The notes under the pieces were generated by a model. The model was not told the DNA's origin, did no database searches, and saw nothing but the letters and a program-made list of their open reading frames with translations. The position numbers and the translations under genes were made by a program. Shown piece after piece: positions 1 to 64,000 of a DNA stretch of 64,000 nt. Numbering within the stretch: position 1 is the stretch's first letter; the number at the start of each line of letters is the position of its first letter. The DNA comes from an uncultured cyanobacterium (GTDB taxonomy: Bacteria; Cyanobacteriota; Cyanobacteriia; Leptolyngbyales; Leptolyngbyaceae). Where the stretch lies: the NCBI GenBank assembly GCA_963766075.1, contig CAVYAN010000031.1:1-64000 (forward strand). Direction: 5' to 3'.

Positions 1-313
1 GCCGTTCGGTAAACTCGTCTAGATTGGCAGTGTCGTAGGCAACATGCTGAATGCTGTGATCACCATGTCGTTCGGCGAAGAGTGTCACCTGTGACTTCTC
101 CGCGCGATCGACGCCTTCCACCAAAGCAATACCAAACTTACCAAAATCGATGCACCATAGCTTCATACTGCTTCTGGTGTTGGTGGGATCAACATCATCA
201 AGGCGGGTGATCAACGTGCCTCCTTCAACTTCAATATGAAACCATGCCCACTTTTCAATCATGCCTTGGGCGCAGGCATACGTAACGTGATCGACGCTGA
301 GTAAGTGACGCAT
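1..313 (-). CDS. VOC/glyoxalase-fold protein resembling the 4-hydroxyphenylpyruvate dioxygenase C-terminal domain (runs off window edge)
   Basis: Manual translation from ATG 313: MRHLLSVDHVTYAC...EKSQVTLFAERHGDHSIQHVAYDTANLDEFTER; the DHV, SQV..F and IQHVA motifs parallel HPPD metal-binding His motifs. Confidence 0.6.
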   Translation of the reverse strand, partial: MRHLLSVDHVTYACAQGMIEKWAWFHIEVEGGTLITRLDDVDPTNTRSSMKLWCIDFGKFGIALVEGVDRAEKSQVTLFAERHGDHSIQHVAYDTANLDEFTER

Positions 314-1819
314 AGTGGTTTACTCTCTTTGGGGCATTAATGAAAAAGTACAGGGAAAAAGGCACAAGAAAATCACCTTGTGCAGGCGAAGCTTTCACCC
401 AATCTCAGAAAGTACTTTAATCCAACCATTCTTCATCGCAAACTCCTGGGCTTCTATTTGCAAAGTTATTTGCAAATAGAAGCCTGGTGCAGAAATCTAA
501 ACAAATTCACCACTATTGGAAAGTATTTGCAAGTGTTGAAAAAAGAATCCGACTTATTGGGCTTGTCGCTTTGGGTAGCCTGCGAGGCAGAAACATCCTC
601 ATGCAAAAAGCCAACATCTTTGCTATGTTCAAAGCGTAAACAGGTGCCGAAGAAATGAGTAGTCAATAATCAGAATATATACGCAATCTTTACGAGATTT
701 GTGAAATCGTAAAGAACGGGGAGTGAAGATCTACGTAAATTTTGACACGCTCTAGTCCGAAATTAATTTAATCTAAATAGGCTAAACCCTTTATTTAAAG
801 GCACTTTTAGATTGAGTCTATTATCTTTTATCCGTATGTCTGTGGGGGAAATGAACAGGGTCGTTGACTATTCAAATCTATTTCGGAAATTGTATATACA
901 AATACACCAGTTCACGAGTCTGGATTGTTGATTCACTGGAGAGTCTGATTCTTTTAAATCGATCAACGTGGCCAATTCATCATCCTTTGCGATCGCATTC
1001 TGACCCAGCACAAAACTCAGCAACCAGTATTTTATTGAAATACAGCTAGTTTTCTGGAATTTATATCTATTGAGACGCATATCACGATACGTCCACTCAT
1101 TCACATCTTCTGAATGGCTTGCATGCCCCACCAGAGCTTCACATATTCAACGATGCTGTGTTATCTTCCAGAAAATCAGATGAGTCTCAACTCGATTTTT
1201 GGTATCTGAAGAATCTATCTTCGCGGGCAAATGAAATTTCTGTAAGCGGCTCATCTTTAGTCTTCACATCTAAAACTTCTTCTTGTAGGCTCTTTCCGGA
1301 GACTAGGCCCATCTGGATGTATGTAGTTTAGGAGGAGGAGAATAGTCCTGGAAATTTACGCTGGGAAAATGCGGGCAATTTCAGTCGTGCGCGAGTGCGC
1401 GTTTCACAAAACCCACCCATCTACCTACTTATATGTCTTTTCTGTAAATTTCCCACTATTTCGTTATTTTTGCGCAATTGGGTGTGTTATCACTTTTTCT
1501 ATGACCGCAGGATCACGGATGCTCCGTCACTCATCACCGATAGCGGGGTGGAAGTTGGAGTGCAAATTATTAAGCGCCATCTATTGAGCGCCATCGTTAG
1601 ATACCTGTGCATCTACAGCTCCTGTCTGCTTTGCCGCCAGACCTTCATAAGATTTCAAACTGTATTGAGGGGACGCTTGCTGTCCAAGTCATTGGATCCA
1701 TGGCAACCGTATTGTCTTGGATTCGTACAGACGCCTTTTACGGGGAGTTCTCATAGGACCTCTACAAGGGACTCTAAATACATTGAACTGGGAAATTAGG
1801 ATATCAGGAAACTAAGCTC

Positions 1820-4800
1820 ATGAGTCGCAATGCCACCACGAAGCTCGAAGCAAGACTAGAAATCGTTGAGCCCAGGATTCACTCCGATCGCGAGATTCCC
1901 CACCAACCTGACTCAATTAGCCAACAATCCAGAGTGCTGAGTCAGCAACAGTTAAGTTATGACGCTGTAGACGATTCATCGGTCTTACCACTACCCACTG
2001 ATTTCCCCAGAAATCCGTCTACGCCCTACCAGGCGGGATATTGCCTTTTTTCATTTTCCAATAGCGCTACGGCCTCGCAACCAGATTTCTCAAACCTAGA
2101 CCCAGCAGCAGGCTGGCGGCAATCCGCACCGTCAGTATTAGAGCCACTGCGATCGCGCATAGTCGCCGCATTGCAGGCTCTGCTCTATCGCTATACGCAA
2201 CAGGAAACCATTGCTGTTGGGGTGACTATTGGCCGGGGGAGCCATGATGCTGGGATTGACCTTGGCCCCATCGCAGTGTCTGCCCGCATCAATGCAGAAC
2301 TCACAATCCCAGCACTGATGGCCCAGATTGCACCGGCATTGCCTCAGACAGACTCGGGCGATCGGCATTCCATGGCACAGCTCCTCGAAGCCACCGATTT
2401 GCACCCATCAGGTCACCCATCAGGTCACCCATCAGGTCACCCCAATAGGGAGGGTTCCGGGGCAACGCTGCCCGTGGTTGTCACGTTTCTCACAAATCAG
2501 GCTGATCTGAGCGCCATCACCGCTGGGCTGACAGCAGGGAACGCGCTAACCGAAACACTGGGTCCAGCACCAGACTGGCACCTGATCATTTTGCCTCAGC
2601 CAGAAACCCTTTCAGGCATTTGGGTTTATAACGCCAACCTGTTTACCTCAGACCGGATGCAGCGCCTGTCCGATCACTTTCAAACCATGATGATGGGTCT
2701 TGTGGCTCAGCCCAATTTGCCAATTTGCCAATTGCCCCTGCTAACAGCTCTCGAAGAGCAACAGCTACTCGTGGACTGGAGCAGTGCGGCGGTTGATTAT
2801 CCGCAGGTGCCGATTTATCAGGCCATTGAGGCCCATGCGGTGCAGAACCCTGATGCGATCGCCATGACCTTTCAGGGGCAACAGTATACCTATGCTGAAC
2901 TTAATCACCGCGCTAATCAACTGGCGCATTACCTCATCTACATTGGCGTAAAAGCGGGCGATCGCATCGCCGTCTGTCTACAACCCTCCTTAGAAATTGG
3001 CGTGGCATTGCTGGGCATTTTCAAAGCGGGCGGCGTGTACGTCCCCCTTGACGCCACTCACCCCCCCGAACGCCTCAGAGCAATTTTGGCAGACACCCAA
3101 GCCACCGTATTGCTTACCCAAACCCGCCTGTTCTCGCACCTGCTCCCCCCCATCCACCACGACATTTGTCTTGATCAGGACTGGGAAACCATTCAACTGT
3201 TTTCCACCCACAATCCGAGTTGCCCCATCGACCTAGATCAAACGGCTTATATCATCTATACCTCCGGTACCACCGGCCAACCCAAAGGGGTCATGGCCAG
3301 CCACCGAAATCTAGTGAACTATATTCTCGCTACTCAGGAAAGACTAGGCTTTAATCAGCACGATGTCATGCCCTCGGTGGCTCGATTTACCTTCAGTATT
3401 TCTTTGTTTGAGCTGCTATCGCCCCTAGTCGCCGGGGGCACCCTGGTCATTCTGGACCGCGCCCATGTGTTAGATCTACCGCGCATGGCACAAACTCTGG
3501 AGCAGTTGACGATGCTGCATACAGTGCCGAGTTTAATGCAGCGGCTAGTCACATATATTCAAGAAAATGGTTTAGATTTACAAAAATTTCAGCATGTAAA
3601 ACATGTGTTTACGGGAGGCGATACTGTCCCCCCGGATTTGCTAGAGCAGTTGAAGGCCGTTTTTCAGCAGGCACACATTGCAGTGCTGTATGGATGCAGT
3701 GAAGTCAGTTCACTCTGTGCCACATTTCCGGTGCCTCGCGACCAAGCCTTGACGAAAAGTCGCGTGGGCAAGCCCTTTAACAACGTGGCTATCCGGCTGT
3801 ATGATGCCCATCAAAACCTAGTGCCCATCGGGATTCCGGGGGAAATTTATGTGGGTGGAGCGGGGGTCACCCGAGGCTACCTGAATCGGCAGGAATTAAC
3901 CCAAGAGAAATTTGTTGTCATTGATGGACAACGATTTTACCGCACGGGCGATCTCGGACGGTTTGGGACTGATGGCAATTTGGAGTTTTTGGGGCGAACC
4001 GATTTCCAAATTAAGCTACGTGGCATCCGGATTGAATTAGGCGATATTGAATCCACCTTACGGCGTGCCCCCGGTGTCCGTGAAGGGGTCGTGATGGCGC
4101 GAGACCTCGGCAGTGGCGAAAATAGCTTGGTCGCCTATGTTGTGCTTGATCAATCCTACGTGGCTGCGAACGGTCTATCGGCAAACACCTCAGCAGCGAT
4201 TCGCAGAGATTCGGCAAGCGCTGGCGGCTCAATTGCCGGACTACATGCTGCCAACCGCCTTTATCGTTCTGGATGCCATGCCCCTCAATCCGAATCAAAA
4301 AGTTGATCGACGGGCATTGCCCCAGCCAACTGATGAAACGTTGATTGGAGATGCTGCGATCACTTCTCCGACTAATGAATGGGAACACCATCTGGTGACA
4401 ATTTGGCAATCGGTTTTGGGCATTCAACCCATCGGCATCGAAAACAATTTTTTTGACCTGGGGGGCAATTCGCTGCTAGCAGTGCAAATGTTGACCCAGG
4501 TCGAACAAGAATTGGGTAAAAAACTGCCCATTACAGCCCTAGTGTCCGCACCCACGATTAGAAGCTTGGCGCAGGAAATGAGCCAAGAGCAGAGAGAGCA
4601 TAATGATGCGGCGGTGGAGTTGGTGGCATTACGCAGTGGCGGCACTAAGCCTCCCTTATTCTGCATCTACGGCATTTTGCTGTATCAGGAATTGGTCGAG
4701 CACCTGTCATCGGATCGTCCCGTCTATGCGATTTATGTGCAAGAAGAAGTGGATCTGCTGAAGCAGGGGGCAGAATCAGAAGGAATGGCAGAGTCCGGAG

Positions 4801-5552
4801 GTGGTCTAACCGATGTTCCCAGTATTGCCACGCGATATTTGTCTGTGATTCGCCGCTTGCAGCCCCATGGCCCCTACCACTTAGCGGGCGAATCCTTTGG
4901 TGGAGTGGTGGCCTTTGAAATGGCGCAACAGTTACAGGCAGTGGGCGAGACCGTCGCGTTGGTTGCCCTACTGGATTCTAAGGCTCCCAATTACATGGTT
5001 CATTTACCCCTGTGGCAGCGGCTGATGTTACACGGTCAGTTTCTGATACAACAGGGACCGGCTTATTTGTGGGAGCGCTTGCAGGAAAATCTCCAGGCTG
5101 TGAAACAGAAAGTGTCTGCAACTCTCGATGTTCGGGTGGCGATGCGAGCCCAGGCTAGTCAGGCGTATTTTCCTGAACCCTATCCAGGGAAGCTCGTGCT
5201 GTTCCGGGCCATGGAGCGGGATCCATTTCAGGAAGAGAGTGCAATGAATAGTCGCGATCTGGGCTGGAAGGCTCTGGCAGCAGGCGGGCTAGAAATCTTT
5301 GATATTCCTGGTGACCACTTAGGGATTCTTAAGGCACCGCATGTGCAGGTGCTGGCGGCACAAATGCACGCTTGCATGGAGCGCGCCCCTGGCTCCCCGC
5401 AGACGCAACAGACTCGTCAGGGGGCAGATGCTGCTAATCTAGGCAAGATTTCCCCAGATCGGCATGGTTTCGGCGATCGCGAGACCATCAGGCCGCCTGA
5501 AATAGCTGTCTTTTGGAAGGGTTTCTTTTTTGAAACTTCATTCGGACAATAG
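1820..5552 (+). CDS. Single-module NRPS-like protein (partial condensation domain, A, T, TE), split by a +1 frameshift near 4200
   Basis: YIIYTSGTTGQPKG, YRTGDL, QIKLRGIRIELG in ORF 1820-4306; NQKVDRRAL, FFDLGGNSLLA (T) and GESFGG (TE) in ORF 4113-5552. Confidence 0.9.
2402..2443 (+). repeat. 12-bp tandem repeat CACCCATCAGGT x3 (encodes HPSG x3) inside the NRPS
   Basis: Directly visible. Confidence 0.9.
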
Positions 5553-5554
5553 CA

Positions 5555-6511
5555 ATGACAATGAAGCAAATCATGATCAAAAATCTGACGCTGAAAAATC
5601 TGAGCTTACCTCAGCAAGTGCTGCTGGGTCTGGGGTTAACTGTATTGCTGGGAGTTGGTTTATACGGCGCTGTTAAAATACTCCGGCGTTACCAAGCGGA
5701 ACAGCCCCGATCCGATGCACAGGGTTTTCTACAGGTGGGGCCTCTCAAGCGTGGCTACGACTTCCATATTCCAGCATCCTATAACAGCCAAAAACCAGTT
5801 CCGCTCGTGCTGGCCTTTCATGGCACTGGCGGCACGGGTAAAGCCATGGCAGACATGACTGGACTCAATCGGATTGCCGACCAAGCCGGATTTATTGTGG
5901 TCTATCCCGATGGCATTCGTCAGCATTGGAATGCGCGACGCGGTAACCGACCGGACTCCACCAATGATTTGGGTTTTATCGCTGCTCTGATTGATGACTT
6001 AGGGCAAAAGTATAGCCTCGATCGCCGCCGGATTTATGCCACGGGATTTTCTAATGGCGGGACTTTCGTCTACCGCTTGGCCTGCGAATTAGGCGATAAA
6101 ATTACGGCGATCGCCACAGTTGCTGCACCCATGCCGGAATCTGTTTCCCAGAGTTGTCAATCCAGCAAACCCATCTCCCTGCTGATGGTGCATGGCACAA
6201 AAGATGCTGTTTTTCCCTATGGCTCGGTTGCCGCTCCCGCCCTCCTGTCCGTTGTCGATACCGTGAAATACTGGCGCACCCGCAATGATTGCGCCCCCCA
6301 AGCCATCCAAGAAACCCTGCCTAAAAGTCCCCATGTGCGCATTGATCGCTATCAAAACTGTAAAAATGAATCCAGCGTTAAGCTCTATACCGTAGAAGGC
6401 GGAGAACACGGCTGGGGAGATGCCGAAATCAAACTCACCAATAAAGCCCACGAAACCATGAATACCAGCGCTGTGATTTGGGATTTCTTCAACCAGCAGA
6501 CAATGCGATAA
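5555..6511 (+). CDS. LpqC / PHB-depolymerase family alpha/beta-hydrolase esterase with N-terminal membrane anchor
   Basis: PLVLAFHGTGG, FIVVYPDG, ATGFSNGG nucleophile motif, HGTKD, GGEHGW. Confidence 0.85.
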   Translation: MTMKQIMIKNLTLKNLSLPQQVLLGLGLTVLLGVGLYGAVKILRRYQAEQPRSDAQGFLQVGPLKRGYDFHIPASYNSQKPVPLVLAFHGTGGTGKAMADMTGLNRIADQAGFIVVYPDGIRQHWNARRGNRPDSTNDLGFIAALIDDLGQKYSLDRRRIYATGFSNGGTFVYRLACELGDKITAIATVAAPMPESVSQSCQSSKPISLLMVHGTKDAVFPYGSVAAPALLSVVDTVKYWRTRNDCAPQAIQETLPKSPHVRIDRYQNCKNESSVKLYTVEGGEHGWGDAEIKLTNKAHETMNTSAVIWDFFNQQTMR

Positions 6512-6607
6512 AAAATGCAATAAAAGCAGCCCAAACCCCATCCGGCCCAGAATTCAGTTATGCTCTAACTGATCGGCCCCTGCATTTTGGTTCCTCCGTC
6601 TCTCCCC

Positions 6608-8542
6608 ATGAGTATTTTCACACTCAAAAACGTCAAAAAAGACTTTGGCATCAAAGAAATCCTGCGCGATGCCACCTTCAGCCTCGATGCTAGCGACAAA
6701 GTGGGACTGATCGGCACCAACGGCTCTGGCAAATCGACGCTGCTCAAAATCATCGCCAACCTAGAACCGATCGATGCCGGGGACCTTTGGGTCAATGCCA
6801 GTTGCCGCATTGTGTATCTGCCCCAGCAACCTGACATGGACGAGAGTCGCACGGTGCTGGAGCAGGTTTTTGCGGACAGTGGGGAACAGGCTACCTTGGT
6901 CAAGGAATATGAAGAAATTTCTGACAAGCTGGCCCATGGGCAAGGTGACTCCGATCGCCTCATGGCCCGCCTCTCCACTGTCTCCCAGCGCATGGATGAA
7001 ATTGGGGCCTGGGATCTGGAAACCAACGCCAAAATCATTCTGACCAAACTGGGCATTGACGATTTTGACGCCCGCATTGGCGACCTTTCCGGCGGCTACC
7101 GCAAGCGGATCGCATTGGCGGCAGCACTGCTGTCCAATCCCGACGTGCTGCTGATGGACGAGCCTACCAACCATTTGGATGCTACCTCCGTCGAATGGCT
7201 GCAAGAGTATCTGAATCGGTTTCGGGGCGCGCTGCTGCTGATCACCCACGATCGCTACTTCCTGGACCTGGTCACCACGAGCATACTGGAACTGGATCGG
7301 GGCGATCTCTACACCTATGCAGGCAACTATTCCTACTACTTGGAAAAGAAAGCCCTGGCCGAAGAATCCGACCTCAGTTCCCAGCGTAAACATGCCGGTG
7401 TTCTCCGCCGCGAACTGGAATGGCTCAAACGAGGCCCCAAAGCCCGCAGCACCAAACAAAAAGCCCGCATTGATCGCATCGGCGATATGCGGGAAAAAGA
7501 ATTTAAACAAGTCCAGGGCAAGGTAGAAATTTCCACGGCGGGGCGGCGGATTGGCAAGAAAGTGATTGAGCTGGATGCGATCGCCAAATCCTACGACGAC
7601 CGCATCCTGTTCCAGGACTTCACCTACGCGTTTACCCCCCGCGATCGCATCGGCATCATTGGTCCCAACGGCGCAGGCAAATCTACCCTGATGAATATCA
7701 TCACGGGCCGTCTTGAACCTGACGCAGGCACCGTTGAAATTGGCAGCACCATCCACTTTGGCTACTTCGATCAGCATTCCGACGATGTGATGACAAATCC
7801 CAATTTGCGGGCGATCGAATACCTCAAAGAAGTGGCCGAACTCGTCACCACCGCCGATGGCGAGATCATTACCGCCTCCCAAATGTTGGAGCGCTTCCTA
7901 TTTACTCCCAACCAGCAATACGCCCCCATCAACAAGCTCTCCGGCGGCGAACGCCGTCGCCTCTTCCTGTTGCGCGTGCTGCTGCGTGCTCCCAACGTCC
8001 TGATTCTCGACGAACCCACCAATGATCTGGATGTTCAGACCCTGGCCGTTCTCGAAGACTACCTGGAAGAGTTCAACGGCTGTGTGATTGTGGTCTCCCA
8101 CGATCGCTATTTTCTCGACCGCACCGTCGAAACCATCTTTGCCTTAGAACCGGGCGGCACCATTCGCCAATACCCCGGCAACTATTCCGTATATTTAGAG
8201 TTTAGAAAGGATGAACTGGCCACGGAGGGAAAACCCAATCTAGCGGATGGGCCATCCCTACAACCCACCGCTGTCGAGGCCCCCAAGACTTCCCCAACAG
8301 CAATTGCCAAATCCAGTGCTTCCCGCAAGCTTTCCTTCAAAGAAAAGCGTGAGCTGGACCAGCTCGAAGCTCAAATTCCCACTCTAGAAGCCGAAAAGGA
8401 AGCCCTCGAGAAAACCCTATACCGCAACCCCCCTTCCGGCTATACCGACCTAAATCAGTTGTCTGCCCGCCTTGCCGAACTGGAAACTACCATTAACACG
8501 GCCACCGAGCGGTGGATGGAACTATCGGAATTGGCATCCTAA
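6608..8542 (+). CDS. uup: ABC-F family ATPase (Uup-like)
   Basis: Two ABC cassettes (GTNGSGKST, GPNGAGKST), LSGG signatures, DEPTN motifs, GPKARSTKQKAR linker, C-terminal coiled coil. Confidence 0.85.
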   Translation: MSIFTLKNVKKDFGIKEILRDATFSLDASDKVGLIGTNGSGKSTLLKIIANLEPIDAGDLWVNASCRIVYLPQQPDMDESRTVLEQVFADSGEQATLVKEYEEISDKLAHGQGDSDRLMARLSTVSQRMDEIGAWDLETNAKIILTKLGIDDFDARIGDLSGGYRKRIALAAALLSNPDVLLMDEPTNHLDATSVEWLQEYLNRFRGALLLITHDRYFLDLVTTSILELDRGDLYTYAGNYSYYLEKKALAEESDLSSQRKHAGVLRRELEWLKRGPKARSTKQKARIDRIGDMREKEFKQVQGKVEISTAGRRIGKKVIELDAIAKSYDDRILFQDFTYAFTPRDRIGIIGPNGAGKSTLMNIITGRLEPDAGTVEIGSTIHFGYFDQHSDDVMTNPNLRAIEYLKEVAELVTTADGEIITASQMLERFLFTPNQQYAPINKLSGGERRRLFLLRVLLRAPNVLILDEPTNDLDVQTLAVLEDYLEEFNGCVIVVSHDRYFLDRTVETIFALEPGGTIRQYPGNYSVYLEFRKDELATEGKPNLADGPSLQPTAVEAPKTSPTAIAKSSASRKLSFKEKRELDQLEAQIPTLEAEKEALEKTLYRNPPSGYTDLNQLSARLAELETTINTATERWMELSELAS

Positions 8543-9439
8543 TCGGCCCTGCGCCACTTGATGCCGATTTCCGTATTTATCACTGAAAAAAATGGTTATG
8601 GGGGCGATCGCCCGCAGGCGCTAAACGTTTTGAACCTGTGCCTCTACATCCTACCCTACGCTGCCATAGGCAGTTGAGCCCCTAGCAGCAGTTGGTGCTT
8701 CTGCAAACATCCTAAAGGGTGAAGGCATTTGCAATTATTGCCGACTATAATAGTGGCTCGCATTTGTGGGCGGCTTTATTTTTATTTCATGAGTTTGCAG
8801 CTCAGAGCCACGGCCTCAGGTTAAGCGTAGGTTAATCAACGGTAAGCCTAACTTTGACAAATTCTATCACCCGCCACATATCAGTCTGATTAGCGTCACA
8901 GGGATGCAACAGTGCCCACCTAAGATAGTTCCTGAAAGTCTGCAGTCTTAATCTGGAGCCTTAATTATGAAGGATTTTCAAAATTCAAATCATTTATCCC
9001 TAGGTCTACTGTAGCCCGTACTTTCCTCGCCCTACAGTTATCCGCCTACCGGGCGTTCGGTTTTCCCTCTCATTTAAGACTGTTCATAATCCCCGCAAAC
9101 CGGGAAGATAGATTCACGACTTGTCTCCCTTAAGTCGGGCCTAATGCGCGCTATATCGTTCTATTAAAGGGATTTGCACCTTCAGTTCCTGACTTTCAGT
9201 TCCTGACTTTTACCCAGCATTCGCCCGCCTGAATCTAGTAAGCCAAACTCATAATGATTCCGGCTCGGGTGAATCCAGCTCGACATTACCCACGTATTCC
9301 CGGGCATCGTCCTATTTCCAATGTATTCCTAGATAACATGCATCCCAGTTAAACAGCGCTGGCTGAAACAACGTTTACGCCTGTCGCATCGGTATTCCTA
9401 ACCCCTCAGTCTTTTCACGTTACGGAGTCCATACCCATC

Positions 9440-10423
9440 ATGACCACTGCCAACCTGAAGGAAAAAAACACTAAAGCCACATTCACCGCTGATATGGTTC
9501 GGACCTATCTGCATGAAATTGGTCGTGTGCCCATGCTGACCCACGAACAGGAAATCGTGTATGGCAAACAGGTGCAACAGATGATGGTGCTGCACGATAA
9601 GAAAGAGGCGCTATCCAAACAGTTGCACCACGAGCCCAGCGATCAAGAACTGGCTGCCGATGCCAACCTCAGTGAGGCCGATCTGCGCACCATTCTACGC
9701 CAGGGGCAACGGGCCAAACAAAAGATGATCGAGGCCAATTTACGCTTGGTCGTGTCCATCGCCAAAAAATATCAAAAGCGCAACCTGGAATTCCTGGATT
9801 TGATTCAGGAGGGCACCATGGGTCTAGAGCGCGGTGTCGAAAAATTTGATCCCATGCGGGGCTACAAATTTTCTACCTATGCTTATTGGTGGATTCGGCA
9901 GGCGATTACTCGGGCGATCGCCCAGCAAGCCCGCACCATTCGGTTGCCGATCCACATCACTGAAAAGCTCAACAAAATCAAAAAAGTCCAGCGCGAACTC
10001 TCCCAAGCCTTGGGACGCAGTGCGACAGCGGCAGAAATTGCCGCCGAACTGGAGCTAACCCCGGCGGACATTCGGGAATATCTGGTGCTGTCCCGTCAAC
10101 CAGTTTCCCTAGACATGCGGGTGGGGGACAACCAGGATACCGAATTGCAGGATCTGCTGGAGGACGATGGTCCTTCGCCAGATACATACATGGCTCAGGA
10201 GTCTTTGCGCACCGACCTGGAAAAGCTGATGGCCGAACTGACCGCTCAGCAGCGCGAAGTTTTGTCCCTGCGATTTGGCTTGGATGATGGTAATGCGTTG
10301 TCCCTGGCAAAAGTCGGTGAACGGCTGAATCTGAGCCGTGAACGGGTCCGTCAGTTAGAACGCCAAGCACTGGAGAGCCTGCGGCGGCGCAAGGCAACTG
10401 TGCGGGAGTATCTGGCTAGCTAA
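9440..10423 (+). CDS. sigB: Group 2 RNA polymerase sigma factor (SigB-like)
   Basis: [58 protein letters not shown]. Confidence 0.8.
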
Positions 10424-10559
10424 ATCTATTGCAGATTGCTGGCCCTGAAGGGCATGCCAGTGACAGTTTGGATTTGCCCCAAAATGTCACTGAATTCTGG
10501 GTCACGAGCGATCGCCTGTAGGCGATCGCTTTTTCATAACCATACATTAGTCCGTCGAG

Positions 10560-10678
10560 AGTGCTCCCTTGAACAAAGATTACTCCCTTCGCTCAAGATT
10601 ACTCCCTTGAACCAAGATTACTACTCCCTTCGCTCAAGATTGCTCCCTGAGCGGAGTCGAAGGGAGCAATCTTGAGCG
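10560..10678. repeat. REP-like palindrome (CGCTCAAGATTGCTCCC-TGAGCGGAGTCGAA-GGGAGCAATCTTGAGCG) preceded by tandem partial copies of its arm
   Basis: 17-bp arms at 10631-10647 and 10662-10678; lies between convergent sigB and nadA. Confidence 0.8.
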
Positions 10679-10762
10679 ATCTCTAACTTTTGAAGCAACG
10701 TTAGGGATCGGAAAGTCCCCTCGGTGACACCCCATAGAGGGGAACTATAAGCCCGCCCGCTC

Positions 10763-11743
10763 TTAGCTCAGCGCTAGCATCCGCTGGATCGGTTTTAATG
10801 CTGCCGTTTGGAGGGCATCCGGTAAAGCAATCTCTGGCGATCGCGTTTGCATGCAGAGATAGAGCTTTTCTAGGGTATTCAACCGCATGTAGGGACATTC
10901 ATTGCAGGCACAGTTCCCTGTCGGTGGGGCGGGAATAAACTGCTTGTCGGGGGCCGCTTTTTGCATCTGGTGGATGATGCCCGGTTCCGTTGCCACAATG
11001 AAGGTCTGGCTGGCGCTGCTTTGACAGTAGTTCAGCAAGGCCGTAGTCGAACCAATGTAGTCCGCATGGCGCAGCACCGCCGGTTCGCATTCGGGATGGG
11101 CGATCGCCTCTGCCTCAGGATACTCAATCTTGAGCTGCACCATTTTCTTTTCCGAAAATGTCTCATGGACGATACAACTGCCCTGCCACAGCAGCATTTC
11201 TCGCCCCGTTTGCTGCATAACATAGCGGCCCAAGTTGCGATCCGGAGCAAAAATAATCGGCCGGTCTGCGGGGACCTGTTGCACAACCTTCACGGCATTG
11301 GAACTGGTGCAAATGATGTCACTCATTGCCTTAATTTCCGCCGTGCAATTAATGTAGGAAATCACCAAATGATCGGGATGCTGCGCCTTGAATTCTGCAA
11401 AGGCATCGGCAGGGCAACTGTCGGCTAGGGAACATCCTGCGGCCAAGTCGGGTAGGAGCACTTGCTTGTGGGGATTCAATATTTTTGCTGTTTCCGCCAT
11501 AAAATGCACGCCAGCAAACACGATGACGTCGGCTTCGGTCGTCGCTGCCTGCTGGGATAATCCCAGGGAATCCCCAATGTAGTCAGCAATATCCTGGATA
11601 TCGGAATCCTGATAATAGTGCGCCAAGATCACCGCGTTGAGGTCACGCTTTAGTTGGGCGATCGCCGCAAACAAATCCCGAGGCAGCGTCGGGCGATCGC
11701 TTTGGAGGGACGCTGGCAAACCAGAGAGAGAAGTTGTAAACAC
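10763..11743 (-). CDS. nadA: Quinolinate synthase
   Basis: [43 protein letters not shown] start inferred. Confidence 0.95.
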
Positions 11744-11908
11744 AGCAATACCGTTGAGATAGGAGAGAGGTATTGCCCAATTATAGTTCAAATCACCAAA
11801 ATAGAATGCTGATTTATGAATTTATTCACTAAAAGCGCCACCCCCGAAATCCCCAAAATTTGATACCCTATCCTAATCCTTCAAACGATCAGGGAACTGG
11901 GTAGTAGC

Positions 11909-13072
11909 GTGGACATTCAAATTGGTAAGGGCAAGACCGCCCGCAGAGCATACGGCATAGACGAGATCGCACTCGTTCCAGGACCAAGAACCCTCGATCC
12001 ATCCTTGGCCGATACGCGCTGGACCCTCGGTGGGATCGAGCGCGAGATCCCCATCATCGCCAGTGCCATGGATGGTGTGGTGGATGTCGGCATGGCCGTA
12101 CGATTATCGCAATTGGGTGCATTGGGGGTGTTGAATCTAGAAGGTATTCAAACCCGCTATGACGATCCCAATCCCATCCTCGATCGCATTGCCGCTGTTG
12201 GCAAAGACGAGTTCGTGCCCCTCATGCAGGAACTTTACGCCACCCCGATTAAACCCGAATTGATTCAGCAGCGCGTTCAAGAAATTAAGCAGCACGGGGG
12301 AATTGCCGCCGTTAGCGCCACCCCCGTTGGAGCCCTGCGGTTTGGCAAAGTCGTTGCCGAAGCTGGAGCCGATCTATTTTTTGTCCAAGCCACCGTCGTC
12401 TCTACCGCACACCTCTCGCCCGAGTCTGTCACACCCCTGGATTTGGCAGAATTTTGTCGAGACATGCCGATTCCAGTAATTTTGGGCAATTGTGTCACCT
12501 ATGAGGTCACCCTCAACTTGCTCAAGGCCGGAGCCGCTGGAATTATGGTCGGGATTGGTCCAGGGGCCGCCTGTACCTCGCGGGGGGTGTTAGGTGTCGG
12601 CGTGCCCCAAGCAACAGCGATCGCCGACTGCGCAGCCGCCCGCGATGACTACCATCGCGAAACGGGCCAGTATGTGCCAATTGTGGCGGACGGCGGCCTA
12701 ATCACTGGAGGCGACATCTGCAAATGCATTGCTTGCGGAGCCGATGCCGTCATGATTGGTTCTCCCTTTGCCCGGGCACAGGAAGCGCCGGGACGCGGCT
12801 TCCACTGGGGCATGGCAACCCCGAGTCCGGTGCTGCCCCGAGGCACCCGTATTCGCGTTGGTACGACAGGTACCCTAGAACAAATTCTGCGCGGACCGGC
12901 TCAACTCGACGATGGCACCCATAACTTCCTAGGGGCTTTGCAAACCAGCATGGGCACTCTGGGGGCCAAAAATCTCAAGGAAATGCAACAAGTCGATGTG
13001 ATTATCGCCCCGTCGTTGCTGACGGAGGGCAAGGTGTATCAAAAAGCACAACAGCTAGGGATGGGCAAATAA
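11909..13072 (+). CDS. guaB: IMP dehydrogenase family protein (GuaB3 type)
   Basis: [32 protein letters not shown]. Confidence 0.9.
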
Positions 13073-13204
13073 CGTGACGGCTATAGCCTTCGGATAGCCG
13101 CCCTGGCGGCAGCGAAATGTTTCATCATTTGTAATGAATTCCTTAAGTCTTTTTTTGAGTTATCAAGAAAGACTAAAAAACCCGGAACCGTCTACTAGAA
13201 TAAA

Positions 13205-13280
13205 GTGAGCGGAGACGAATGTTTCCGTTCACTCCTCACACCACACTCCGCCTGGACGTTCGTTCGGGCGGTTCCTTTTT
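13205..13280 (+). ncRNA. yfr1: Yfr1 small RNA
   Basis: ACTCCTCACAC motif at 13231-13241 between two hairpins, followed by a T-run; canonical guaB-trxA location. Confidence 0.9.
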
Positions 13281-13413
13281 AAGGAGTGTTTTTAAGGAGT
13301 GTTTTGCTCCGTTTTTGCGATCCCCTTAACCTTGTTTCCACATTTCCCTTACTGGCGGATGGTTTTTCCTGTGGTAAAATCTTGGGATGCAGTTATAGGC
13401 AAGGATTCCAAGC

Positions 13414-13737
13414 ATGTCAGCAGCAGCGCCTGTCACAGATTCCACGTTTAAACAGGAAGTTCTCGATAGCGAGGTTCCTGTCCTAGTCGATTTTTGGGCA
13501 CCGTGGTGCGGTCCCTGTCGAATGGTTGCCCCCATCGTGGATGAAATCGCCGCCCAATATGATGGGAAGGTGAAAGTTGTTAAAGTTAATACCGATGACA
13601 ATCCCACTGTGGCCAGTCAGTATGGGATTCGCAGTATCCCCACCCTGATGATCTTCAAGGGTGGTCAACGGGTAGATATGGTGGTTGGAGCAGTCCCCAA
13701 AACCACCCTTTCCACCACTCTAGAAAAGTACCTCTAA
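13414..13737 (+). CDS. trxA: Thioredoxin (m-type)
   Basis: WAPWCGPC. Confidence 0.97.
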
Positions 13738-13928
13738 AGGCCCGCCATTCTGGGACTTTATTTTCTGAGACGCCCTGTGTTCTTTTGCTTAGGGCCTTCG
13801 GGTTTGTGAAAACGCCTCAGCGATGGCATCGCTGGGGCGTTTTACTTGTTTTGCTGAAGGTGAAACCGGGTACGTGCGGAGTTCACGAATCCCGATACAA
13901 TAGAATGCTGGCAGTTCGGAGGCGTTCA

Positions 13929-14996
13929 ATGGCCCTATCTTCTTCGTCCAATGCAGGTGATTCGTTACGGACCGATCTGCTGGATCTACTCGATCGATTA
14001 CCCAATACTAAAAATGGCGAACTGATCCAGAACGCCCTTGCCACAGTCATGCGAATGGCCGAAGGGCAAATCGATCGCCTTGACTGGAAGATTTGTAATG
14101 CCGCTCTGCGGGACATGGAGGTCGCCTGCCGGGCCTTTTACCCCTATCGTCATGTCCGCAAAATTTCTATCTTTGGCTCTGCCCGCACCTCACCCGATAT
14201 TGCTGAATACCACATGGCCCGGGAATTTGCTAAACGCATTGCCGACCAGGGGTTTATGGTCATGACCGGTGCCGGTGGCGGCATTATGCAGGCGGGCAAC
14301 GAAGGCGCAGGCCGGGAGCAGTCCTTTGGGTTGAATATTCAGTTGCCGTTTGAACAGGGATCGAACCCGTTTATTGAAGGAGATCCCAAGCTGATTTCCT
14401 TCAAGTATTTCTTCACTCGCAAGGTATTCTTCCTGAAGGAGTGCGATGCGGCGGTGTCGTTTCCGGGGGGCTTTGGCACCCAGGACGAAGCCTTTGAGTG
14501 CTTGACGCTCTGCCAAACAGGCAAATCCTCGCCAATTCCTTTGGTCCTAGTCGATAAGCCGGGGGGAGATTACTGGCACGAGTGGGATGCCTATATCCAC
14601 CGACAACTGCTGCGACGGGGATTGATTAGTGCCGAAGACCCGAGCATTTACACCATTACCGATCGCATTGATGTCGCCTGCGAGGCGATCGCCCAGTTCT
14701 ATACCGTTTTCCATTCTTCTCGGTATGTGGGCGAAGATCTGGTCATGCGCCTCAACTCGAAACTTCCCGAAACCGGGATTGAATTTCTGAATAAAAACTT
14801 TAGCGATATCTTAATTAGAGGCCAGATTCAGCAGACTCAATCGCCTGTGCCCGGTTATCCGGAGATCCCCGCAGGTGCCACGCACTTGGTGCTCACCTTT
14901 AACCAACGGGACCTGGGTCGTCTCTACCAGCTTATTGCTGCCGTCAATCGAATGGGCATTGAGCAGGAATCGATCCATCATCCTGAGCGGAAATAG
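13929..14996 (+). CDS. LOG-family (TIGR00730-like) nucleotide-binding protein
   Basis: IFGSAR, TGAGGGIM, LPFEQ, FKYFFTRK, PGGFGTQDE. Confidence 0.85.
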   Translation: MALSSSSNAGDSLRTDLLDLLDRLPNTKNGELIQNALATVMRMAEGQIDRLDWKICNAALRDMEVACRAFYPYRHVRKISIFGSARTSPDIAEYHMAREFAKRIADQGFMVMTGAGGGIMQAGNEGAGREQSFGLNIQLPFEQGSNPFIEGDPKLISFKYFFTRKVFFLKECDAAVSFPGGFGTQDEAFECLTLCQTGKSSPIPLVLVDKPGGDYWHEWDAYIHRQLLRRGLISAEDPSIYTITDRIDVACEAIAQFYTVFHSSRYVGEDLVMRLNSKLPETGIEFLNKNFSDILIRGQIQQTQSPVPGYPEIPAGATHLVLTFNQRDLGRLYQLIAAVNRMGIEQESIHHPERK

Positions 14997-15118
14997 GCCA
15001 GACTCAGGCCCCTTAGGCTCCAAGAGATCTCTCGGAGCCACAATAAGCCAGGATGGGCAATGCCCATTCTCCAGCCCAAGTCACCCAAAACTTCATCGGC
15101 TCGAACTGAGCAGATCGT

Positions 15119-15376
15119 CTAGTAACCGCTACGCCAGTCCCTTTCCGGCTCGGGCATGGGTGTTTCAAAATTTGTGGGGTCGTTGAGATAGCGAATAATT
15201 TCTTCCTCTAAACGATGGACCAAATAGGGTTCCAAACCGTTGGAATGTTTCAGGGAGGCAAGATAACCCTCGATATAAAGTCGCAGGTCATCGTAGCGGT
15301 AGCCTCGGTTCCAAAGCTCTACCAGAGCATCCGATAGCTTTTGGTAGTAACGAATGGTTAAAGCGTCCTGGAGCAT
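15119..15376 (-). CDS. Conserved small cyanobacterial protein (DUF6761-like)
   Basis: MLQDALTIRYYQKLSDALVELWNRGYR; divergent from nrrA. Confidence 0.7.
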   Translation of the reverse strand: MLQDALTIRYYQKLSDALVELWNRGYRYDDLRLYIEGYLASLKHSNGLEPYLVHRLEEEIIRYLNDPTNFETPMPEPERDWRSGY

Positions 15377-15734
15377 AAAGTGGGGGATGGAGTTAACAGG
15401 ATCGAATGTGAACTGATCTTACCCAATGGCGGAGTCAAGGACGACAGTAGCCAGAGAATAATTGCAATTACATTTATATTGTAACTTTAATGAATGAATT
15501 TCTCGATGAATGACATATCCGTTACAGGATTGAGTCATTCCGTAAGATTTGGGGGAAGGATTTGGGGGAGCATAGTCGAGAATTCCTTTGAAGTATAGCG
15601 GCAGATGGTGTTCGATAGTTTATTTGTTCTATTTAAATCCTGGGGGACACCTCAGTAGTATTGCGGAAGTATTGCGGAGTGTTGCCTCACCATTCATAAA
15701 TCTCGCAGCGTCTGAAACCTCGGTTTTACCTGAG

Positions 15735-15777
15735 GTAGCGGTGATTACAAACCTGTACTAGTGCGGTCTGTTAAGGT
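15735..15777 (+). promoter_or_regulatory. NtcA-activated promoter: GTA-N8-TAC box plus TAN3T -10 element
   Basis: GTAGCGGTGATTAC at 15735-15748; TAAGGT 23 nt downstream. Confidence 0.8.
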
Positions 15778-15810
15778 TGATTTCGCAAACTCTGAAAGAT
15801 GAATGCCTTC

Positions 15811-16557
15811 GTGGGATCCTCCTGTATCCAAATCATCGAGAATAATCCGCATTTGCGATCGCTGCTCGGCTGGCATTTGCAACAGGCAGGCTATTGGGTG
15901 TGTCAATCCGCTGATCTGCATCAGGCCCGCGAGGTTTTTCACCATCGGCAACCGACTTTAGTGATTCTCGACGCAGAACTGCCCGACGGCGATGGCATTG
16001 AGTTTTGCCGTTGGCTGCAACAACAGCAGCAGTCCCTCATTCTGATGCTATCGGCCCGCACTACCGAAACAGATATTGTCACAGGACTGCGGGCAGGCGC
16101 GGATGATTACTTGACTAAGCCCTTTGGCATGCAAGAGTTTTTGGCGCGGGTAGAGGCACTGATTCGCCGCAGTCGCTCGTCGGCCTCCCTGGCTTCGCTG
16201 GATTATGGTGACTTAAAAATTGATCTGGTGCATCGCCGCGTGCGGTTTAAGGAAGACTTGATTGACCTGACGCCTCAAGAGTTTAGCCTGTTGTATGTCT
16301 TGGCCCAGGTGGGCGGTATTCCCCTCAGTCGGTCGGAACTCCTACGGCGCGCTTGGCCTGATGCCATCGATAATCCTCGTACGGTAGATACCCATGTGCT
16401 GTCTCTGCGCAAAAAAGTAGAAACCGATCCCCGGCAGCCCAGCTTAATCCAGACGGTGCGTAATGTTGGCTATCGGTTTAATGTGGAGCTATTAGTGCCG
16501 CCGGAGAAGCTCAAAAATGCGGCTGGAAACACGCGGAAGCCTTTGGTGCGGGGCTAG
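15811..16557 (+). CDS. nrrA: OmpR-family nitrogen-regulated response regulator NrrA/Rre37
   Basis: GSSCIQIIENNPHLRSLLGWHLQQ N-terminus, receiver + wHTH, upstream NtcA box. Confidence 0.8.
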   Translation: MGSSCIQIIENNPHLRSLLGWHLQQAGYWVCQSADLHQAREVFHHRQPTLVILDAELPDGDGIEFCRWLQQQQQSLILMLSARTTETDIVTGLRAGADDYLTKPFGMQEFLARVEALIRRSRSSASLASLDYGDLKIDLVHRRVRFKEDLIDLTPQEFSLLYVLAQVGGIPLSRSELLRRAWPDAIDNPRTVDTHVLSLRKKVETDPRQPSLIQTVRNVGYRFNVELLVPPEKLKNAAGNTRKPLVRG

Positions 16558-16616
16558 TAAGTCCCGACAATCGACTGTGCCGATTAGAATAAACTCAAGA
16601 AGCAGCTAGGGTTGCC

Positions 16617-18330
16617 ATGCGTTCACTGGGTTTGTCACGGCTTGTTATTTTAATCGCCGGCCTTGCGGTCATCCTGGGTATGGTGATCTGGCTGATTGAT
16701 GCCCTATCGCGGCTCTATTGGCAGTTGGCGTACTACCCGTTGCTGTCGCAGGTGTTGCTGCTGCTGATTATTGGCCTGCTGGCCGTGCTGATTTGGGCCT
16801 TTGTGTATTATCTGTTTTGGTTGCCCCGCCAACAGGCCCAAAAGCGCCAGCAGCGTCGCACATCCCCAAAAGTGCCTGTGGAGAAAACCGCGGCGGCGGA
16901 AGAAACCATCAAAGCCGTGCGGCAGCAGGTTTCCCAGATTCAAGATGAAGTGATGCGGCAGGAGTTGCTGGCGCGATCGCGGGAGATCGAGCAAAGCCTC
17001 TCTCGTGGGGAGATCCAAGTCGTGATCTTTGGCACGGGGTCCGCCGGTAAAACCTCGATTGTCAATGCGTTAATGGGGCGAATGGTGGGCAAGGTGGGTG
17101 CGCCGATGGGGACTACGGAGGTCGGTGAAACCTATGCCCTGGAATTGAAGGGGGTCAATCGGGAGATTCTGCTGATTGATACGCCGGGAATTTTAGAAGC
17201 TGGGATTGCGGGCACCGAGCGGGAACAGACGGCCCGTAGACTGGCGGCGGAAGCCGATTTTTTGGTGTTTGTTCTGGATAATGATCTTCGCCAGTCTGAG
17301 TATGACCCGTTGCATATGCTGGCGGAAATTGGCAAGCGCTCAGTCATTATTTTGAACAAGAGCGATCGCTTCACGGATGACGACCGCGAGAGCATTCTGG
17401 CACGCCTGCGATCGCGAGTGCGTGGTCTAGTGCCGCCCAGCGATGTCATTGCCGTATGTGCCAATCCCCAAGTCGTGCGCCTGGAAACCGGAGAAGTCTT
17501 TCAGCCCGATCCGGATATTTATGCCCCTGATTCGGCGGATGGCGGCAATTTTGCGGGCCGAAGGCGAAGACCTGATTGCCGATAATATTTTGTTGCAGTC
17601 GCAGCAGTTGGGCGAAAAAGCCCGCCAGCTCATCGACGGCCAGCGGCGGCGGCAGGCCGAAAAGATTGTCGATTGCTTTGAATGGATCGGGGCCGGCGTC
17701 ATCGCCGTCACCCCCTTGCCCGTGGTGGACCTATTAGCCACCGCCGCTGTGAATGCTCAAATGGTGGTCGAAATTGGGCGGGTCTATGGCTGTGACATCA
17801 ATATGGAGCGCGGTCGAGAACTGGCCTTGTCCCTGGGCAAAACCTTGGCTAGTCTGGGAGTGGTCAAAGGGGCGGTAACCCTTATGACTACGGCCTTGCA
17901 GTTGAGCGTGGGTGGCATGCTTGTGGGACGAGCAATCCAAGGGGTGAGTGCAGCTTACCTCACTCGAATTGCAGGCAGGAGTTTTATTGAGTATTTTCGC
18001 CATGACCAGGATTGGGGTGATGGCGGCATCACCGAGGTGGTACAGCGCCAATTTCAATTAAATCGGCGGGATGAGTTTGTTAAGTCCTTTGTCCAGGATG
18101 CAATTACCAAGGTGGTGAAGCCATTGCGTTTGGATGAAGTGCTACCCGATCCCTTAGATGCCCCCGAAGAAGACCTGCTGCTGGAGGATGAGCGGCGAGA
18201 AATGCCCGTGGTCTTGGCCCGTCCGCGCCTGGAAGTGCAGCCTCGGCGGCAAGCCGTTTCTATTGAGGCGCACTTGGAACCGGATGATTGGGAACGGAAA
18301 TCCCTGGAAGCGGGGGATGATTGGGAATAG
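16617..18330 (+). CDS. Membrane-anchored GTP-binding protein with YcjF/DUF697 domain; frameshift near 17520
   Basis: GTGSAGKTS, DTPG, NKSD in first frame; PLPVVDLLA domain in second frame. Confidence 0.8.
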
Positions 18331-18535
18331 CCTTTCACCATTCAATTGCAATCCGCTTTTTTCAAGCTGCCTTTCAATCTCCCCTGTCCTAGCCGCCTCC
18401 TGTCCCGTAAGATGATCCATGGATGATTCAGTTCATGATCAATAGGAAAACCCTGTCGATGATGAACTGAATCATGCAAATTCTCTAATACAAAATCCTC
18501 CAGCACAGTGGCGCGAAGCGCTATTCCAACCCCAA

Positions 18536-18925
18536 ATGTCTCGCAAGATTATCAACACGGATCACGCGCCCGCACCTGTGGGCCCCTATAACCAAGCGAT
18601 CGCCGCCGGACAACTGCTCTTCGTCTCGGGGCAAATTGCCCTGGATCCTGCCACGGGCAACATCGTGGGACAGGGCAATGTCGAGCAGCAAACCCAGCAG
18701 GTGCTGGCCAACCTGAAAGCCGTTCTGGCAGCCGGAGGAGCCACCCTAAACGATGTGGTAAAAACCACGGTTTTTCTCGCCGACATGAACGATTTTGCTG
18801 TAGTGAATGGCATTTATGCGCAGCACTTTGGCGACGATAACGCCCCGGCCCGCGCCTGCGTAGAAGTTGCCCGTTTGCCCAAAGACGTGCGGGTCGAGAT
18901 TGACTGCATTGCCGTAATTGCTTAA
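18536..18925 (+). CDS. ridA: RidA/YjgF enamine deaminase
   Basis: APAPVGPYNQAI, VSGQI, PARACV, LPKDVRVEIDCIA. Confidence 0.9.
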   Translation: MSRKIINTDHAPAPVGPYNQAIAAGQLLFVSGQIALDPATGNIVGQGNVEQQTQQVLANLKAVLAAGGATLNDVVKTTVFLADMNDFAVVNGIYAQHFGDDNAPARACVEVARLPKDVRVEIDCIAVIA

Positions 18926-18944
18926 GCCGAAGGCATTTTTAGAC

Positions 18945-19850
18945 ATGAGTACTGCTATGTTGCCCCCGTTTTTGGTGCTGGATCGCCAACTCCAGGACTG
19001 GCTTTTGGAAGACATTGGCCGGGGCGATCGCACCGCCCAAAGCCTCTTTCCCCCCGATGCCCTGTCCTCGGGGATCCCCACCAATGACGCGGTTTGGGTG
19101 GCCAAAGCCGAAGGTGTGGTGGCTGGATTACCTCTAGCGGCTCGGGTCTTTCACCTTCTGGACGCAGCCGTTCGCTTCCAAAGTCTCGTGGGGGAGGGGG
19201 AGGTGTGTCATCCGGGACAGGCGATCGCGGAGCTCCATGGCCCCTTTAACGCGTTGCTCACCGGTGAGCGAGTCGCCTTGAACCTAGCCATGCGATTGAG
19301 CGGCATTGCCACGGCAACGCGCCAGTATGTCGAGAAAATTGCCGATTTTCAGGCCCAACTGGTCGATACGCGCAAAACCACTCCCGGACTCCGGTTGTTG
19401 GAAAAATATGCCTCCCAAGTCGGAGGAGCGGTGAATCACCGCATGGGCCTGGATGATGCCGTAATGATTAAGGACAATCACATTGCCGCCGCCGGGGGAA
19501 TTGGCGCAGCGATCGCCCAAGTGCGGGCCCAGATCCCTTATCCCCTCACGATTGAAGTCGAAACGGAAAATCTGGACCAGGTCACCCAAGCGCTGCAATC
19601 CGGGGCCGACATTATCATGCTGGACAATATGCCCGTAACGCTGATGGTGCAGGCAGTGCAGCAGATTCGACAGGCCAATGGGCACACCAAAATTGAAGCC
19701 TCGGGTAACGTTACCCTAGACACAATTCGAGCAATTGCCGCTACTGGCGTGGATTACATTTCTAGCAGCGCCCCGATTACGCGATCGCCCTGGCTAGATC
19801 TGAGTATGCGCATCACTTCCGCTGATCCCGCCAGAGGGTTGCAGGCGTAG
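18945..19850 (+). CDS. nadC: Nicotinate-nucleotide pyrophosphorylase (carboxylating)
   Basis: GERVALN, DTRKTTPGLR, HRMGLDD, IKDNH, IEVE, IMLDN. Confidence 0.95.
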   Translation: MSTAMLPPFLVLDRQLQDWLLEDIGRGDRTAQSLFPPDALSSGIPTNDAVWVAKAEGVVAGLPLAARVFHLLDAAVRFQSLVGEGEVCHPGQAIAELHGPFNALLTGERVALNLAMRLSGIATATRQYVEKIADFQAQLVDTRKTTPGLRLLEKYASQVGGAVNHRMGLDDAVMIKDNHIAAAGGIGAAIAQVRAQIPYPLTIEVETENLDQVTQALQSGADIIMLDNMPVTLMVQAVQQIRQANGHTKIEASGNVTLDTIRAIAATGVDYISSSAPITRSPWLDLSMRITSADPARGLQA

Positions 19851-19870
19851 CCATTATTTAGAAATAGCCA

Positions 19871-20641
19871 TTATTTAGAGATAAAGTGAACCCAGAAGCT
19901 GCCATCGGGAATGCAGAGGCGGGTAATCATGTCATAGGAATAGTTAACCCCATCACCGCTCAGGTCGGTACGATAGCCCGTGGGAGTCCATTGTCCGTAG
20001 GGATCATTGACAATGAAACCGTTGGCATCGTAGCCGCGCAGCACCACAATGTGGCCAAAGCTAGTGAAGTACCCATGGATAACAATCGGCTTGCCATCGG
20101 CTAACCAGGACTTCACATCGGCGATCGTGGCATCTTGCCGAAAGTTATCCCGGCGACCGTAGGCGGCGACAATGCGGGCCAAATCATTCGGATCATGCCG
20201 ACTGAGGCCGTTATCCGTTGCATAACGATACAGTTCATCCTCAAACTGCCCAGAAGATTCTTTGCGGGCTGTACCGAGGAATTCTAGAGCCATGGCCAAG
20301 GAGGTCACATTGCAGGAACCCGTCGGATTTTCTTCATTGTCGAGTTGAGAATGGTAAGGAATTTTCAGGTCTACGGTGGCGGGCAAGGATTTTGGCCAGA
20401 CCTGTTTGCCATCTTGGAACACCTGAACACTTTCCCCAAAGGCGTACCAGGTATTGAAGCCCTTGAACTTTTCCTGGGCAAAGGCAACTCGAACATGGTC
20501 CCGTTCCTGCGCCCAAGAGGTGATGGGATACTCTTTGTTGGCAGGCAGGGGTTGCTTTTGGTCGTCGGGGAGTTGAGCACCGGGTAGAGGGCGGCGCTTG
20601 AGGTTCATTTCAGTTCGGGTCTTAAGTACGAAGGTCGGCAT
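19871..20641 (-). CDS. Peptidase C39-like family protein
   Basis: YHSQLDN...GSCNVTSLAM, FGHIVVLRGY, NDPYG. Confidence 0.8.
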   Translation of the reverse strand: MPTFVLKTRTEMNLKRRPLPGAQLPDDQKQPLPANKEYPITSWAQERDHVRVAFAQEKFKGFNTWYAFGESVQVFQDGKQVWPKSLPATVDLKIPYHSQLDNEENPTGSCNVTSLAMALEFLGTARKESSGQFEDELYRYATDNGLSRHDPNDLARIVAAYGRRDNFRQDATIADVKSWLADGKPIVIHGYFTSFGHIVVLRGYDANGFIVNDPYGQWTPTGYRTDLSGDGVNYSYDMITRLCIPDGSFWVHFISK

Positions 20642-20934
20642 AGGTAAGATCCTTGTGTGGCATCAAGGTGACGGGGGTAACGACACGGAATTTGGGTGAA
20701 ACGGAAGCAATATTTCCGCGTTTGGCTTTAGTATTCCCCATGGTAGAGGCGAATTTTGCAATCTGCATAGAGATTCATGCAGCAGCTTCACGGAGTAATA
20801 GGCAGGTTCCGGAAAGGCAACCCTGCCCAGGAGAAACCGAGCTTGGTAAAGTAGATAGGCGCAATCCCTGGGGCAACTGCCTGTGTCCTTAGGCGGTGGC
20901 GTTATCGTTTACATCGTTATACTTGGTTGCCCCT

Positions 20935-22687
20935 ATGGAATCCACGATCGCCCTACTGAAAATCCGGCTACAGGAGGCTCTCTCCGAGGCTTTTGGCGCA
21001 GCCTATGCCGAAACGGACCCGATTTTGGTGCCCGCGAGCAATCCCAAATTTGGCGATTATCAGGCCAATGTGGCCATGTCCTTGACCAAGCAAGTGGGTC
21101 AGCCGCCGCGGGCGATCGCCGCCGCGATTGTGCAAGTGCTGGATGTTGCCGATTTGTGTGAGGCTCCGGAAATTGCGGGGCCAGGATTCATTAATCTGAA
21201 GTTTCGGGCGGACTATTTAGCCGCGCAGTTGCAGGTAATTCAGGCCAGTCCCCGGTTGGGCATTGTCCCCGTTGCCGCACCGCAGCGGGTGATTGTGGAT
21301 TTTTCCAGCCCCAATATTGCCAAGGAAATGCATGTGGGGCATTTGCGATCGACGATTATTGGCGACTGCATTGCCCGGATTTTGGAATTTCAGGGGCATG
21401 ATGTCCTCCGGTTGAACCATGTGGGCGACTGGGGCACCCAGTTTGGCATGTTGATCACCTATCTGCGCGAAGTAGCTCCAGCAGCGCTCACAACTGCAAA
21501 TGCGATTGATCTGGGCGATTTGGTGGCGTTTTATAAAAAAGCGAAGCAGCGGTTTGATGAGGATGTCGCGTTTCAGGAGCGATCGCGTCAGGAAGTGGTC
21601 CAACTCCAGTCTGGAGCGCCTGACACCCGCCGCGCTTGGCAACTACTGTGCGATCAATCGCGAAAAGAATTCCAGGTGATCTACGACCTCCTGGACATTC
21701 AGATTACGGAGCGGGGTGAGTCGTTTTACAATCCACTGTTGGCGGACGTCGTGGCTGATTTGGATGCCGTTGGACTCCTGGTGGAGGATGACGGGGCGCA
21801 GTGTGTATTTCTGGATGGCTTTAGCAACAAAGAAGGCAAACCCCTCCCGTTAATTGTGCAAAAGTCCGATGGCGGCTACAACTATGCCACCACGGATCTG
21901 GCCGCGCTGCGGTATCGTCTGGAGCAGGATCGGGCCAACCGCGTGGTGTATGTGACCGATGCAGGGCAGGCCAATCACTTTGCCCAGGTGTTTCAAGTGG
22001 CCCGACGGGCGGGCTGGATTCCGGATACGGTGGAGGTGGTGCATGTGCCCTTTGGTTTGGTCCAGGGCGAAGATGGCAAGCGGCTAAAGACGCGAATCGG
22101 GTGAGACAGTGCGCCTGCGGGATTTGTTGGATGAGTCGGCGGTGCGCTTCCGCCAACTGCTGGAGGATCGGCTCCAAGCCGAAGAGCGGACAGAGGCGGA
22201 GGCTTTTATTGCGGATGTGTCTCAGGCGGTGGGTTTGAGTGCGATCAAGTATGCGGACCTCAGCCAAAATCGCACCAGTAATTATATTTTCAGCTACGAT
22301 AAAATGCTGGCGGATAAGGGCAATACCGCGCCCTACATGCTCTATGCCTATGCACGGGTGCAGAGCATTAGCCGCAAGGGAGGCATTGATTTTTCCCAAC
22401 TGGATGCACCAATGCAGCTTTCAGAAGAGTCGGAGTGGGCGCTGGCCAAGCATATTTTGCAGCTGGATGGGGCGATCGCCCAAGTCAGTCAAGACTTGCT
22501 GCCCAATCGCCTGTGTCAGTACTTGTTTGAACTCAGCCAAAAATTCAGTAGCTTCTACGACTCTTGCCCTGTGCTCAAAGCCGAAGAACCGAGCCGTACT
22601 TCACGGCTGATGCTTTCAGACCTCACAGCCCGCACTTTAAAGCTCGGGCTGTCTCTGTTGGGCATTCCTGTACTGGAGCGGATGTGA
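20935..22687 (+). CDS. argS: Arginine--tRNA ligase; +1 frameshift near 22095 (probable sequence error)
   Basis: [31 protein letters not shown]; continues KTRSGE..., [13 protein letters not shown] in the next frame. Confidence 0.95.
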
Positions 22688-22699
22688 GGCAAGATTGTC

Positions 22700-22897
22700 T
22701 TAGCGTCCGAGTTTTTCTCGCAGGGCATGCCGTAGGATCGCCACGTTTTCGGGAGTGTTGGGACAGGGATATTCAGTTCTGGAGCCTTGGACTTTGCGGC
22801 GATCGACCAGTGCATGAAAAGCCGAGGTGTCTTCACGGTGGCTCAGGACATAGATGCGAAGCTCTTCGAGAGACATCGTTTCAAAGGGTGGGTTCAT
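22700..22897 (-). CDS. Small protein, DUF6887-like
   Basis: MNPPFETMSLEELRIYVLSHRED; start overlaps the stop of the upstream gene (ATGA). Confidence 0.65.
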   Translation of the reverse strand: MNPPFETMSLEELRIYVLSHREDTSAFHALVDRRKVQGSRTEYPCPNTPENVAILRHALREKLGR

Positions 22898-23070
22898 TTT
22901 GAAAACTCCCAGTTGCCATCGAGTGCAATTTCAATTTGAATTTCTTCACCAGCGAGTATCACCAAATTATGGGTGCGTCCGTCCATCATAACCAGGTCAA
23001 TCGGAATGTAAAAGCCGGTGAGCTGCTGGCATAATTCTGTGCAGGCAACGCATTGAGCAACGGTCAGCAA
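22894..23070 (-). CDS. Small protein, DUF6888-like (58 aa, below the ORF-track cutoff)
   Basis: Manual translation from TTG: LLTVAQCVACTELCQQLTGFYIPIDLVMMDGRTHNLVILAGEEIQIEIALDGNWEFSK. Confidence 0.6.
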   Translation of the reverse strand: MLTVAQCVACTELCQQLTGFYIPIDLVMMDGRTHNLVILAGEEIQIEIALDGNWEFSK

Positions 23071-23241
23071 ATCCTAACTCCTGATCATGATTTCTAACGG
23101 TACGAGTCTAACTGAACTACGCTCTGCGCTCAAACCCGAAGAACCAAACCACGTCTCACGGCTGATGCTCTCGGAGCAAAAATCTTATGCTGCGATCTTT
23201 ATTTTGCGATCTATGGCCCGCCTAAATCAGTCGAAAATGCA

Positions 23242-23274
23242 AGATCCCCGGCTTCTTTAAGAAGCCGGGGATCT
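23242..23274. terminator. Perfect 16-bp hairpin, probable terminator or palindromic repeat
   Basis: AGATCCCCGGCTTCTT-T-AAGAAGCCGGGGATCT downstream of the sphR-like gene. Confidence 0.7.
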
Positions 23275-23312
23275 GAATCGCTCGTGTTTGCAAATCGACT
23301 TGGATTGCTCTA

Positions 23313-24104
23313 TTAGCCGAAACGATAGCCAAAACCGCGTACGGTTACCAGGTATTCTGGGCTACTGGGATCAACTTCCAGCTTTTCACGGAGCCAGCGA
23401 ATATGCACATCCACCGTTTTGCTATCGCCAATAAAATCTGGACCCCAGATGCGTTCCAGGAGCTGTTCCCGCGACCACACCCGTTTGGGATAGCTCATGA
23501 ACAATTCCAGAATTTTGAATTCCTTCGGGGACAAATTGGCATTATCGCCACGTACGGTCACTCGGCATTCCTGGGGAAATAGCGTAATATCCTTGAACTT
23601 GAGAGAGGGCTGTTCTGGCTGCTCCTGAAAGTGCTGATGGCGGCGCAGCAAGGCGCGACAGCGGGCGATCAGTTCTCGCATGCCAAAGGGTTTGGTTAAA
23701 TAATCGTCGGATCCCACTTCCAAACCAACAACGCGATCGGTTTCCGTGCCCTTTGCACTCAACATCAAAATGGGTACACTGTTGCCTTCGCGGCGAATTA
23801 GCCGACACAGGTCCAGCCCATTGATATAGGGCAGCATTAAATCGAGAATAATTAAGTCAAACCCTTTTGCCGGGGAACCGGACCCTAATGAAGGGGCGTG
23901 GCGATCGAGAATGGCCTCGCTGGGGCCATGGATAATATCTAGGGCGGCCCGTCCATCACTGGCTGTCACCACCTCGTAGCCTTCCTCCGTGAGGGTGAGG
24001 GCAATGGTTTCAGCAATTAAATCTTCGTCTTCAACAATTAAAATGCGACCCATCTTGAGGCTAGATTGGATCTGGGGAGATTCTGAAATCAGCGTTAACG
24101 GCAT
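23313..24104 (-). CDS. sphR: PhoB/SphR-like OmpR-family response regulator
   Basis: LDLMLPYINGLDLCRLIR, DRVVGLEVG, VWSREQLLERIWGPDFIGDSKTVDVHIRWLREK. Confidence 0.75.
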   Translation of the reverse strand: MPLTLISESPQIQSSLKMGRILIVEDEDLIAETIALTLTEEGYEVVTASDGRAALDIIHGPSEAILDRHAPSLGSGSPAKGFDLIILDLMLPYINGLDLCRLIRREGNSVPILMLSAKGTETDRVVGLEVGSDDYLTKPFGMRELIARCRALLRRHQHFQEQPEQPSLKFKDITLFPQECRVTVRGDNANLSPKEFKILELFMSYPKRVWSREQLLERIWGPDFIGDSKTVDVHIRWLREKLEVDPSSPEYLVTVRGFGYRFG

Positions 24105-24408
24105 GAATGGGAATTCCGGTTGTTGCACTGTGATTTTACCACTGGTCAATCCGTCTGTATGAGTTGATACTGACAAATCTAGCTTTTTAGATACGGTTGT
24201 CTGGACCTAATGCTATGCGATCACCAGACAATTCGTTCCGTGAACCGAAACCATTCCCTGGACTCACTTTAACCCCCCTACCGACCCCAAATAGTCTATT
24301 GCATAGACTCAGCGTCCCCTTTATGGGAGAAGTGATTGGGGCGCAAGCACCCAAACACCCGGACCCCAGCGCTCAAACTATCACATGCTCCTTCTAGCAC
24401 CAGTCGGT

Positions 24409-26697
24409 CTAGCGCCAGTCGGCAATGCGCCAAGCACCATCCTTGCGAATCAGACTATATCGCAGGTTGAGGTTTTCCGGCGGGCTGGATTCTGAAAGCC
24501 TGCCCCCCGTATAAAATTCCTCGGTTTCACTGACTTCAGCGACCACCTCTGCTTGATCAGGGGTGGCAGGACTAGACTGAACCGACGTCACTTTCAAATC
24601 GTGCTTGTATTTCTTGTACCAGTTATCCCGTTTGGCTTCGACCGAGGCATTTTGCCAATAGGAAAGCTTAGGATCTGCCAGGACTTTCTCTAAATCCAGG
24701 GCGGCGTAGTCGGGCCCCATTGCCGCAGACTTTGCATCCAACCACTGCTTTAGAATTTGCTCAGCGGTAGCATTATCTAAGGTGGTCCCTACCGCAGGGC
24801 TGGCCACTGTAGATGGGGAGATGCTGGCAGTGGGCGACACCGTGGGCGGTGTATCCTGACGGGCCGCATTGCCCGTACCCGCCGATTGGCAACTTCTGAG
24901 GAGGGCACTGACGCCAAACCCCAACAGAGTTAGGCCCAGAAGGATGCCCCCAATGCGCACCAATCGGAATCCCCAGACAGAACGCTTGGTGCGGCGCGAT
25001 CGCCCATCTCTGGGACGCGCGCCTACGCCTGCAGAATCCCGCAGAGCCACTTGGGGCGATCGCCCCTCCGACGGTGCGCGTACCGATGGGCGGCTACCGA
25101 CAGCGGCACTAGACAGCCCACTCGCCTGTTCTCCCTCCGCCAAGTGCTCAACCGTCGCCGGAGCCGCCGCAAACCCGGCCATTGCACGGCTCTTCGCCAG
25201 CTCAATGAGGGCATTGGTATCTAAGTCAGGAGTCTCAGCAAAATCGGCACCTTCCCGTGCTCCATCCATCACCCGTCCGCCATTCCGAGCGCCCAGATCA
25301 CTGCCCCTAGCCGGTGGGCGGGACGGCGTCACCGTGGCCATCGGGGCTGGGGGCATCGGCGATCGCGATCCCGCCGGAGCCGCAGAAGCATAGGCCCGCT
25401 CTTGGGCCTGGGCCAGGGACCAAGCTGCTGGGGCCACCTCCGGCTCGTTAGGCAGTTCTTCTAAATAAATTTGAACGTCGGGATCAGCAAAATATTCTTT
25501 AAGCGAAACCCGCTGTTGAGACAGATCCCGGAAGTGTGGAAACACCTCATCCCGCAGCCAGTGCTCGGCATAGAGGCAGAGTCCCGGTAGCAGGTCCGGC
25601 GATCCCTGGGAATGCTTACGAATAAAAGCGATCGGCTCATATTCCTGGCTCAGTTCCAAAGCCCGACTGGCCTCTTCAGTTTGGCCCAACAATAGCGCAC
25701 AAACGGACTGCTCCAAGTGAACATCTTGACGACTGCTGAGACGCAGCAGCAACAGCTTGGCACGGCGAACTAGCGCGGGCTGGCGTTCGGCAAAGCCCCG
25801 CGCCAGCAGCGCATAGACAGCGAGATAGGTCGCCACAGCAGATGGTCGCTGCGTCTCCTCTTCAAACAAGACCTGCTGCTCAGCCACGGTGAGGTAGCCG
25901 CGCAGTTGTTGCATGAATCGTAGAAAGTCGTCCATACCCAACCCCGAGTAATCATCGCCAGACCCGTCAATGCCACCGCGCGCTTGCAGCATCTCGCGCA
26001 GTAGACTCAACCCCTGCCGCCGCTCAGAGACTTGGCGTTCCGGCAAGGCTAGGAGTTCCAGCACCCGATAGGGCCGCAGCTTGTAAAGATCGCTTTGGAT
26101 CTCACCGCGTACTCCCGCAAAAAATCCTTCCCGCAGCAGTAACTGCTGGCCCGTTTCTAGGGCTTCGGCGGCATTTTCGTATTGTCCTTGCTGCCACTGT
26201 TCGCGGCCCAGTTCCAGACAGGCAAACGCGACCGTCAAGACAATATCGGCATACACCGCATTGGGATCGCCAAACTGACCGTCCTTGAGGCTAGCACTAC
26301 CCCCGGTCAAAAAGGGGCGGCCCAGTTTCAGCACCAGCTCATATTCGCCCAGTTCCTGTAGAATCAGCAGCGCCCCAACCAAATGCGGGTCAGGAATTTC
26401 GATGCTGGGCGTATTGGCATCAATGCTCGCGGTGAGATCAGGCCCGCTCAGATCGGGGTCGGGTACCCCCTCATAGGTTTTCGCCAAAAAATTGCGGTCA
26501 TAGGCTTGCCGTTGTGCCGAATCCGCTAGCAGCGCATAGGCAGTATCCAAGAGGTACTTACGCGAAGCGATCGCGGCCTCGGAATATTCCCGGCGAGGCA
26601 ATTGCACCGTGCGATCGCGATGCGCTTGACGCAACTGATCCGGCGTTGCCTGAATCGGCAGCCCTAGAATTCGATAATAATCAAGCGGAATGTACAC
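24409..26697 (-). CDS. ftn2: Cell division protein Ftn2/ZipN (ARC6 homologue)
   Basis: N-terminal DnaJ-like MYIPLDYYRILG, TM segment, C-terminal periplasmic domain; divergent from pdhA. Confidence 0.9.
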   Translation of the reverse strand: MYIPLDYYRILGLPIQATPDQLRQAHRDRTVQLPRREYSEAAIASRKYLLDTAYALLADSAQRQAYDRNFLAKTYEGVPDPDLSGPDLTASIDANTPSIEIPDPHLVGALLILQELGEYELVLKLGRPFLTGGSASLKDGQFGDPNAVYADIVLTVAFACLELGREQWQQGQYENAAEALETGQQLLLREGFFAGVRGEIQSDLYKLRPYRVLELLALPERQVSERRQGLSLLREMLQARGGIDGSGDDYSGLGMDDFLRFMQQLRGYLTVAEQQVLFEEETQRPSAVATYLAVYALLARGFAERQPALVRRAKLLLLRLSSRQDVHLEQSVCALLLGQTEEASRALELSQEYEPIAFIRKHSQGSPDLLPGLCLYAEHWLRDEVFPHFRDLSQQRVSLKEYFADPDVQIYLEELPNEPEVAPAAWSLAQAQERAYASAAPAGSRSPMPPAPMATVTPSRPPARGSDLGARNGGRVMDGAREGADFAETPDLDTNALIELAKSRAMAGFAAAPATVEHLAEGEQASGLSSAAVGSRPSVRAPSEGRSPQVALRDSAGVGARPRDGRSRRTKRSVWGFRLVRIGGILLGLTLLGFGVSALLRSCQSAGTGNAARQDTPPTVSPTASISPSTVASPAVGTTLDNATAEQILKQWLDAKSAAMGPDYAALDLEKVLADPKLSYWQNASVEAKRDNWYKKYKHDLKVTSVQSSPATPDQAEVVAEVSETEEFYTGGRLSESSPPENLNLRYSLIRKDGAWRIADWR

Positions 26698-26908
26698 GGT
26701 ACACTTCCCCAGGAGGAACGGTAAGGTTAAGCTATGGTAGCGAACTATGATAACAAAGCGTGTAACGGTTATAACCCGAATTATGCAAATCGCGAATTGA
26801 ATTCACTAAAGTCGCCGCTTAGCAAAGTCGCAGTTTAACCTAGGATGTCAGCGGTGGCGCTGAACCAGTAACATTAGTTCTAGAAAGTTTGGGATAGGAA
26901 GCAGGTTC

Positions 26909-27943
26909 ATGGTTCAAGAAAGATCACTCCCGGCGTTACAGACTGCCTCCGCTGCGGTAACCCGCGCCGAAGGATTAGTGCTCTACGAAGACATGGTGTT
27001 AGGCCGCACCTTTGAAGACAAGTGCGCTGAAATGTATTATCGGGGCAAAATGTTTGGTTTCGTGCACTTGTACAACGGCCAAGAAGCCGTTTCTACCGGC
27101 GTGATCCAAGCCATGCGTCCCGGCGAGGACTATGTGTGCAGCACCTATCGCGATCACGTTCATGCCCTCAGCGCGGGTGTGCCAGCCCGGGAGGTGATGG
27201 CAGAACTGTTTGGTAAAGCCACAGGCTGCAGCAAAGGGCGGGGCGGCTCGATGCACTTGTTTTCCGAAAAGCACCGACTTCTGGGTGGTTTTGCCTTCAT
27301 TGCAGAGGGGATTCCGGTGGCAACGGGGGCTGCTTTCCAATCCAAATATCGGCGAGAAACCATGGGGGATGCCAGTTCTGACCAAGTGACAGCGGCGTTC
27401 TTTGGTGATGGGACGACGAACAATGGCCAATTCTTTGAGTGCTTGAATATGGCTGCCCTGTGGAAGTTGCCAATTCTTTACGTTGTAGAAAATAATAAAT
27501 GGGCCATTGGCATGGCCCACGAGCGCGCTACATCCCAGCCGGAAATTTATAAGAAGGCCAGTGTCTTTGGTATGCCCGGCTATGAAGTGGACGGTATGGA
27601 TGTACTAGCGGTACGGGCGATCGCCCAGGAAGCGGTAGAGCGGGCGCGGGCGGGCGAAGGGCCGACTCTGATTGAATGCCTCACCTATCGGTTCCGGGGG
27701 CACTCCCTCGCTGATCCCGATGAGTTGCGTTCTAAGGAGGAAAAGGACGCATGGCTGGCGCGAGATCCGATTAAGAAGTTCTCGGCCCACATGATTGCCC
27801 AAAATTTGGCGACGCCAGAAGAGCTGAAGGCGATCGATAAGAAAATTCAGCTCGTTGTCGAGGACGCGGTGGAATTCGCTTTAGCCAGTCCAGAACCCGA
27901 TCCTGCCGAACTCCACAAGTACATATTTGCGGAAGACGAATAA
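26909..27943 (+). CDS. pdhA: Pyruvate dehydrogenase E1 alpha subunit
   Basis: [21 protein letters not shown]...NN ThDP motif, [11 protein letters not shown]. Confidence 0.97.
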
Positions 27944-28687
27944 ACAGGCATAGATTGACAGAATTATGGTTTCGAGGTTTGGGGTTCGGGTGACCTCATG
28001 CCTCGAATTTTTGGTGCAGGCGGCTCACCCTCTAGGATCGGCAGGCGTGATTTTGCTCAGCGGCATCAGCACTTTGGCAGCTTGAGATTTAGCTTGAGAT
28101 TTATATATGAAATTAATTTATGCATAAGATCTTTTCGCTTGCTCTATATATATTTATAAGATATTTTCGAGGAGACGGTTTCTGAACTGGCACTTTGTGC
28201 CAGTTTGGCTGTGCCAGTACGTCTTAAAAAATTAAGGTGTCTATGGTCTGACTCGGCTATGTGTTGCTCGGTTATGTCTTGCTCGGTTGTATCAGCCTCT
28301 AAGGCGAGGTAGGTCTCTAAGGCAAGGTAGGTCTTTTAAGTGGGATATGTCTTGCCTTGAATTTCTTAGTCACATATTATTCTCAGTACTAATGCTGTGG
28401 TGTCCAAAGGTTGCGCGTTCTCCCTGAGCTGTGAGGCGGTTGTAAGATCACTTCCAGCATTGCCAAGCAAGTCATCCACCAAGATTTGCTGAGTTTGCGG
28501 TCACAGACGTTTCGAGCCGGTAATTTCTAGTCGGTTAAGTTTCCCGCTGGTACACTACGTGTCGGTTATATGTCGGTTTGTTGTGGGTTCCTACTTTTCA
28601 TCTCCATTTTCTGAGCACCGGCCTTGGCTAAGGGCTGTGGTGCGCGTTTGAATGCTTTTTGTCGGTGCCTCTACCCCCATTGTTACT

Positions 28688-29959
28688 ATGTCATACGGAA
28701 CCTATCCGCTGTTTTTGCGCAACTGCGAACTGGTGTACGACCATCTAGCCCGACTCCGAAAGACTATTCCCCAGGATGATTTGATTGAGCGATTTCAGTC
28801 ATTATTTATTGTTGGGATGGAATATCCGGAGCCAGAAATCCTGACCGCCTTGTTGAATATTGTGAGGACGCCCTGGGCGGCCCAAGAATTTGATCACATT
28901 CTGAATCGCTGCTGCTATATCTTGATCAACTATTGGTGGTCACATTCTGGTTTGAAGCAGGGCACCGTCAAGCTGGTCCATTTGCTAGAGACCTTGCCCC
29001 CAACTATCCCGCCGACGGTTAACCCCAGCCTGCGCGATCGCGTGCTGAGTTTTATCCAGACTGAGCAGTTTGCCACTATTCAGGACCGCGCCCGCACGGT
29101 TGCCCAAGCGGCAGAAGCGCATAGTAACCCGGACCAAACCGTTCGCGAGCACATTGCCCGTTATCCTTTCCTGTACCCCCATTTACTGATGCATTGGGAC
29201 AATAGCGACGAGGGATATCATGCGGTCCGTGCGGTACAAACCCAGCAGGAACAACAATTTGAGGCAGATCTCCATCGCTATTGCGTAGCCTATTGGCGAT
29301 CGCGCAATGCTCCCACGCCAGCTACCTCTCGGGTGAAAAATCCCACCCTCTTGGATAACACCCAACTGGAACACACCCTCAAGATTTATGCCGGCAAAGC
29401 GCATCACAACCATACCTACCAGGACTTAGCGGATCATTACCGACTCCAAATGATGCAAGCCCCCTCGTTTCAAGAGGCCAAGCAACACCTACACAGCTAC
29501 CTCACGATCACCCTGGACGACCAGTATTGTGAGCATCGGTTTTCGCGCTGGCTGGACCACCAGCTATTGTCCACCCTACCCCGCCACAATGATCACCCCC
29601 CCCAACGTCATTTAATGATTCAGACCTGCTGCGAACTGGTAGCGACACTATTGGCGAACCCTGCCGATCACGCTGAAAATCATCTGATTTTTATGGACTT
29701 TAATCACAATTTGGGACCAACCACGACTGTCGGGGTGCTGTTGCAAATTTTGCTCTTGTGTCGCGGCTTTGTCCGCCAGCAGTGGGAGGTGATCAAGTCC
29801 TATGTCTCCCGATTTTTTGCGTCCATGTTTAAGCATTATGAGACTGCGGCCAGTGGCCAAGTGGAGTGGCTCATTGACTGTCTAGAAAATTTGCAGATCG
29901 CTTTTGCCATCCACTCCGATCGCACCGATTTTTCTTGGATGTTTTCTGAGGGGCTGTAA
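28688..29959 (+). CDS. Conserved cyanobacterial hypothetical protein
   Basis: Long ORF with LVYDHL, LIERFQSLF, ILNRCCYILINYW, RYPFLY, LENLQIAF motifs; no function recognised. Confidence 0.7.
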   Translation: MSYGTYPLFLRNCELVYDHLARLRKTIPQDDLIERFQSLFIVGMEYPEPEILTALLNIVRTPWAAQEFDHILNRCCYILINYWWSHSGLKQGTVKLVHLLETLPPTIPPTVNPSLRDRVLSFIQTEQFATIQDRARTVAQAAEAHSNPDQTVREHIARYPFLYPHLLMHWDNSDEGYHAVRAVQTQQEQQFEADLHRYCVAYWRSRNAPTPATSRVKNPTLLDNTQLEHTLKIYAGKAHHNHTYQDLADHYRLQMMQAPSFQEAKQHLHSYLTITLDDQYCEHRFSRWLDHQLLSTLPRHNDHPPQRHLMIQTCCELVATLLANPADHAENHLIFMDFNHNLGPTTTVGVLLQILLLCRGFVRQQWEVIKSYVSRFFASMFKHYETAASGQVEWLIDCLENLQIAFAIHSDRTDFSWMFSEGL

Positions 29960-29970
29960 GCAAAAAACCT

Positions 29971-31053
29971 ATGGCCGCAGAAATTTTTGATGTGGCGGTG
30001 ATTGGCGCAGGCATGGCAGGACTTACCTGTGCTCAAGCGTTACATCAAGCGGGCCAGCACGTTGTTGTGCTGGATAAGTCGCGGGGGGTGGGGGGACGCA
30101 TAGCCACCCGGCGACTGCACGACACCCGGGCCGACCATGGAGCCTGTTATCTCTCACCGCCTCAGGATGCTGGATTTCAAGCTTTGGTCCAGACGCTGCT
30201 GGCAGCGGATGTGCTGCGGGTCTGGACCGACCAGGTCCATGAGTTCTCCAGTCCCAATGGCTTGCAACCCCCGAGCGATCGCGTTCCCCGCTATGTCGCG
30301 CCCCAGGGCATGTCCGCCATTGCCAAATTCCTCACTCCCCCGTTGAACGTGCGCCTGAACTGCCAGGTAACAGCAATCACCGCCCCATCTTTTGATCAGG
30401 CAGAGCATCAATCAGAGCATCCGGCGGATTACTGGCACTGCGTGATCGCCGATCAAGCCCCTGTCTTGGCCCGGGCGATCGCCTTGGCCATCCCCGCTCC
30501 CCAGGCCGTGACCTTACTGCAACCGCTGCACACACAGGAAACTGCTGAATCGATGGCCCCATTCATGGCCCAATTAACTGCCGTGGAGTTTGCCCCCTGT
30601 TTAAGCGTGATGGCGGGCTATGGGCCGGATCAATTGGCCGATTGGCAGAGTCGTTATCCTGAAGTGAAAGCCATTACTGTGCAGAATGATCCCGTATTGG
30701 GCTGGCTGGGCCTAGACAGCAGCAAGCGCCTGTCCCCCGCTGCCCCCACCTGGGTGCTCCAAAGTTCTGCGATCTTTGCTGAAGCGTTGTTAGATGCGCC
30801 CACCCTAGAATCGGCAGCCCAGCAGATGTTAGAACAAGCGGCCCGCTACTGGGGATCGTGGCTGGCGTTTCCAGACTGGATGCAGGTGCATCGCTGGCGC
30901 TATGCCTTTCCCCGATCGCCGCTCTCGCAGCCCTATTTAGCCGCGCCAACCGTTTTGCCGTTGGTGTGTCTGGGGGATTGGTGCGGCGGGCGCAAAATTG
31001 AAGATGCGTATGTGTCGGGGCGGGCGATCGCTGAATTTCTTCTGCGTCTCTGA
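29971..31053 (+). CDS. Renalase-like FAD-dependent oxidoreductase
   Basis: VIGAGMAG, DKSRGVGGRIATRR, DHGA, HRWRYA, GDW. Confidence 0.85.
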   Translation: MAAEIFDVAVIGAGMAGLTCAQALHQAGQHVVVLDKSRGVGGRIATRRLHDTRADHGACYLSPPQDAGFQALVQTLLAADVLRVWTDQVHEFSSPNGLQPPSDRVPRYVAPQGMSAIAKFLTPPLNVRLNCQVTAITAPSFDQAEHQSEHPADYWHCVIADQAPVLARAIALAIPAPQAVTLLQPLHTQETAESMAPFMAQLTAVEFAPCLSVMAGYGPDQLADWQSRYPEVKAITVQNDPVLGWLGLDSSKRLSPAAPTWVLQSSAIFAEALLDAPTLESAAQQMLEQAARYWGSWLAFPDWMQVHRWRYAFPRSPLSQPYLAAPTVLPLVCLGDWCGGRKIEDAYVSGRAIAEFLLRL

Positions 31054-31089
31054 TGGGATGCCCCGGAAACCCTGCATTAGAACCATCCG

Positions 31090-31671
31090 TTAAAGGGTGG
31101 GTTCAGGCGATCGCCGCCGCGTTGGGCGCTTCCACACCGATCGCTCTGCCTTTTCCCGCTCATAGGTAATCAATTTGCCGTAGTACTCATGCTTGCTGAG
31201 GTTCATGGACAGAAACACATGTTCCCGTGTATTGCCAAACCCTTTGCGACGGAAAAAATTAATCGCCGGGGTATTTTCCGGGTCGGTATCCACCAGCATG
31301 TAGCGTGCTCCGTCATCGATCATGCGTTCGACCAATTTATCGACCAGTTTGTCTGCCACACCCCGGCGTTGAAAGAGCGGATTTACGCCTAACCAAATCA
31401 CATAGCCATATACCCAGGAGCCTTTGCTGATAATCGTGCCCAGCACAAACCCAGCCAACTGCGCCTCAATTTCAGCGACCAGACAATATTCTGAATCCGT
31501 GTTGTACAGCCCAATCACTTCCCACTGATCCCAGGTGCGATATAGGTAGGGATACAGATCGCTGGTAAATAACTGCTCGCCCAGATGATAAACCAGAGCA
31601 ATGTCGTCGATATACATTTCCCGCACAATCACGGGCGCTTGGGGGTCGAGGGGTGTGGTGATGTCGGGCAT
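31090..31671 (-). CDS. GNAT family N-acetyltransferase
   Basis: QRRGVA acetyl-CoA motif, NTPAINFFRRKGF. Confidence 0.85.
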   Translation of the reverse strand: MPDITTPLDPQAPVIVREMYIDDIALVYHLGEQLFTSDLYPYLYRTWDQWEVIGLYNTDSEYCLVAEIEAQLAGFVLGTIISKGSWVYGYVIWLGVNPLFQRRGVADKLVDKLVERMIDDGARYMLVDTDPENTPAINFFRRKGFGNTREHVFLSMNLSKHEYYGKLITYEREKAERSVWKRPTRRRSPEPTL

Positions 31672-31798
31672 AGGTCATCTATACAGACGAGATTTCCTGC
31701 ATGGTAGCAAGAGGTATCGTTGTTTGATGCGTTTAGATCCTCGGCATTTAGATCCTTTGCGGCTTTTGAAGTTTTTTGGAAAACGAGATTTTCTTTTC

Positions 31799-32410
31799 TC
31801 AACGCCCCCCACCGGAGGGAGCGATATCGCTACAGGGACTAGAAACCCACTTTTTTTGTTGATAATCGGGAGTATAACAATCCGAAGGTGGAGGGCTGCC
31901 AATTACGAGTATGGGATAATACATTAATCCAAAAAACAGAACGAAAGAAGCTATCAACAGAGTCCCAAAGAAACCTGTCATCAGAAAAACAATCCGATCA
32001 TTCCAATCAATGAGTTCCAGCTCTGGCGACAAAATTGATTCCTGATGCTTCTTTGGATTGTAAAAAACCTTAACTGACTGACCAATAGGATATTTTCTTT
32101 GTGCTTCACGTTCAGCTTCCGCTGGCGTATTTTTACTTGATAAACCTTTTAGGAAATTAGATTTATACGGAATGCCATTGACTGCATAGGTATAGGCAAT
32201 AGTGTACTGTGCGACCGAGACTCCTTCAGAACTTAGAGATAAAGTTATTGGATGTTCAATTATTTCTCCACTAACAAAACTCCATTTCTTACTTTTATGT
32301 CTTTTTCTGAACTTAACCCAAATGCTTCCCGCTGCTATGAGGAAAGTGATGCCCAGAAGTCCTTGAAGAAGTACAATAGGTAGGAACAACAAGAGAATAA
32401 AAAGCTGCAT
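31799..32410 (-). CDS. DUF3592 membrane protein (probable integron cassette 3)
   Basis: TM-W..V.GEI...YTYAVNG...YPIGQSVKVFYNPKKHQES-TM; low GC; starts just after the attC R' site. Confidence 0.75.
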   Translation of the reverse strand: MQLFILLLFLPIVLLQGLLGITFLIAAGSIWVKFRKRHKSKKWSFVSGEIIEHPITLSLSSEGVSVAQYTIAYTYAVNGIPYKSNFLKGLSSKNTPAEAEREAQRKYPIGQSVKVFYNPKKHQESILSPELELIDWNDRIVFLMTGFFGTLLIASFVLFFGLMYYPILVIGSPPPSDCYTPDYQQKKWVSSPCSDIAPSGGGR

Positions 32411-32544
32411 ATGTCCACATTGAAATCAATCAGGTTCAGTGCCACGAACTAACTTGCAAAATCTATATGTTCTAACGCTCAACCCTTGGTATCCCAAAAA
32501 TTGGATAAAGCAATGTTCTGTTGGACTTTAGTAAGGACTGAGCC

Positions 32545-32619
32545 GCATAACGACCCCGTTCACCCGCTGCCAGAATTTTTCGGATTAGCCAAGGAACCTC
32601 GATACGGTCGGTGTGCAGC
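32545..32619 (-). other. Integron attC site truncated by an IS
   Basis: Minus strand: GCTGCACACCG...CGGGTGAACGGGGTC-GTTATGC; same layout as the attC at 35944-36030, with the R'' end replaced by the IS terminus. Confidence 0.7.
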
Positions 32620-35001
32620 GGGAGCATGTCATCCTTTTAGGGAGAATAATCCATTAAGGTAAGCCGTACGGTGGGCTAAGACTTGTGGCACATTTTCAGC
32701 GTCCCACTGTGCTCCAGATATTTGCACCCGACGGTTAATTTGCTTAATCGCCGACTCAACGGCTCCAGAACCAATAGAACAGATGCCCTCAGCTTGATAG
32801 TAAGCATAGTTGACAATCCGGTGGCGATGCTTTTCGAGATAGGTGCAGAAGTTGTACGCCTGTTTCCGCTTCATATCCTTGAAGAGCGCCATCGTCTCAT
32901 CCACCTGACCTTTCCATAAGTAGGCTTCTGCTTGACGCAGGCGTTTGAGCGAACCACCGACTTTTTGTAAGTTTTCGTTGAGATGATACCAGTCTAAAAT
33001 CTCCCGTCGTTGTTCGGGAGTTGCAATTGCCGCAATCAGGTTCCAAACACCGTCATGACCATCGCCCAAACAAGTGATAGGTGTACTTAAAGGTTGGCTA
33101 TTGACCCAATCGATTAAGGGTTGATTTTGATGCAGATTAGCCACCACACCCTGGTCGGTCGCAATCGCTTTGTAGTCGCGCCAGATGCAGAGGTCGCCCA
33201 CGGGAGTCCGTAATCGCACCTTACCCCCGTCAACACAAGCTTCCGTGATGGGTTGGAGGACCACTGGGGCGGGGAAATCGGTCGTTTGGACCAACCGCTG
33301 TTGCGTGTTGTCACTCACCACCATGCCTGTGAGCAGCGCTACATCGGATTCTGCATTGGCATAGCTCACATTCGCACTGACGCGTAAGCAGCATAATTCT
33401 AAATACGGGCTGATTTGCTTGCCTGCAGCCACACCTAAGGCTTGACCTTGTTTCTCGCTCAAGGGGAGGCGACCTAAAATACTTTTTAGGGTGCGGATGT
33501 ATCCGGCGTTTGTACCTGTAATTGCTGTGATAAAAAAACACCGACTTGGGGACCCACATGTTCCTGAAGTTGCGCGCGAATCCCGGCCTCAATCTGTCCC
33601 AGATTTGTCATCTGACTTTTATCGGGAGCATCTCACCTTTGCGATGAGTAGAAATACTTGTGATCATATCGCCCTGGAAAGCTGAAAATGCGTTGAAAAT
33701 TGACCATTTAGGTAGGCACACCGATGTTTTACGACTTGATCGACATTCTTCGCCTCCCATTGTGCTCCTGAAATTTTCACCCGGCGACTAATTTGTTTAA
33801 TTCCAGATTCCACGCCACCCGAGCCAATGGTGAATCCTTCTGACTGTAAATAGTCATAATTCGGAATCCGATGCCGATGCTTGGTCAGATAGGTGATGAA
33901 ATTGGGCACGGTATCAAGAGTGCAATCGGAGAACAGCGCCATCGCCGCCTCGACTTTGCCAGTCCATAACAAGGCTTCCACCTGATTTAAGCGATTGTTC
34001 GAGCCACCCACTTTGTGCAAATTCTCGACCAAATGGTACCAATCCAGAATTTCACGCCGCTGTTCTGGAACCGCCACCGCACGAAATACATTCCAAATCC
34101 CATCATGCCCATCGCCTAAACAGGAAACCGTGGTGGCTAAGGGTTGGCTATTGACCCAATCAATCAACGCCTCATTTTTTTGGAAATATCCCCCGATCCC
34201 TTGACCTTCTAAAACCACGGCTTTGTAATCTTTGTAAATAGACACTTCACCCTTGGGGGTGCGGATTCTAGCTTTTCCGCCATCTAAACTCATTGATTCA
34301 ATAGTGGTTTCAGAAATGATTCCCTTAAATTCCTGACGATGCACTAATCTATGATGAGTACTATGAGAAATATCTATTCCCATTAGAATTGCTAAATCTT
34401 CTTGTGAACGTGCATAAGAGCTATTTGCACTCACGAGTAGACAGCAGTTTTCTAAGTGCTCACTGATTTGAGTATAGGGTTTTACATTGAGGTGTTGGGC
34501 TTGACGTTCCGTGATTTCAAGATTCCCGATTGTTGTTTTGATGTTTCGCTTTCTTCCCGTTTCGATTTCGGTGGCATTTTTGACAAAAAAACACCGATAG
34601 GAGGGCTGACATGCTGCAGGATTTGCTGACGAACGGTAGTTTCAATATCCCCCAAGGTCTGAATCACTTTCGGATCCGTATCAGAATAGAGAATTTGGGC
34701 AATTTGGTTGGCATGGTATTCTATTTTTTGTAATTCTTCAGGCGTCATGGCGGCAAAGCCTCAAATCAGTGACTCAATTTTGTCGTATTTCGATGAAATT
34801 ATCACTAAGCATTTATGCTCATTGCAAAGGTGAGATGCTCCCCTTTTATCTGCGTCGGCATACAAAATCTTGGCAATGGCTTGCACGTGCTCATCGATCT
34901 GAGCTTTTTCGGCTGGGGTCATGGATATACACTCCCTAAGTCAGGCTCAAACCCTGATTATACAAGACTTATTTTTCTACCCAAAAGGGTGACATGCTCC
35001 C
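32620..35001 (-). mobile_element. ISKra4-family IS (outer element), interrupted by a second ISKra4
   Basis: Terminal IRs GGGAGCATGTCA(T/C)CCTTTT (18/19 match); transposase from ATG 34922 to 32629 with VDGG, LGDGHDG, ILDWYHL, IGSGAVES; T7 slippery run at 33532-33538; no flanking duplication. Confidence 0.9.
33624..34842 (-). mobile_element. ISKra4-family IS (inner element, apparently intact)
   Basis: 25-bp IRs GGGAGCATCTCACCTTTGC(G/A)ATGAG; 8-bp target duplication CTTTTATC at 33616-33623 and 34843-34850; ORFs 34748-34482 and 34434-33664 joined at a T7 run (34585-34591). Confidence 0.92.
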
Positions 35002-35110
35002 TTCAACAGTCTCCATAGATATGAAATTACACCCAGCGTTGCTAAGTACAGCAAATGGCTTTTCAAAAAACAACAATAGAAATTTTAATTCGATAGAATA
35101 TTGAATTAGA

Positions 35111-35833
35111 TCATCTTGTAATCCTACTGCGATGGACTGTGGAAGTAGTGGAATTGAATTGCTTTTGATGACGGGAAGCCCTGAAGAGCTTGTCTTTGAA
35201 GAATATTTTTTTTACAATTTGCGAGTCTTTGATACTTGCAAATTCTAGAGAGTTTTCGATACAAAAGCTTTTTGGTTTATCATTTTTGATAAAAACTGGT
35301 GTTAAATGGTTGCCTGAGTTTTGCAAGCCAATTTGCACATACCCAAGCTTATAGGCTTCTTCTATGGAACGCCCTGCGCCAATTGCTTGATAAAAACCAA
35401 TAGAAAAAGCAATGGCAGCATTATCACCAATTGCCTGGTTCATTCCAATAACATAGTCAATGTGTTGAGCAATAGCATTTGTCTGGCTCTCTGAATAGCA
35501 AGCATTCAGAATTACGCACTCTACCTGCATATTAAATTGCTCAAATAAAGCAGCTAAAGCATCAGGTTTAATTGGATGTATCTTTCCTAACTTGTCTTCA
35601 AAGCATAATGCACCATCAACCGTCCCATGACCTGAAAAGTGAACAACTTGAGGTGCTAGGTCTAGCAGAGCTTGGCTTATATCAGACGGACGAACAGACA
35701 TCCTTTGGTGGAGAGTAAAACAATCACGGAGTTTTGCAAGCTGTAACCTTTCCTAGATTTCTCGTAATTCTTCACCAAGTCTCAATCTAGACAAATTAGA
35801 GGGGTCAGCCGCCAGAAATAAAATTGAAATCAT
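35111..35833 (-). pseudogene. CHAT (caspase-like) domain protein, integron cassette 2; in-frame TAG at codon 27
   Basis: MISILFLAADPSNLSRLRLGEELREI*ERLQ..., VHFSGHG, ILNACYS, YVIGM. Confidence 0.8.
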
Positions 35834-35943
35834 AGAGATACGCAGAAACTTACAACAGTTGCTTAACCACACTTCGTAACTTCAATGTAAACCACCTTAA
35901 ACCTCTGGCTAGTTCTCTTCTCTCTCAACTTAAGACTTGGTCA

Positions 35944-36030
35944 GCATAACGATCCTGCTCACCGGACGCAGATAACCTTTGCATCACAACGATAGCTTAG
36001 ATTTGTTCCGGTGCAGCAGGCTTGTTCGGC
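35944..36030 (-). other. Integron attC site (87 bp)
   Basis: Minus strand: GCCGAAC-AAG-CCTGCT(G)CACCGGA...TCCGGTG-AGCAGG-ATC-GTTATGC, i.e. R'' box, L boxes with an extrahelical G, R' box; lies right after the GNAT stop. Confidence 0.88.
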
Positions 36031-36051
36031 GGCTGTTGATTGACTAGAAGT

Positions 36052-36568
36052 TCACTTTGTTTCAGCGTGTAAGATTAGTTCCATCAGATGCTCATCATAA
36101 AATTGACCTTGATTAGAAAAAGCTTCATGTTCTGTCCCGTAAATGCAAAACCCCAGCGATTTGTAAAGTTGGATAGCAGCGTCTTGGGCTGTGACGACCG
36201 TGAGATGTATTCTACGCAAGCTATTATCTCGTTGAGCACGGACAAGGACTTCACTTGCCATTGCTCGTGCTAGACCACGCCGCCGAAATTCAGGTCTAAC
36301 ATAGAGTCCAGCGATAAAGCCACGATGCTTTTCATTCGCTTCTTCAAAACGTGAAAAGCGGATGGTGCCGACAAGAATTTCATCAGAAAAAGCTCCAAGA
36401 AGATATGTATCTTCAGATTCTTGGAGACGTGAAGCCACTGCTTCAAGTGCGAGCTTTTCTTCTTTTTCGGCTGGAGTGCCGAATGCAGGGGGTTGCTCAC
36501 GCAATGCAGCCAAACGGAGTACTCGATTATTCTTTTACGTCTGCGGGTGTGAGTGTTCGTATTGTCAT
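36052..36568 (-). CDS. GNAT acetyltransferase, integron cassette 1; +1 frameshift near 36528
   Basis: MTIRTLTPADVKE then YRVLRLAALREQPPAF..., LYVRPEFRRRGLA, AIQLYKSLGF. Confidence 0.8.
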
Positions 36569-36613
36569 GCTCTGCCTTAAATTATATCAAAGACGACAAT
36601 GCTGAGCGTAGCA

Positions 36614-36632
36614 GCCGAACAACTTATTACAT
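36614..36632 (-). other. Probable attI core site
   Basis: Minus strand ATGTAAT-AAGTT-GTTCGGC; GTTCGGC is the exact complement of the GCCGAAC R'' box closing cassette 1. Confidence 0.65.
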
Positions 36633-36640
36633 AGACTCTT

Positions 36641-36760
36641 TTCTCGATAATGTCTGGGTGGGCACATTATCGAGAATTTTTTCTCACAATATCCCCACTG
36701 GTAGGGAATTGTCGAGAATTTTTTCTCATGATATCCCCACTACCGGGGAATTATCGAGAA
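36641..36760. repeat. Three tandem palindromic units (40-42 bp period) between attI and intI
   Basis: TTCTC..AT...ATTRTCGAGAA units at 36641-36676, 36681-36718 and 36723-36760. Confidence 0.85.
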
Positions 36761-36837
36761 AGTTACCGTAAATTCACGCACTTTATACTCCGAGTTAAAT
36801 GCAAAATAAATCGCATACAATTCGGAGGCGCATACTG

Positions 36838-37209
36838 ATGTCCTCCCCACCCAAACTGTTTGATCGCCTACATGAGAGTTCCGTCGTCGTCATTATTCCT
36901 ATCAGGCAGAAAAAATTTATATCCACTGGGTTAAAGAATTTATTCAATTCCACACTATGACCCCACTGCGCGAGTGAGGTCGTGAGGCCGTGGAGGCACT
37001 TCAGCGCCCTCATCTTTCTCTATCGCGGAGTCTATCGCTTCGACGCAGATTGGCACCTAGATGTTATGTGAATCAGTCTATTGCCAAACGGCTATGACAT
37101 CCGTACCGTCCAAGAACTCCTCGGCCACAAGGATGTCAAAACCACGATGATCCATACCCATGTGCTCAATCGGGGCGGTTTGGGGGTGCGCAGTCCCTTA
37201 GATGCCTAA
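36838..37209 (+). pseudogene. intI: Integron integrase pseudogene
   Basis: GGAGG RBS, then fragments MSSPPKLFDRL / RRRHYSYQAEKIYIHWVKEFIQFH / FSALIFLYRGV / [39 protein letters not shown]; frameshifts, stops, catalytic core deleted. Confidence 0.9.
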
Positions 37210-37235
37210 ATCCAGGCGCAGGCTCTGGGCGCAAC

Positions 37236-37336
37236 TTGAATATGAGTTCATCGAGTTCTCGAATATTGAATATGAGTTCTCGAAAATTGAATACGAGTTC
37301 TCGAATATTGAATACGGGTTCTCGAAACTTGATCTC
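37236..37336. repeat. 21-bp tandem repeat GAGTTCTCGAAWATTGAATAY x4 plus a partial copy
   Basis: Units start at 37253, 37274, 37295, 37316. Confidence 0.9.
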
Positions 37337-37663
37337 AAGCCATCGGTGGATGGCACCCCCGCAGAAATGCCTGTCCATCCCAAATTTACTCAAAATAGGA
37401 CTTGCAAAGTGCGGCGCAATTCGGTATTCTCTTGCGTTAAGGTGAGTGCGCTTAGGTTTAGTACTCGCCCAGACGCCCAAAGACCTCGGTCTTAAAACGC
37501 GATCGCCCAGTGCGTGGAACCACCAAGCGATCGCTAACCCCCAAGCTGAGTCAGCAGCATGGCGGCTTGTTCTATTTTACAAGCCACCCTGTTTTGCAAC
37601 GCATTCGGGGTGGCTGCGGTTTTTGGGTCTTCTTCCCCCACAAAAAACACAAGGAGACCCATC

Positions 37664-37981
37664 ATGACCACTCAACCGCCGAGTGATAGAAACGATCGCC
37701 CGTCCACTCTCAACGATTCAGGCTCACGCGATCCAGAACAGCGCACGGTCAATGGCGATCGCGGCTCACCCGAAGTCCGCGACTTCATTACCGACCTCAC
37801 CACCCTCGGCAACGAATGGGTCAACATCACCCTCACCGGCTCCCGCCCCGCCGTCCGGGCCATGGTCAACCTCCTGCACCAAGTCAACGTGATTGGGGCC
37901 AGTGAATGGAGCAAGGCCATTGCCATCAAATCTACCCCAGTAATCATCCGCGTTGCCTCTCGGGGCATGCGTACAGAATAA
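37664..37981 (+). CDS. Small cyanobacterial hypothetical protein
   Basis: AAGGAG RBS; C-terminal LTGSRPAVRAMVNLLHQVNVIGASEWS motif. Confidence 0.6.
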   Translation: MTTQPPSDRNDRPSTLNDSGSRDPEQRTVNGDRGSPEVRDFITDLTTLGNEWVNITLTGSRPAVRAMVNLLHQVNVIGASEWSKAIAIKSTPVIIRVASRGMRTE

Positions 37982-38149
37982 TTCAGGGGAAGTCAGCCGC
38001 CCTGCGGTCGCGGTATTCAGGAGCCAGGGAGCGTTAAGCATTCTGGCTCCTGGCTCCTCCCCTGTCCTGCGTTACGCAACTAGGCATGGTCAAGTAATAG
38101 CATCAAGACACAGATCCCTAAAAGATATAGCTCCCTATATAGCCATCTA

Positions 38150-38240
38150 GCTCCCTGAGCGGAGCCGAAGGGAGCAGAGCCGAAGAGAGCGGAACCGAAG
38201 GGAGCGATCGGTAGTTCGTTGAGCGGAGTCAAAACGAACG
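38150..38240. repeat. Cluster of REP-like GAGCGGAGYCGAAGGGAGC repeats
   Basis: Several tandem variants of the motif seen at 10641-10668. Confidence 0.75.
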
Positions 38241-38345
38241 GAAAACTGTGAACCTATTGTTTAAAAAGACCTCACCCCGCGAACCAGAGTCCCTTCCTCC
38301 AAAAGAGACGCAAGGGAGATCCTGGGCACGATAAGACTGTAACAA

Positions 38346-38427
38346 TGGGCGGGGAGAGACTCGAACTCTCATACCTTTCGGTGCCGCATTTTGAGTGCGG
38401 TGCGTCTACCAATTCCGCCATCCGCCC
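38346..38427 (-). tRNA. trnL: tRNA-Leu(CAA)
   Basis: GGGCGGATGGCGGAATTGGTAGACGC-ACCGCA-CTCAAAA-TGCGG, long variable arm, GTTCGAGTC T-loop. Confidence 0.95.
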
Positions 38428-39311
38428 TTGGATGGAAGCTGCGCTTCTTTTGCAGTTTCACTATTATAGCGGATTGAGCGACTTTGGAACAGCGATTGAT
38501 AATCTTTGCTGCTGGCCCAGCGATCAATCTCCCGCGCCCGCAACACCGGCACAGGATGGGTCAGTTGAGCCGTCATTGCTTGCTTCAGCATTTCCCCCAG
38601 TTGATCGTTGCTAATATCGTCGTAGGCGCGGGCTTGGGCCAGAAAAGCATCCAGGTTAAGCTGACTGGACAATTTAGCCGAGCCGCCCGCCAATTTCATC
38701 AAAACAGAACTGACAACCCGTGGGTTTTGACTGGCCAGGAGCGCGGCGCGATCGCAGCTAAATTCCGCACAGCGCACCCATTCCAAAATCTGGCTTTGCA
38801 TCGTTTGGGCAATCTGTGTCCCCACTCCTGGCATTTGCCCCGCCGCCAACATCAAAATGTTAGCCAGCGTCAGATACACCCCGTGCTCGCACTTCAAATG
38901 CCCCAACTCATGGCCAATCACGGCTTGCAGTTCCTCTAATGTCAGCAGATCAATCAAGGAGGTATGCACCACAATGAACGGCTGCTTTCCCCGCATGGCA
39001 AAGGTATAGGCATTGGGCACGGGATGCTGGCGAATGTAGAGACGGGGAATTTCCAGATCCAGGACTTGACACGCCTCCACCAGCAGGGCATAAATGTCAG
39101 GCAGTTGCTGCTCGCCCACCAGAACGCTAGAAGCAATATTTTCCAGGTAAAAAAACTGTTCCGCCAGTGGTCCCAGCAGATTGCGCACAACCAAATCTAA
39201 CCCCGGCAACTGTTTCAGGTTAGCAGTTGCCCGCAGATCTAAGGGATGCCGAAACTGGTCCGCCCGCAACCCAATCAGCGGCATTTTCAAAGGAGCATTT
39301 AAAAAAGACAT
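38406..39311 (-). CDS. M48 family zinc metallopeptidase
   Basis: PNAYT, GHELGHLK, AEFSCDRA, THP...R. Confidence 0.9.
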   Translation of the reverse strand: MSFLNAPLKMPLIGLRADQFRHPLDLRATANLKQLPGLDLVVRNLLGPLAEQFFYLENIASSVLVGEQQLPDIYALLVEACQVLDLEIPRLYIRQHPVPNAYTFAMRGKQPFIVVHTSLIDLLTLEELQAVIGHELGHLKCEHGVYLTLANILMLAAGQMPGVGTQIAQTMQSQILEWVRCAEFSCDRAALLASQNPRVVSSVLMKLAGGSAKLSSQLNLDAFLAQARAYDDISNDQLGEMLKQAMTAQLTHPVPVLRAREIDRWASSKDYQSLFQSRSIRYNSETAKEAQLPSKGGWRNW

Positions 39312-39402
39312 GGGGTTTTCGGTAAAGACAGGGTTTAGAAAAGACAGGGTTTAGAAAAGGCAGAAGTTGTTTGGGTGATTTCCATAAAAACCCACCGACC
39401 AA

Positions 39403-39470
39403 GATTGCTCCCTGAGCGGAGAATTCCTCCCTGAGTTAAGGATTGCTCCCTGAGCGGAGTCGAAGGGAGC
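39403..39470. repeat. REP-like repeat, two copies (one partial)
   Basis: GATTGCTCCCTGAGCGGAG(TCGAAGGGAGCA). Confidence 0.75.
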
Positions 39471-39682
39471 AGTTCTCCGCCCAGCCAACGGGAATGTTAT
39501 TTTGAAAATTGCCTCAAGAAACCAGAAACAAGCCAGACGCCAGAAAACATAAGGCAAAAGCAGCAATTTCCCAGTTCGCCCTTCTATCCGTCAGTATATA
39601 GTCAATTGCCTTTTCATGAAGGCGCACCCCGCCATAACAGCCTGGACAATCATGTCTGACACCCCCTGATCCATAGCCAAAA

Positions 39683-39723
39683 CTTAACCTGTTCCCAATC
39701 TGTCAATTACCTGACCTTGAGCT
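39683..39723 (+). promoter_or_regulatory. Possible Pho box (SphR binding)
   Basis: CTTAACCT, CCCAATCT, AATTACCT, CTTGAGCT at exact 11-bp spacing. Confidence 0.45.
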
Positions 39724-39768
39724 AGGCGATCTACAGTGTTTAGGATTGTTTCAATCTCCTCACACACT

Positions 39769-40401
39769 ATGCTTCAGCTCTACGCCACGCGCTCCGTCCC
39801 CCAGACTGATCCTCGGCAGTTTCTTGAAGACCTCTATCGTGGGCATGCAACGGTTACCTTTCGGTCGGGTCAACTGATTCCGATGAATCCTCAGGAAGTT
39901 TGGGTGGTCGGGCGTGGCGTGGTGCAACTGAGTACGTTCTATCCCAACGGCGACGAGGCTTTGTTGGGGTTGGCGGTGCCTTCGATGCCCTTTGGGCTGC
40001 CCTTGTCGCTGATTCAACCGTATCAGGCGATCGCCATGTCGGATGTGCTGCTGATGTGCCTCAGCATGGCCGAATTGGAGCAGTCCCCCGACTTAGCCCA
40101 AGCGGTAATGCACCAATTAGGACGACGACTGCGCCAGACCGAAGCCATGCTGGCCATGGCCGGGTATCGCCGGGTGGAGGAACGGCTGCGGCAACTGCTG
40201 ACCCTGTTGCAGGCAGAAATTGGGCACCCTGTCCCTGGAGGCACGCGGCTGGGAGTGCGCTTGACCCATCAACACTTGGCCAGTGCCATTGGCACGACGC
40301 GGGTCACCATTACCCGATTGCTGGGCCAGTTGCGCAAGGATCAGCAACTTGTGCTGGATGACTCGCGGCATATGGTCATTCCCGCGGGAGTAACGCTTTA
40401 G
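39769..40401 (+). CDS. Crp/Fnr family transcriptional regulator
   Basis: cNMP-like beta-barrel plus LTHQHLASAIGTTRVTITRLL HTH. Confidence 0.9.
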   Translation: MLQLYATRSVPQTDPRQFLEDLYRGHATVTFRSGQLIPMNPQEVWVVGRGVVQLSTFYPNGDEALLGLAVPSMPFGLPLSLIQPYQAIAMSDVLLMCLSMAELEQSPDLAQAVMHQLGRRLRQTEAMLAMAGYRRVEERLRQLLTLLQAEIGHPVPGGTRLGVRLTHQHLASAIGTTRVTITRLLGQLRKDQQLVLDDSRHMVIPAGVTL

Positions 40402-40421
40402 AGCGCAAATCTCCAGAAGGA

Positions 40422-41852
40422 TTAAAACGTGGACGACGTTTCCAGGTGAGCCAGTTCTAAACTGGCGCGAGCCTGCGATGGGTGCGGCTCCATAATTACC
40501 GCATCCAAGGCCACAACGCCGTCCATGTCGCTATCGATCGCCCGCGCCGCCTCCCAAGACAGATCCAAGTTGCGATCGCTGACATAGGGGCCGCGATCGT
40601 TGATGCGCACAATTACCGACTTGCCATTGCGCGGATTTGTCACTTTTAGATAAGTGTCGAAGGGCAAGGAGGGGTGCGCTGCTGTGAACCCATGCTGATT
40701 GAAAAAGTCTCCGGTGGCCGTTTGTCGTCCGTGGAAATAGGGGCCATACCAGGATGCTCGCAACTGGAGGCGCTCCGCCCCTTCCCGCAGGTCATAAAGC
40801 AAGCTCTGGGCGTAGGCTAGCTCCAACGGTGTCTTGCCCAACGCCAGCCGCAGGCGATTAATCCACTGAATGGTGAATTGATCGGCATTGCAGGTCCAGT
40901 TCTGGGCTAAATCTGGGGGCAGGGCAAACAGGAGGCGATCGCCCGCCTGACCAGCGGGCCTACCCTTTATGCGGGTGGGTTTGATCTGTTCGGCATCAAA
41001 GTTAGGATCTTGGAGGGCTTGTTCGATTTGGCGGGCAAACCCGTTGGCCAATACCGTGTTGGGCATTTGGACAATCGGTGTGTTGCCGATGTGAACCTGC
41101 GTAAATTGATTGGGCGCTGGATTCGATGCCCCCTGAATCGGCCCTTTGGCATTGTCCAGATCTCCAGCGGCGAGGGCGCAGGTTTGGAGATCGGGGGCGA
41201 TCGCCGTTTGCCAAGCACTGCCGGTGCGGTTCGGGCTGAGGCGGCTCGGGTCAATGCTGATGGAACGGATGGAACTGGCTTGTAGAGTGACCGGTGGATG
41301 TCCCCCTGTCCCCGGAGCGATCGTCGTCCCTGACCATACCGTAACCCCTGACCGCACCCAAGCCTGGGCCGAAGGGTGTGGCCATAACCGATTGAGAATG
41401 CTGGGCCACACAGCCTCCAGCCCGGACGGCAGCAAGAGGCCGGAGGGCCGGTAAGCCGCGATGGGCGCGACACCAGTGTCGCGAGGAGCCTGAGGAAAAT
41501 ATCGCAATCTCACCGACTGTCCGGAATTGGGGCGGGATGACACGAAAGAAATCTTAGAGCCTTCAGAACCCGCCCTTCTGGAAAGCGGCGCTCCGAAAAT
41601 TTGCTCTCTAGAAGTAAAGCTCTCGAATCGGCCACTTTCGGGGCGATCTGGAGGAACAGCTTTCCAGCCCGCTGCGTCTGTCCCCCTTGGGGGCGGTTCA
41701 TTGTCACACTCCTGGAGCAAATCCGGTGCTCCGGTGCGACTACAGCGGGAACTGACCTGCGATTGCGATCCCGCAGGCGGATCCGCCACTAAAAGCCAGG
41801 AACTCGTTCCCAGAGCTAGCCCAATAAATTTAGAAAAGTGCATGGACGCCAA
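40422..41852 (-). CDS. rlpA: RlpA-family (DPBB) septal lytic transglycosylase-like protein
   Basis: ASWYGPYFHGRQTATG, TAAHPSLPF, VRINDRGPY, LDLS. Confidence 0.8.
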   Translation of the reverse strand: MASMHFSKFIGLALGTSSWLLVADPPAGSQSQVSSRCSRTGAPDLLQECDNEPPPRGTDAAGWKAVPPDRPESGRFESFTSREQIFGAPLSRRAGSEGSKISFVSSRPNSGQSVRLRYFPQAPRDTGVAPIAAYRPSGLLLPSGLEAVWPSILNRLWPHPSAQAWVRSGVTVWSGTTIAPGTGGHPPVTLQASSIRSISIDPSRLSPNRTGSAWQTAIAPDLQTCALAAGDLDNAKGPIQGASNPAPNQFTQVHIGNTPIVQMPNTVLANGFARQIEQALQDPNFDAEQIKPTRIKGRPAGQAGDRLLFALPPDLAQNWTCNADQFTIQWINRLRLALGKTPLELAYAQSLLYDLREGAERLQLRASWYGPYFHGRQTATGDFFNQHGFTAAHPSLPFDTYLKVTNPRNGKSVIVRINDRGPYVSDRNLDLSWEAARAIDSDMDGVVALDAVIMEPHPSQARASLELAHLETSSTF

Positions 41853-42017
41853 CGTTTTTTGTATGAAGCACTACAAGTGCCTATAAAAAAACAATCCTAC
41901 ACCTTATTTTTTGTAGTTCTCAATACAGAATGTTCATCCGGTTGGAGTGGCATAACCGGGTGGGTTTAGTCATGCATGTGCTTAGAGTTACAGCTAAAAG
42001 CCGGATCCCGTCCAGCG

Positions 42018-42707
42018 TTAGGATTCTGTGACCATGCCAAAGCGATAGCCGCGCCCATAAACGGTGTGGATTAGGGGGGCGTCGGCGGCTTCGATCTTGC
42101 GGCGCAGGAGGCGAATCTGCGCCGCTAAGGCATTGCTGGTGGGCTGCTCGTCGCTGTTGCCCCACAGGTGCTGATGGATTTGCTCGTGGGTGAGTAACTG
42201 GTCGGGGTGCTGCATCAGATAGGCCAGTAATTGGGTCTCTTTCTCTGAGAGTTCGATCACGCGCTGATCCCGGTAGGCCCGCTGATTGGCGGTGTCGAGG
42301 GTCAGGGCTTCGGCGGTCAGGATAGGGGGAGCGGCAGAGGGCGATGACGGCGGACGGCGCAGCAAAGCCCGAACTCGGGCTAGCAGTTCGCGCAGCTCAA
42401 AGGGTTTGATTAGGTAGTCATCGGCTCCGGCATCTAAGCCTTCGACGCGATCGTCCAGGGTGTCTTTGGCCGTGAGAAAAAGGACGGGGGTACCGTTGCC
42501 CTGCGATCGCAACCGCTGACAAATTTCTAACCCAGAACACTGAGGCAACATCCAGTCCAGGATCAGTAAATCGTAGGGGCGGGCCTGTGCCAGTTCACTC
42601 CCCTGTCCACCATCGTAGGCAATATCGACCTCGTAGCCTTCGCGTTTGAGAATCCGACTGAGGGGATCAACCATTTCAAACTCATCGTCTACTAAGAGGA
42701 TCCGCAT
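42018..42707 (-). CDS. OmpR-family response regulator (RppA-like)
   Basis: MRILLVDDE, LDWMLP, LTAKD, GADDYLIKPF, HTVYGRGY. Confidence 0.85.
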   Translation of the reverse strand: MRILLVDDEFEMVDPLSRILKREGYEVDIAYDGGQGSELAQARPYDLLILDWMLPQCSGLEICQRLRSQGNGTPVLFLTAKDTLDDRVEGLDAGADDYLIKPFELRELLARVRALLRRPPSSPSAAPPILTAEALTLDTANQRAYRDQRVIELSEKETQLLAYLMQHPDQLLTHEQIHQHLWGNSDEQPTSNALAAQIRLLRRKIEAADAPLIHTVYGRGYRFGMVTES

Positions 42708-42711
42708 GGGC

Positions 42712-43071
42712 TTAATCCAGGCCCAGTTTTTCGCGCAGGATGGCTTCTGGGTCCCGGAAGCCCACAAGGACGGCTTGGCCCGCTTTGACAAAGACGGGCC
42801 GCTTCAGGAGCATGGCATCCTGAACGAAGGCGGCAATCCAATCGGCATCGCCCCAGGTTTGCTTGACATCCCCCAGCGCCCGGTAGGACTGGCCAGACGT
42901 ATTGCGGAGAGGCAATGCCCCTAGGGCGGCTACCCAGGCTTGCACCATGGCAACGGTGGGGGGATGCTCCTTGGTGTTGATGAATTCGTAGGGGACAGCA
43001 TGGCTGTCTAGCCATTGCATTGCTTTTTTGCAGGTGCCACAGGTGGGAATTCCGTAGACTTGAATCGCCAT
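42712..43071 (-). CDS. ArsC/Spx family thioredoxin-fold protein
   Basis: YGIPTCGTCKKA, NTSGQSYR, LLKRP. Confidence 0.85.
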   Translation of the reverse strand: MAIQVYGIPTCGTCKKAMQWLDSHAVPYEFINTKEHPPTVAMVQAWVAALGALPLRNTSGQSYRALGDVKQTWGDADWIAAFVQDAMLLKRPVFVKAGQAVLVGFRDPEAILREKLGLD

Positions 43072-43647
43072 AATCCGCAGGGTGCTCAGTGAAAGAGTGC
43101 TCAGTGAAGGAATGCTCAGTGAAGATAAGGAGTGCAGGAATCTTTCCGAGAAGAGATGCTTTAGGGGAAGAGATGCTTCAGGGGAAGAGTGCTGGCTAAA
43201 AAAGGGCAGCGAGCCAATCAGCAGGGCAGCGAGCGCAGGGGGGATCTTGGGGGCAGATGTGCCAAAACCGCAGCCAAATTGAAGACTGACACAATGGATC
43301 GTAGCCTCGCAGGTGCTGAGACCCTTGGTTTACTGTAATCGGGCGATCGCACCGTCCTTAGCCAGCCGACAAACTGACCCTTTGACTGTGCCAGTTGCGA
43401 TCGCAATCCCGATATTATATCCGTAGTTCAAGCATTCAATGTGCATGCATCAGGGGTTTCTACGCAAGCAGCTTAGGGTGGTTTACCGATAATCATGTTC
43501 CGCATCAGGGTGTCTACTTTTTTGGTTTACTTTGGTACTCCGGTTGGCCGATCAACAGGCGCATCGTCGGCACAGGGGAAGATTTTTCGGCGCTAAAGTG
43601 GTAGAAGTGAAGGTGGTAGAAGAAATGCCCCCTTTTAGATAGCTGCC

Positions 43648-46600
43648 ATGTTAGATGCTCCTACATCCATTGACCCCTTGGATATTGACCAACCGCGCCA
43701 ACAGGTTGTGGATGCCTATCAGGCACTATCTTCCCTAGAGCAATGGATTGTCCAGCTCTATTCGGTAATTTACGAGCCCATCAGTCGCGCTTCAATGGTG
43801 GCTTGTTTGAATCATGCAGGCATCCATGATCAAGCCGGTAAACCGTTTACCCAGCAGACGTTTAAGCCGGTGTGCGATCGCCTAGTCAAGCTGGACGTCG
43901 TGCTGCAAAGCGGGGGCCAAGGGGCACAATGCAACTCTCTGCTGGTAGAAATCGCCACCCGCGATGCGGTGCAGCTCAAACGGTTTGGGCCCTTGGTCAC
44001 CGTTGTCCATGCCAAGCTGCCCGTGCCGCAGCGCTATCAGGGTGGGCCGCGCTATTTCACCAATGATTTTCAACTGATTCGGGAAATGCGGATTGGGATT
44101 TATCGCCATGATCCCAAATATGTTTTCCGGCAAATTGAAGAATATGGGCAATCCAATTATTTAAGTGACAAGCTTTCGATCTCGGAAGTTTTTCATTTGG
44201 TTTGCAATAATCCCTTTGATGCGGCTTGGGTGCGGACGTTGCCCCTGGAGTTGTACACCTTGGCTTTTTCGAGTATTCTGGACGACTCGATGCTGTACTT
44301 GGTGCCCGCGTCCTCCGTCTTGACGACGCTGGTGGAAGACTGTGCCACTGCTGAAAAAGCCACGGATATGCAACAAATTTTGCTAGTGGAGCAATTAATG
44401 ATGCGGGGCAAGTTGCCTGAGGCGCAGCAGGCTTTGCAGCGGGTTTCGGATCTCAGCCACACTCAGGTCGGGCCTTTGATGGGCGCGATCGCCTTTTTTC
44501 AGGGCCGGGATGAAGAGGCGATCGCCCAGTACACCAGTGCTCTGCAAGTGCTGAGAAAGTCATCGGGGAAACGCAAGGTCTATTTTCAGTCGATTGCGGG
44601 CCTGTTTTTTGTGTTGGCCTTGATTGGCCGCGGTGCTGGAAACGCCCCAGATGCGAAGCGGCTGACGGAAGCGGTGGAATATGCCAGCATCATGCGGCAG
44701 TCGCGGCATTGGCTGAGTTCGCTCTACAGTCTGCTGGAGTCTCTGGCCAAGTTCTACCAAGGCGATCTAACTCAGAAAAATTACATCGTGGGCGGGGCGA
44801 TCCATGGCAGTCAGCAAAGCTTAGAGGTGCTGCTGCGGGCGCTGTGTTTCTACTGGGTGGATGCCGAGCATGCCAAAAAAGCCCTGCCCAAAATGCTGGA
44901 AGCCTACAGTCAGCAGGCGACGGTAGCGGGCTATGACTGGTTAGCGATGGCGGCGGCGGCGCTGTTGGCGCGGCTCAAGCCCCGCAGTCCCCTGGGAGAG
45001 CAGGCCGCCACCTGGCACCAGCGGACGGGAATTCGCCCCCTTGTGGACTTAGTGCAGCGGCAGGAGTCTTGGGAAGTGTGCTTGACGGCGCTGACCCGCA
45101 TGAATAAGGATGTGTCGGCGATCGCTAAAACTCCGAATAGCCAGCGATTGGCGTGGTTTTTGACCTTCTATTCCACCCACAATTATCTGATTGAACCCCG
45201 GGAACAAAAAATTAGTGCCCAGGGTACCTGGAGCAAGGGCCGCCCCATTGCCCTGAAGCGGCTCAAAAAGCCGGGAGATTTTGATTACTTAACGCCCCAG
45301 GATTTGCGGGTGTGTGCTGAGTTAGAGCAGGAGCCGAACTATGGCTATTACGGCAGTTCTAACGCCTACAGCTTTGGGGACAAGGCGATCGTGGCCCTGA
45401 TTGGTCATCCCCTGGTGTTTTGGGAAAACGCCCCCACCACGCGCGTGGATATTGTGAAGGGCGAGCCGGAACTGCTGGTCAAAAAAAGTAAGGAGAATAC
45501 CCTAACTCTCCAATTTGTGCCGGATTTGAAAGACAATCAAGCCATTCTGGTGGTGAAGGAAAGTCCCACCCGCTTGAAGGTGCTGGAAATTACCCTGGAA
45601 CACCGCCGCATTGCCGAGATTCTGGGTAAGCAGAATCGCTTGGAGGTGCCCACGGTGGCGAAAGACCGCGTGCTGGCGGCGATTAATGCCATTTCCAGCA
45701 TTGTGACGGTCCATTCCGACATCGGTGGCGGTGGAGCGAATGCCGAAGAGGTGCCTGCCGATTCAAAGCCCCATGTGCATTTGCTTCCCGCGGGCACGGG
45801 GCTGAAGGTGGCGGTCCTGGCCCGTCCCTTTGTCCAGGATGGTCCCTACTATGCTCCGGGTGCAGGCGGAGAAACGGTGATTGCCGAAATTGGCGGCAAG
45901 CGGCTGCAAACCACGCGCAATCTCAAGGAGGAAAAACAGTTGGCCAAGGCGGCGATCGCGGCCTGTCCCACGCTGGCTGACTATGAATCCCCCGATGGAG
46001 AATGGCTGATAGAAGATCCGGAAGGCTGTCTGGAGTTATTAACGGAACTGCAAGCCTTGGAGGACAGCATCGTTCTGGAATGGCCAGAAGGCGAAAAGAT
46101 GCGGATTAGCCATCGGGCCGGTCTCCAAAATTTTAGTATGCGAATTCAACGCCAAAATGATTGGTTTGAAACCAGCGGCCAAATTCAACTGGATGACGAT
46201 GTCGTCCTCGATATGCAACGCCTTATGGAGCTGATGGGAGAAACCTCCAGTCGGTTTGTGCCCTTGGGCGACGGGCAGTTTCTCGCGCTAACGGAGGAGT
46301 TTCGCAAACGGTTGGATGAGCTGCGGGCCTTCTCGGAAAAATCGGGTAAAGGTCGGCGCGTTAATCCCCTAGCGGCCTTGGCATTGGAAGATTGGATCGA
46401 TGAAGTGGGCGAGTTGAAAGCAGATAAGCACTGGAAAGCCCATCTGCAACGCCTCAAAGAAGCCCAGACTTTAGAACCTCAGTTGCCCTCTACCTTGCAA
46501 GCCGAATTACGGGACTATCAAGTTGATGGGTTTAATTGGCTGGCTCGCTTGGCGCACTGGGGGGTGGGGGCTTGTCTGGCGGACGATATGGGCCTGGGCA

Positions 46601-47883
46601 AAACATTGCAGGCGTTGGCCTTGATTTTGACCCGTGCCCCCCAGGGGCCAACGTTGATTATTGCGCCGACTTCGGTGGGTATGAATTGGGTGAGTGAGGC
46701 TCAGCGCTTTGCACCGACGTTGAATCCGATCCAATTCAGCACGAGTAATCGCCAACAGTTGTTAGATGGTTTGCGACCCTTTGACCTGTTGGTTTGTAGC
46801 TATGGACTGTTGCAGCAGGAAGAAGTGGCGGAGATGCTGGCCCAGGTGAGATGGCAAACCATTGTGCTAGATGAGGCGCAATCGATTAAAAACTTTGCAA
46901 CGAAGCGATCGCAAGCTGCCATGAATCTGCAAGGGGACTTCAAAATCCTTACCACGGGCACCCCGATTGAGAATCATCTGGGAGAACTCTGGAATTTATT
47001 TCGCTTTATCAATCCCGGCTTGCTCAGTTCCCTGGAAAATTTCAACCAGAATTTTGCTACTCCCATTGAAAAGTATGGGGATACCGCTGCCCGGAATCAG
47101 TTGAAGAAGTTAATTCAACCTTTTATCCTGCGCCGTACCAAGAACCAAGTGCTGGCAGAATTGCCCTCACGCACCGAAATCCTGCTGCAAGTTGAACTCA
47201 GCTCTGAGGAAATGGCCTTTTACGAAGCCCTGCGACGGGAAGCGATGGCTAAACTGGCCGATTCCGATGTGGCAGGCGGAGCCAAGCATTTGCAGGTATT
47301 GGCCGAGATTATGCGCCTGCGGCGGGCCTGTTGCAATCCCAAACTGGTGAAGCCAGAACTAGCACTGCCCAGTGCCAAGCTGCATTTGTTTGGTGAAGTG
47401 TTGATGGAGTTGCTGGCCAACCGCCACAAGGCGCTCGTGTTTAGCCAGTTTGTTGATCATTTGCAGATTTTGCGGGAGTATTTGGATCAGCAGAAGATTG
47501 CCTATCAATACCTGGATGGCAGCACGCCAGCCCCCCAGCGGAAGAAGCGGGTAGAGGCGTTTCAGGCCGGGGAGGGCGATGTGTTTTTAATTAGCCTGAA
47601 GGCGGGCGGCACTGGATTGAATTTGACGGCGGCGGATTATGTGATTCACATGGATCCCTGGTGGAATCCGGCGGTGGAGGATCAGGCCAGCGATCGCGCC
47701 CACCGCATGGGCCAGAAGCGCCCTGTAACGATCTATCGCCTAGTCGCTAAGAACACTATTGAGGAAAAGATCGTCGAGTTGCACCGCCATAAGCGCGACC
47801 TCGCCGACAGCTTGCTGGAAGGGGCAGAAATGAGTGGCAAGATTTCCACCGATGACCTGTTGCGGTTAATTCAGGATGTGTAG
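43648..47883 (+). CDS. SNF2-family helicase/ATPase with a long N-terminal region
   Basis: LADDMGLGKT, DEAQ, TGTPIEN, LVFSQF, SLKAGGTGLNL, QASDRAHRMGQ. Confidence 0.92.
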   Translation: MLDAPTSIDPLDIDQPRQQVVDAYQALSSLEQWIVQLYSVIYEPISRASMVACLNHAGIHDQAGKPFTQQTFKPVCDRLVKLDVVLQSGGQGAQCNSLLVEIATRDAVQLKRFGPLVTVVHAKLPVPQRYQGGPRYFTNDFQLIREMRIGIYRHDPKYVFRQIEEYGQSNYLSDKLSISEVFHLVCNNPFDAAWVRTLPLELYTLAFSSILDDSMLYLVPASSVLTTLVEDCATAEKATDMQQILLVEQLMMRGKLPEAQQALQRVSDLSHTQVGPLMGAIAFFQGRDEEAIAQYTSALQVLRKSSGKRKVYFQSIAGLFFVLALIGRGAGNAPDAKRLTEAVEYASIMRQSRHWLSSLYSLLESLAKFYQGDLTQKNYIVGGAIHGSQQSLEVLLRALCFYWVDAEHAKKALPKMLEAYSQQATVAGYDWLAMAAAALLARLKPRSPLGEQAATWHQRTGIRPLVDLVQRQESWEVCLTALTRMNKDVSAIAKTPNSQRLAWFLTFYSTHNYLIEPREQKISAQGTWSKGRPIALKRLKKPGDFDYLTPQDLRVCAELEQEPNYGYYGSSNAYSFGDKAIVALIGHPLVFWENAPTTRVDIVKGEPELLVKKSKENTLTLQFVPDLKDNQAILVVKESPTRLKVLEITLEHRRIAEILGKQNRLEVPTVAKDRVLAAINAISSIVTVHSDIGGGGANAEEVPADSKPHVHLLPAGTGLKVAVLARPFVQDGPYYAPGAGGETVIAEIGGKRLQTTRNLKEEKQLAKAAIAACPTLADYESPDGEWLIEDPEGCLELLTELQALEDSIVLEWPEGEKMRISHRAGLQNFSMRIQRQNDWFETSGQIQLDDDVVLDMQRLMELMGETSSRFVPLGDGQFLALTEEFRKRLDELRAFSEKSGKGRRVNPLAALALEDWIDEVGELKADKHWKAHLQRLKEAQTLEPQLPSTLQAELRDYQVDGFNWLARLAHWGVGACLADDMGLGKTLQALALILTRAPQGPTLIIAPTSVGMNWVSEAQRFAPTLNPIQFSTSNRQQLLDGLRPFDLLVCSYGLLQQEEVAEMLAQVRWQTIVLDEAQSIKNFATKRSQAAMNLQGDFKILTTGTPIENHLGELWNLFRFINPGLLSSLENFNQNFATPIEKYGDTAARNQLKKLIQPFILRRTKNQVLAELPSRTEILLQVELSSEEMAFYEALRREAMAKLADSDVAGGAKHLQVLAEIMRLRRACCNPKLVKPELALPSAKLHLFGEVLMELLANRHKALVFSQFVDHLQILREYLDQQKIAYQYLDGSTPAPQRKKRVEAFQAGEGDVFLISLKAGGTGLNLTAADYVIHMDPWWNPAVEDQASDRAHRMGQKRPVTIYRLVAKNTIEEKIVELHRHKRDLADSLLEGAEMSGKISTDDLLRLIQDV

Positions 47884-47930
47884 GGTTTGCCTCGTCCCAA
47901 GTTCTTGTCTCCGTTTCAGGGTTTGCCATC

Positions 47931-48953
47931 ATGTTAGACGCCTTGCCTCCGCCCTCTCGGCAGGACATTCCTGTAGCCTGGGAGCTTTTAGCCGGAGTCC
48001 GGTTTGTCCTCGCTCTCATTGTGGCCTGTGACCATTTAAGTGATTTCGTCCCCAGTACCGACGTTCTGCTAGTTGTTAAAGCATGCATTGGGGGTTTCCC
48101 CGCCGTGATGGGCTTTTTACTGCTTTCTGGCTTTGCCATGGCCCATTCCATTACCCGCAATCCCAAAGGCTTTTACCAGCGCCGCCTACTGCGGATTTAT
48201 CCCCTCTATTTAGTAGCGATCGGGGTGTCATTGCTGCCGTTTTTATGGGCAGGATCGGTGATTCCGTCTCCCGTCACTAACCAAGTCTGGCTCCAGCCCA
48301 CGGCATCCAATCTGTTAGGGAATGCCCTATTTTTGCAAACGTTTCTGGTTTTACAACTCACGTCTAACGGGATTACTTGGACGTTAGGGATCGAGGCATT
48401 TTGCTATGCCATCACGCCATTTTTGGTGAAATTATCCCATCGCACGCTGCTGTTGCTGCTGGGACTTTCTGCGCTGCTGTTTGCGGCACAGCCCCTAGTA
48501 TCACTTCCTTACACCGCGATTTCAAGCATGCGACACGGTATCCCCCTACTCTTTCTTGCTTGGGTTTGGCTCTTGGGGTTTATTTATTTTCTGCAAGCCA
48601 AGGCGCTCTTTGCGCCGCCCTTGGTCATTGGCTTGGGGTGCTTGCTGCTGAGTTTGAATAATCTGGTCTACGATCACCGGAAACTTTCGTTGCTGGTTTA
48701 TGTGCTGACGGCCTTGGCGTTGATCTACGGAACTGCCGTCCCCTTGCCGCGGTGGTTAGCACGGCTGTGCCAGTATTTGGGCAATCTATCCTACCCACTC
48801 TACCTGTTTCATTTTCCAGCATTTTTATTGGCGTATCTGGGGCTGGGAACCCAAAATTCCGGGGTGCTGCTGGGGGCCGCCCTGATGGTTTCTGCGGGCT
48901 TTTATCACGCCGTGGATGTGCCCGTACAACGGTATTTCCGCAGCAGGCGCTAA
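47931..48953 (+). CDS. Acyltransferase-3 (OafA-like) membrane protein
   Basis: F.LLSGF, FYQRRLLRIYP, TWTLGIE, LGNLSYPLYLFH. Confidence 0.85.
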   Translation: MLDALPPPSRQDIPVAWELLAGVRFVLALIVACDHLSDFVPSTDVLLVVKACIGGFPAVMGFLLLSGFAMAHSITRNPKGFYQRRLLRIYPLYLVAIGVSLLPFLWAGSVIPSPVTNQVWLQPTASNLLGNALFLQTFLVLQLTSNGITWTLGIEAFCYAITPFLVKLSHRTLLLLLGLSALLFAAQPLVSLPYTAISSMRHGIPLLFLAWVWLLGFIYFLQAKALFAPPLVIGLGCLLLSLNNLVYDHRKLSLLVYVLTALALIYGTAVPLPRWLARLCQYLGNLSYPLYLFHFPAFLLAYLGLGTQNSGVLLGAALMVSAGFYHAVDVPVQRYFRSRR

Positions 48954-49116
48954 GCGGTTGTCCGGAGGCTTGATGAGGCATCCTGTCTGGAGGATTAGTG
49001 CGTAATACCGCCTAAGTTTAGACTATCATCACATCGGGGCGGGACTTTACAACCGCCGATCCCACCGACTCCGTTTTCCCGTCCCAAAAGCGTCATTATC
49101 TTTGCCTGAATTTCCT

Positions 49117-49488
49117 ATGGACTCTGCCACTGAATTTCTCACTCGAGATGAATGCGCCGCTGTTGATCAGGCATTGCTGACGGCGCGGGAAAAATTTTCG
49201 GCGCGAGTGGCGATTTATGCGCTGCGATCGCTCAAACAAATCGCCCTTCAGGAAAATATCTCCGTCGATGGTCTGCAAACCTATCAAATCGTGGAATGGA
49301 TCAATCAGGATGCCAGTTTGCAGCAAGGCCCGGACGATGAATTCAAGCGCTTCTTTGCCCAATTGGTCAACTCTTCCCGCATGCCGCTCAATCACGTTGC
49401 CCAGGAAGCCCAAGCTCGGGTTGAAGACCTGACTGTGGCCCAGGTGATCGCGTGGTTTGAGCAGAAGTCAAAGCAGAAATTTTCTTAG
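49117..49488 (+). CDS. Conserved cyanobacterial hypothetical protein
   Basis: ECAAVDQALLTAREKFSARVAIYALRSL; coherent ORF. Confidence 0.65.
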   Translation: MDSATEFLTRDECAAVDQALLTAREKFSARVAIYALRSLKQIALQENISVDGLQTYQIVEWINQDASLQQGPDDEFKRFFAQLVNSSRMPLNHVAQEAQARVEDLTVAQVIAWFEQKSKQKFS

Positions 49489-49535
49489 CCAGAATTTTTT
49501 GACCCAGAATTTTTTGACCCAGGAGCATCTCCGTT

Positions 49536-51389
49536 GTGACTCAGCGTCGGATTTTGCCGCAGTGGCAGGCATTCCCATGGACACCCCAGTTCCATTCACA
49601 CGTCAAGCCTCTAATTAAAATTGTGCTGATCGGCTGGTTTGGGTTACTGCTGGCCGTCGTCCTGCTGTGGCGGGTTGGTAGCATTGGCCTTATCGATGAA
49701 ACCGAACCGCTGTTTGTGGAAGCGGCCCGTCAGATGGCGATCACGGGGGATTGGGTGACACCTTTTTTCAATTTAGAGCCCCGGTTCGACAAGCCCCCGT
49801 TGATCTATTGGCTGATGGTGCTGGCCTTTAAGCTGTTTGGCGTCAGTGAATGGGCGGCGCGATCGCCCTCTATCCTGGCTGCGATCGTGATCACGGGTGG
49901 GGTGTTTTATACCGTCTATCAGACTCAGAAAGCCCAATCGCCTCGCTTTTCTCCACCCCTCGCCGCCACGGCCAACCCAAGTCCGTCCGTTGCCGAGGCG
50001 GCTCTCGGAGGGGCCTCTCGTCCCTGGTTTCCCATGGCCTTGCTCCCCGCCGGACTGGCCGCCACCCTCCTCCTGGTCAATCCCAACACCTTCTTTTGGG
50101 GACGCACCGGCTATTCAGATATGCTGCTCAATGCCTGCATTGGGGCCGCGATGTTGGCGTTTTTCCAGGGCTATCGGGCATTAGAACAGCGGCAACAAGG
50201 GCGGTGGTATTTGGCTTTCTACGGATGTGTCGCCTTAGCAGTGCTCACCAAAGGGCCAATTGGTATCGTGCTGCCGGGATTGGGCATTGGCTTATTTGGG
50301 CTGTACTTGGGCAATGGCTGGGCATTGCTGCGGGAATTGCGCCTTTGGAAGGGATTGGCCTTGGTTTTGGGTATTGCCCTCCCCTGGTACATTGGTATGA
50401 CCCTGATCCATGGGGAAGCCTTTATTAACTCGTTTTTCGGCTATCACAATGCCGAACGGTTTACGCGGGCAGTGAATGCCCATGCTGGCCCCTGGTATTT
50501 TCATGCGGTGGTGATTTTGGTGGGGGGGTTGCCTTGGTCGGTGTATTTGCCAGCGGCGATCGCCCGCCTGAAACCACTGCACCGAGATTATTGGCGGACT
50601 CAGCCACAATCGCAGCAGTTGGGCCTATTCGCCCTTTGCTGGTTTGTCAGCATTTTGGGATTCTTTACCGTTGCCACAACCAAGTACTTTAGTTACACCT
50701 TACCGTTGATGCCAGCCGCAGCAATTCTAGTCGCACTGCTCTGGTCGGACTATGTGACTCAACCCGAACTGCGTCAAGGGCTAGGTTTTCGCCTCAGTGG
50801 CGGCGTCAGTGCTGTCCTCTTTGGCGCGCTAGCGGTGGCCTTGGCGTATTGTCCTGCGTGGCTCAACCATGATCCCTGGATGCCCCATTTGGGCGATCGC
50901 CTACAGGCGTCGGGATTGCCCCTGCTGGGTGCAGCCCTTTGGGCGATCATGTCCATCATCCTCGCCGTTTTGGTGTGGCGGCAGGATCGCCGATTTTGGA
51001 TTGGGGCGATTAGCGGCTTTTTGGCCTTCTTGCTGCTGGTGATTCATCCAGCCCTTAGCATTGCCGATGCCGAACGCCAACTCCCCCTGCGCCAACTGGC
51101 CCAAACAGCCCTACAGGTGGAACGTCCGGGGGAAGATCTGATCATGGTGGGCTTCAAAAAGCCCAGTTTGGTCTTTTACACCGGCCAACCGGTGATCTAC
51201 CTTCGATCCCCTGAGGCGATCGCCTCCCGGCTTCAGACCTTGGCCGCAGCGGGCAAATCAACCGCCTTGCTGATTGCAGCCCGCAAGCCACTCCATCAAA
51301 CCCATTTGTCCCCCAGTCGCTATCAAGAACTCGGACAATTTGGTGTCTACAAACTCCTGCGCGTCTCCACCCAGGAAACCGCGCTTTAG
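49536..51389 (+). CDS. ArnT/PMT-family (GT83/GT39) membrane glycosyltransferase
   Basis: DETEPLFVEAARQM, RFDKPPLIYW, LTKGP, multiple TM segments. Confidence 0.88.
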   Translation: MTQRRILPQWQAFPWTPQFHSHVKPLIKIVLIGWFGLLLAVVLLWRVGSIGLIDETEPLFVEAARQMAITGDWVTPFFNLEPRFDKPPLIYWLMVLAFKLFGVSEWAARSPSILAAIVITGGVFYTVYQTQKAQSPRFSPPLAATANPSPSVAEAALGGASRPWFPMALLPAGLAATLLLVNPNTFFWGRTGYSDMLLNACIGAAMLAFFQGYRALEQRQQGRWYLAFYGCVALAVLTKGPIGIVLPGLGIGLFGLYLGNGWALLRELRLWKGLALVLGIALPWYIGMTLIHGEAFINSFFGYHNAERFTRAVNAHAGPWYFHAVVILVGGLPWSVYLPAAIARLKPLHRDYWRTQPQSQQLGLFALCWFVSILGFFTVATTKYFSYTLPLMPAAAILVALLWSDYVTQPELRQGLGFRLSGGVSAVLFGALAVALAYCPAWLNHDPWMPHLGDRLQASGLPLLGAALWAIMSIILAVLVWRQDRRFWIGAISGFLAFLLLVIHPALSIADAERQLPLRQLAQTALQVERPGEDLIMVGFKKPSLVFYTGQPVIYLRSPEAIASRLQTLAAAGKSTALLIAARKPLHQTHLSPSRYQELGQFGVYKLLRVSTQETAL

Positions 51390-51468
51390 CGTTGGGATAG
51401 CGATTGCACGACACTAATCGCACGACACTAATCGCACGACAATGCTAGAGGATTTTGGCAGGACTGAC

Positions 51469-51936
51469 TCAGGTTGTGCAATCAGGTTGTGCCAGTTGTT
51501 GGATCCGAGTGGCAATAGGCGCGGGGACGGGCATCACCGAGAGCCGATTGCCTTGGCGGACGACCAGGAGTTCCTCAGGGGTGAAGTGGGTTCGCAGGGT
51601 ATCTAGGGTAATCAGGTGGGCAAAGGTGTCTAGGTATTCAATTTTGACGGTGATCCAGCGGGGATTGTCCTGGGGCGATTTTTCATCGTAGTACTTGCTG
51701 GTGGCGTCGAATTGCAGGGGGTCGATGACGTGGGTTTCGATGACCTTGGCGAGGCCCACAATGCCGGGGGGACTGGTGTTGGAATGGTAATAGAAGCAAA
51801 TATCGTCGGGCTGCATGGATTTGAGGAAATTGCGAGCCTGATAGTTGCGGACGCCGTCCCAAATGGTGGTGCGATCGCGTTGCAGGGCCTCAATACTGTA
51901 AACATCCGGTTCAGATTTAATTAGCCAGTAATTCAT
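51469..51936 (-). CDS. EVE domain protein
   Basis: YWLIKSEP, WDGVRNYQARN, YYHSN, RLSVMPV. Confidence 0.92.
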   Translation of the reverse strand: MNYWLIKSEPDVYSIEALQRDRTTIWDGVRNYQARNFLKSMQPDDICFYYHSNTSPPGIVGLAKVIETHVIDPLQFDATSKYYDEKSPQDNPRWITVKIEYLDTFAHLITLDTLRTHFTPEELLVVRQGNRLSVMPVPAPIATRIQQLAQPDCTT

Positions 51937-52042
51937 AGAAACGGGTGAGAGGAAAAGGGTTCTACAGAAAGCGATTGCCAAGCAGAATGATGGCCGAGAG
52001 CTCAGAATATTGGCCGAGAGCACCGAGCGCTAACGGTAGAAC

Positions 52043-53065
52043 TCAGTAGCGAATTCTCGGATCAATGTAGGCGTTGATGATGTCGATCGCAATACTGGTG
52101 ACGGCGACGATTGCCGCAAAGAAGACAATAATGCCCTGTACTGTAGGGTAATCCCGTTGGGCGATCGCCCGATACAATCGATTTGCCAAACCGGGCCAGG
52201 AAAAGGTGACCTCGGTGAGAATCGCGCCGCCCAGCAGGGCCGCAAAGGTGAGTCCCAGGATAGTAATCACCGGGATCATGGCGTTTTTCAACGCATGGGA
52301 CACTAGAATGCGCGACTCGGAAATTCCCCGCGCCCGCGCCGCCTCCACATATTCGGACTTCAGAGTTTGCTTAAGATTAACGCGGACAATCCGTTCAAAA
52401 ATACCGCTAATCAAAATTCCCAAGGTGAGGCAGGGTAGGGCCAAGTAGTAGAGGGCGGTGAACAGGGTAGCCAGATTGCCGTGGAGCAGACTGTCTAGGG
52501 TGTAGAGGCCCGTGGGGCCGTCGGGCGGGGTCAGGGTGACAGGAAACCGGGTGCCCAGGGGAAACCAGCCCAGTTGCACCGCAAAAATAAGCTGCAACAC
52601 CATACCAAACCAGAAGAGCGGCACGGAATAGGTGAGGATGCCAAAAATTCGGCCCCCGGCATCGAGCGGACTGTTGGGCCTAGAGGCGGACAGGGTGCCA
52701 ACGGCAATGCCGACGATCAGGGCGATCGCCATGCTGAACACGGCTAATTCCACCGTAGCGGGAAAGAATTTGACAATGATGTCCCACACCAACTTTTTAT
52801 CGGTCAAAGATTCTCCCAGGTTCCCGGAGGCCAGTTTGCCCATGTAGCCGAGGTACTGGAAAAACAGGGGTTGGTCTAGTCCCAGTTGCGATCGCAGCGC
52901 CTCTTTGGCGGCCTGGGGGGCACGCGGCCCCAGCAGCACGTCCACGGGATCCCCCGGCGTAGCCCGCAGGAGCAGGAACACTAGGCTGGTAATTAGCCAC
53001 AGCATCAGCGGGGCCAAGAGAATCCGCGCCAAGATGTAGTAGCGCAACGAGCGAGAGCGGGACAT
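52043..53065 (-). CDS. Peptide/nickel ABC transporter permease (DppB-like)
   Basis: PGDP, LGLDQPL, EYVEAARARG EAA loop, TEVTFSWPG, RDYP. Confidence 0.9.
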   Translation of the reverse strand: MSRSRSLRYYILARILLAPLMLWLITSLVFLLLRATPGDPVDVLLGPRAPQAAKEALRSQLGLDQPLFFQYLGYMGKLASGNLGESLTDKKLVWDIIVKFFPATVELAVFSMAIALIVGIAVGTLSASRPNSPLDAGGRIFGILTYSVPLFWFGMVLQLIFAVQLGWFPLGTRFPVTLTPPDGPTGLYTLDSLLHGNLATLFTALYYLALPCLTLGILISGIFERIVRVNLKQTLKSEYVEAARARGISESRILVSHALKNAMIPVITILGLTFAALLGGAILTEVTFSWPGLANRLYRAIAQRDYPTVQGIIVFFAAIVAVTSIAIDIINAYIDPRIRY

Positions 53066-53251
53066 GGGCGACAAAACCACGAAAAGGGATCAATCGCATC
53101 ATTTTACCGCTGTGGATCCGGGCTGCAACGATGCGGGGAAGATTTTCCGTGGGGCAGTTTCTCCCGCCGGGACTCTCGCCGGGGCGGGCAGCGTGGAAAA
53201 GGCAACGGCCAGGAGACAAGAGCCTTGCGGGCTAATAGACTCCCGCAACCG

Positions 53252-53360
53252 GGCTTCGACTTCGCTCAGCCCTCATCGATCAGCCTGTGGATTGAGCGGA
53301 GCCGAAATCCGCATTCAGCCCTCATCGATCAGCCTGTGGATTGAGCGGAGCCGAAATCCA
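53252..53360. repeat. REP-like repeat with an internal tandem duplication
   Basis: GGCTTCGACTTCGCTCAGCC, then CTCATCGATCAGCCTGTGGATTGAGCGGAGCCGAAATCC twice. Confidence 0.75.
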
Positions 53361-53898
53361 CCGCTGATCGTAGGGGAACTTTATTCTCTGGCAAGTCCCC
53401 AATCGATAACCCTATTGCCCTCTGCCGCCCAATCAAAGGCGCAATATCCCCACGCATGGTTTGCTGACCTCAGTGCATTAATACTTTCTTAAGTATTGAA
53501 TGCCTAGAGAAGAATCACCAAATCCAGCCTCTTCAGATCTTATTTTTAAGGTGTTATTCACGAGATCCGTTAAAACAGGATTTTGTAAATTACGACACTA
53601 AATTCCTTGCTCCCTGGCCAAAAGCGATCGCTAGCAATGAACTCTTAATGAACCCAGATTGCCAATCCGCCAGGATCCACACATAATGATAAGAGGAGTA
53701 TATAAATGAGATGTTACAAGAATAACTGTTAAGAATTAGTGTGAAAGTTAAATTCCCGATCAAATTCTTGAAATCGGTGTTAGATATCCTCATTCATTTT
53801 TGATGGTTCGTAAAATCATTTTGTAAAACCTCGATTCTGCGATCGCTGCGGTTGATCTTCCGGCTCTATCCCCCATTTCAAATCCCTCAATTAAAATT

Positions 53899-54111
53899 AT
53901 GCTTACGGCCCTTGATTCTCCTAAAACCCTACTTAAAGACACTGTTTTAACGGTGTGTTGCCCCAACTGCGGCAGCCCCGCTGAACGCCACCACGTCCAT
54001 ACTCAGAACGTTACCCGGACCCAATGTGCTCGCTGTGATTACCTGATGATTACCTGCGCCCAAACCCATCGCGTCATTGAAGCTTACGCGCCGGGACTTT
54101 ACATCAGATAG
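53899..54111 (+). CDS. Small zinc-ribbon protein
   Basis: CPNCGS and CARCDY, VIEAYAPG. Confidence 0.75.
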   Translation: MLTALDSPKTLLKDTVLTVCCPNCGSPAERHHVHTQNVTRTQCARCDYLMITCAQTHRVIEAYAPGLYIR

Positions 54112-54187
54112 CTGATGGCCTGACAAAGCCTGATCCATAAAACTCCAAATGGCTAGAAACGTGAGGTTATCGCGCACCCTCAGAAGC

Positions 54188-54267
54188 CCCTCCCCTAGCC
54201 GCTCCCCGTAGTGGAGAGGGGCGCCTAGACAGTCCCCTTACCTTGTAGGGAGGGGGACTTTGGGGTA
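54188..54267. repeat. C-rich/G-rich dispersed palindromic repeat typical of cyanobacterial intergenic DNA
   Basis: CCCCTCCCC...GGAGAGGGG and GTCCCC...GGGGGAC hairpins between convergent genes. Confidence 0.55.
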
Positions 54268-54362
54268 AGTCTGAGACCATCTTGGGCAACTACCCAGGGA
54301 ACAATCGGCGATTCGATTGTGGACAAGACTTTTCCGGTGTTCTTACCAGCCCCGTTAGCCGA

Positions 54363-57300
54363 TTACGGACAGACTGCCACAGGGGATTGAACCCCGGTAA
54401 ACTGCAAAAATCCTGCTGGAGCAACAAAGGTATTGCTTGCAAATACGCCAAATAGATTTGCCCCTGTTAAGGATAGGGTATTTGCCGGAACGTTCACCGC
54501 GTTGACAAATAAGATGTTGTTGACCGTGTTCCCGCTCACATTCAAACACATGAATTGGGAACTGCCAGGACTGGCGGTGGTTTGTGCCCCAAAGCTGGTA
54601 GCAGTGTTGCCGGTAAGAGTATTCTGCTGAATATTGGCTGAGAGCTGGGGTGTTCCTAAGCCAACTAGGCTAGCGGTACTCAAATCAATACCGCGCACTC
54701 TATTGCCAGTAATGGTGTTGCTGCGGATCGCCAGATTCGCCTGACTGCCCCCGCGGACCCCAACCTGAACACCATTTTGACCATTGCCGATAATGGTGTT
54801 GCTGCGGATCGTTCCGGTGAGCCGGGCCGTAACTGGATTTAGGATCGGAACCGCAAGCTGACCCAGACGAATATCAATGCCTTCGTCGCCATTGCCGCGA
54901 ATCGCATTGTTTTCAATCAGCACGTTGTTGACGATCGCATCCTGTTCCAAGCCGATCGCGATCCCATCGCCGCGCACCGGAGCAGCACCGCCGTTGTTTT
55001 CCAGGATATTGCCGGTAATCGTAATGGTGGAGGTAGACGGAGTTGTTGTTTCCCCGGTTCTGCCAGCCAGTCCCAGCAAGATGCCGTCATTGAAGTTATT
55101 GCGCACCTGGTTGTTGGCCAGGGTCAGGTCCAGTTGCCCGGAGAAATTCGCCAAGGCAATTCCCTGACCGCTATCCGAGGCGGGTGGGGTGGGCGAGAGG
55201 GCACCCGCGATCCGCTCAATTGTGTTGCCCGTCACGTTAACCGTGCCATTGACATTGAGTAGCAGCAGTCCCTGTCCGGTGGGAAAGATGAGGACGGCAG
55301 GTCCAGTAGCAGTGGGGTTAGCGATCGCCACGTTGCGGGTGACCACATCGCTGATCTGGTTGTTGGCGATCGTCGGGGTGCCCGACGTTCCCGTAATCAC
55401 CATGCCCTGATTCACCGTGTTCTGGATTGCGTTGTTAGACACCGTGGTGGTGCCAGAGGCGGCAGCAACTGTCACCCCCTGTCCCCGGACGTTGCTAACC
55501 GTATTGCGGCTCACATCCAGCGTGTTGTTGGCTCCAGCCACCACAATCCCTTGGCCAGTCGGCACGGCGAGATTGCCCAGAGCCGGAACGGTGACCGTGA
55601 AATCATTACCAACCGTGTTGGAAACTGTATTGTTGGTCACGGCAGCAGGTCCAGTGGCGTTCAGGAGCACGATGCCCTGGGTTCCAGTCCCCGAAACGGT
55701 GTTGCGTTGGATGTTCGCCGGGCCGGTAACCGACGACACGACAATGCCTTGACCGCTAGGCAAGGGAATGATGCTGCCAGGATTGGGAATCGTGGCTGAA
55801 CCAAGGGTGATGTCGCCCGTAATCGGATTGGCGATGGTCGTGGTGCCCGCGATCGTGTTTGTGACTGTGTTATCTGCGATCGTGGTTGTGCCCACATTTT
55901 GCAGGAAAACGCCCTGATTGCGGGCGGACGTAATTTGATTGCGCAACAGCGTCGCATCGCCTACCCCGTTGCCAAGAATGCCGTTGCCTGCAGTATTAGC
56001 GACGAAGTTATCCCGGACCTGGACCCGGCTAACGTTATTGAAGGTGACGCCTGCTCCAGTTGCACTGGTGATCGAGAAGCCCGACAGCACCGTGTTGTTG
56101 CCCATCGTGACCGTGCCCGTGACGGACGGAAAAACCCCGCTGCCAGAGAGCGGCAGTTGATAGGATGGAAAGAATTGCCCGGAGATCGTCGCCGGCACGA
56201 GTTGAACAGGACCCGTCGAAAGCACCTGGACGCGATCGCGAATGGTGAACGCCGGAATGCCTGAATTGGTCCCAGCTTGAACATAGACAATGTCGTTGCC
56301 GTCCGATCGCGTTGCATTCAGAGCGGGTTGTACCAATCCAAAGGGAGTCTCGATCGTCCCATTGCCGCCGTTAGCCCCCAGCGTGACGTGCTGGAAAAAA
56401 TAGGGCTGACCGGTGGCTGGGTTGGTGAGGATCGTGTCGATGAATGGGCTACTGGTCAGTTCAACCTCGCGCTGGCGGTCGATCGCGATCGCGTTAATCC
56501 GGTACGGCATCTCACCCAGACGCGCCTGCACCGATTTGGGATTAGCCCCTTTGGAATAGCTGTTCGGAAAGGCGAGGGCGATCGTCCCGAATACATTCGT
56601 GCCAAAAATGCCATCGTGCTGAACGGTCAATCCCAAAGTGAGACCATCCAATGGACGGGCTTCCAGTCTGCCCCGCACACCCACCGAGCTATCATCAGCA
56701 GACAGGTAATACAGTCCCCCATAGCCACGCAGGTCGCCGCCATTTCCAAGCGGCAATACCCTACCACCCGCTTCCAGATCAAAGCCCGCCATGGCGACTT
56801 CAAAATCCCGGATGACCTGTCGCTGTCGGAGTCCCGATGCCCGTAGAAAGTGGTCTTCAAAGCGAAAGCTGTTGAGCTGAGTGCCTGTATCGAAGATCCG
56901 TTCACTCCCGATCTGGCGCGCATCACCAACCGGGATGTAGGCATTCAGCCGCGCATCCCAACCGTCTCCCAGCGTCTCGAACCCAAGTCCCAATTGGGAA
57001 AAGAGATTATTGCCCGTATCGCGAGTGTCGTAGCCGAGATAAGCACCATGGATGCGGTTTGCGCCCGGATTGTAGACGCGATAGCCGAGCAGCAGATTGC
57101 CGCCCAAGTTCGCGTCGTTGTCCAGCAGGAGTCGCCCAACGAGGTAAAACAGGTCTTGCCCGGGCGTTTGCTGCAGCGGAATAAATCCCTCAAAACTGCC
57201 GAAGCCGTCGTATCCGCCCCCGGATGAGCTGTAGCTAACACTCGCCCTGGCAGGAATCGGTAGGTTAGTGGTGATGGAGACGGCTGGTTCATCTGCCTGA

Positions 57301-57440
57301 GCCAGATCTGCCGCTTGGGTGCGAACTGAAGCGTTCGCTGAAGCGGTCTGCGCGATCGCCCGCTCACTCACGAACCCAACCAGCGCGATCGCCGATAATC
57401 CCCCCATCCATTGCTGCCACACCCGTAATTTCACAGCCAA
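54363..57440 (-). CDS. Outer-membrane protein: inverse-autotransporter-like beta-barrel plus right-handed beta-helix passenger
   Basis: Signal peptide; GGNLLLGYR, GAYLGYD, SQLGLGFE, NAYIP barrel strands; GNGTIETPF; repeated GI..N.I..N turns. Confidence 0.7.
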   Translation of the reverse strand: MAVKLRVWQQWMGGLSAIALVGFVSERAIAQTASANASVRTQAADLAQADEPAVSITTNLPIPARASVSYSSSGGGYDGFGSFEGFIPLQQTPGQDLFYLVGRLLLDNDANLGGNLLLGYRVYNPGANRIHGAYLGYDTRDTGNNLFSQLGLGFETLGDGWDARLNAYIPVGDARQIGSERIFDTGTQLNSFRFEDHFLRASGLRQRQVIRDFEVAMAGFDLEAGGRVLPLGNGGDLRGYGGLYYLSADDSSVGVRGRLEARPLDGLTLGLTVQHDGIFGTNVFGTIALAFPNSYSKGANPKSVQARLGEMPYRINAIAIDRQREVELTSSPFIDTILTNPATGQPYFFQHVTLGANGGNGTIETPFGLVQPALNATRSDGNDIVYVQAGTNSGIPAFTIRDRVQVLSTGPVQLVPATISGQFFPSYQLPLSGSGVFPSVTGTVTMGNNTVLSGFSITSATGAGVTFNNVSRVQVRDNFVANTAGNGILGNGVGDATLLRNQITSARNQGVFLQNVGTTTIADNTVTNTIAGTTTIANPITGDITLGSATIPNPGSIIPLPSGQGIVVSSVTGPANIQRNTVSGTGTQGIVLLNATGPAAVTNNTVSNTVGNDFTVTVPALGNLAVPTGQGIVVAGANNTLDVSRNTVSNVRGQGVTVAAASGTTTVSNNAIQNTVNQGMVITGTSGTPTIANNQISDVVTRNVAIANPTATGPAVLIFPTGQGLLLLNVNGTVNVTGNTIERIAGALSPTPPASDSGQGIALANFSGQLDLTLANNQVRNNFNDGILLGLAGRTGETTTPSTSTITITGNILENNGGAAPVRGDGIAIGLEQDAIVNNVLIENNAIRGNGDEGIDIRLGQLAVPILNPVTARLTGTIRSNTIIGNGQNGVQVGVRGGSQANLAIRSNTITGNRVRGIDLSTASLVGLGTPQLSANIQQNTLTGNTATSFGAQTTASPGSSQFMCLNVSGNTVNNILFVNAVNVPANTLSLTGANLFGVFASNTFVAPAGFLQFTGVQSPVAVCP

Positions 57441-57687
57441 ATCTTTCCGTAGAAGTACAGAGATTGCGTAGTCATATCAAAATGCGATCGCTCTGTCAAT
57501 TCAATGAATCAGTTATTGACGCCGCGAAACCCACGGAAGTCACATGCGATGACCTCAGCCCGATTTAGGATAAACGGAATGCCGTGTTATTAGAAGATTT
57601 GTTAATATTCGGGACCGGGGGTTGTGGCACAACAACCCCATTAAGACCTCTTTTCTGCTGCCTCGGCATGTGGAGTCATGATGCACC

Positions 57688-58734
57688 CTACATTTTTGAT
57701 GCGCGCAATTGTCCACAGGCCGCATCAGCCGACATGCCTCGCGTTTGGCGAACGCTGACGGCAATGTGCTGGGCCTGCAACGCCTCCACAAACGCTTGCA
57801 CCCGGCGCGGATTGGGCCGTTTGTAATCGACTTCGCTAATCGGGTTGTAGGGGATCAGATTGACATGGCTTTGAAAGCCTCGCAGATGTTGCGCGAGTTC
57901 CAGCGCGTGATGCGGGCAGTCATTTAGCTCCGCCAGTAAAATATATTCAAACGTGACCCGGCGTCCGGTCAGCCGCACATACTCCCGGCACTCATCGAGT
58001 AAATCCTCCAGGGGATAGGGATGGGCGCTGGGAATTAGCTGCTCTCGCACGGCTTGATTGGAGGCGTGGAGGCTGACGGCTAGGGTGGCCTTGAGTTGAT
58101 GGTTGGCTAGACGGGCAATATGGCCCGGAATGCCGACGGTGGAAATGGTGATGAAGCGGTTGCCAATGCCCACGTCTTGATTCAAGCAGCGCACAGCGGC
58201 CAAAACGTTATCGGTGTTTAGCAAGGGTTCGCCCATGCCCATAAATACGACGTTGGTGACGCGGCGCTGAAAGTCTTCTTGAACGGTCAGCACTTGATCG
58301 ACAATTTCGTGGGTTTCTAAATTCCGAATAAAGCCGCCTTTGCCCGTGGCACAGAAGTCGCAGGCCATGGGGCAACCCACCTGGGAGGACACACAAACCG
58401 TTAGCCGCTCGCTTGTTGGGATGCCCACGGCTTCGATAATGTTGCCATCCGCTAGCCTTAGCAGAAACTTAACGGTTTTGTCTGGGGCTTGCGATCGCAG
58501 GTGCACCTGCGATCGCCCGATTTCTGTGCCATCGAATTGCTCCCGCCACGTCTTGGGAAACACCGTGATGTCTTGGAGCGATCGCGCACTCTTCTCATAG
58601 ATCCATTGATACAATTGCCCCCCCCGATAGGCGGGCTGTCCTTGCTGCTGCACCCACTCGGTTAGCTCTGCTTTGGTGGCACCCAGCAACGGCTTGGCGG
58701 GAAGTGGAGCAGGAGCGCTGATCGTCAGGGACAT
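57688..58734 (-). CDS. rlmN: 23S rRNA/tRNA m2A methyltransferase
   Basis: [29 protein letters not shown]. Confidence 0.97.
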
Positions 58735-58890
58735 GGTGAATTGAAAAAAGACTACTTGAGCATCATAGTCCTTCCATTCCCCTTTGTGGTTAGCCCAGCG
58801 GTTGGCCCAATGGTTCGCCCAGTGGTTAGTTCAATAGTTAAACCACTCAGGCTGGGGTCAGCCTACCTGGGGAAACGCCTGATCTGCCAC

Positions 58891-59838
58891 TCACAATACC
58901 GCTGCCCGCATCCGTGCAATGGGAATGCACACCAGCTTACCCAGCCCGGACACATAGGCGCGTTGGTTAAAGACGTCGTACTGGTTATGCTCAATCACAT
59001 CCAGAATTTTGCGGTAGGTCATCAGCGCTGTCCATACGGGGAAACGGGCATCGGGGCTGAGTTGGCCAATGCCTGATTCTGCTGCCGCAAAGAACTTGCG
59101 GGCCCGTTGGATTTGAAATTTCATCAGTTCTCGCCAACGCTCGTCCAACACGCCGTTAAATAGGTCTGCTTCCGTATAGTTGAACAGCGCCAAGTCTTCC
59201 AGCGGCAGATAGATCCGGCCTCGGCGAGCATCTTCGCCCACATCACGCAAGATGTTGGTGAGCTGATTGGCAATGCCCAGGGCGATCGCCTGCTCCGTAG
59301 GGTCAATGCCACCGTCATACCAGGGCGTCGTTTGATTCGTCGTATCCACCCCCATCACCGGCGTGGTCATGAGGCCCACTGTGCCTGCAACCCGGTAGCA
59401 GTAAAGATTCAGTTCCTCGAAGGTGTTATAGCGCGATCGATGTAAATCCATGCGCTGTCCGGAAATCATGTCGCGAAATGGCTGAATATCAATTGGATAG
59501 CGCTTCAACGCATCCACCAAGGCCAGATCGAAATGATCCGCCGCCTTGCCTGCAAATACGCCCTCAACTCGGCGTTCCCAGGCGTCTAAGGTTTCATTGG
59601 TCGTGGTCGCAGCCCGAGGCCCATCCACCAATTCATCCGTACGACGGCACCAGACGTAGATCGCCCAGATCGCCCGCCGCTTTTCCTCCGGCATCAACAA
59701 CGTGCCGAGGTAAAACGTCTTTGAGTATTTCGCGGTAATCTGGCGACATACTTCATAGGCATCCTCTAGGGAGGCTGACGATTTTACGCAAGACTCTTCC
59801 GGCAACTTCAGCATGTCCTTGAGAACGCTTGGCGACAT
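58891..59838 (-). CDS. crtB: Phytoene synthase
   Basis: SKTFYLGT, RRTDELVD, YCYRVAGTVG, NQLTNILRDVGED. Confidence 0.96.
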   Translation of the reverse strand: MSPSVLKDMLKLPEESCVKSSASLEDAYEVCRQITAKYSKTFYLGTLLMPEEKRRAIWAIYVWCRRTDELVDGPRAATTTNETLDAWERRVEGVFAGKAADHFDLALVDALKRYPIDIQPFRDMISGQRMDLHRSRYNTFEELNLYCYRVAGTVGLMTTPVMGVDTTNQTTPWYDGGIDPTEQAIALGIANQLTNILRDVGEDARRGRIYLPLEDLALFNYTEADLFNGVLDERWRELMKFQIQRARKFFAAAESGIGQLSPDARFPVWTALMTYRKILDVIEHNQYDVFNQRAYVSGLGKLVCIPIARMRAAVL

Positions 59839-59845
59839 ATTCCCT

Positions 59846-61300
<1,455 letters not shown>

Positions 61301-61318
61301 TTAAGACTTTTCAATTTA

Positions 61319-61343
61319 ATTATACGTTACAAGACGTTACATC
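61319..61343 (-). promoter_or_regulatory. pds promoter: TATAAT -10 element abutting an HLR1-like (RpaB) direct repeat
   Basis: GTTACAAG-AC-GTTACATC at 61326-61343; ATTATA at 61319-61324. Confidence 0.55.
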
Positions 61344-61353
61344 GCTCTTTCTC

Positions 61354-63323
61354 CTACAAACTCTGCGGAATTTCCGCTGTTTCATCGCCCGAGGGGGTGG
61401 TTTCGCCCAATGGGAGATCGGGCTGCCGATTCCGCTGCTGTAACTCTTGCAGCGTCGGAACTTTTACGGTGGCGGCTTTTTCCTGTAATTGGGCAGCTTT
61501 TTCCTGAAGTTCAGCCGCTTTCTGGCGGAATCGTTGCATCAAACCGTCTAATTTAGAGGGTTGAGAGGGAAGGGCAGGCTTTTCAATTGGGGCGGCCTCG
61601 ACTTTTTCAGATGATGGGCTGGGCTGGAAGCGCTTTTGAAACCGGGATAGGGCGGGCGTGGGATTAGAATTGCTGGGGACCTCAATCGGGTCAGGAGGTG
61701 TGATGGGTTCGGGCTGAACTGGCTTTTGCACCGGATCGGGCTTAACGAGATCGGGCTTAACAAGATCGGGCTTAACGGACTCGGATGGGGCCGTTCTCTG
61801 AAATCGATTGAAGAATTCGGGCTTTTTGAATTTGGCTTTTTGGGATGTGGGGGATTCGGGGGATTCTGAGGGCACGATCGCCTCTCCTGCCGCCTCTCCT
61901 GATGATTTAGAAGGAGGCCCTAGCTCTGTGGGCACCGATTTTGGCTTTGCAGCAGGTTGAATTTCCTTAACAGGCGCAGCCATGGGTTCTTTCGTGAGAG
62001 TTTGATTCTTAGAGGCTTCCTCCTCGGGGATTTCTTTCTCGGGCTGATTGGGTGCGATCTTCTTCTCAACGTTCGGCTCCGGCGTGACGCTTTTCGGCTG
62101 TGCCTTAGGGCGCAGCAAACTGGGACGCTTGGCGGCCTTGGGTTTAGGGGCGATCGCTGCGGGTGACTCCACGGGACTGGGCGAAGGACTTGGGGCTGGG
62201 GCCACATCCTGGAAGATTTTCCCAGGCATCGCCTTTGGCGCAGGCTCGGGGGCCATGACGGGGGCTGGCATAATTCCAGGGACGCGGTCGAGGGCGGGTG
62301 GGACAACCGGGACTGATTTAGGTTCCGGGCTGGGGACGGCTACGGGTTCTGGGTCAGGAGCGGCTATGGGTTCTGGCGGAGGCGTATAGGTATAGGTTGG
62401 ATCGGCGATCGCCCGAGCCTCCTCCAGGGATACCTCGCCCCGCACAATCCGAGAGAGTCCGTCTTGGCCCTGCGGCTCCCAATTAATCAGTCGTGCCGTA
62501 TTACTAAACACGTTATTGAGCGGATTGCCGTTTTCATCGATGTATTCCAACTTCACCCAATTTTTCCCCGGCTTGAAGCCCTTGAGATAGAGGGGCTCCC
62601 ACTGGTCCAACACAAAGTCATCGCCATTGACCGTCACCCGAATCCGCCAGTCGGGAATATCATCTTTGGTGTCTTCCTGTGCCACCAGATGAAAGGCGCG
62701 TTGGTCAGATAAAAATCCAGCAGAATTGGCTCTGCCCCATAGGTTCCCTGGGGCCGACTGTAGGTGAGTAAAGGCGGCTCGAAATCAGGATGGTTTTCGT
62801 CGGTTTTGGTAAAGACGTGAAAGGTGACCTGGGCATAGGCCCCTTCGTTCTTAAAGCTTTCGTGCCAGGGGCGCGAGGCAAAGGCCCGCAAGGTATGGGT
62901 ACCTGGAGACAGGTCCGGGAGTATCAGGGGCTGTTTCACGTCATAGACGGCCTGATAATTCTGGTTGTCCAATAGGACATGGAGATGCGGGCCTAGGCCG
63001 AATTTCTCGTTTTTAAAGATCGGTAAATCCTTAACTTGGAACTGCACAGCTACTGTATTGTCTTGCAGAACCTCGTTAGACTTTGGGCCTAGGATTTTAA
63101 TCTGAGGCTGGTTGTCCTCAAATTCAGCCTGCAAGTCTTGAATCAGTTGAGGGGCAGCCACTTCGGTAATTTTGCCCGCAAGCTTGGCGGGATTCCGGGG
63201 CGCGGCGATCGCCACCGCAGGGCCACTGCGATCGCCCCAGCCGTCAGGCCCCAATCCACTAATCAACACCACCATGAGTAAGACCTTCACCATGGCCTTC
63301 ACCATGGGCCGCCACTGCATCAT
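61354..63323 (-). CDS. Conserved cyanobacterial exported protein with a long Pro/Lys/Glu-rich tail; frameshift near 62692
   Basis: GLGPHLHVLLDN, GTHTLRAFASRPWHESFK, LDFYLTNAP, continuing as HLVAQED in ORF 62685-61354. Confidence 0.7.
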
Positions 63324-64000
63324 TCCCCGCACAGAGCTTCCTCCCTATCAATCAACTTGAGGACTTGCAACCTAGGGAACTATAGCCGAATCCCCAGGCG
63401 AATCTCCGCGATCCCAGATTATTTTCTGGAATGATCCCCGCCGCCCTTAAAGCGATTTGTTACCCCGGGGGTAGAATTATTACCCTTTGTATCGAAAGAT
63501 TTCCGAAAAGATAAAGAGATGCGGCGATCGTGGCATCAAAAATCATCGCAATTCATGATCGACTTTTTCTCTGCAACCCTTGATTGTGGCGAAGAATCAA
63601 GCTCACCATAGGTTTTGTCTATCGTTTCGTTTTGTAAGCACAATGGCTCAAACCCTTGACTTTTGCATTTGCGCTCAAATCCTGAAACCTTGATGGGTGC
63701 TGGATCTGCGCTTTTTGAATTATTGTTAACAGCCTTCCAGCCCATGCCAGCCCAAGCCCTATAATGACTCGTTGAGAACCCCTACCGGGCTGAATGCACT
63801 GCTCCACCAGCGTTTCTGTTCTTGGAGGTGTGCTTGATCCAGTGCTAGAGTCATGCGCTCAAACGCTGAAAGCCATAGCTGTACGGCGATTCGGGAATTA
63901 TTCATCCTGTTTGCATCCGTCGGGCAGTGAAAAGCTAGGTCAAAGCTGGTAGTGGGGGATTCCTCGTTCCTTGTCTAGAGAGAGGAGAGTCTCAATGACA

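Follow-up and report, generated by a model that had tools for sequence, protein, structure and literature searches.

A decayed cyanobacterial chromosomal integron among the eight attI platforms of its genome

The 64,000-nucleotide stretch of DNA that we analyzed (the window) contains a decayed chromosomal integron at positions 31799 to 37209. A decayed integron is by itself ordinary; the genomic context of this one is unusual. In our preferred reading, which we hold to be probable, the locus is a platform with a destroyed integrase gene (intI) and an intact attI site. The genome has eight attI platforms; this one is likely loaded in trans and carries a phased array of boxes predicted to bind the integrase, IntI. 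A decayed chromosomal integron was what the initial annotation had proposed, and integrase models, attC scores, and cassette boundaries support it.

The source is a binned metagenome assembly (126 contigs, 85% complete, contamination 1.7%). Among public sequencing runs, the best-matching one contained 0.29 of the query words, and the runs listed for the sequence included no RNA. Two compositional claims of the annotation, AT-rich cassettes and no HIP1 site from about 31700 to 37490, were borne out: cassette GC is 0.38–0.46 vs. 0.535 across the genome, and the HIP1 octamer is absent between 31107 and 37499, the fourth longest of 6806 such gaps genome-wide. The features, in window coordinates, are as follows.

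31799 to 32550, minus strand: probable cassette 3 by position, DUF3592 membrane protein (31799–32410)
32545 to 32619, minus strand: attC2, truncated by an insertion sequence (IS), R″ missing
32620 to 35001, minus strand: outer ISKra4-family element, no matching target duplication
33624 to 34842, minus strand: inner ISKra4-family element, 8-bp target duplication
35002 to 35949, minus strand: cassette 2, CHAT-domain gene (start 35833), 3′ end touching the IS
35944 to 36030, minus strand: attC1, intact, 87 bp (plus strand = recombining bottom strand)
35950 to 36619, minus strand: cassette 1, 670 bp, GNAT acetyltransferase (gene start 36568)
36614 to 36632, minus strand: attI simple site (R box 36614–36620, 5-bp spacer, L box 36626–36632)
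36641 to 36760, no strand assigned: six alternating inverted 16-bp boxes, predicted accessory IntI-binding sites (starts 36641, 36661, 36680, 36703, 36722, and 36745)
36838 to 37209, plus strand: chimeric intI pseudogene, 372 bp of ∼966
37210 to 37990, plus strand: repeated module behind intI, with 21-bp tandem repeats, a conserved part of ∼300 bases that includes a long hairpin, and a 105-aa ORF (37664–37981)
38346 to 38427, minus strand: tRNA-Leu(CAA), a neighbor probably outside the element

Integrase Remnant and attI Site

The intI remnant lies on the plus strand, as annotated, and is of integron type. Its 3′ piece scored 72.6 bits with the integron-integrase model TIGR02249 vs. 38.1 and 37.3 bits with XerD and XerC, and its 5′ piece matched integron-integrase models only. 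Its sequence combines two integrase lineages, which makes the remnant chimeric. Positions 36838–37063 derive from an integrase that we call type B (72–81% identity to type B genes, no match to the intI of contig C41) and carry a frameshift, a stop, and a 57-bp deletion; positions 37082–37209 are part of a type A integrase (97.8% identity to C41, 70–75% to type B). None of the sequencing runs checked crosses the chimeric junction. The catalytic Tyr is replaced by His in the 3′ piece and ∼550 bp are missing, including the IntI-specific insert; the locus has no intact intI in cis with the insert and catalytic residues of a complete functional integron.

IntI attaches to double-stranded attI through the R and L boxes; attC takes part in the recombination as a folded bottom strand. 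A simple site with a GTT crossover lies beside the 5′ end of intI, confirming the divergent attI core of the annotation. The crossover falls between 36620 and 36619, and its AAC triplet (36618–36620) is invariant in 18/18 aligned type B sites, while the cassette side is variable. Metagenome contigs part from the locus sequence at 36620, and the 7-mer that opens cassette 1 (GTTCGGC) is, as had been stated, the exact complement of the R″ box of attC1 (GCCGAAC). Recombination between attI and an incoming attC would occur at the AAC triplet, and the corresponding junction positions are seen here. A search for a Pc promoter gave weak matches only (9/12 of the consensus). A 62% repeat at 31779–31820, similar to the attI array and considered as a second attI or a border, drew a blank with the type B box matrix and showed no fold; we took it as chance.

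The L box of attI is the first of a series of boxes that resemble R and L boxes. Four of the six boxes in the array scored 15–23 bits and two scored 5. Neighboring boxes face in opposite directions in 121 of 136 pairs, with gaps of 3–4 and 5–6 bp; the array has a period of 40–41 bp, or about four helical turns, and the spacing of inward-facing pairs exceeds that of the core site by one turn. The motif occurred 270 times upstream of intI vs. 22 times downstream and 22–32 times in shuffled sequence (both strands counted). Some of the sites counted in this work had also served to train the box and attI models. Box sequence varies with integrase clade (support for the type B clade, 100/100), a match that counts as a single event, and the array as a motif is common to one clade of cyanobacterial integrases. 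A relative, G043, has a cassette inserted at the last box; it points outward and carries a matching attC. Judged from sequence features, the array likely binds IntI, and the six extra boxes would act as accessory sites that align it along a single face of the helix, like DR1/DR2 of attI1.

attC Sites, Cassettes, and Insertion Sequences

The annotation had listed one intact and one truncated attC, and both were recovered. Covariance model R1, for which 11 attC other than attC1 and attC2 were used, gave attC1 77.9 bits on the bottom strand vs. 26 on the top, and attC2 42.2 bits despite its missing R″. An HMM made from seven other attC of the genome found attC1 with an E value of 7e-10, and the z scores of its fold were −2.4/−2.9. 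Under our own model, in which 11 of 19 pairs show compensatory change, the sites have the R″/L″/L′/R′ order, extrahelical bases, and bottom-strand bias of attC. Detection relied on HMM and covariance models; a rule-based scan proved overly strict and did not find attC1. Two outcomes had been named as evidence against an integron, neither attC site scoring and integrase pieces resembling XerC/D; with these scores, and with 72.6 vs. 38 bits for the integrase, both came out for an integron.

GNAT, CHAT, and DUF3592 all scored above Pfam cut-offs. For the first two, the families and cassette layout stood as annotated, but both genes are broken, GNAT by a one-base frameshift near 36527 and CHAT by an in-frame stop at 35753–35755. 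The DUF3592 domain also stood, but the covariance model scan found no attC behind the gene, so it counts as a probable third cassette by position; a search for DUF3592 relatives with genomic context gave 146 pattern matches, none of which was confirmed as a relative. Cassette 1 moves as a crossover-bounded unit. Contigs of runs X2 and X5, from two studies, carry it at 35947/8–36620 with 22–27 differences, the matches ending at both AAC triplets, and in G028, of another genus, it comes first (93%) behind a different attI and with a different second cassette. For cassette 2 the start was seen; its copy in run X1 is ∼99% identical with one base fewer at 35206. An attC match lies nearby in only 1 of 80 loci of CHAT relatives, and the family is therefore mostly found outside cassettes.

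What had been annotated as a nested IS consists of two nested ISKra4 elements. Their transposases scored 252 and 215 bits against the NF033572 cut-off of 205, and like the family they have terminal inverted repeats (31–36 bp) and target duplications (8–9 bp). The duplication is absent from the outer copy at this locus, for which we infer an adjacent deletion; an identical, uninterrupted copy on contig C100 has it. Unlike the family norm, the elements here are nested and often close to attC: 8 of 17 ISKra4 pieces lie within 4 kb of an attC, as does 3.5% of the genome. Older cassettes have decayed by point mutation and by ISKra4 insertion with deletion.

Right Flank

The repeated module behind intI has ∼20 copies in the genome. 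Its 105-aa ORF belongs to no Pfam, NCBIfam, or PADLOC family; its Atlas matches (<0.9) fall in unnamed cyanobacterial clusters. Among 114 loci, only ∼5 matches to it lie near attI or intI in other genomes, and the ORF therefore does not belong to the system in general. The tRNA-Leu gene, to which the annotation had given weight, lies 1.1 kb past intI, beyond this separate module, and looks incidental. The case for a tRNA-integrated island failed, with no match to the tRNA end near 31.0–32.6 kb. An Rfam search placed only tRNA above threshold. Around the same peptidase gene in relatives, 28 loci (flanks of ∼1.5 kb) had no intI, attI, or attC; tRNA-Leu was present in 12 of the 27 scanned.

Platforms Across the Genome and Its Relatives

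A search for further attC sites and an intact intI, which the annotation had suggested, found both: the genome contains 27 attC matches and one intact intI (C41, 464.6 bits), together with five 3′-end remnants of intI. The eight attI platforms are spread over seven contigs and comprise three attI sequence types. A 143-bp gene-less cassette, 97–99% identical between copies, stands first at three unlike attI (C11, C37, and C65); each copy begins exactly at GTT and is followed by differing sequence, and the neighboring intI is heavily decayed (C11), absent (C37), or deleted (C65). Because one gene-less cassette heads three different attI sequences, the dispersed platforms were likely loaded in trans. 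Of the two states offered by the annotation, frozen or dependent on an integrase in trans, the second is thus better supported, by the intact intI on C41 and by cassettes common to several platforms. The intact integrase found is of type A only and the attI at the locus is of type B; since the assembly is 85% complete, a type B intI may be missing from it. The locus itself may lack recent loading, because both leading cassette genes are broken. Three platforms (C17, C65, and C31-99k) have one intI deletion in common and different first cassettes. Damage to intI is likely followed by duplication and recombination that multiply the platforms, a route suggested by this common deletion and by the fusion, at the locus, of a type B 5′ part with a type A 3′ part.

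The dispersal recurs in single-contig and near-complete genomes of relatives. Near-complete relatives have many such sites each, some of them with no intact intI, and intI scored above the cut-off in 30 of 61 relative genomes. Within 4 kb of strong array loci, a correctly oriented attC was present for 14 of 15 in G099 and for 5 of 6 in G043 (random mean, 0.1). Five near-complete, array-bearing relatives (G099, G107, G109, G060, and G058) contained no full-length intI, and many platforms are therefore frozen at present. LexA/CRP patterns occurred upstream of intI in 1/35, 0/35, and 0/35 cases.

Alternative Explanations

The platforms could be relics: loading of each would have ended with the loss of its own intI, and homologous recombination or IS activity would since have copied or moved it, with cassettes no longer exchanged. 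The broken GNAT and CHAT genes and the five relatives with arrays and no full-length intI fit such a history, as do the inactivated integrons with stable arrays described in the available text on Xanthomonas (10.1101/2025.06.18.660453) and the usual recognition of attI by its cognate integrase noted in the consulted sections of PMC4792948. However, it would have to account for a nearly identical cassette joined exactly to three unlike attI whose intI is absent, deleted, or decayed, and for three platforms that share an intI deletion but differ in their first cassettes; we regard it as unlikely. Loading in trans thus remains our preferred reading. A wider version of it, which we advance as a tentative possibility, is that one integrase clade runs a distributed integron, with up to about fifteen autonomous attI pads per chromosome, phased arrays of IntI half-sites that can also serve as outward crossovers, and loading in trans by a single, intermittently present integrase whose gene would often be under NtcA (nitrogen) rather than SOS control.

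The integron may be real and its array nonetheless unrelated to IntI: a host regulator or nucleoid protein could use it as an operator, or it could consist of promoter elements or of hairpins formed in single strands. The array region does fold into three hairpins (z −5.6/−6.9) and contains five sigma-70-like matches vs. 1.9 ± 1.2 in shuffles, and accessory repeats are absent from most known attI. However, potentially pairing arms show no greater likeness than other arms (10.5 vs. 10.1 of 16 and 10.9 vs. 11.1), so the hairpins appear unselected, and the boxes resemble R and L, track the integrase lineage, and have once been used as a crossover; a role apart from IntI seems improbable. Least probable of all, and only barely credible to us, is that strain mixture and mis-joins at a 600-bp module during binning produced both the multiplicity and the chimeric intI. 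The fragmented, incomplete assembly, the position of several platforms at contig ends, and the lack of a run across the junction would suit that account, but contamination is low, the copies are separated by many substitutions, and single-contig and near-complete genomes show equal dispersal. We therefore retain the decayed, likely trans-loaded platform as our reading of the locus.

Relation to Known Integrons

Our literature search found no description of such attI arrays or dispersed platforms. The sedentary chromosomal integrons of Xanthomonas, as presented in the portions of 10.1101/2025.06.18.660453 available to us, are alike in their intI pseudogene, divergent attI and array, and IS within the array; they usually occupy one conserved locus by ilvD, whereas here eight platforms with three attI types lie at unrelated loci and the remnant is chimeric. 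Within the sections consulted of Cury et al. 2016 (PMC4889954), cyanobacteria are among the integron hosts listed, attI is undescribed for most integrons, beyond the reach of standard software, and unsearched, and CALIN/In0 elements are attC clusters with no intact intI, proposed to be mobilized in trans. The locus qualifies as a CALIN in having two attC, one intact and one truncated, 3.3 kb apart, and no intact intI nearby, yet it also has attI and a remnant of intI. Unlike CALIN/In0, integrase-less arrays here retain a recognizable attI at their head, which makes them potential entry points, not reservoirs only.

The class 1 site attI1, as excerpted from PMC12901181 and PMC4792948, likewise has an R box, 5-bp spacer, L box, and accessory repeats on the intI side. 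It carries two direct repeats (DR1/DR2) in 65 bp, whereas arrays here have up to 13 boxes (six in the window), alternating in orientation with a 40–41 bp period; such repeats are absent from Vibrio cholerae attIA and most environmental attI. In the parts of Ghaly et al. 2021 (PMC8352920) at hand, the cyanobacterial attC family is, as here, a homogeneous set of chromosomal attC captured by covariance modeling.

Of all the parts of an integron, attI is understood least. With a conserved attI anatomy that can be searched for in cyanobacteria, many apparent CALINs become platforms that have an entry site, and two questions become testable: how integrase-less arrays originate, and whether loading in trans continues in them. 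If this is confirmed, each chromosome of these cyanobacteria would have many gene-capture sites, together with ready-made targets for site-specific integration.

The integron locus and its insertion sequences

On re-examination, every feature that the initial annotation had listed for a decayed chromosomal integron at 31799–37209 was present, and we regard it as close to certain that the locus is a real decayed integron.

Features at and beside the locus
32545–32619: attC2, truncated by an insertion sequence
35944–36030: attC1, intact
36641–36760: six alternating inverted boxes, on the intI side of the attI core
36838–37209, plus strand: intI remnant
37210–37990: repeated module
38150–38241 and 39403–39472: short dispersed repeat, found on many contigs of the genome

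The remnant is IntI rather than XerC/D: with TIGR02249, the integron-integrase model, its last 44 codons reach 72.6 bits, vs. 38.1 for XerD and 37.3 for XerC, and matches to its 5′ piece are confined to IntI models. attC1 was recognized (E 7e-10) by an HMM from seven other attC sites of the same genome, a value independent of attC1. A covariance model of 11 attC sites (10 from other genomes and 1 from contig C65; compensatory changes in 11 of 19 pairs) scored attC1 at 77.9 bits on its bottom strand vs. 26 on its top, a test not wholly independent because nine of the foreign training sites were found through an HMM that contained attC1. Truncated attC2 scored 42.2 bits, and nothing else in the 64-kb window exceeded 10. 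Pfam confirmed the GNAT, CHAT, and DUF3592 domains. The scarcity of HIP1 also held: the HIP1-free gap 31107–37499 is the fourth longest of 6806 in the source genome (G000), whose density of one HIP1 per 728 bp supports a cyanobacterial host. The three longer gaps lie at C29:5275–13752 (with an ISKra4 element), C69:16204–22963, and C21:8521–15068 (with an attC).

The nested insertion sequence proved to be two ISKra4 elements, one inside the other. An 8-bp target duplication flanks the inner element. The outer one lacks a duplication here but is flanked by one in its C100 copy, so the R″ end of attC2 was probably lost to a deletion. ISKra4 ends adjoin attC or attC-like sequence at C31:32620, C8:62710, and C95:39029 of G000, and 8 of 17 insertion sequence pieces have an attC no more than 4 kb away, a zone that makes up 3.5% of the genome. 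The emphasis placed on tRNA-Leu was not borne out: no duplicated tRNA end turned up near 31.0–32.6 kb, and no integron part was found within about 1.5 kb of the peptidase gene at 28 relative loci. The peptidase–tRNA pair is retained in 12 of 27 relatives scanned.

Cassettes and their decay

The proposed three-cassette layout stands for GNAT and CHAT; DUF3592, directly after attC2, is probably a third cassette, for which the covariance model found no attC of its own and for which we found no relative with context. Comparison with other DNA shows that the cassettes move. In G028, which belongs to another genus, a 93% identical GNAT cassette occupies the first position at an unlike attI, and the cassette after it also differs. 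Of 89 other genomes, one has a full match. Among 4 of 24 candidate metagenome runs examined, contigs of X2 and X5, from two independent studies, carry the stretch 35947/8–36620 of the window with 22–27 differences and other sequence beyond it, so that the match ends at the two predicted crossover triplets. Near 36527, these other copies of the GNAT cassette lack one base that the window has, and in G028 the frame stays open; the window's GNAT gene is therefore frameshifted. A stop at 35753–35755 interrupts the CHAT gene, and run X1 contains the CHAT cassette at about 99%.

A chimeric integrase remnant in a dispersed system

Judged by its sequence, the intI remnant is a chimera of two integrase lineages. 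Its 5′ part is 72–81% identical to type B integrases (loci L039, L041, L044, L047, and L048), which form one clade (support 100/100; tree of 34 rows), and has no DNA-level match to the genome's intact intI. The 134 bases at its 3′ end share 97.8% identity with that intact gene, which is type A and lies on C41, and 70–75% with type B. The window's remnant lacks about 550 bp, the IntI-specific insert included, and has His for the catalytic Tyr, as does the remnant on C8. The available runs contain no sequence across the type B/type A junction. At C8:67700–67930, the intI 3′ remnant is fused to the 3′ end of another gene, which we take to be ComM/YifB-like; no attI was found upstream.

The intact intI (464.6 bits) is the only one in the genome, beside five 3′-end remnants; all are followed by the same module (21-bp repeats, conserved stretch, small ORF), and one intI deletion is common to C17, C65, and C31-99k, a second platform on the window's contig. 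attI models found eight platforms of three sequence types, and the covariance model found at least 27 attC matches (150 of 1591 first-look candidates scored).

attI platforms and first-position copies of a 143-bp cassette
Type A: C41, C17, C65, C31-99k
Type B: window, C11
Third type: C10, C37 (no intI remnant seen)
143-bp cassette: C11:1580–1727, C37:2700–2842, C65:48662–48807

This gene-less cassette, 97–99% identical among copies, begins at the GTT of these three attI sites, where the upstream attI and the downstream sequence both differ from site to site. Most simply, the copies would have been inserted site-specifically at platforms that lack a working integrase. Gene-less first cassettes of a similar kind occur at L020, L023, L035, L176, and L181. 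The module, at about 20 loci in G000, carries a 75–105 aa ORF in two subtypes, between which recombination has occurred, and a conserved hairpin region; 7 of 20 copies have an attC within 4 kb.

Anatomy of attI

An unseeded motif search of 24 regions upstream of intI recovered the box of the window's array, with 270 counts vs. 22 downstream and 22–32 in shuffled sequence, each site entering the counts once per strand. No more than one site was present in five of the 24 regions, all of them outside the array-bearing clade. With a 16-bp matrix, neighboring boxes alternate in 121 of 136 cases (24 type A and third-type regions), with gaps of 3–4 and 5–6 bp; type B alternation is known from alignment, since the type B matrix picks up mainly one orientation. 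Within G000, the A/third-type matrix found box clusters only at the six platforms of those types, which were in its training set. Arms placed to pair in a hairpin resemble each other no more than other arms do, which favors double-stranded binding sites over hairpins.

In genome G043, a cassette is inserted, facing outward, at the last array box, and its attC R″ agrees at 6 of 7 bases; such a box can thus apparently serve as an IntI crossover. Outward cassettes occupy the last box at L179, L196, L162, and L186, with a junction common to the four copies, and include an apparent PIN toxin–antitoxin pair (label read from sequence). Such insertion is a possible route separating intI from attI. L155 and L174 of G017 have up to 13 boxes and several attC behind attI at a regular 308-bp spacing, which suggests a small cassette in tandem copies. 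Behind integrase-less arrays (L045, L052, L061, L062, L063, L065, L069, L183, and L187), conservation apparently often stops near HIP1-like sites.

Possible nitrogen control of the integrase

An exact GTA-N8-TAC, the NtcA consensus (PMC3898017), lies 30–44 bases before the start of 12 of 35 intI genes of both integrase types (L001, L012, L017, L018, L020, L024, L031, L039, L044, L047, L048, and L165), vs. 0.95 in shuffles (maximum 5) and 0–2 for other spacer lengths, the box having first been spotted by eye in the data later counted. Nitrogen control of NtcA type is therefore possible on promoter sequence; the box is absent from the window's decayed intI promoter.

Distribution and significance

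Integrons are common in this group, since 30 of 61 sampled genomes, our own included, have intI above cut-off; the genomes compared are kin rather than independent samples. Among 89 other genomes of the family, 17 carry the type B attI, with full-length intI within 1.5 kb at 4 of 26 loci with an attI match, some of them near contig ends. The attI model matches 19 of 25 other near-complete genomes in a hand-chosen set, 13 of 13 within the family. A correctly oriented attC lies within 4 kb at 14 of the 15 strongest loci of G099 (3 weak dropped) and 5 of 6 of G043 (1 dropped), against 0.1 expected from random placement. Only short intI fragments were seen in G099, G107, G109, G060, and G058, which counts against continuous trans activity.

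Published work establishes integrons and attC models for cyanobacteria, CALINs, pseudogenes of intI, and gene-less cassettes, along with DR1/DR2 of attI1 and the finding that most attI have no repeats (PMC4889954, PMC3108266, 10.1101/2022.02.06.479319, PMC4792948, PMC3146285, PMC8876359, 10.1101/2025.06.18.660453, PMC8352920, PMC12901181, and 10.1101/2020.11.24.395434). We found no report of attI arrays in cyanobacteria, of attI platforms dispersed over a genome, or of intI under NtcA control in a literature short on subscription papers and on supplements, where Cury 2016 and Ghaly 2021 place cyanobacterial sites, so earlier mention is possible. The locus itself is ordinary; what appears to be new is the attI anatomy and a dispersed system that is probably served in trans.
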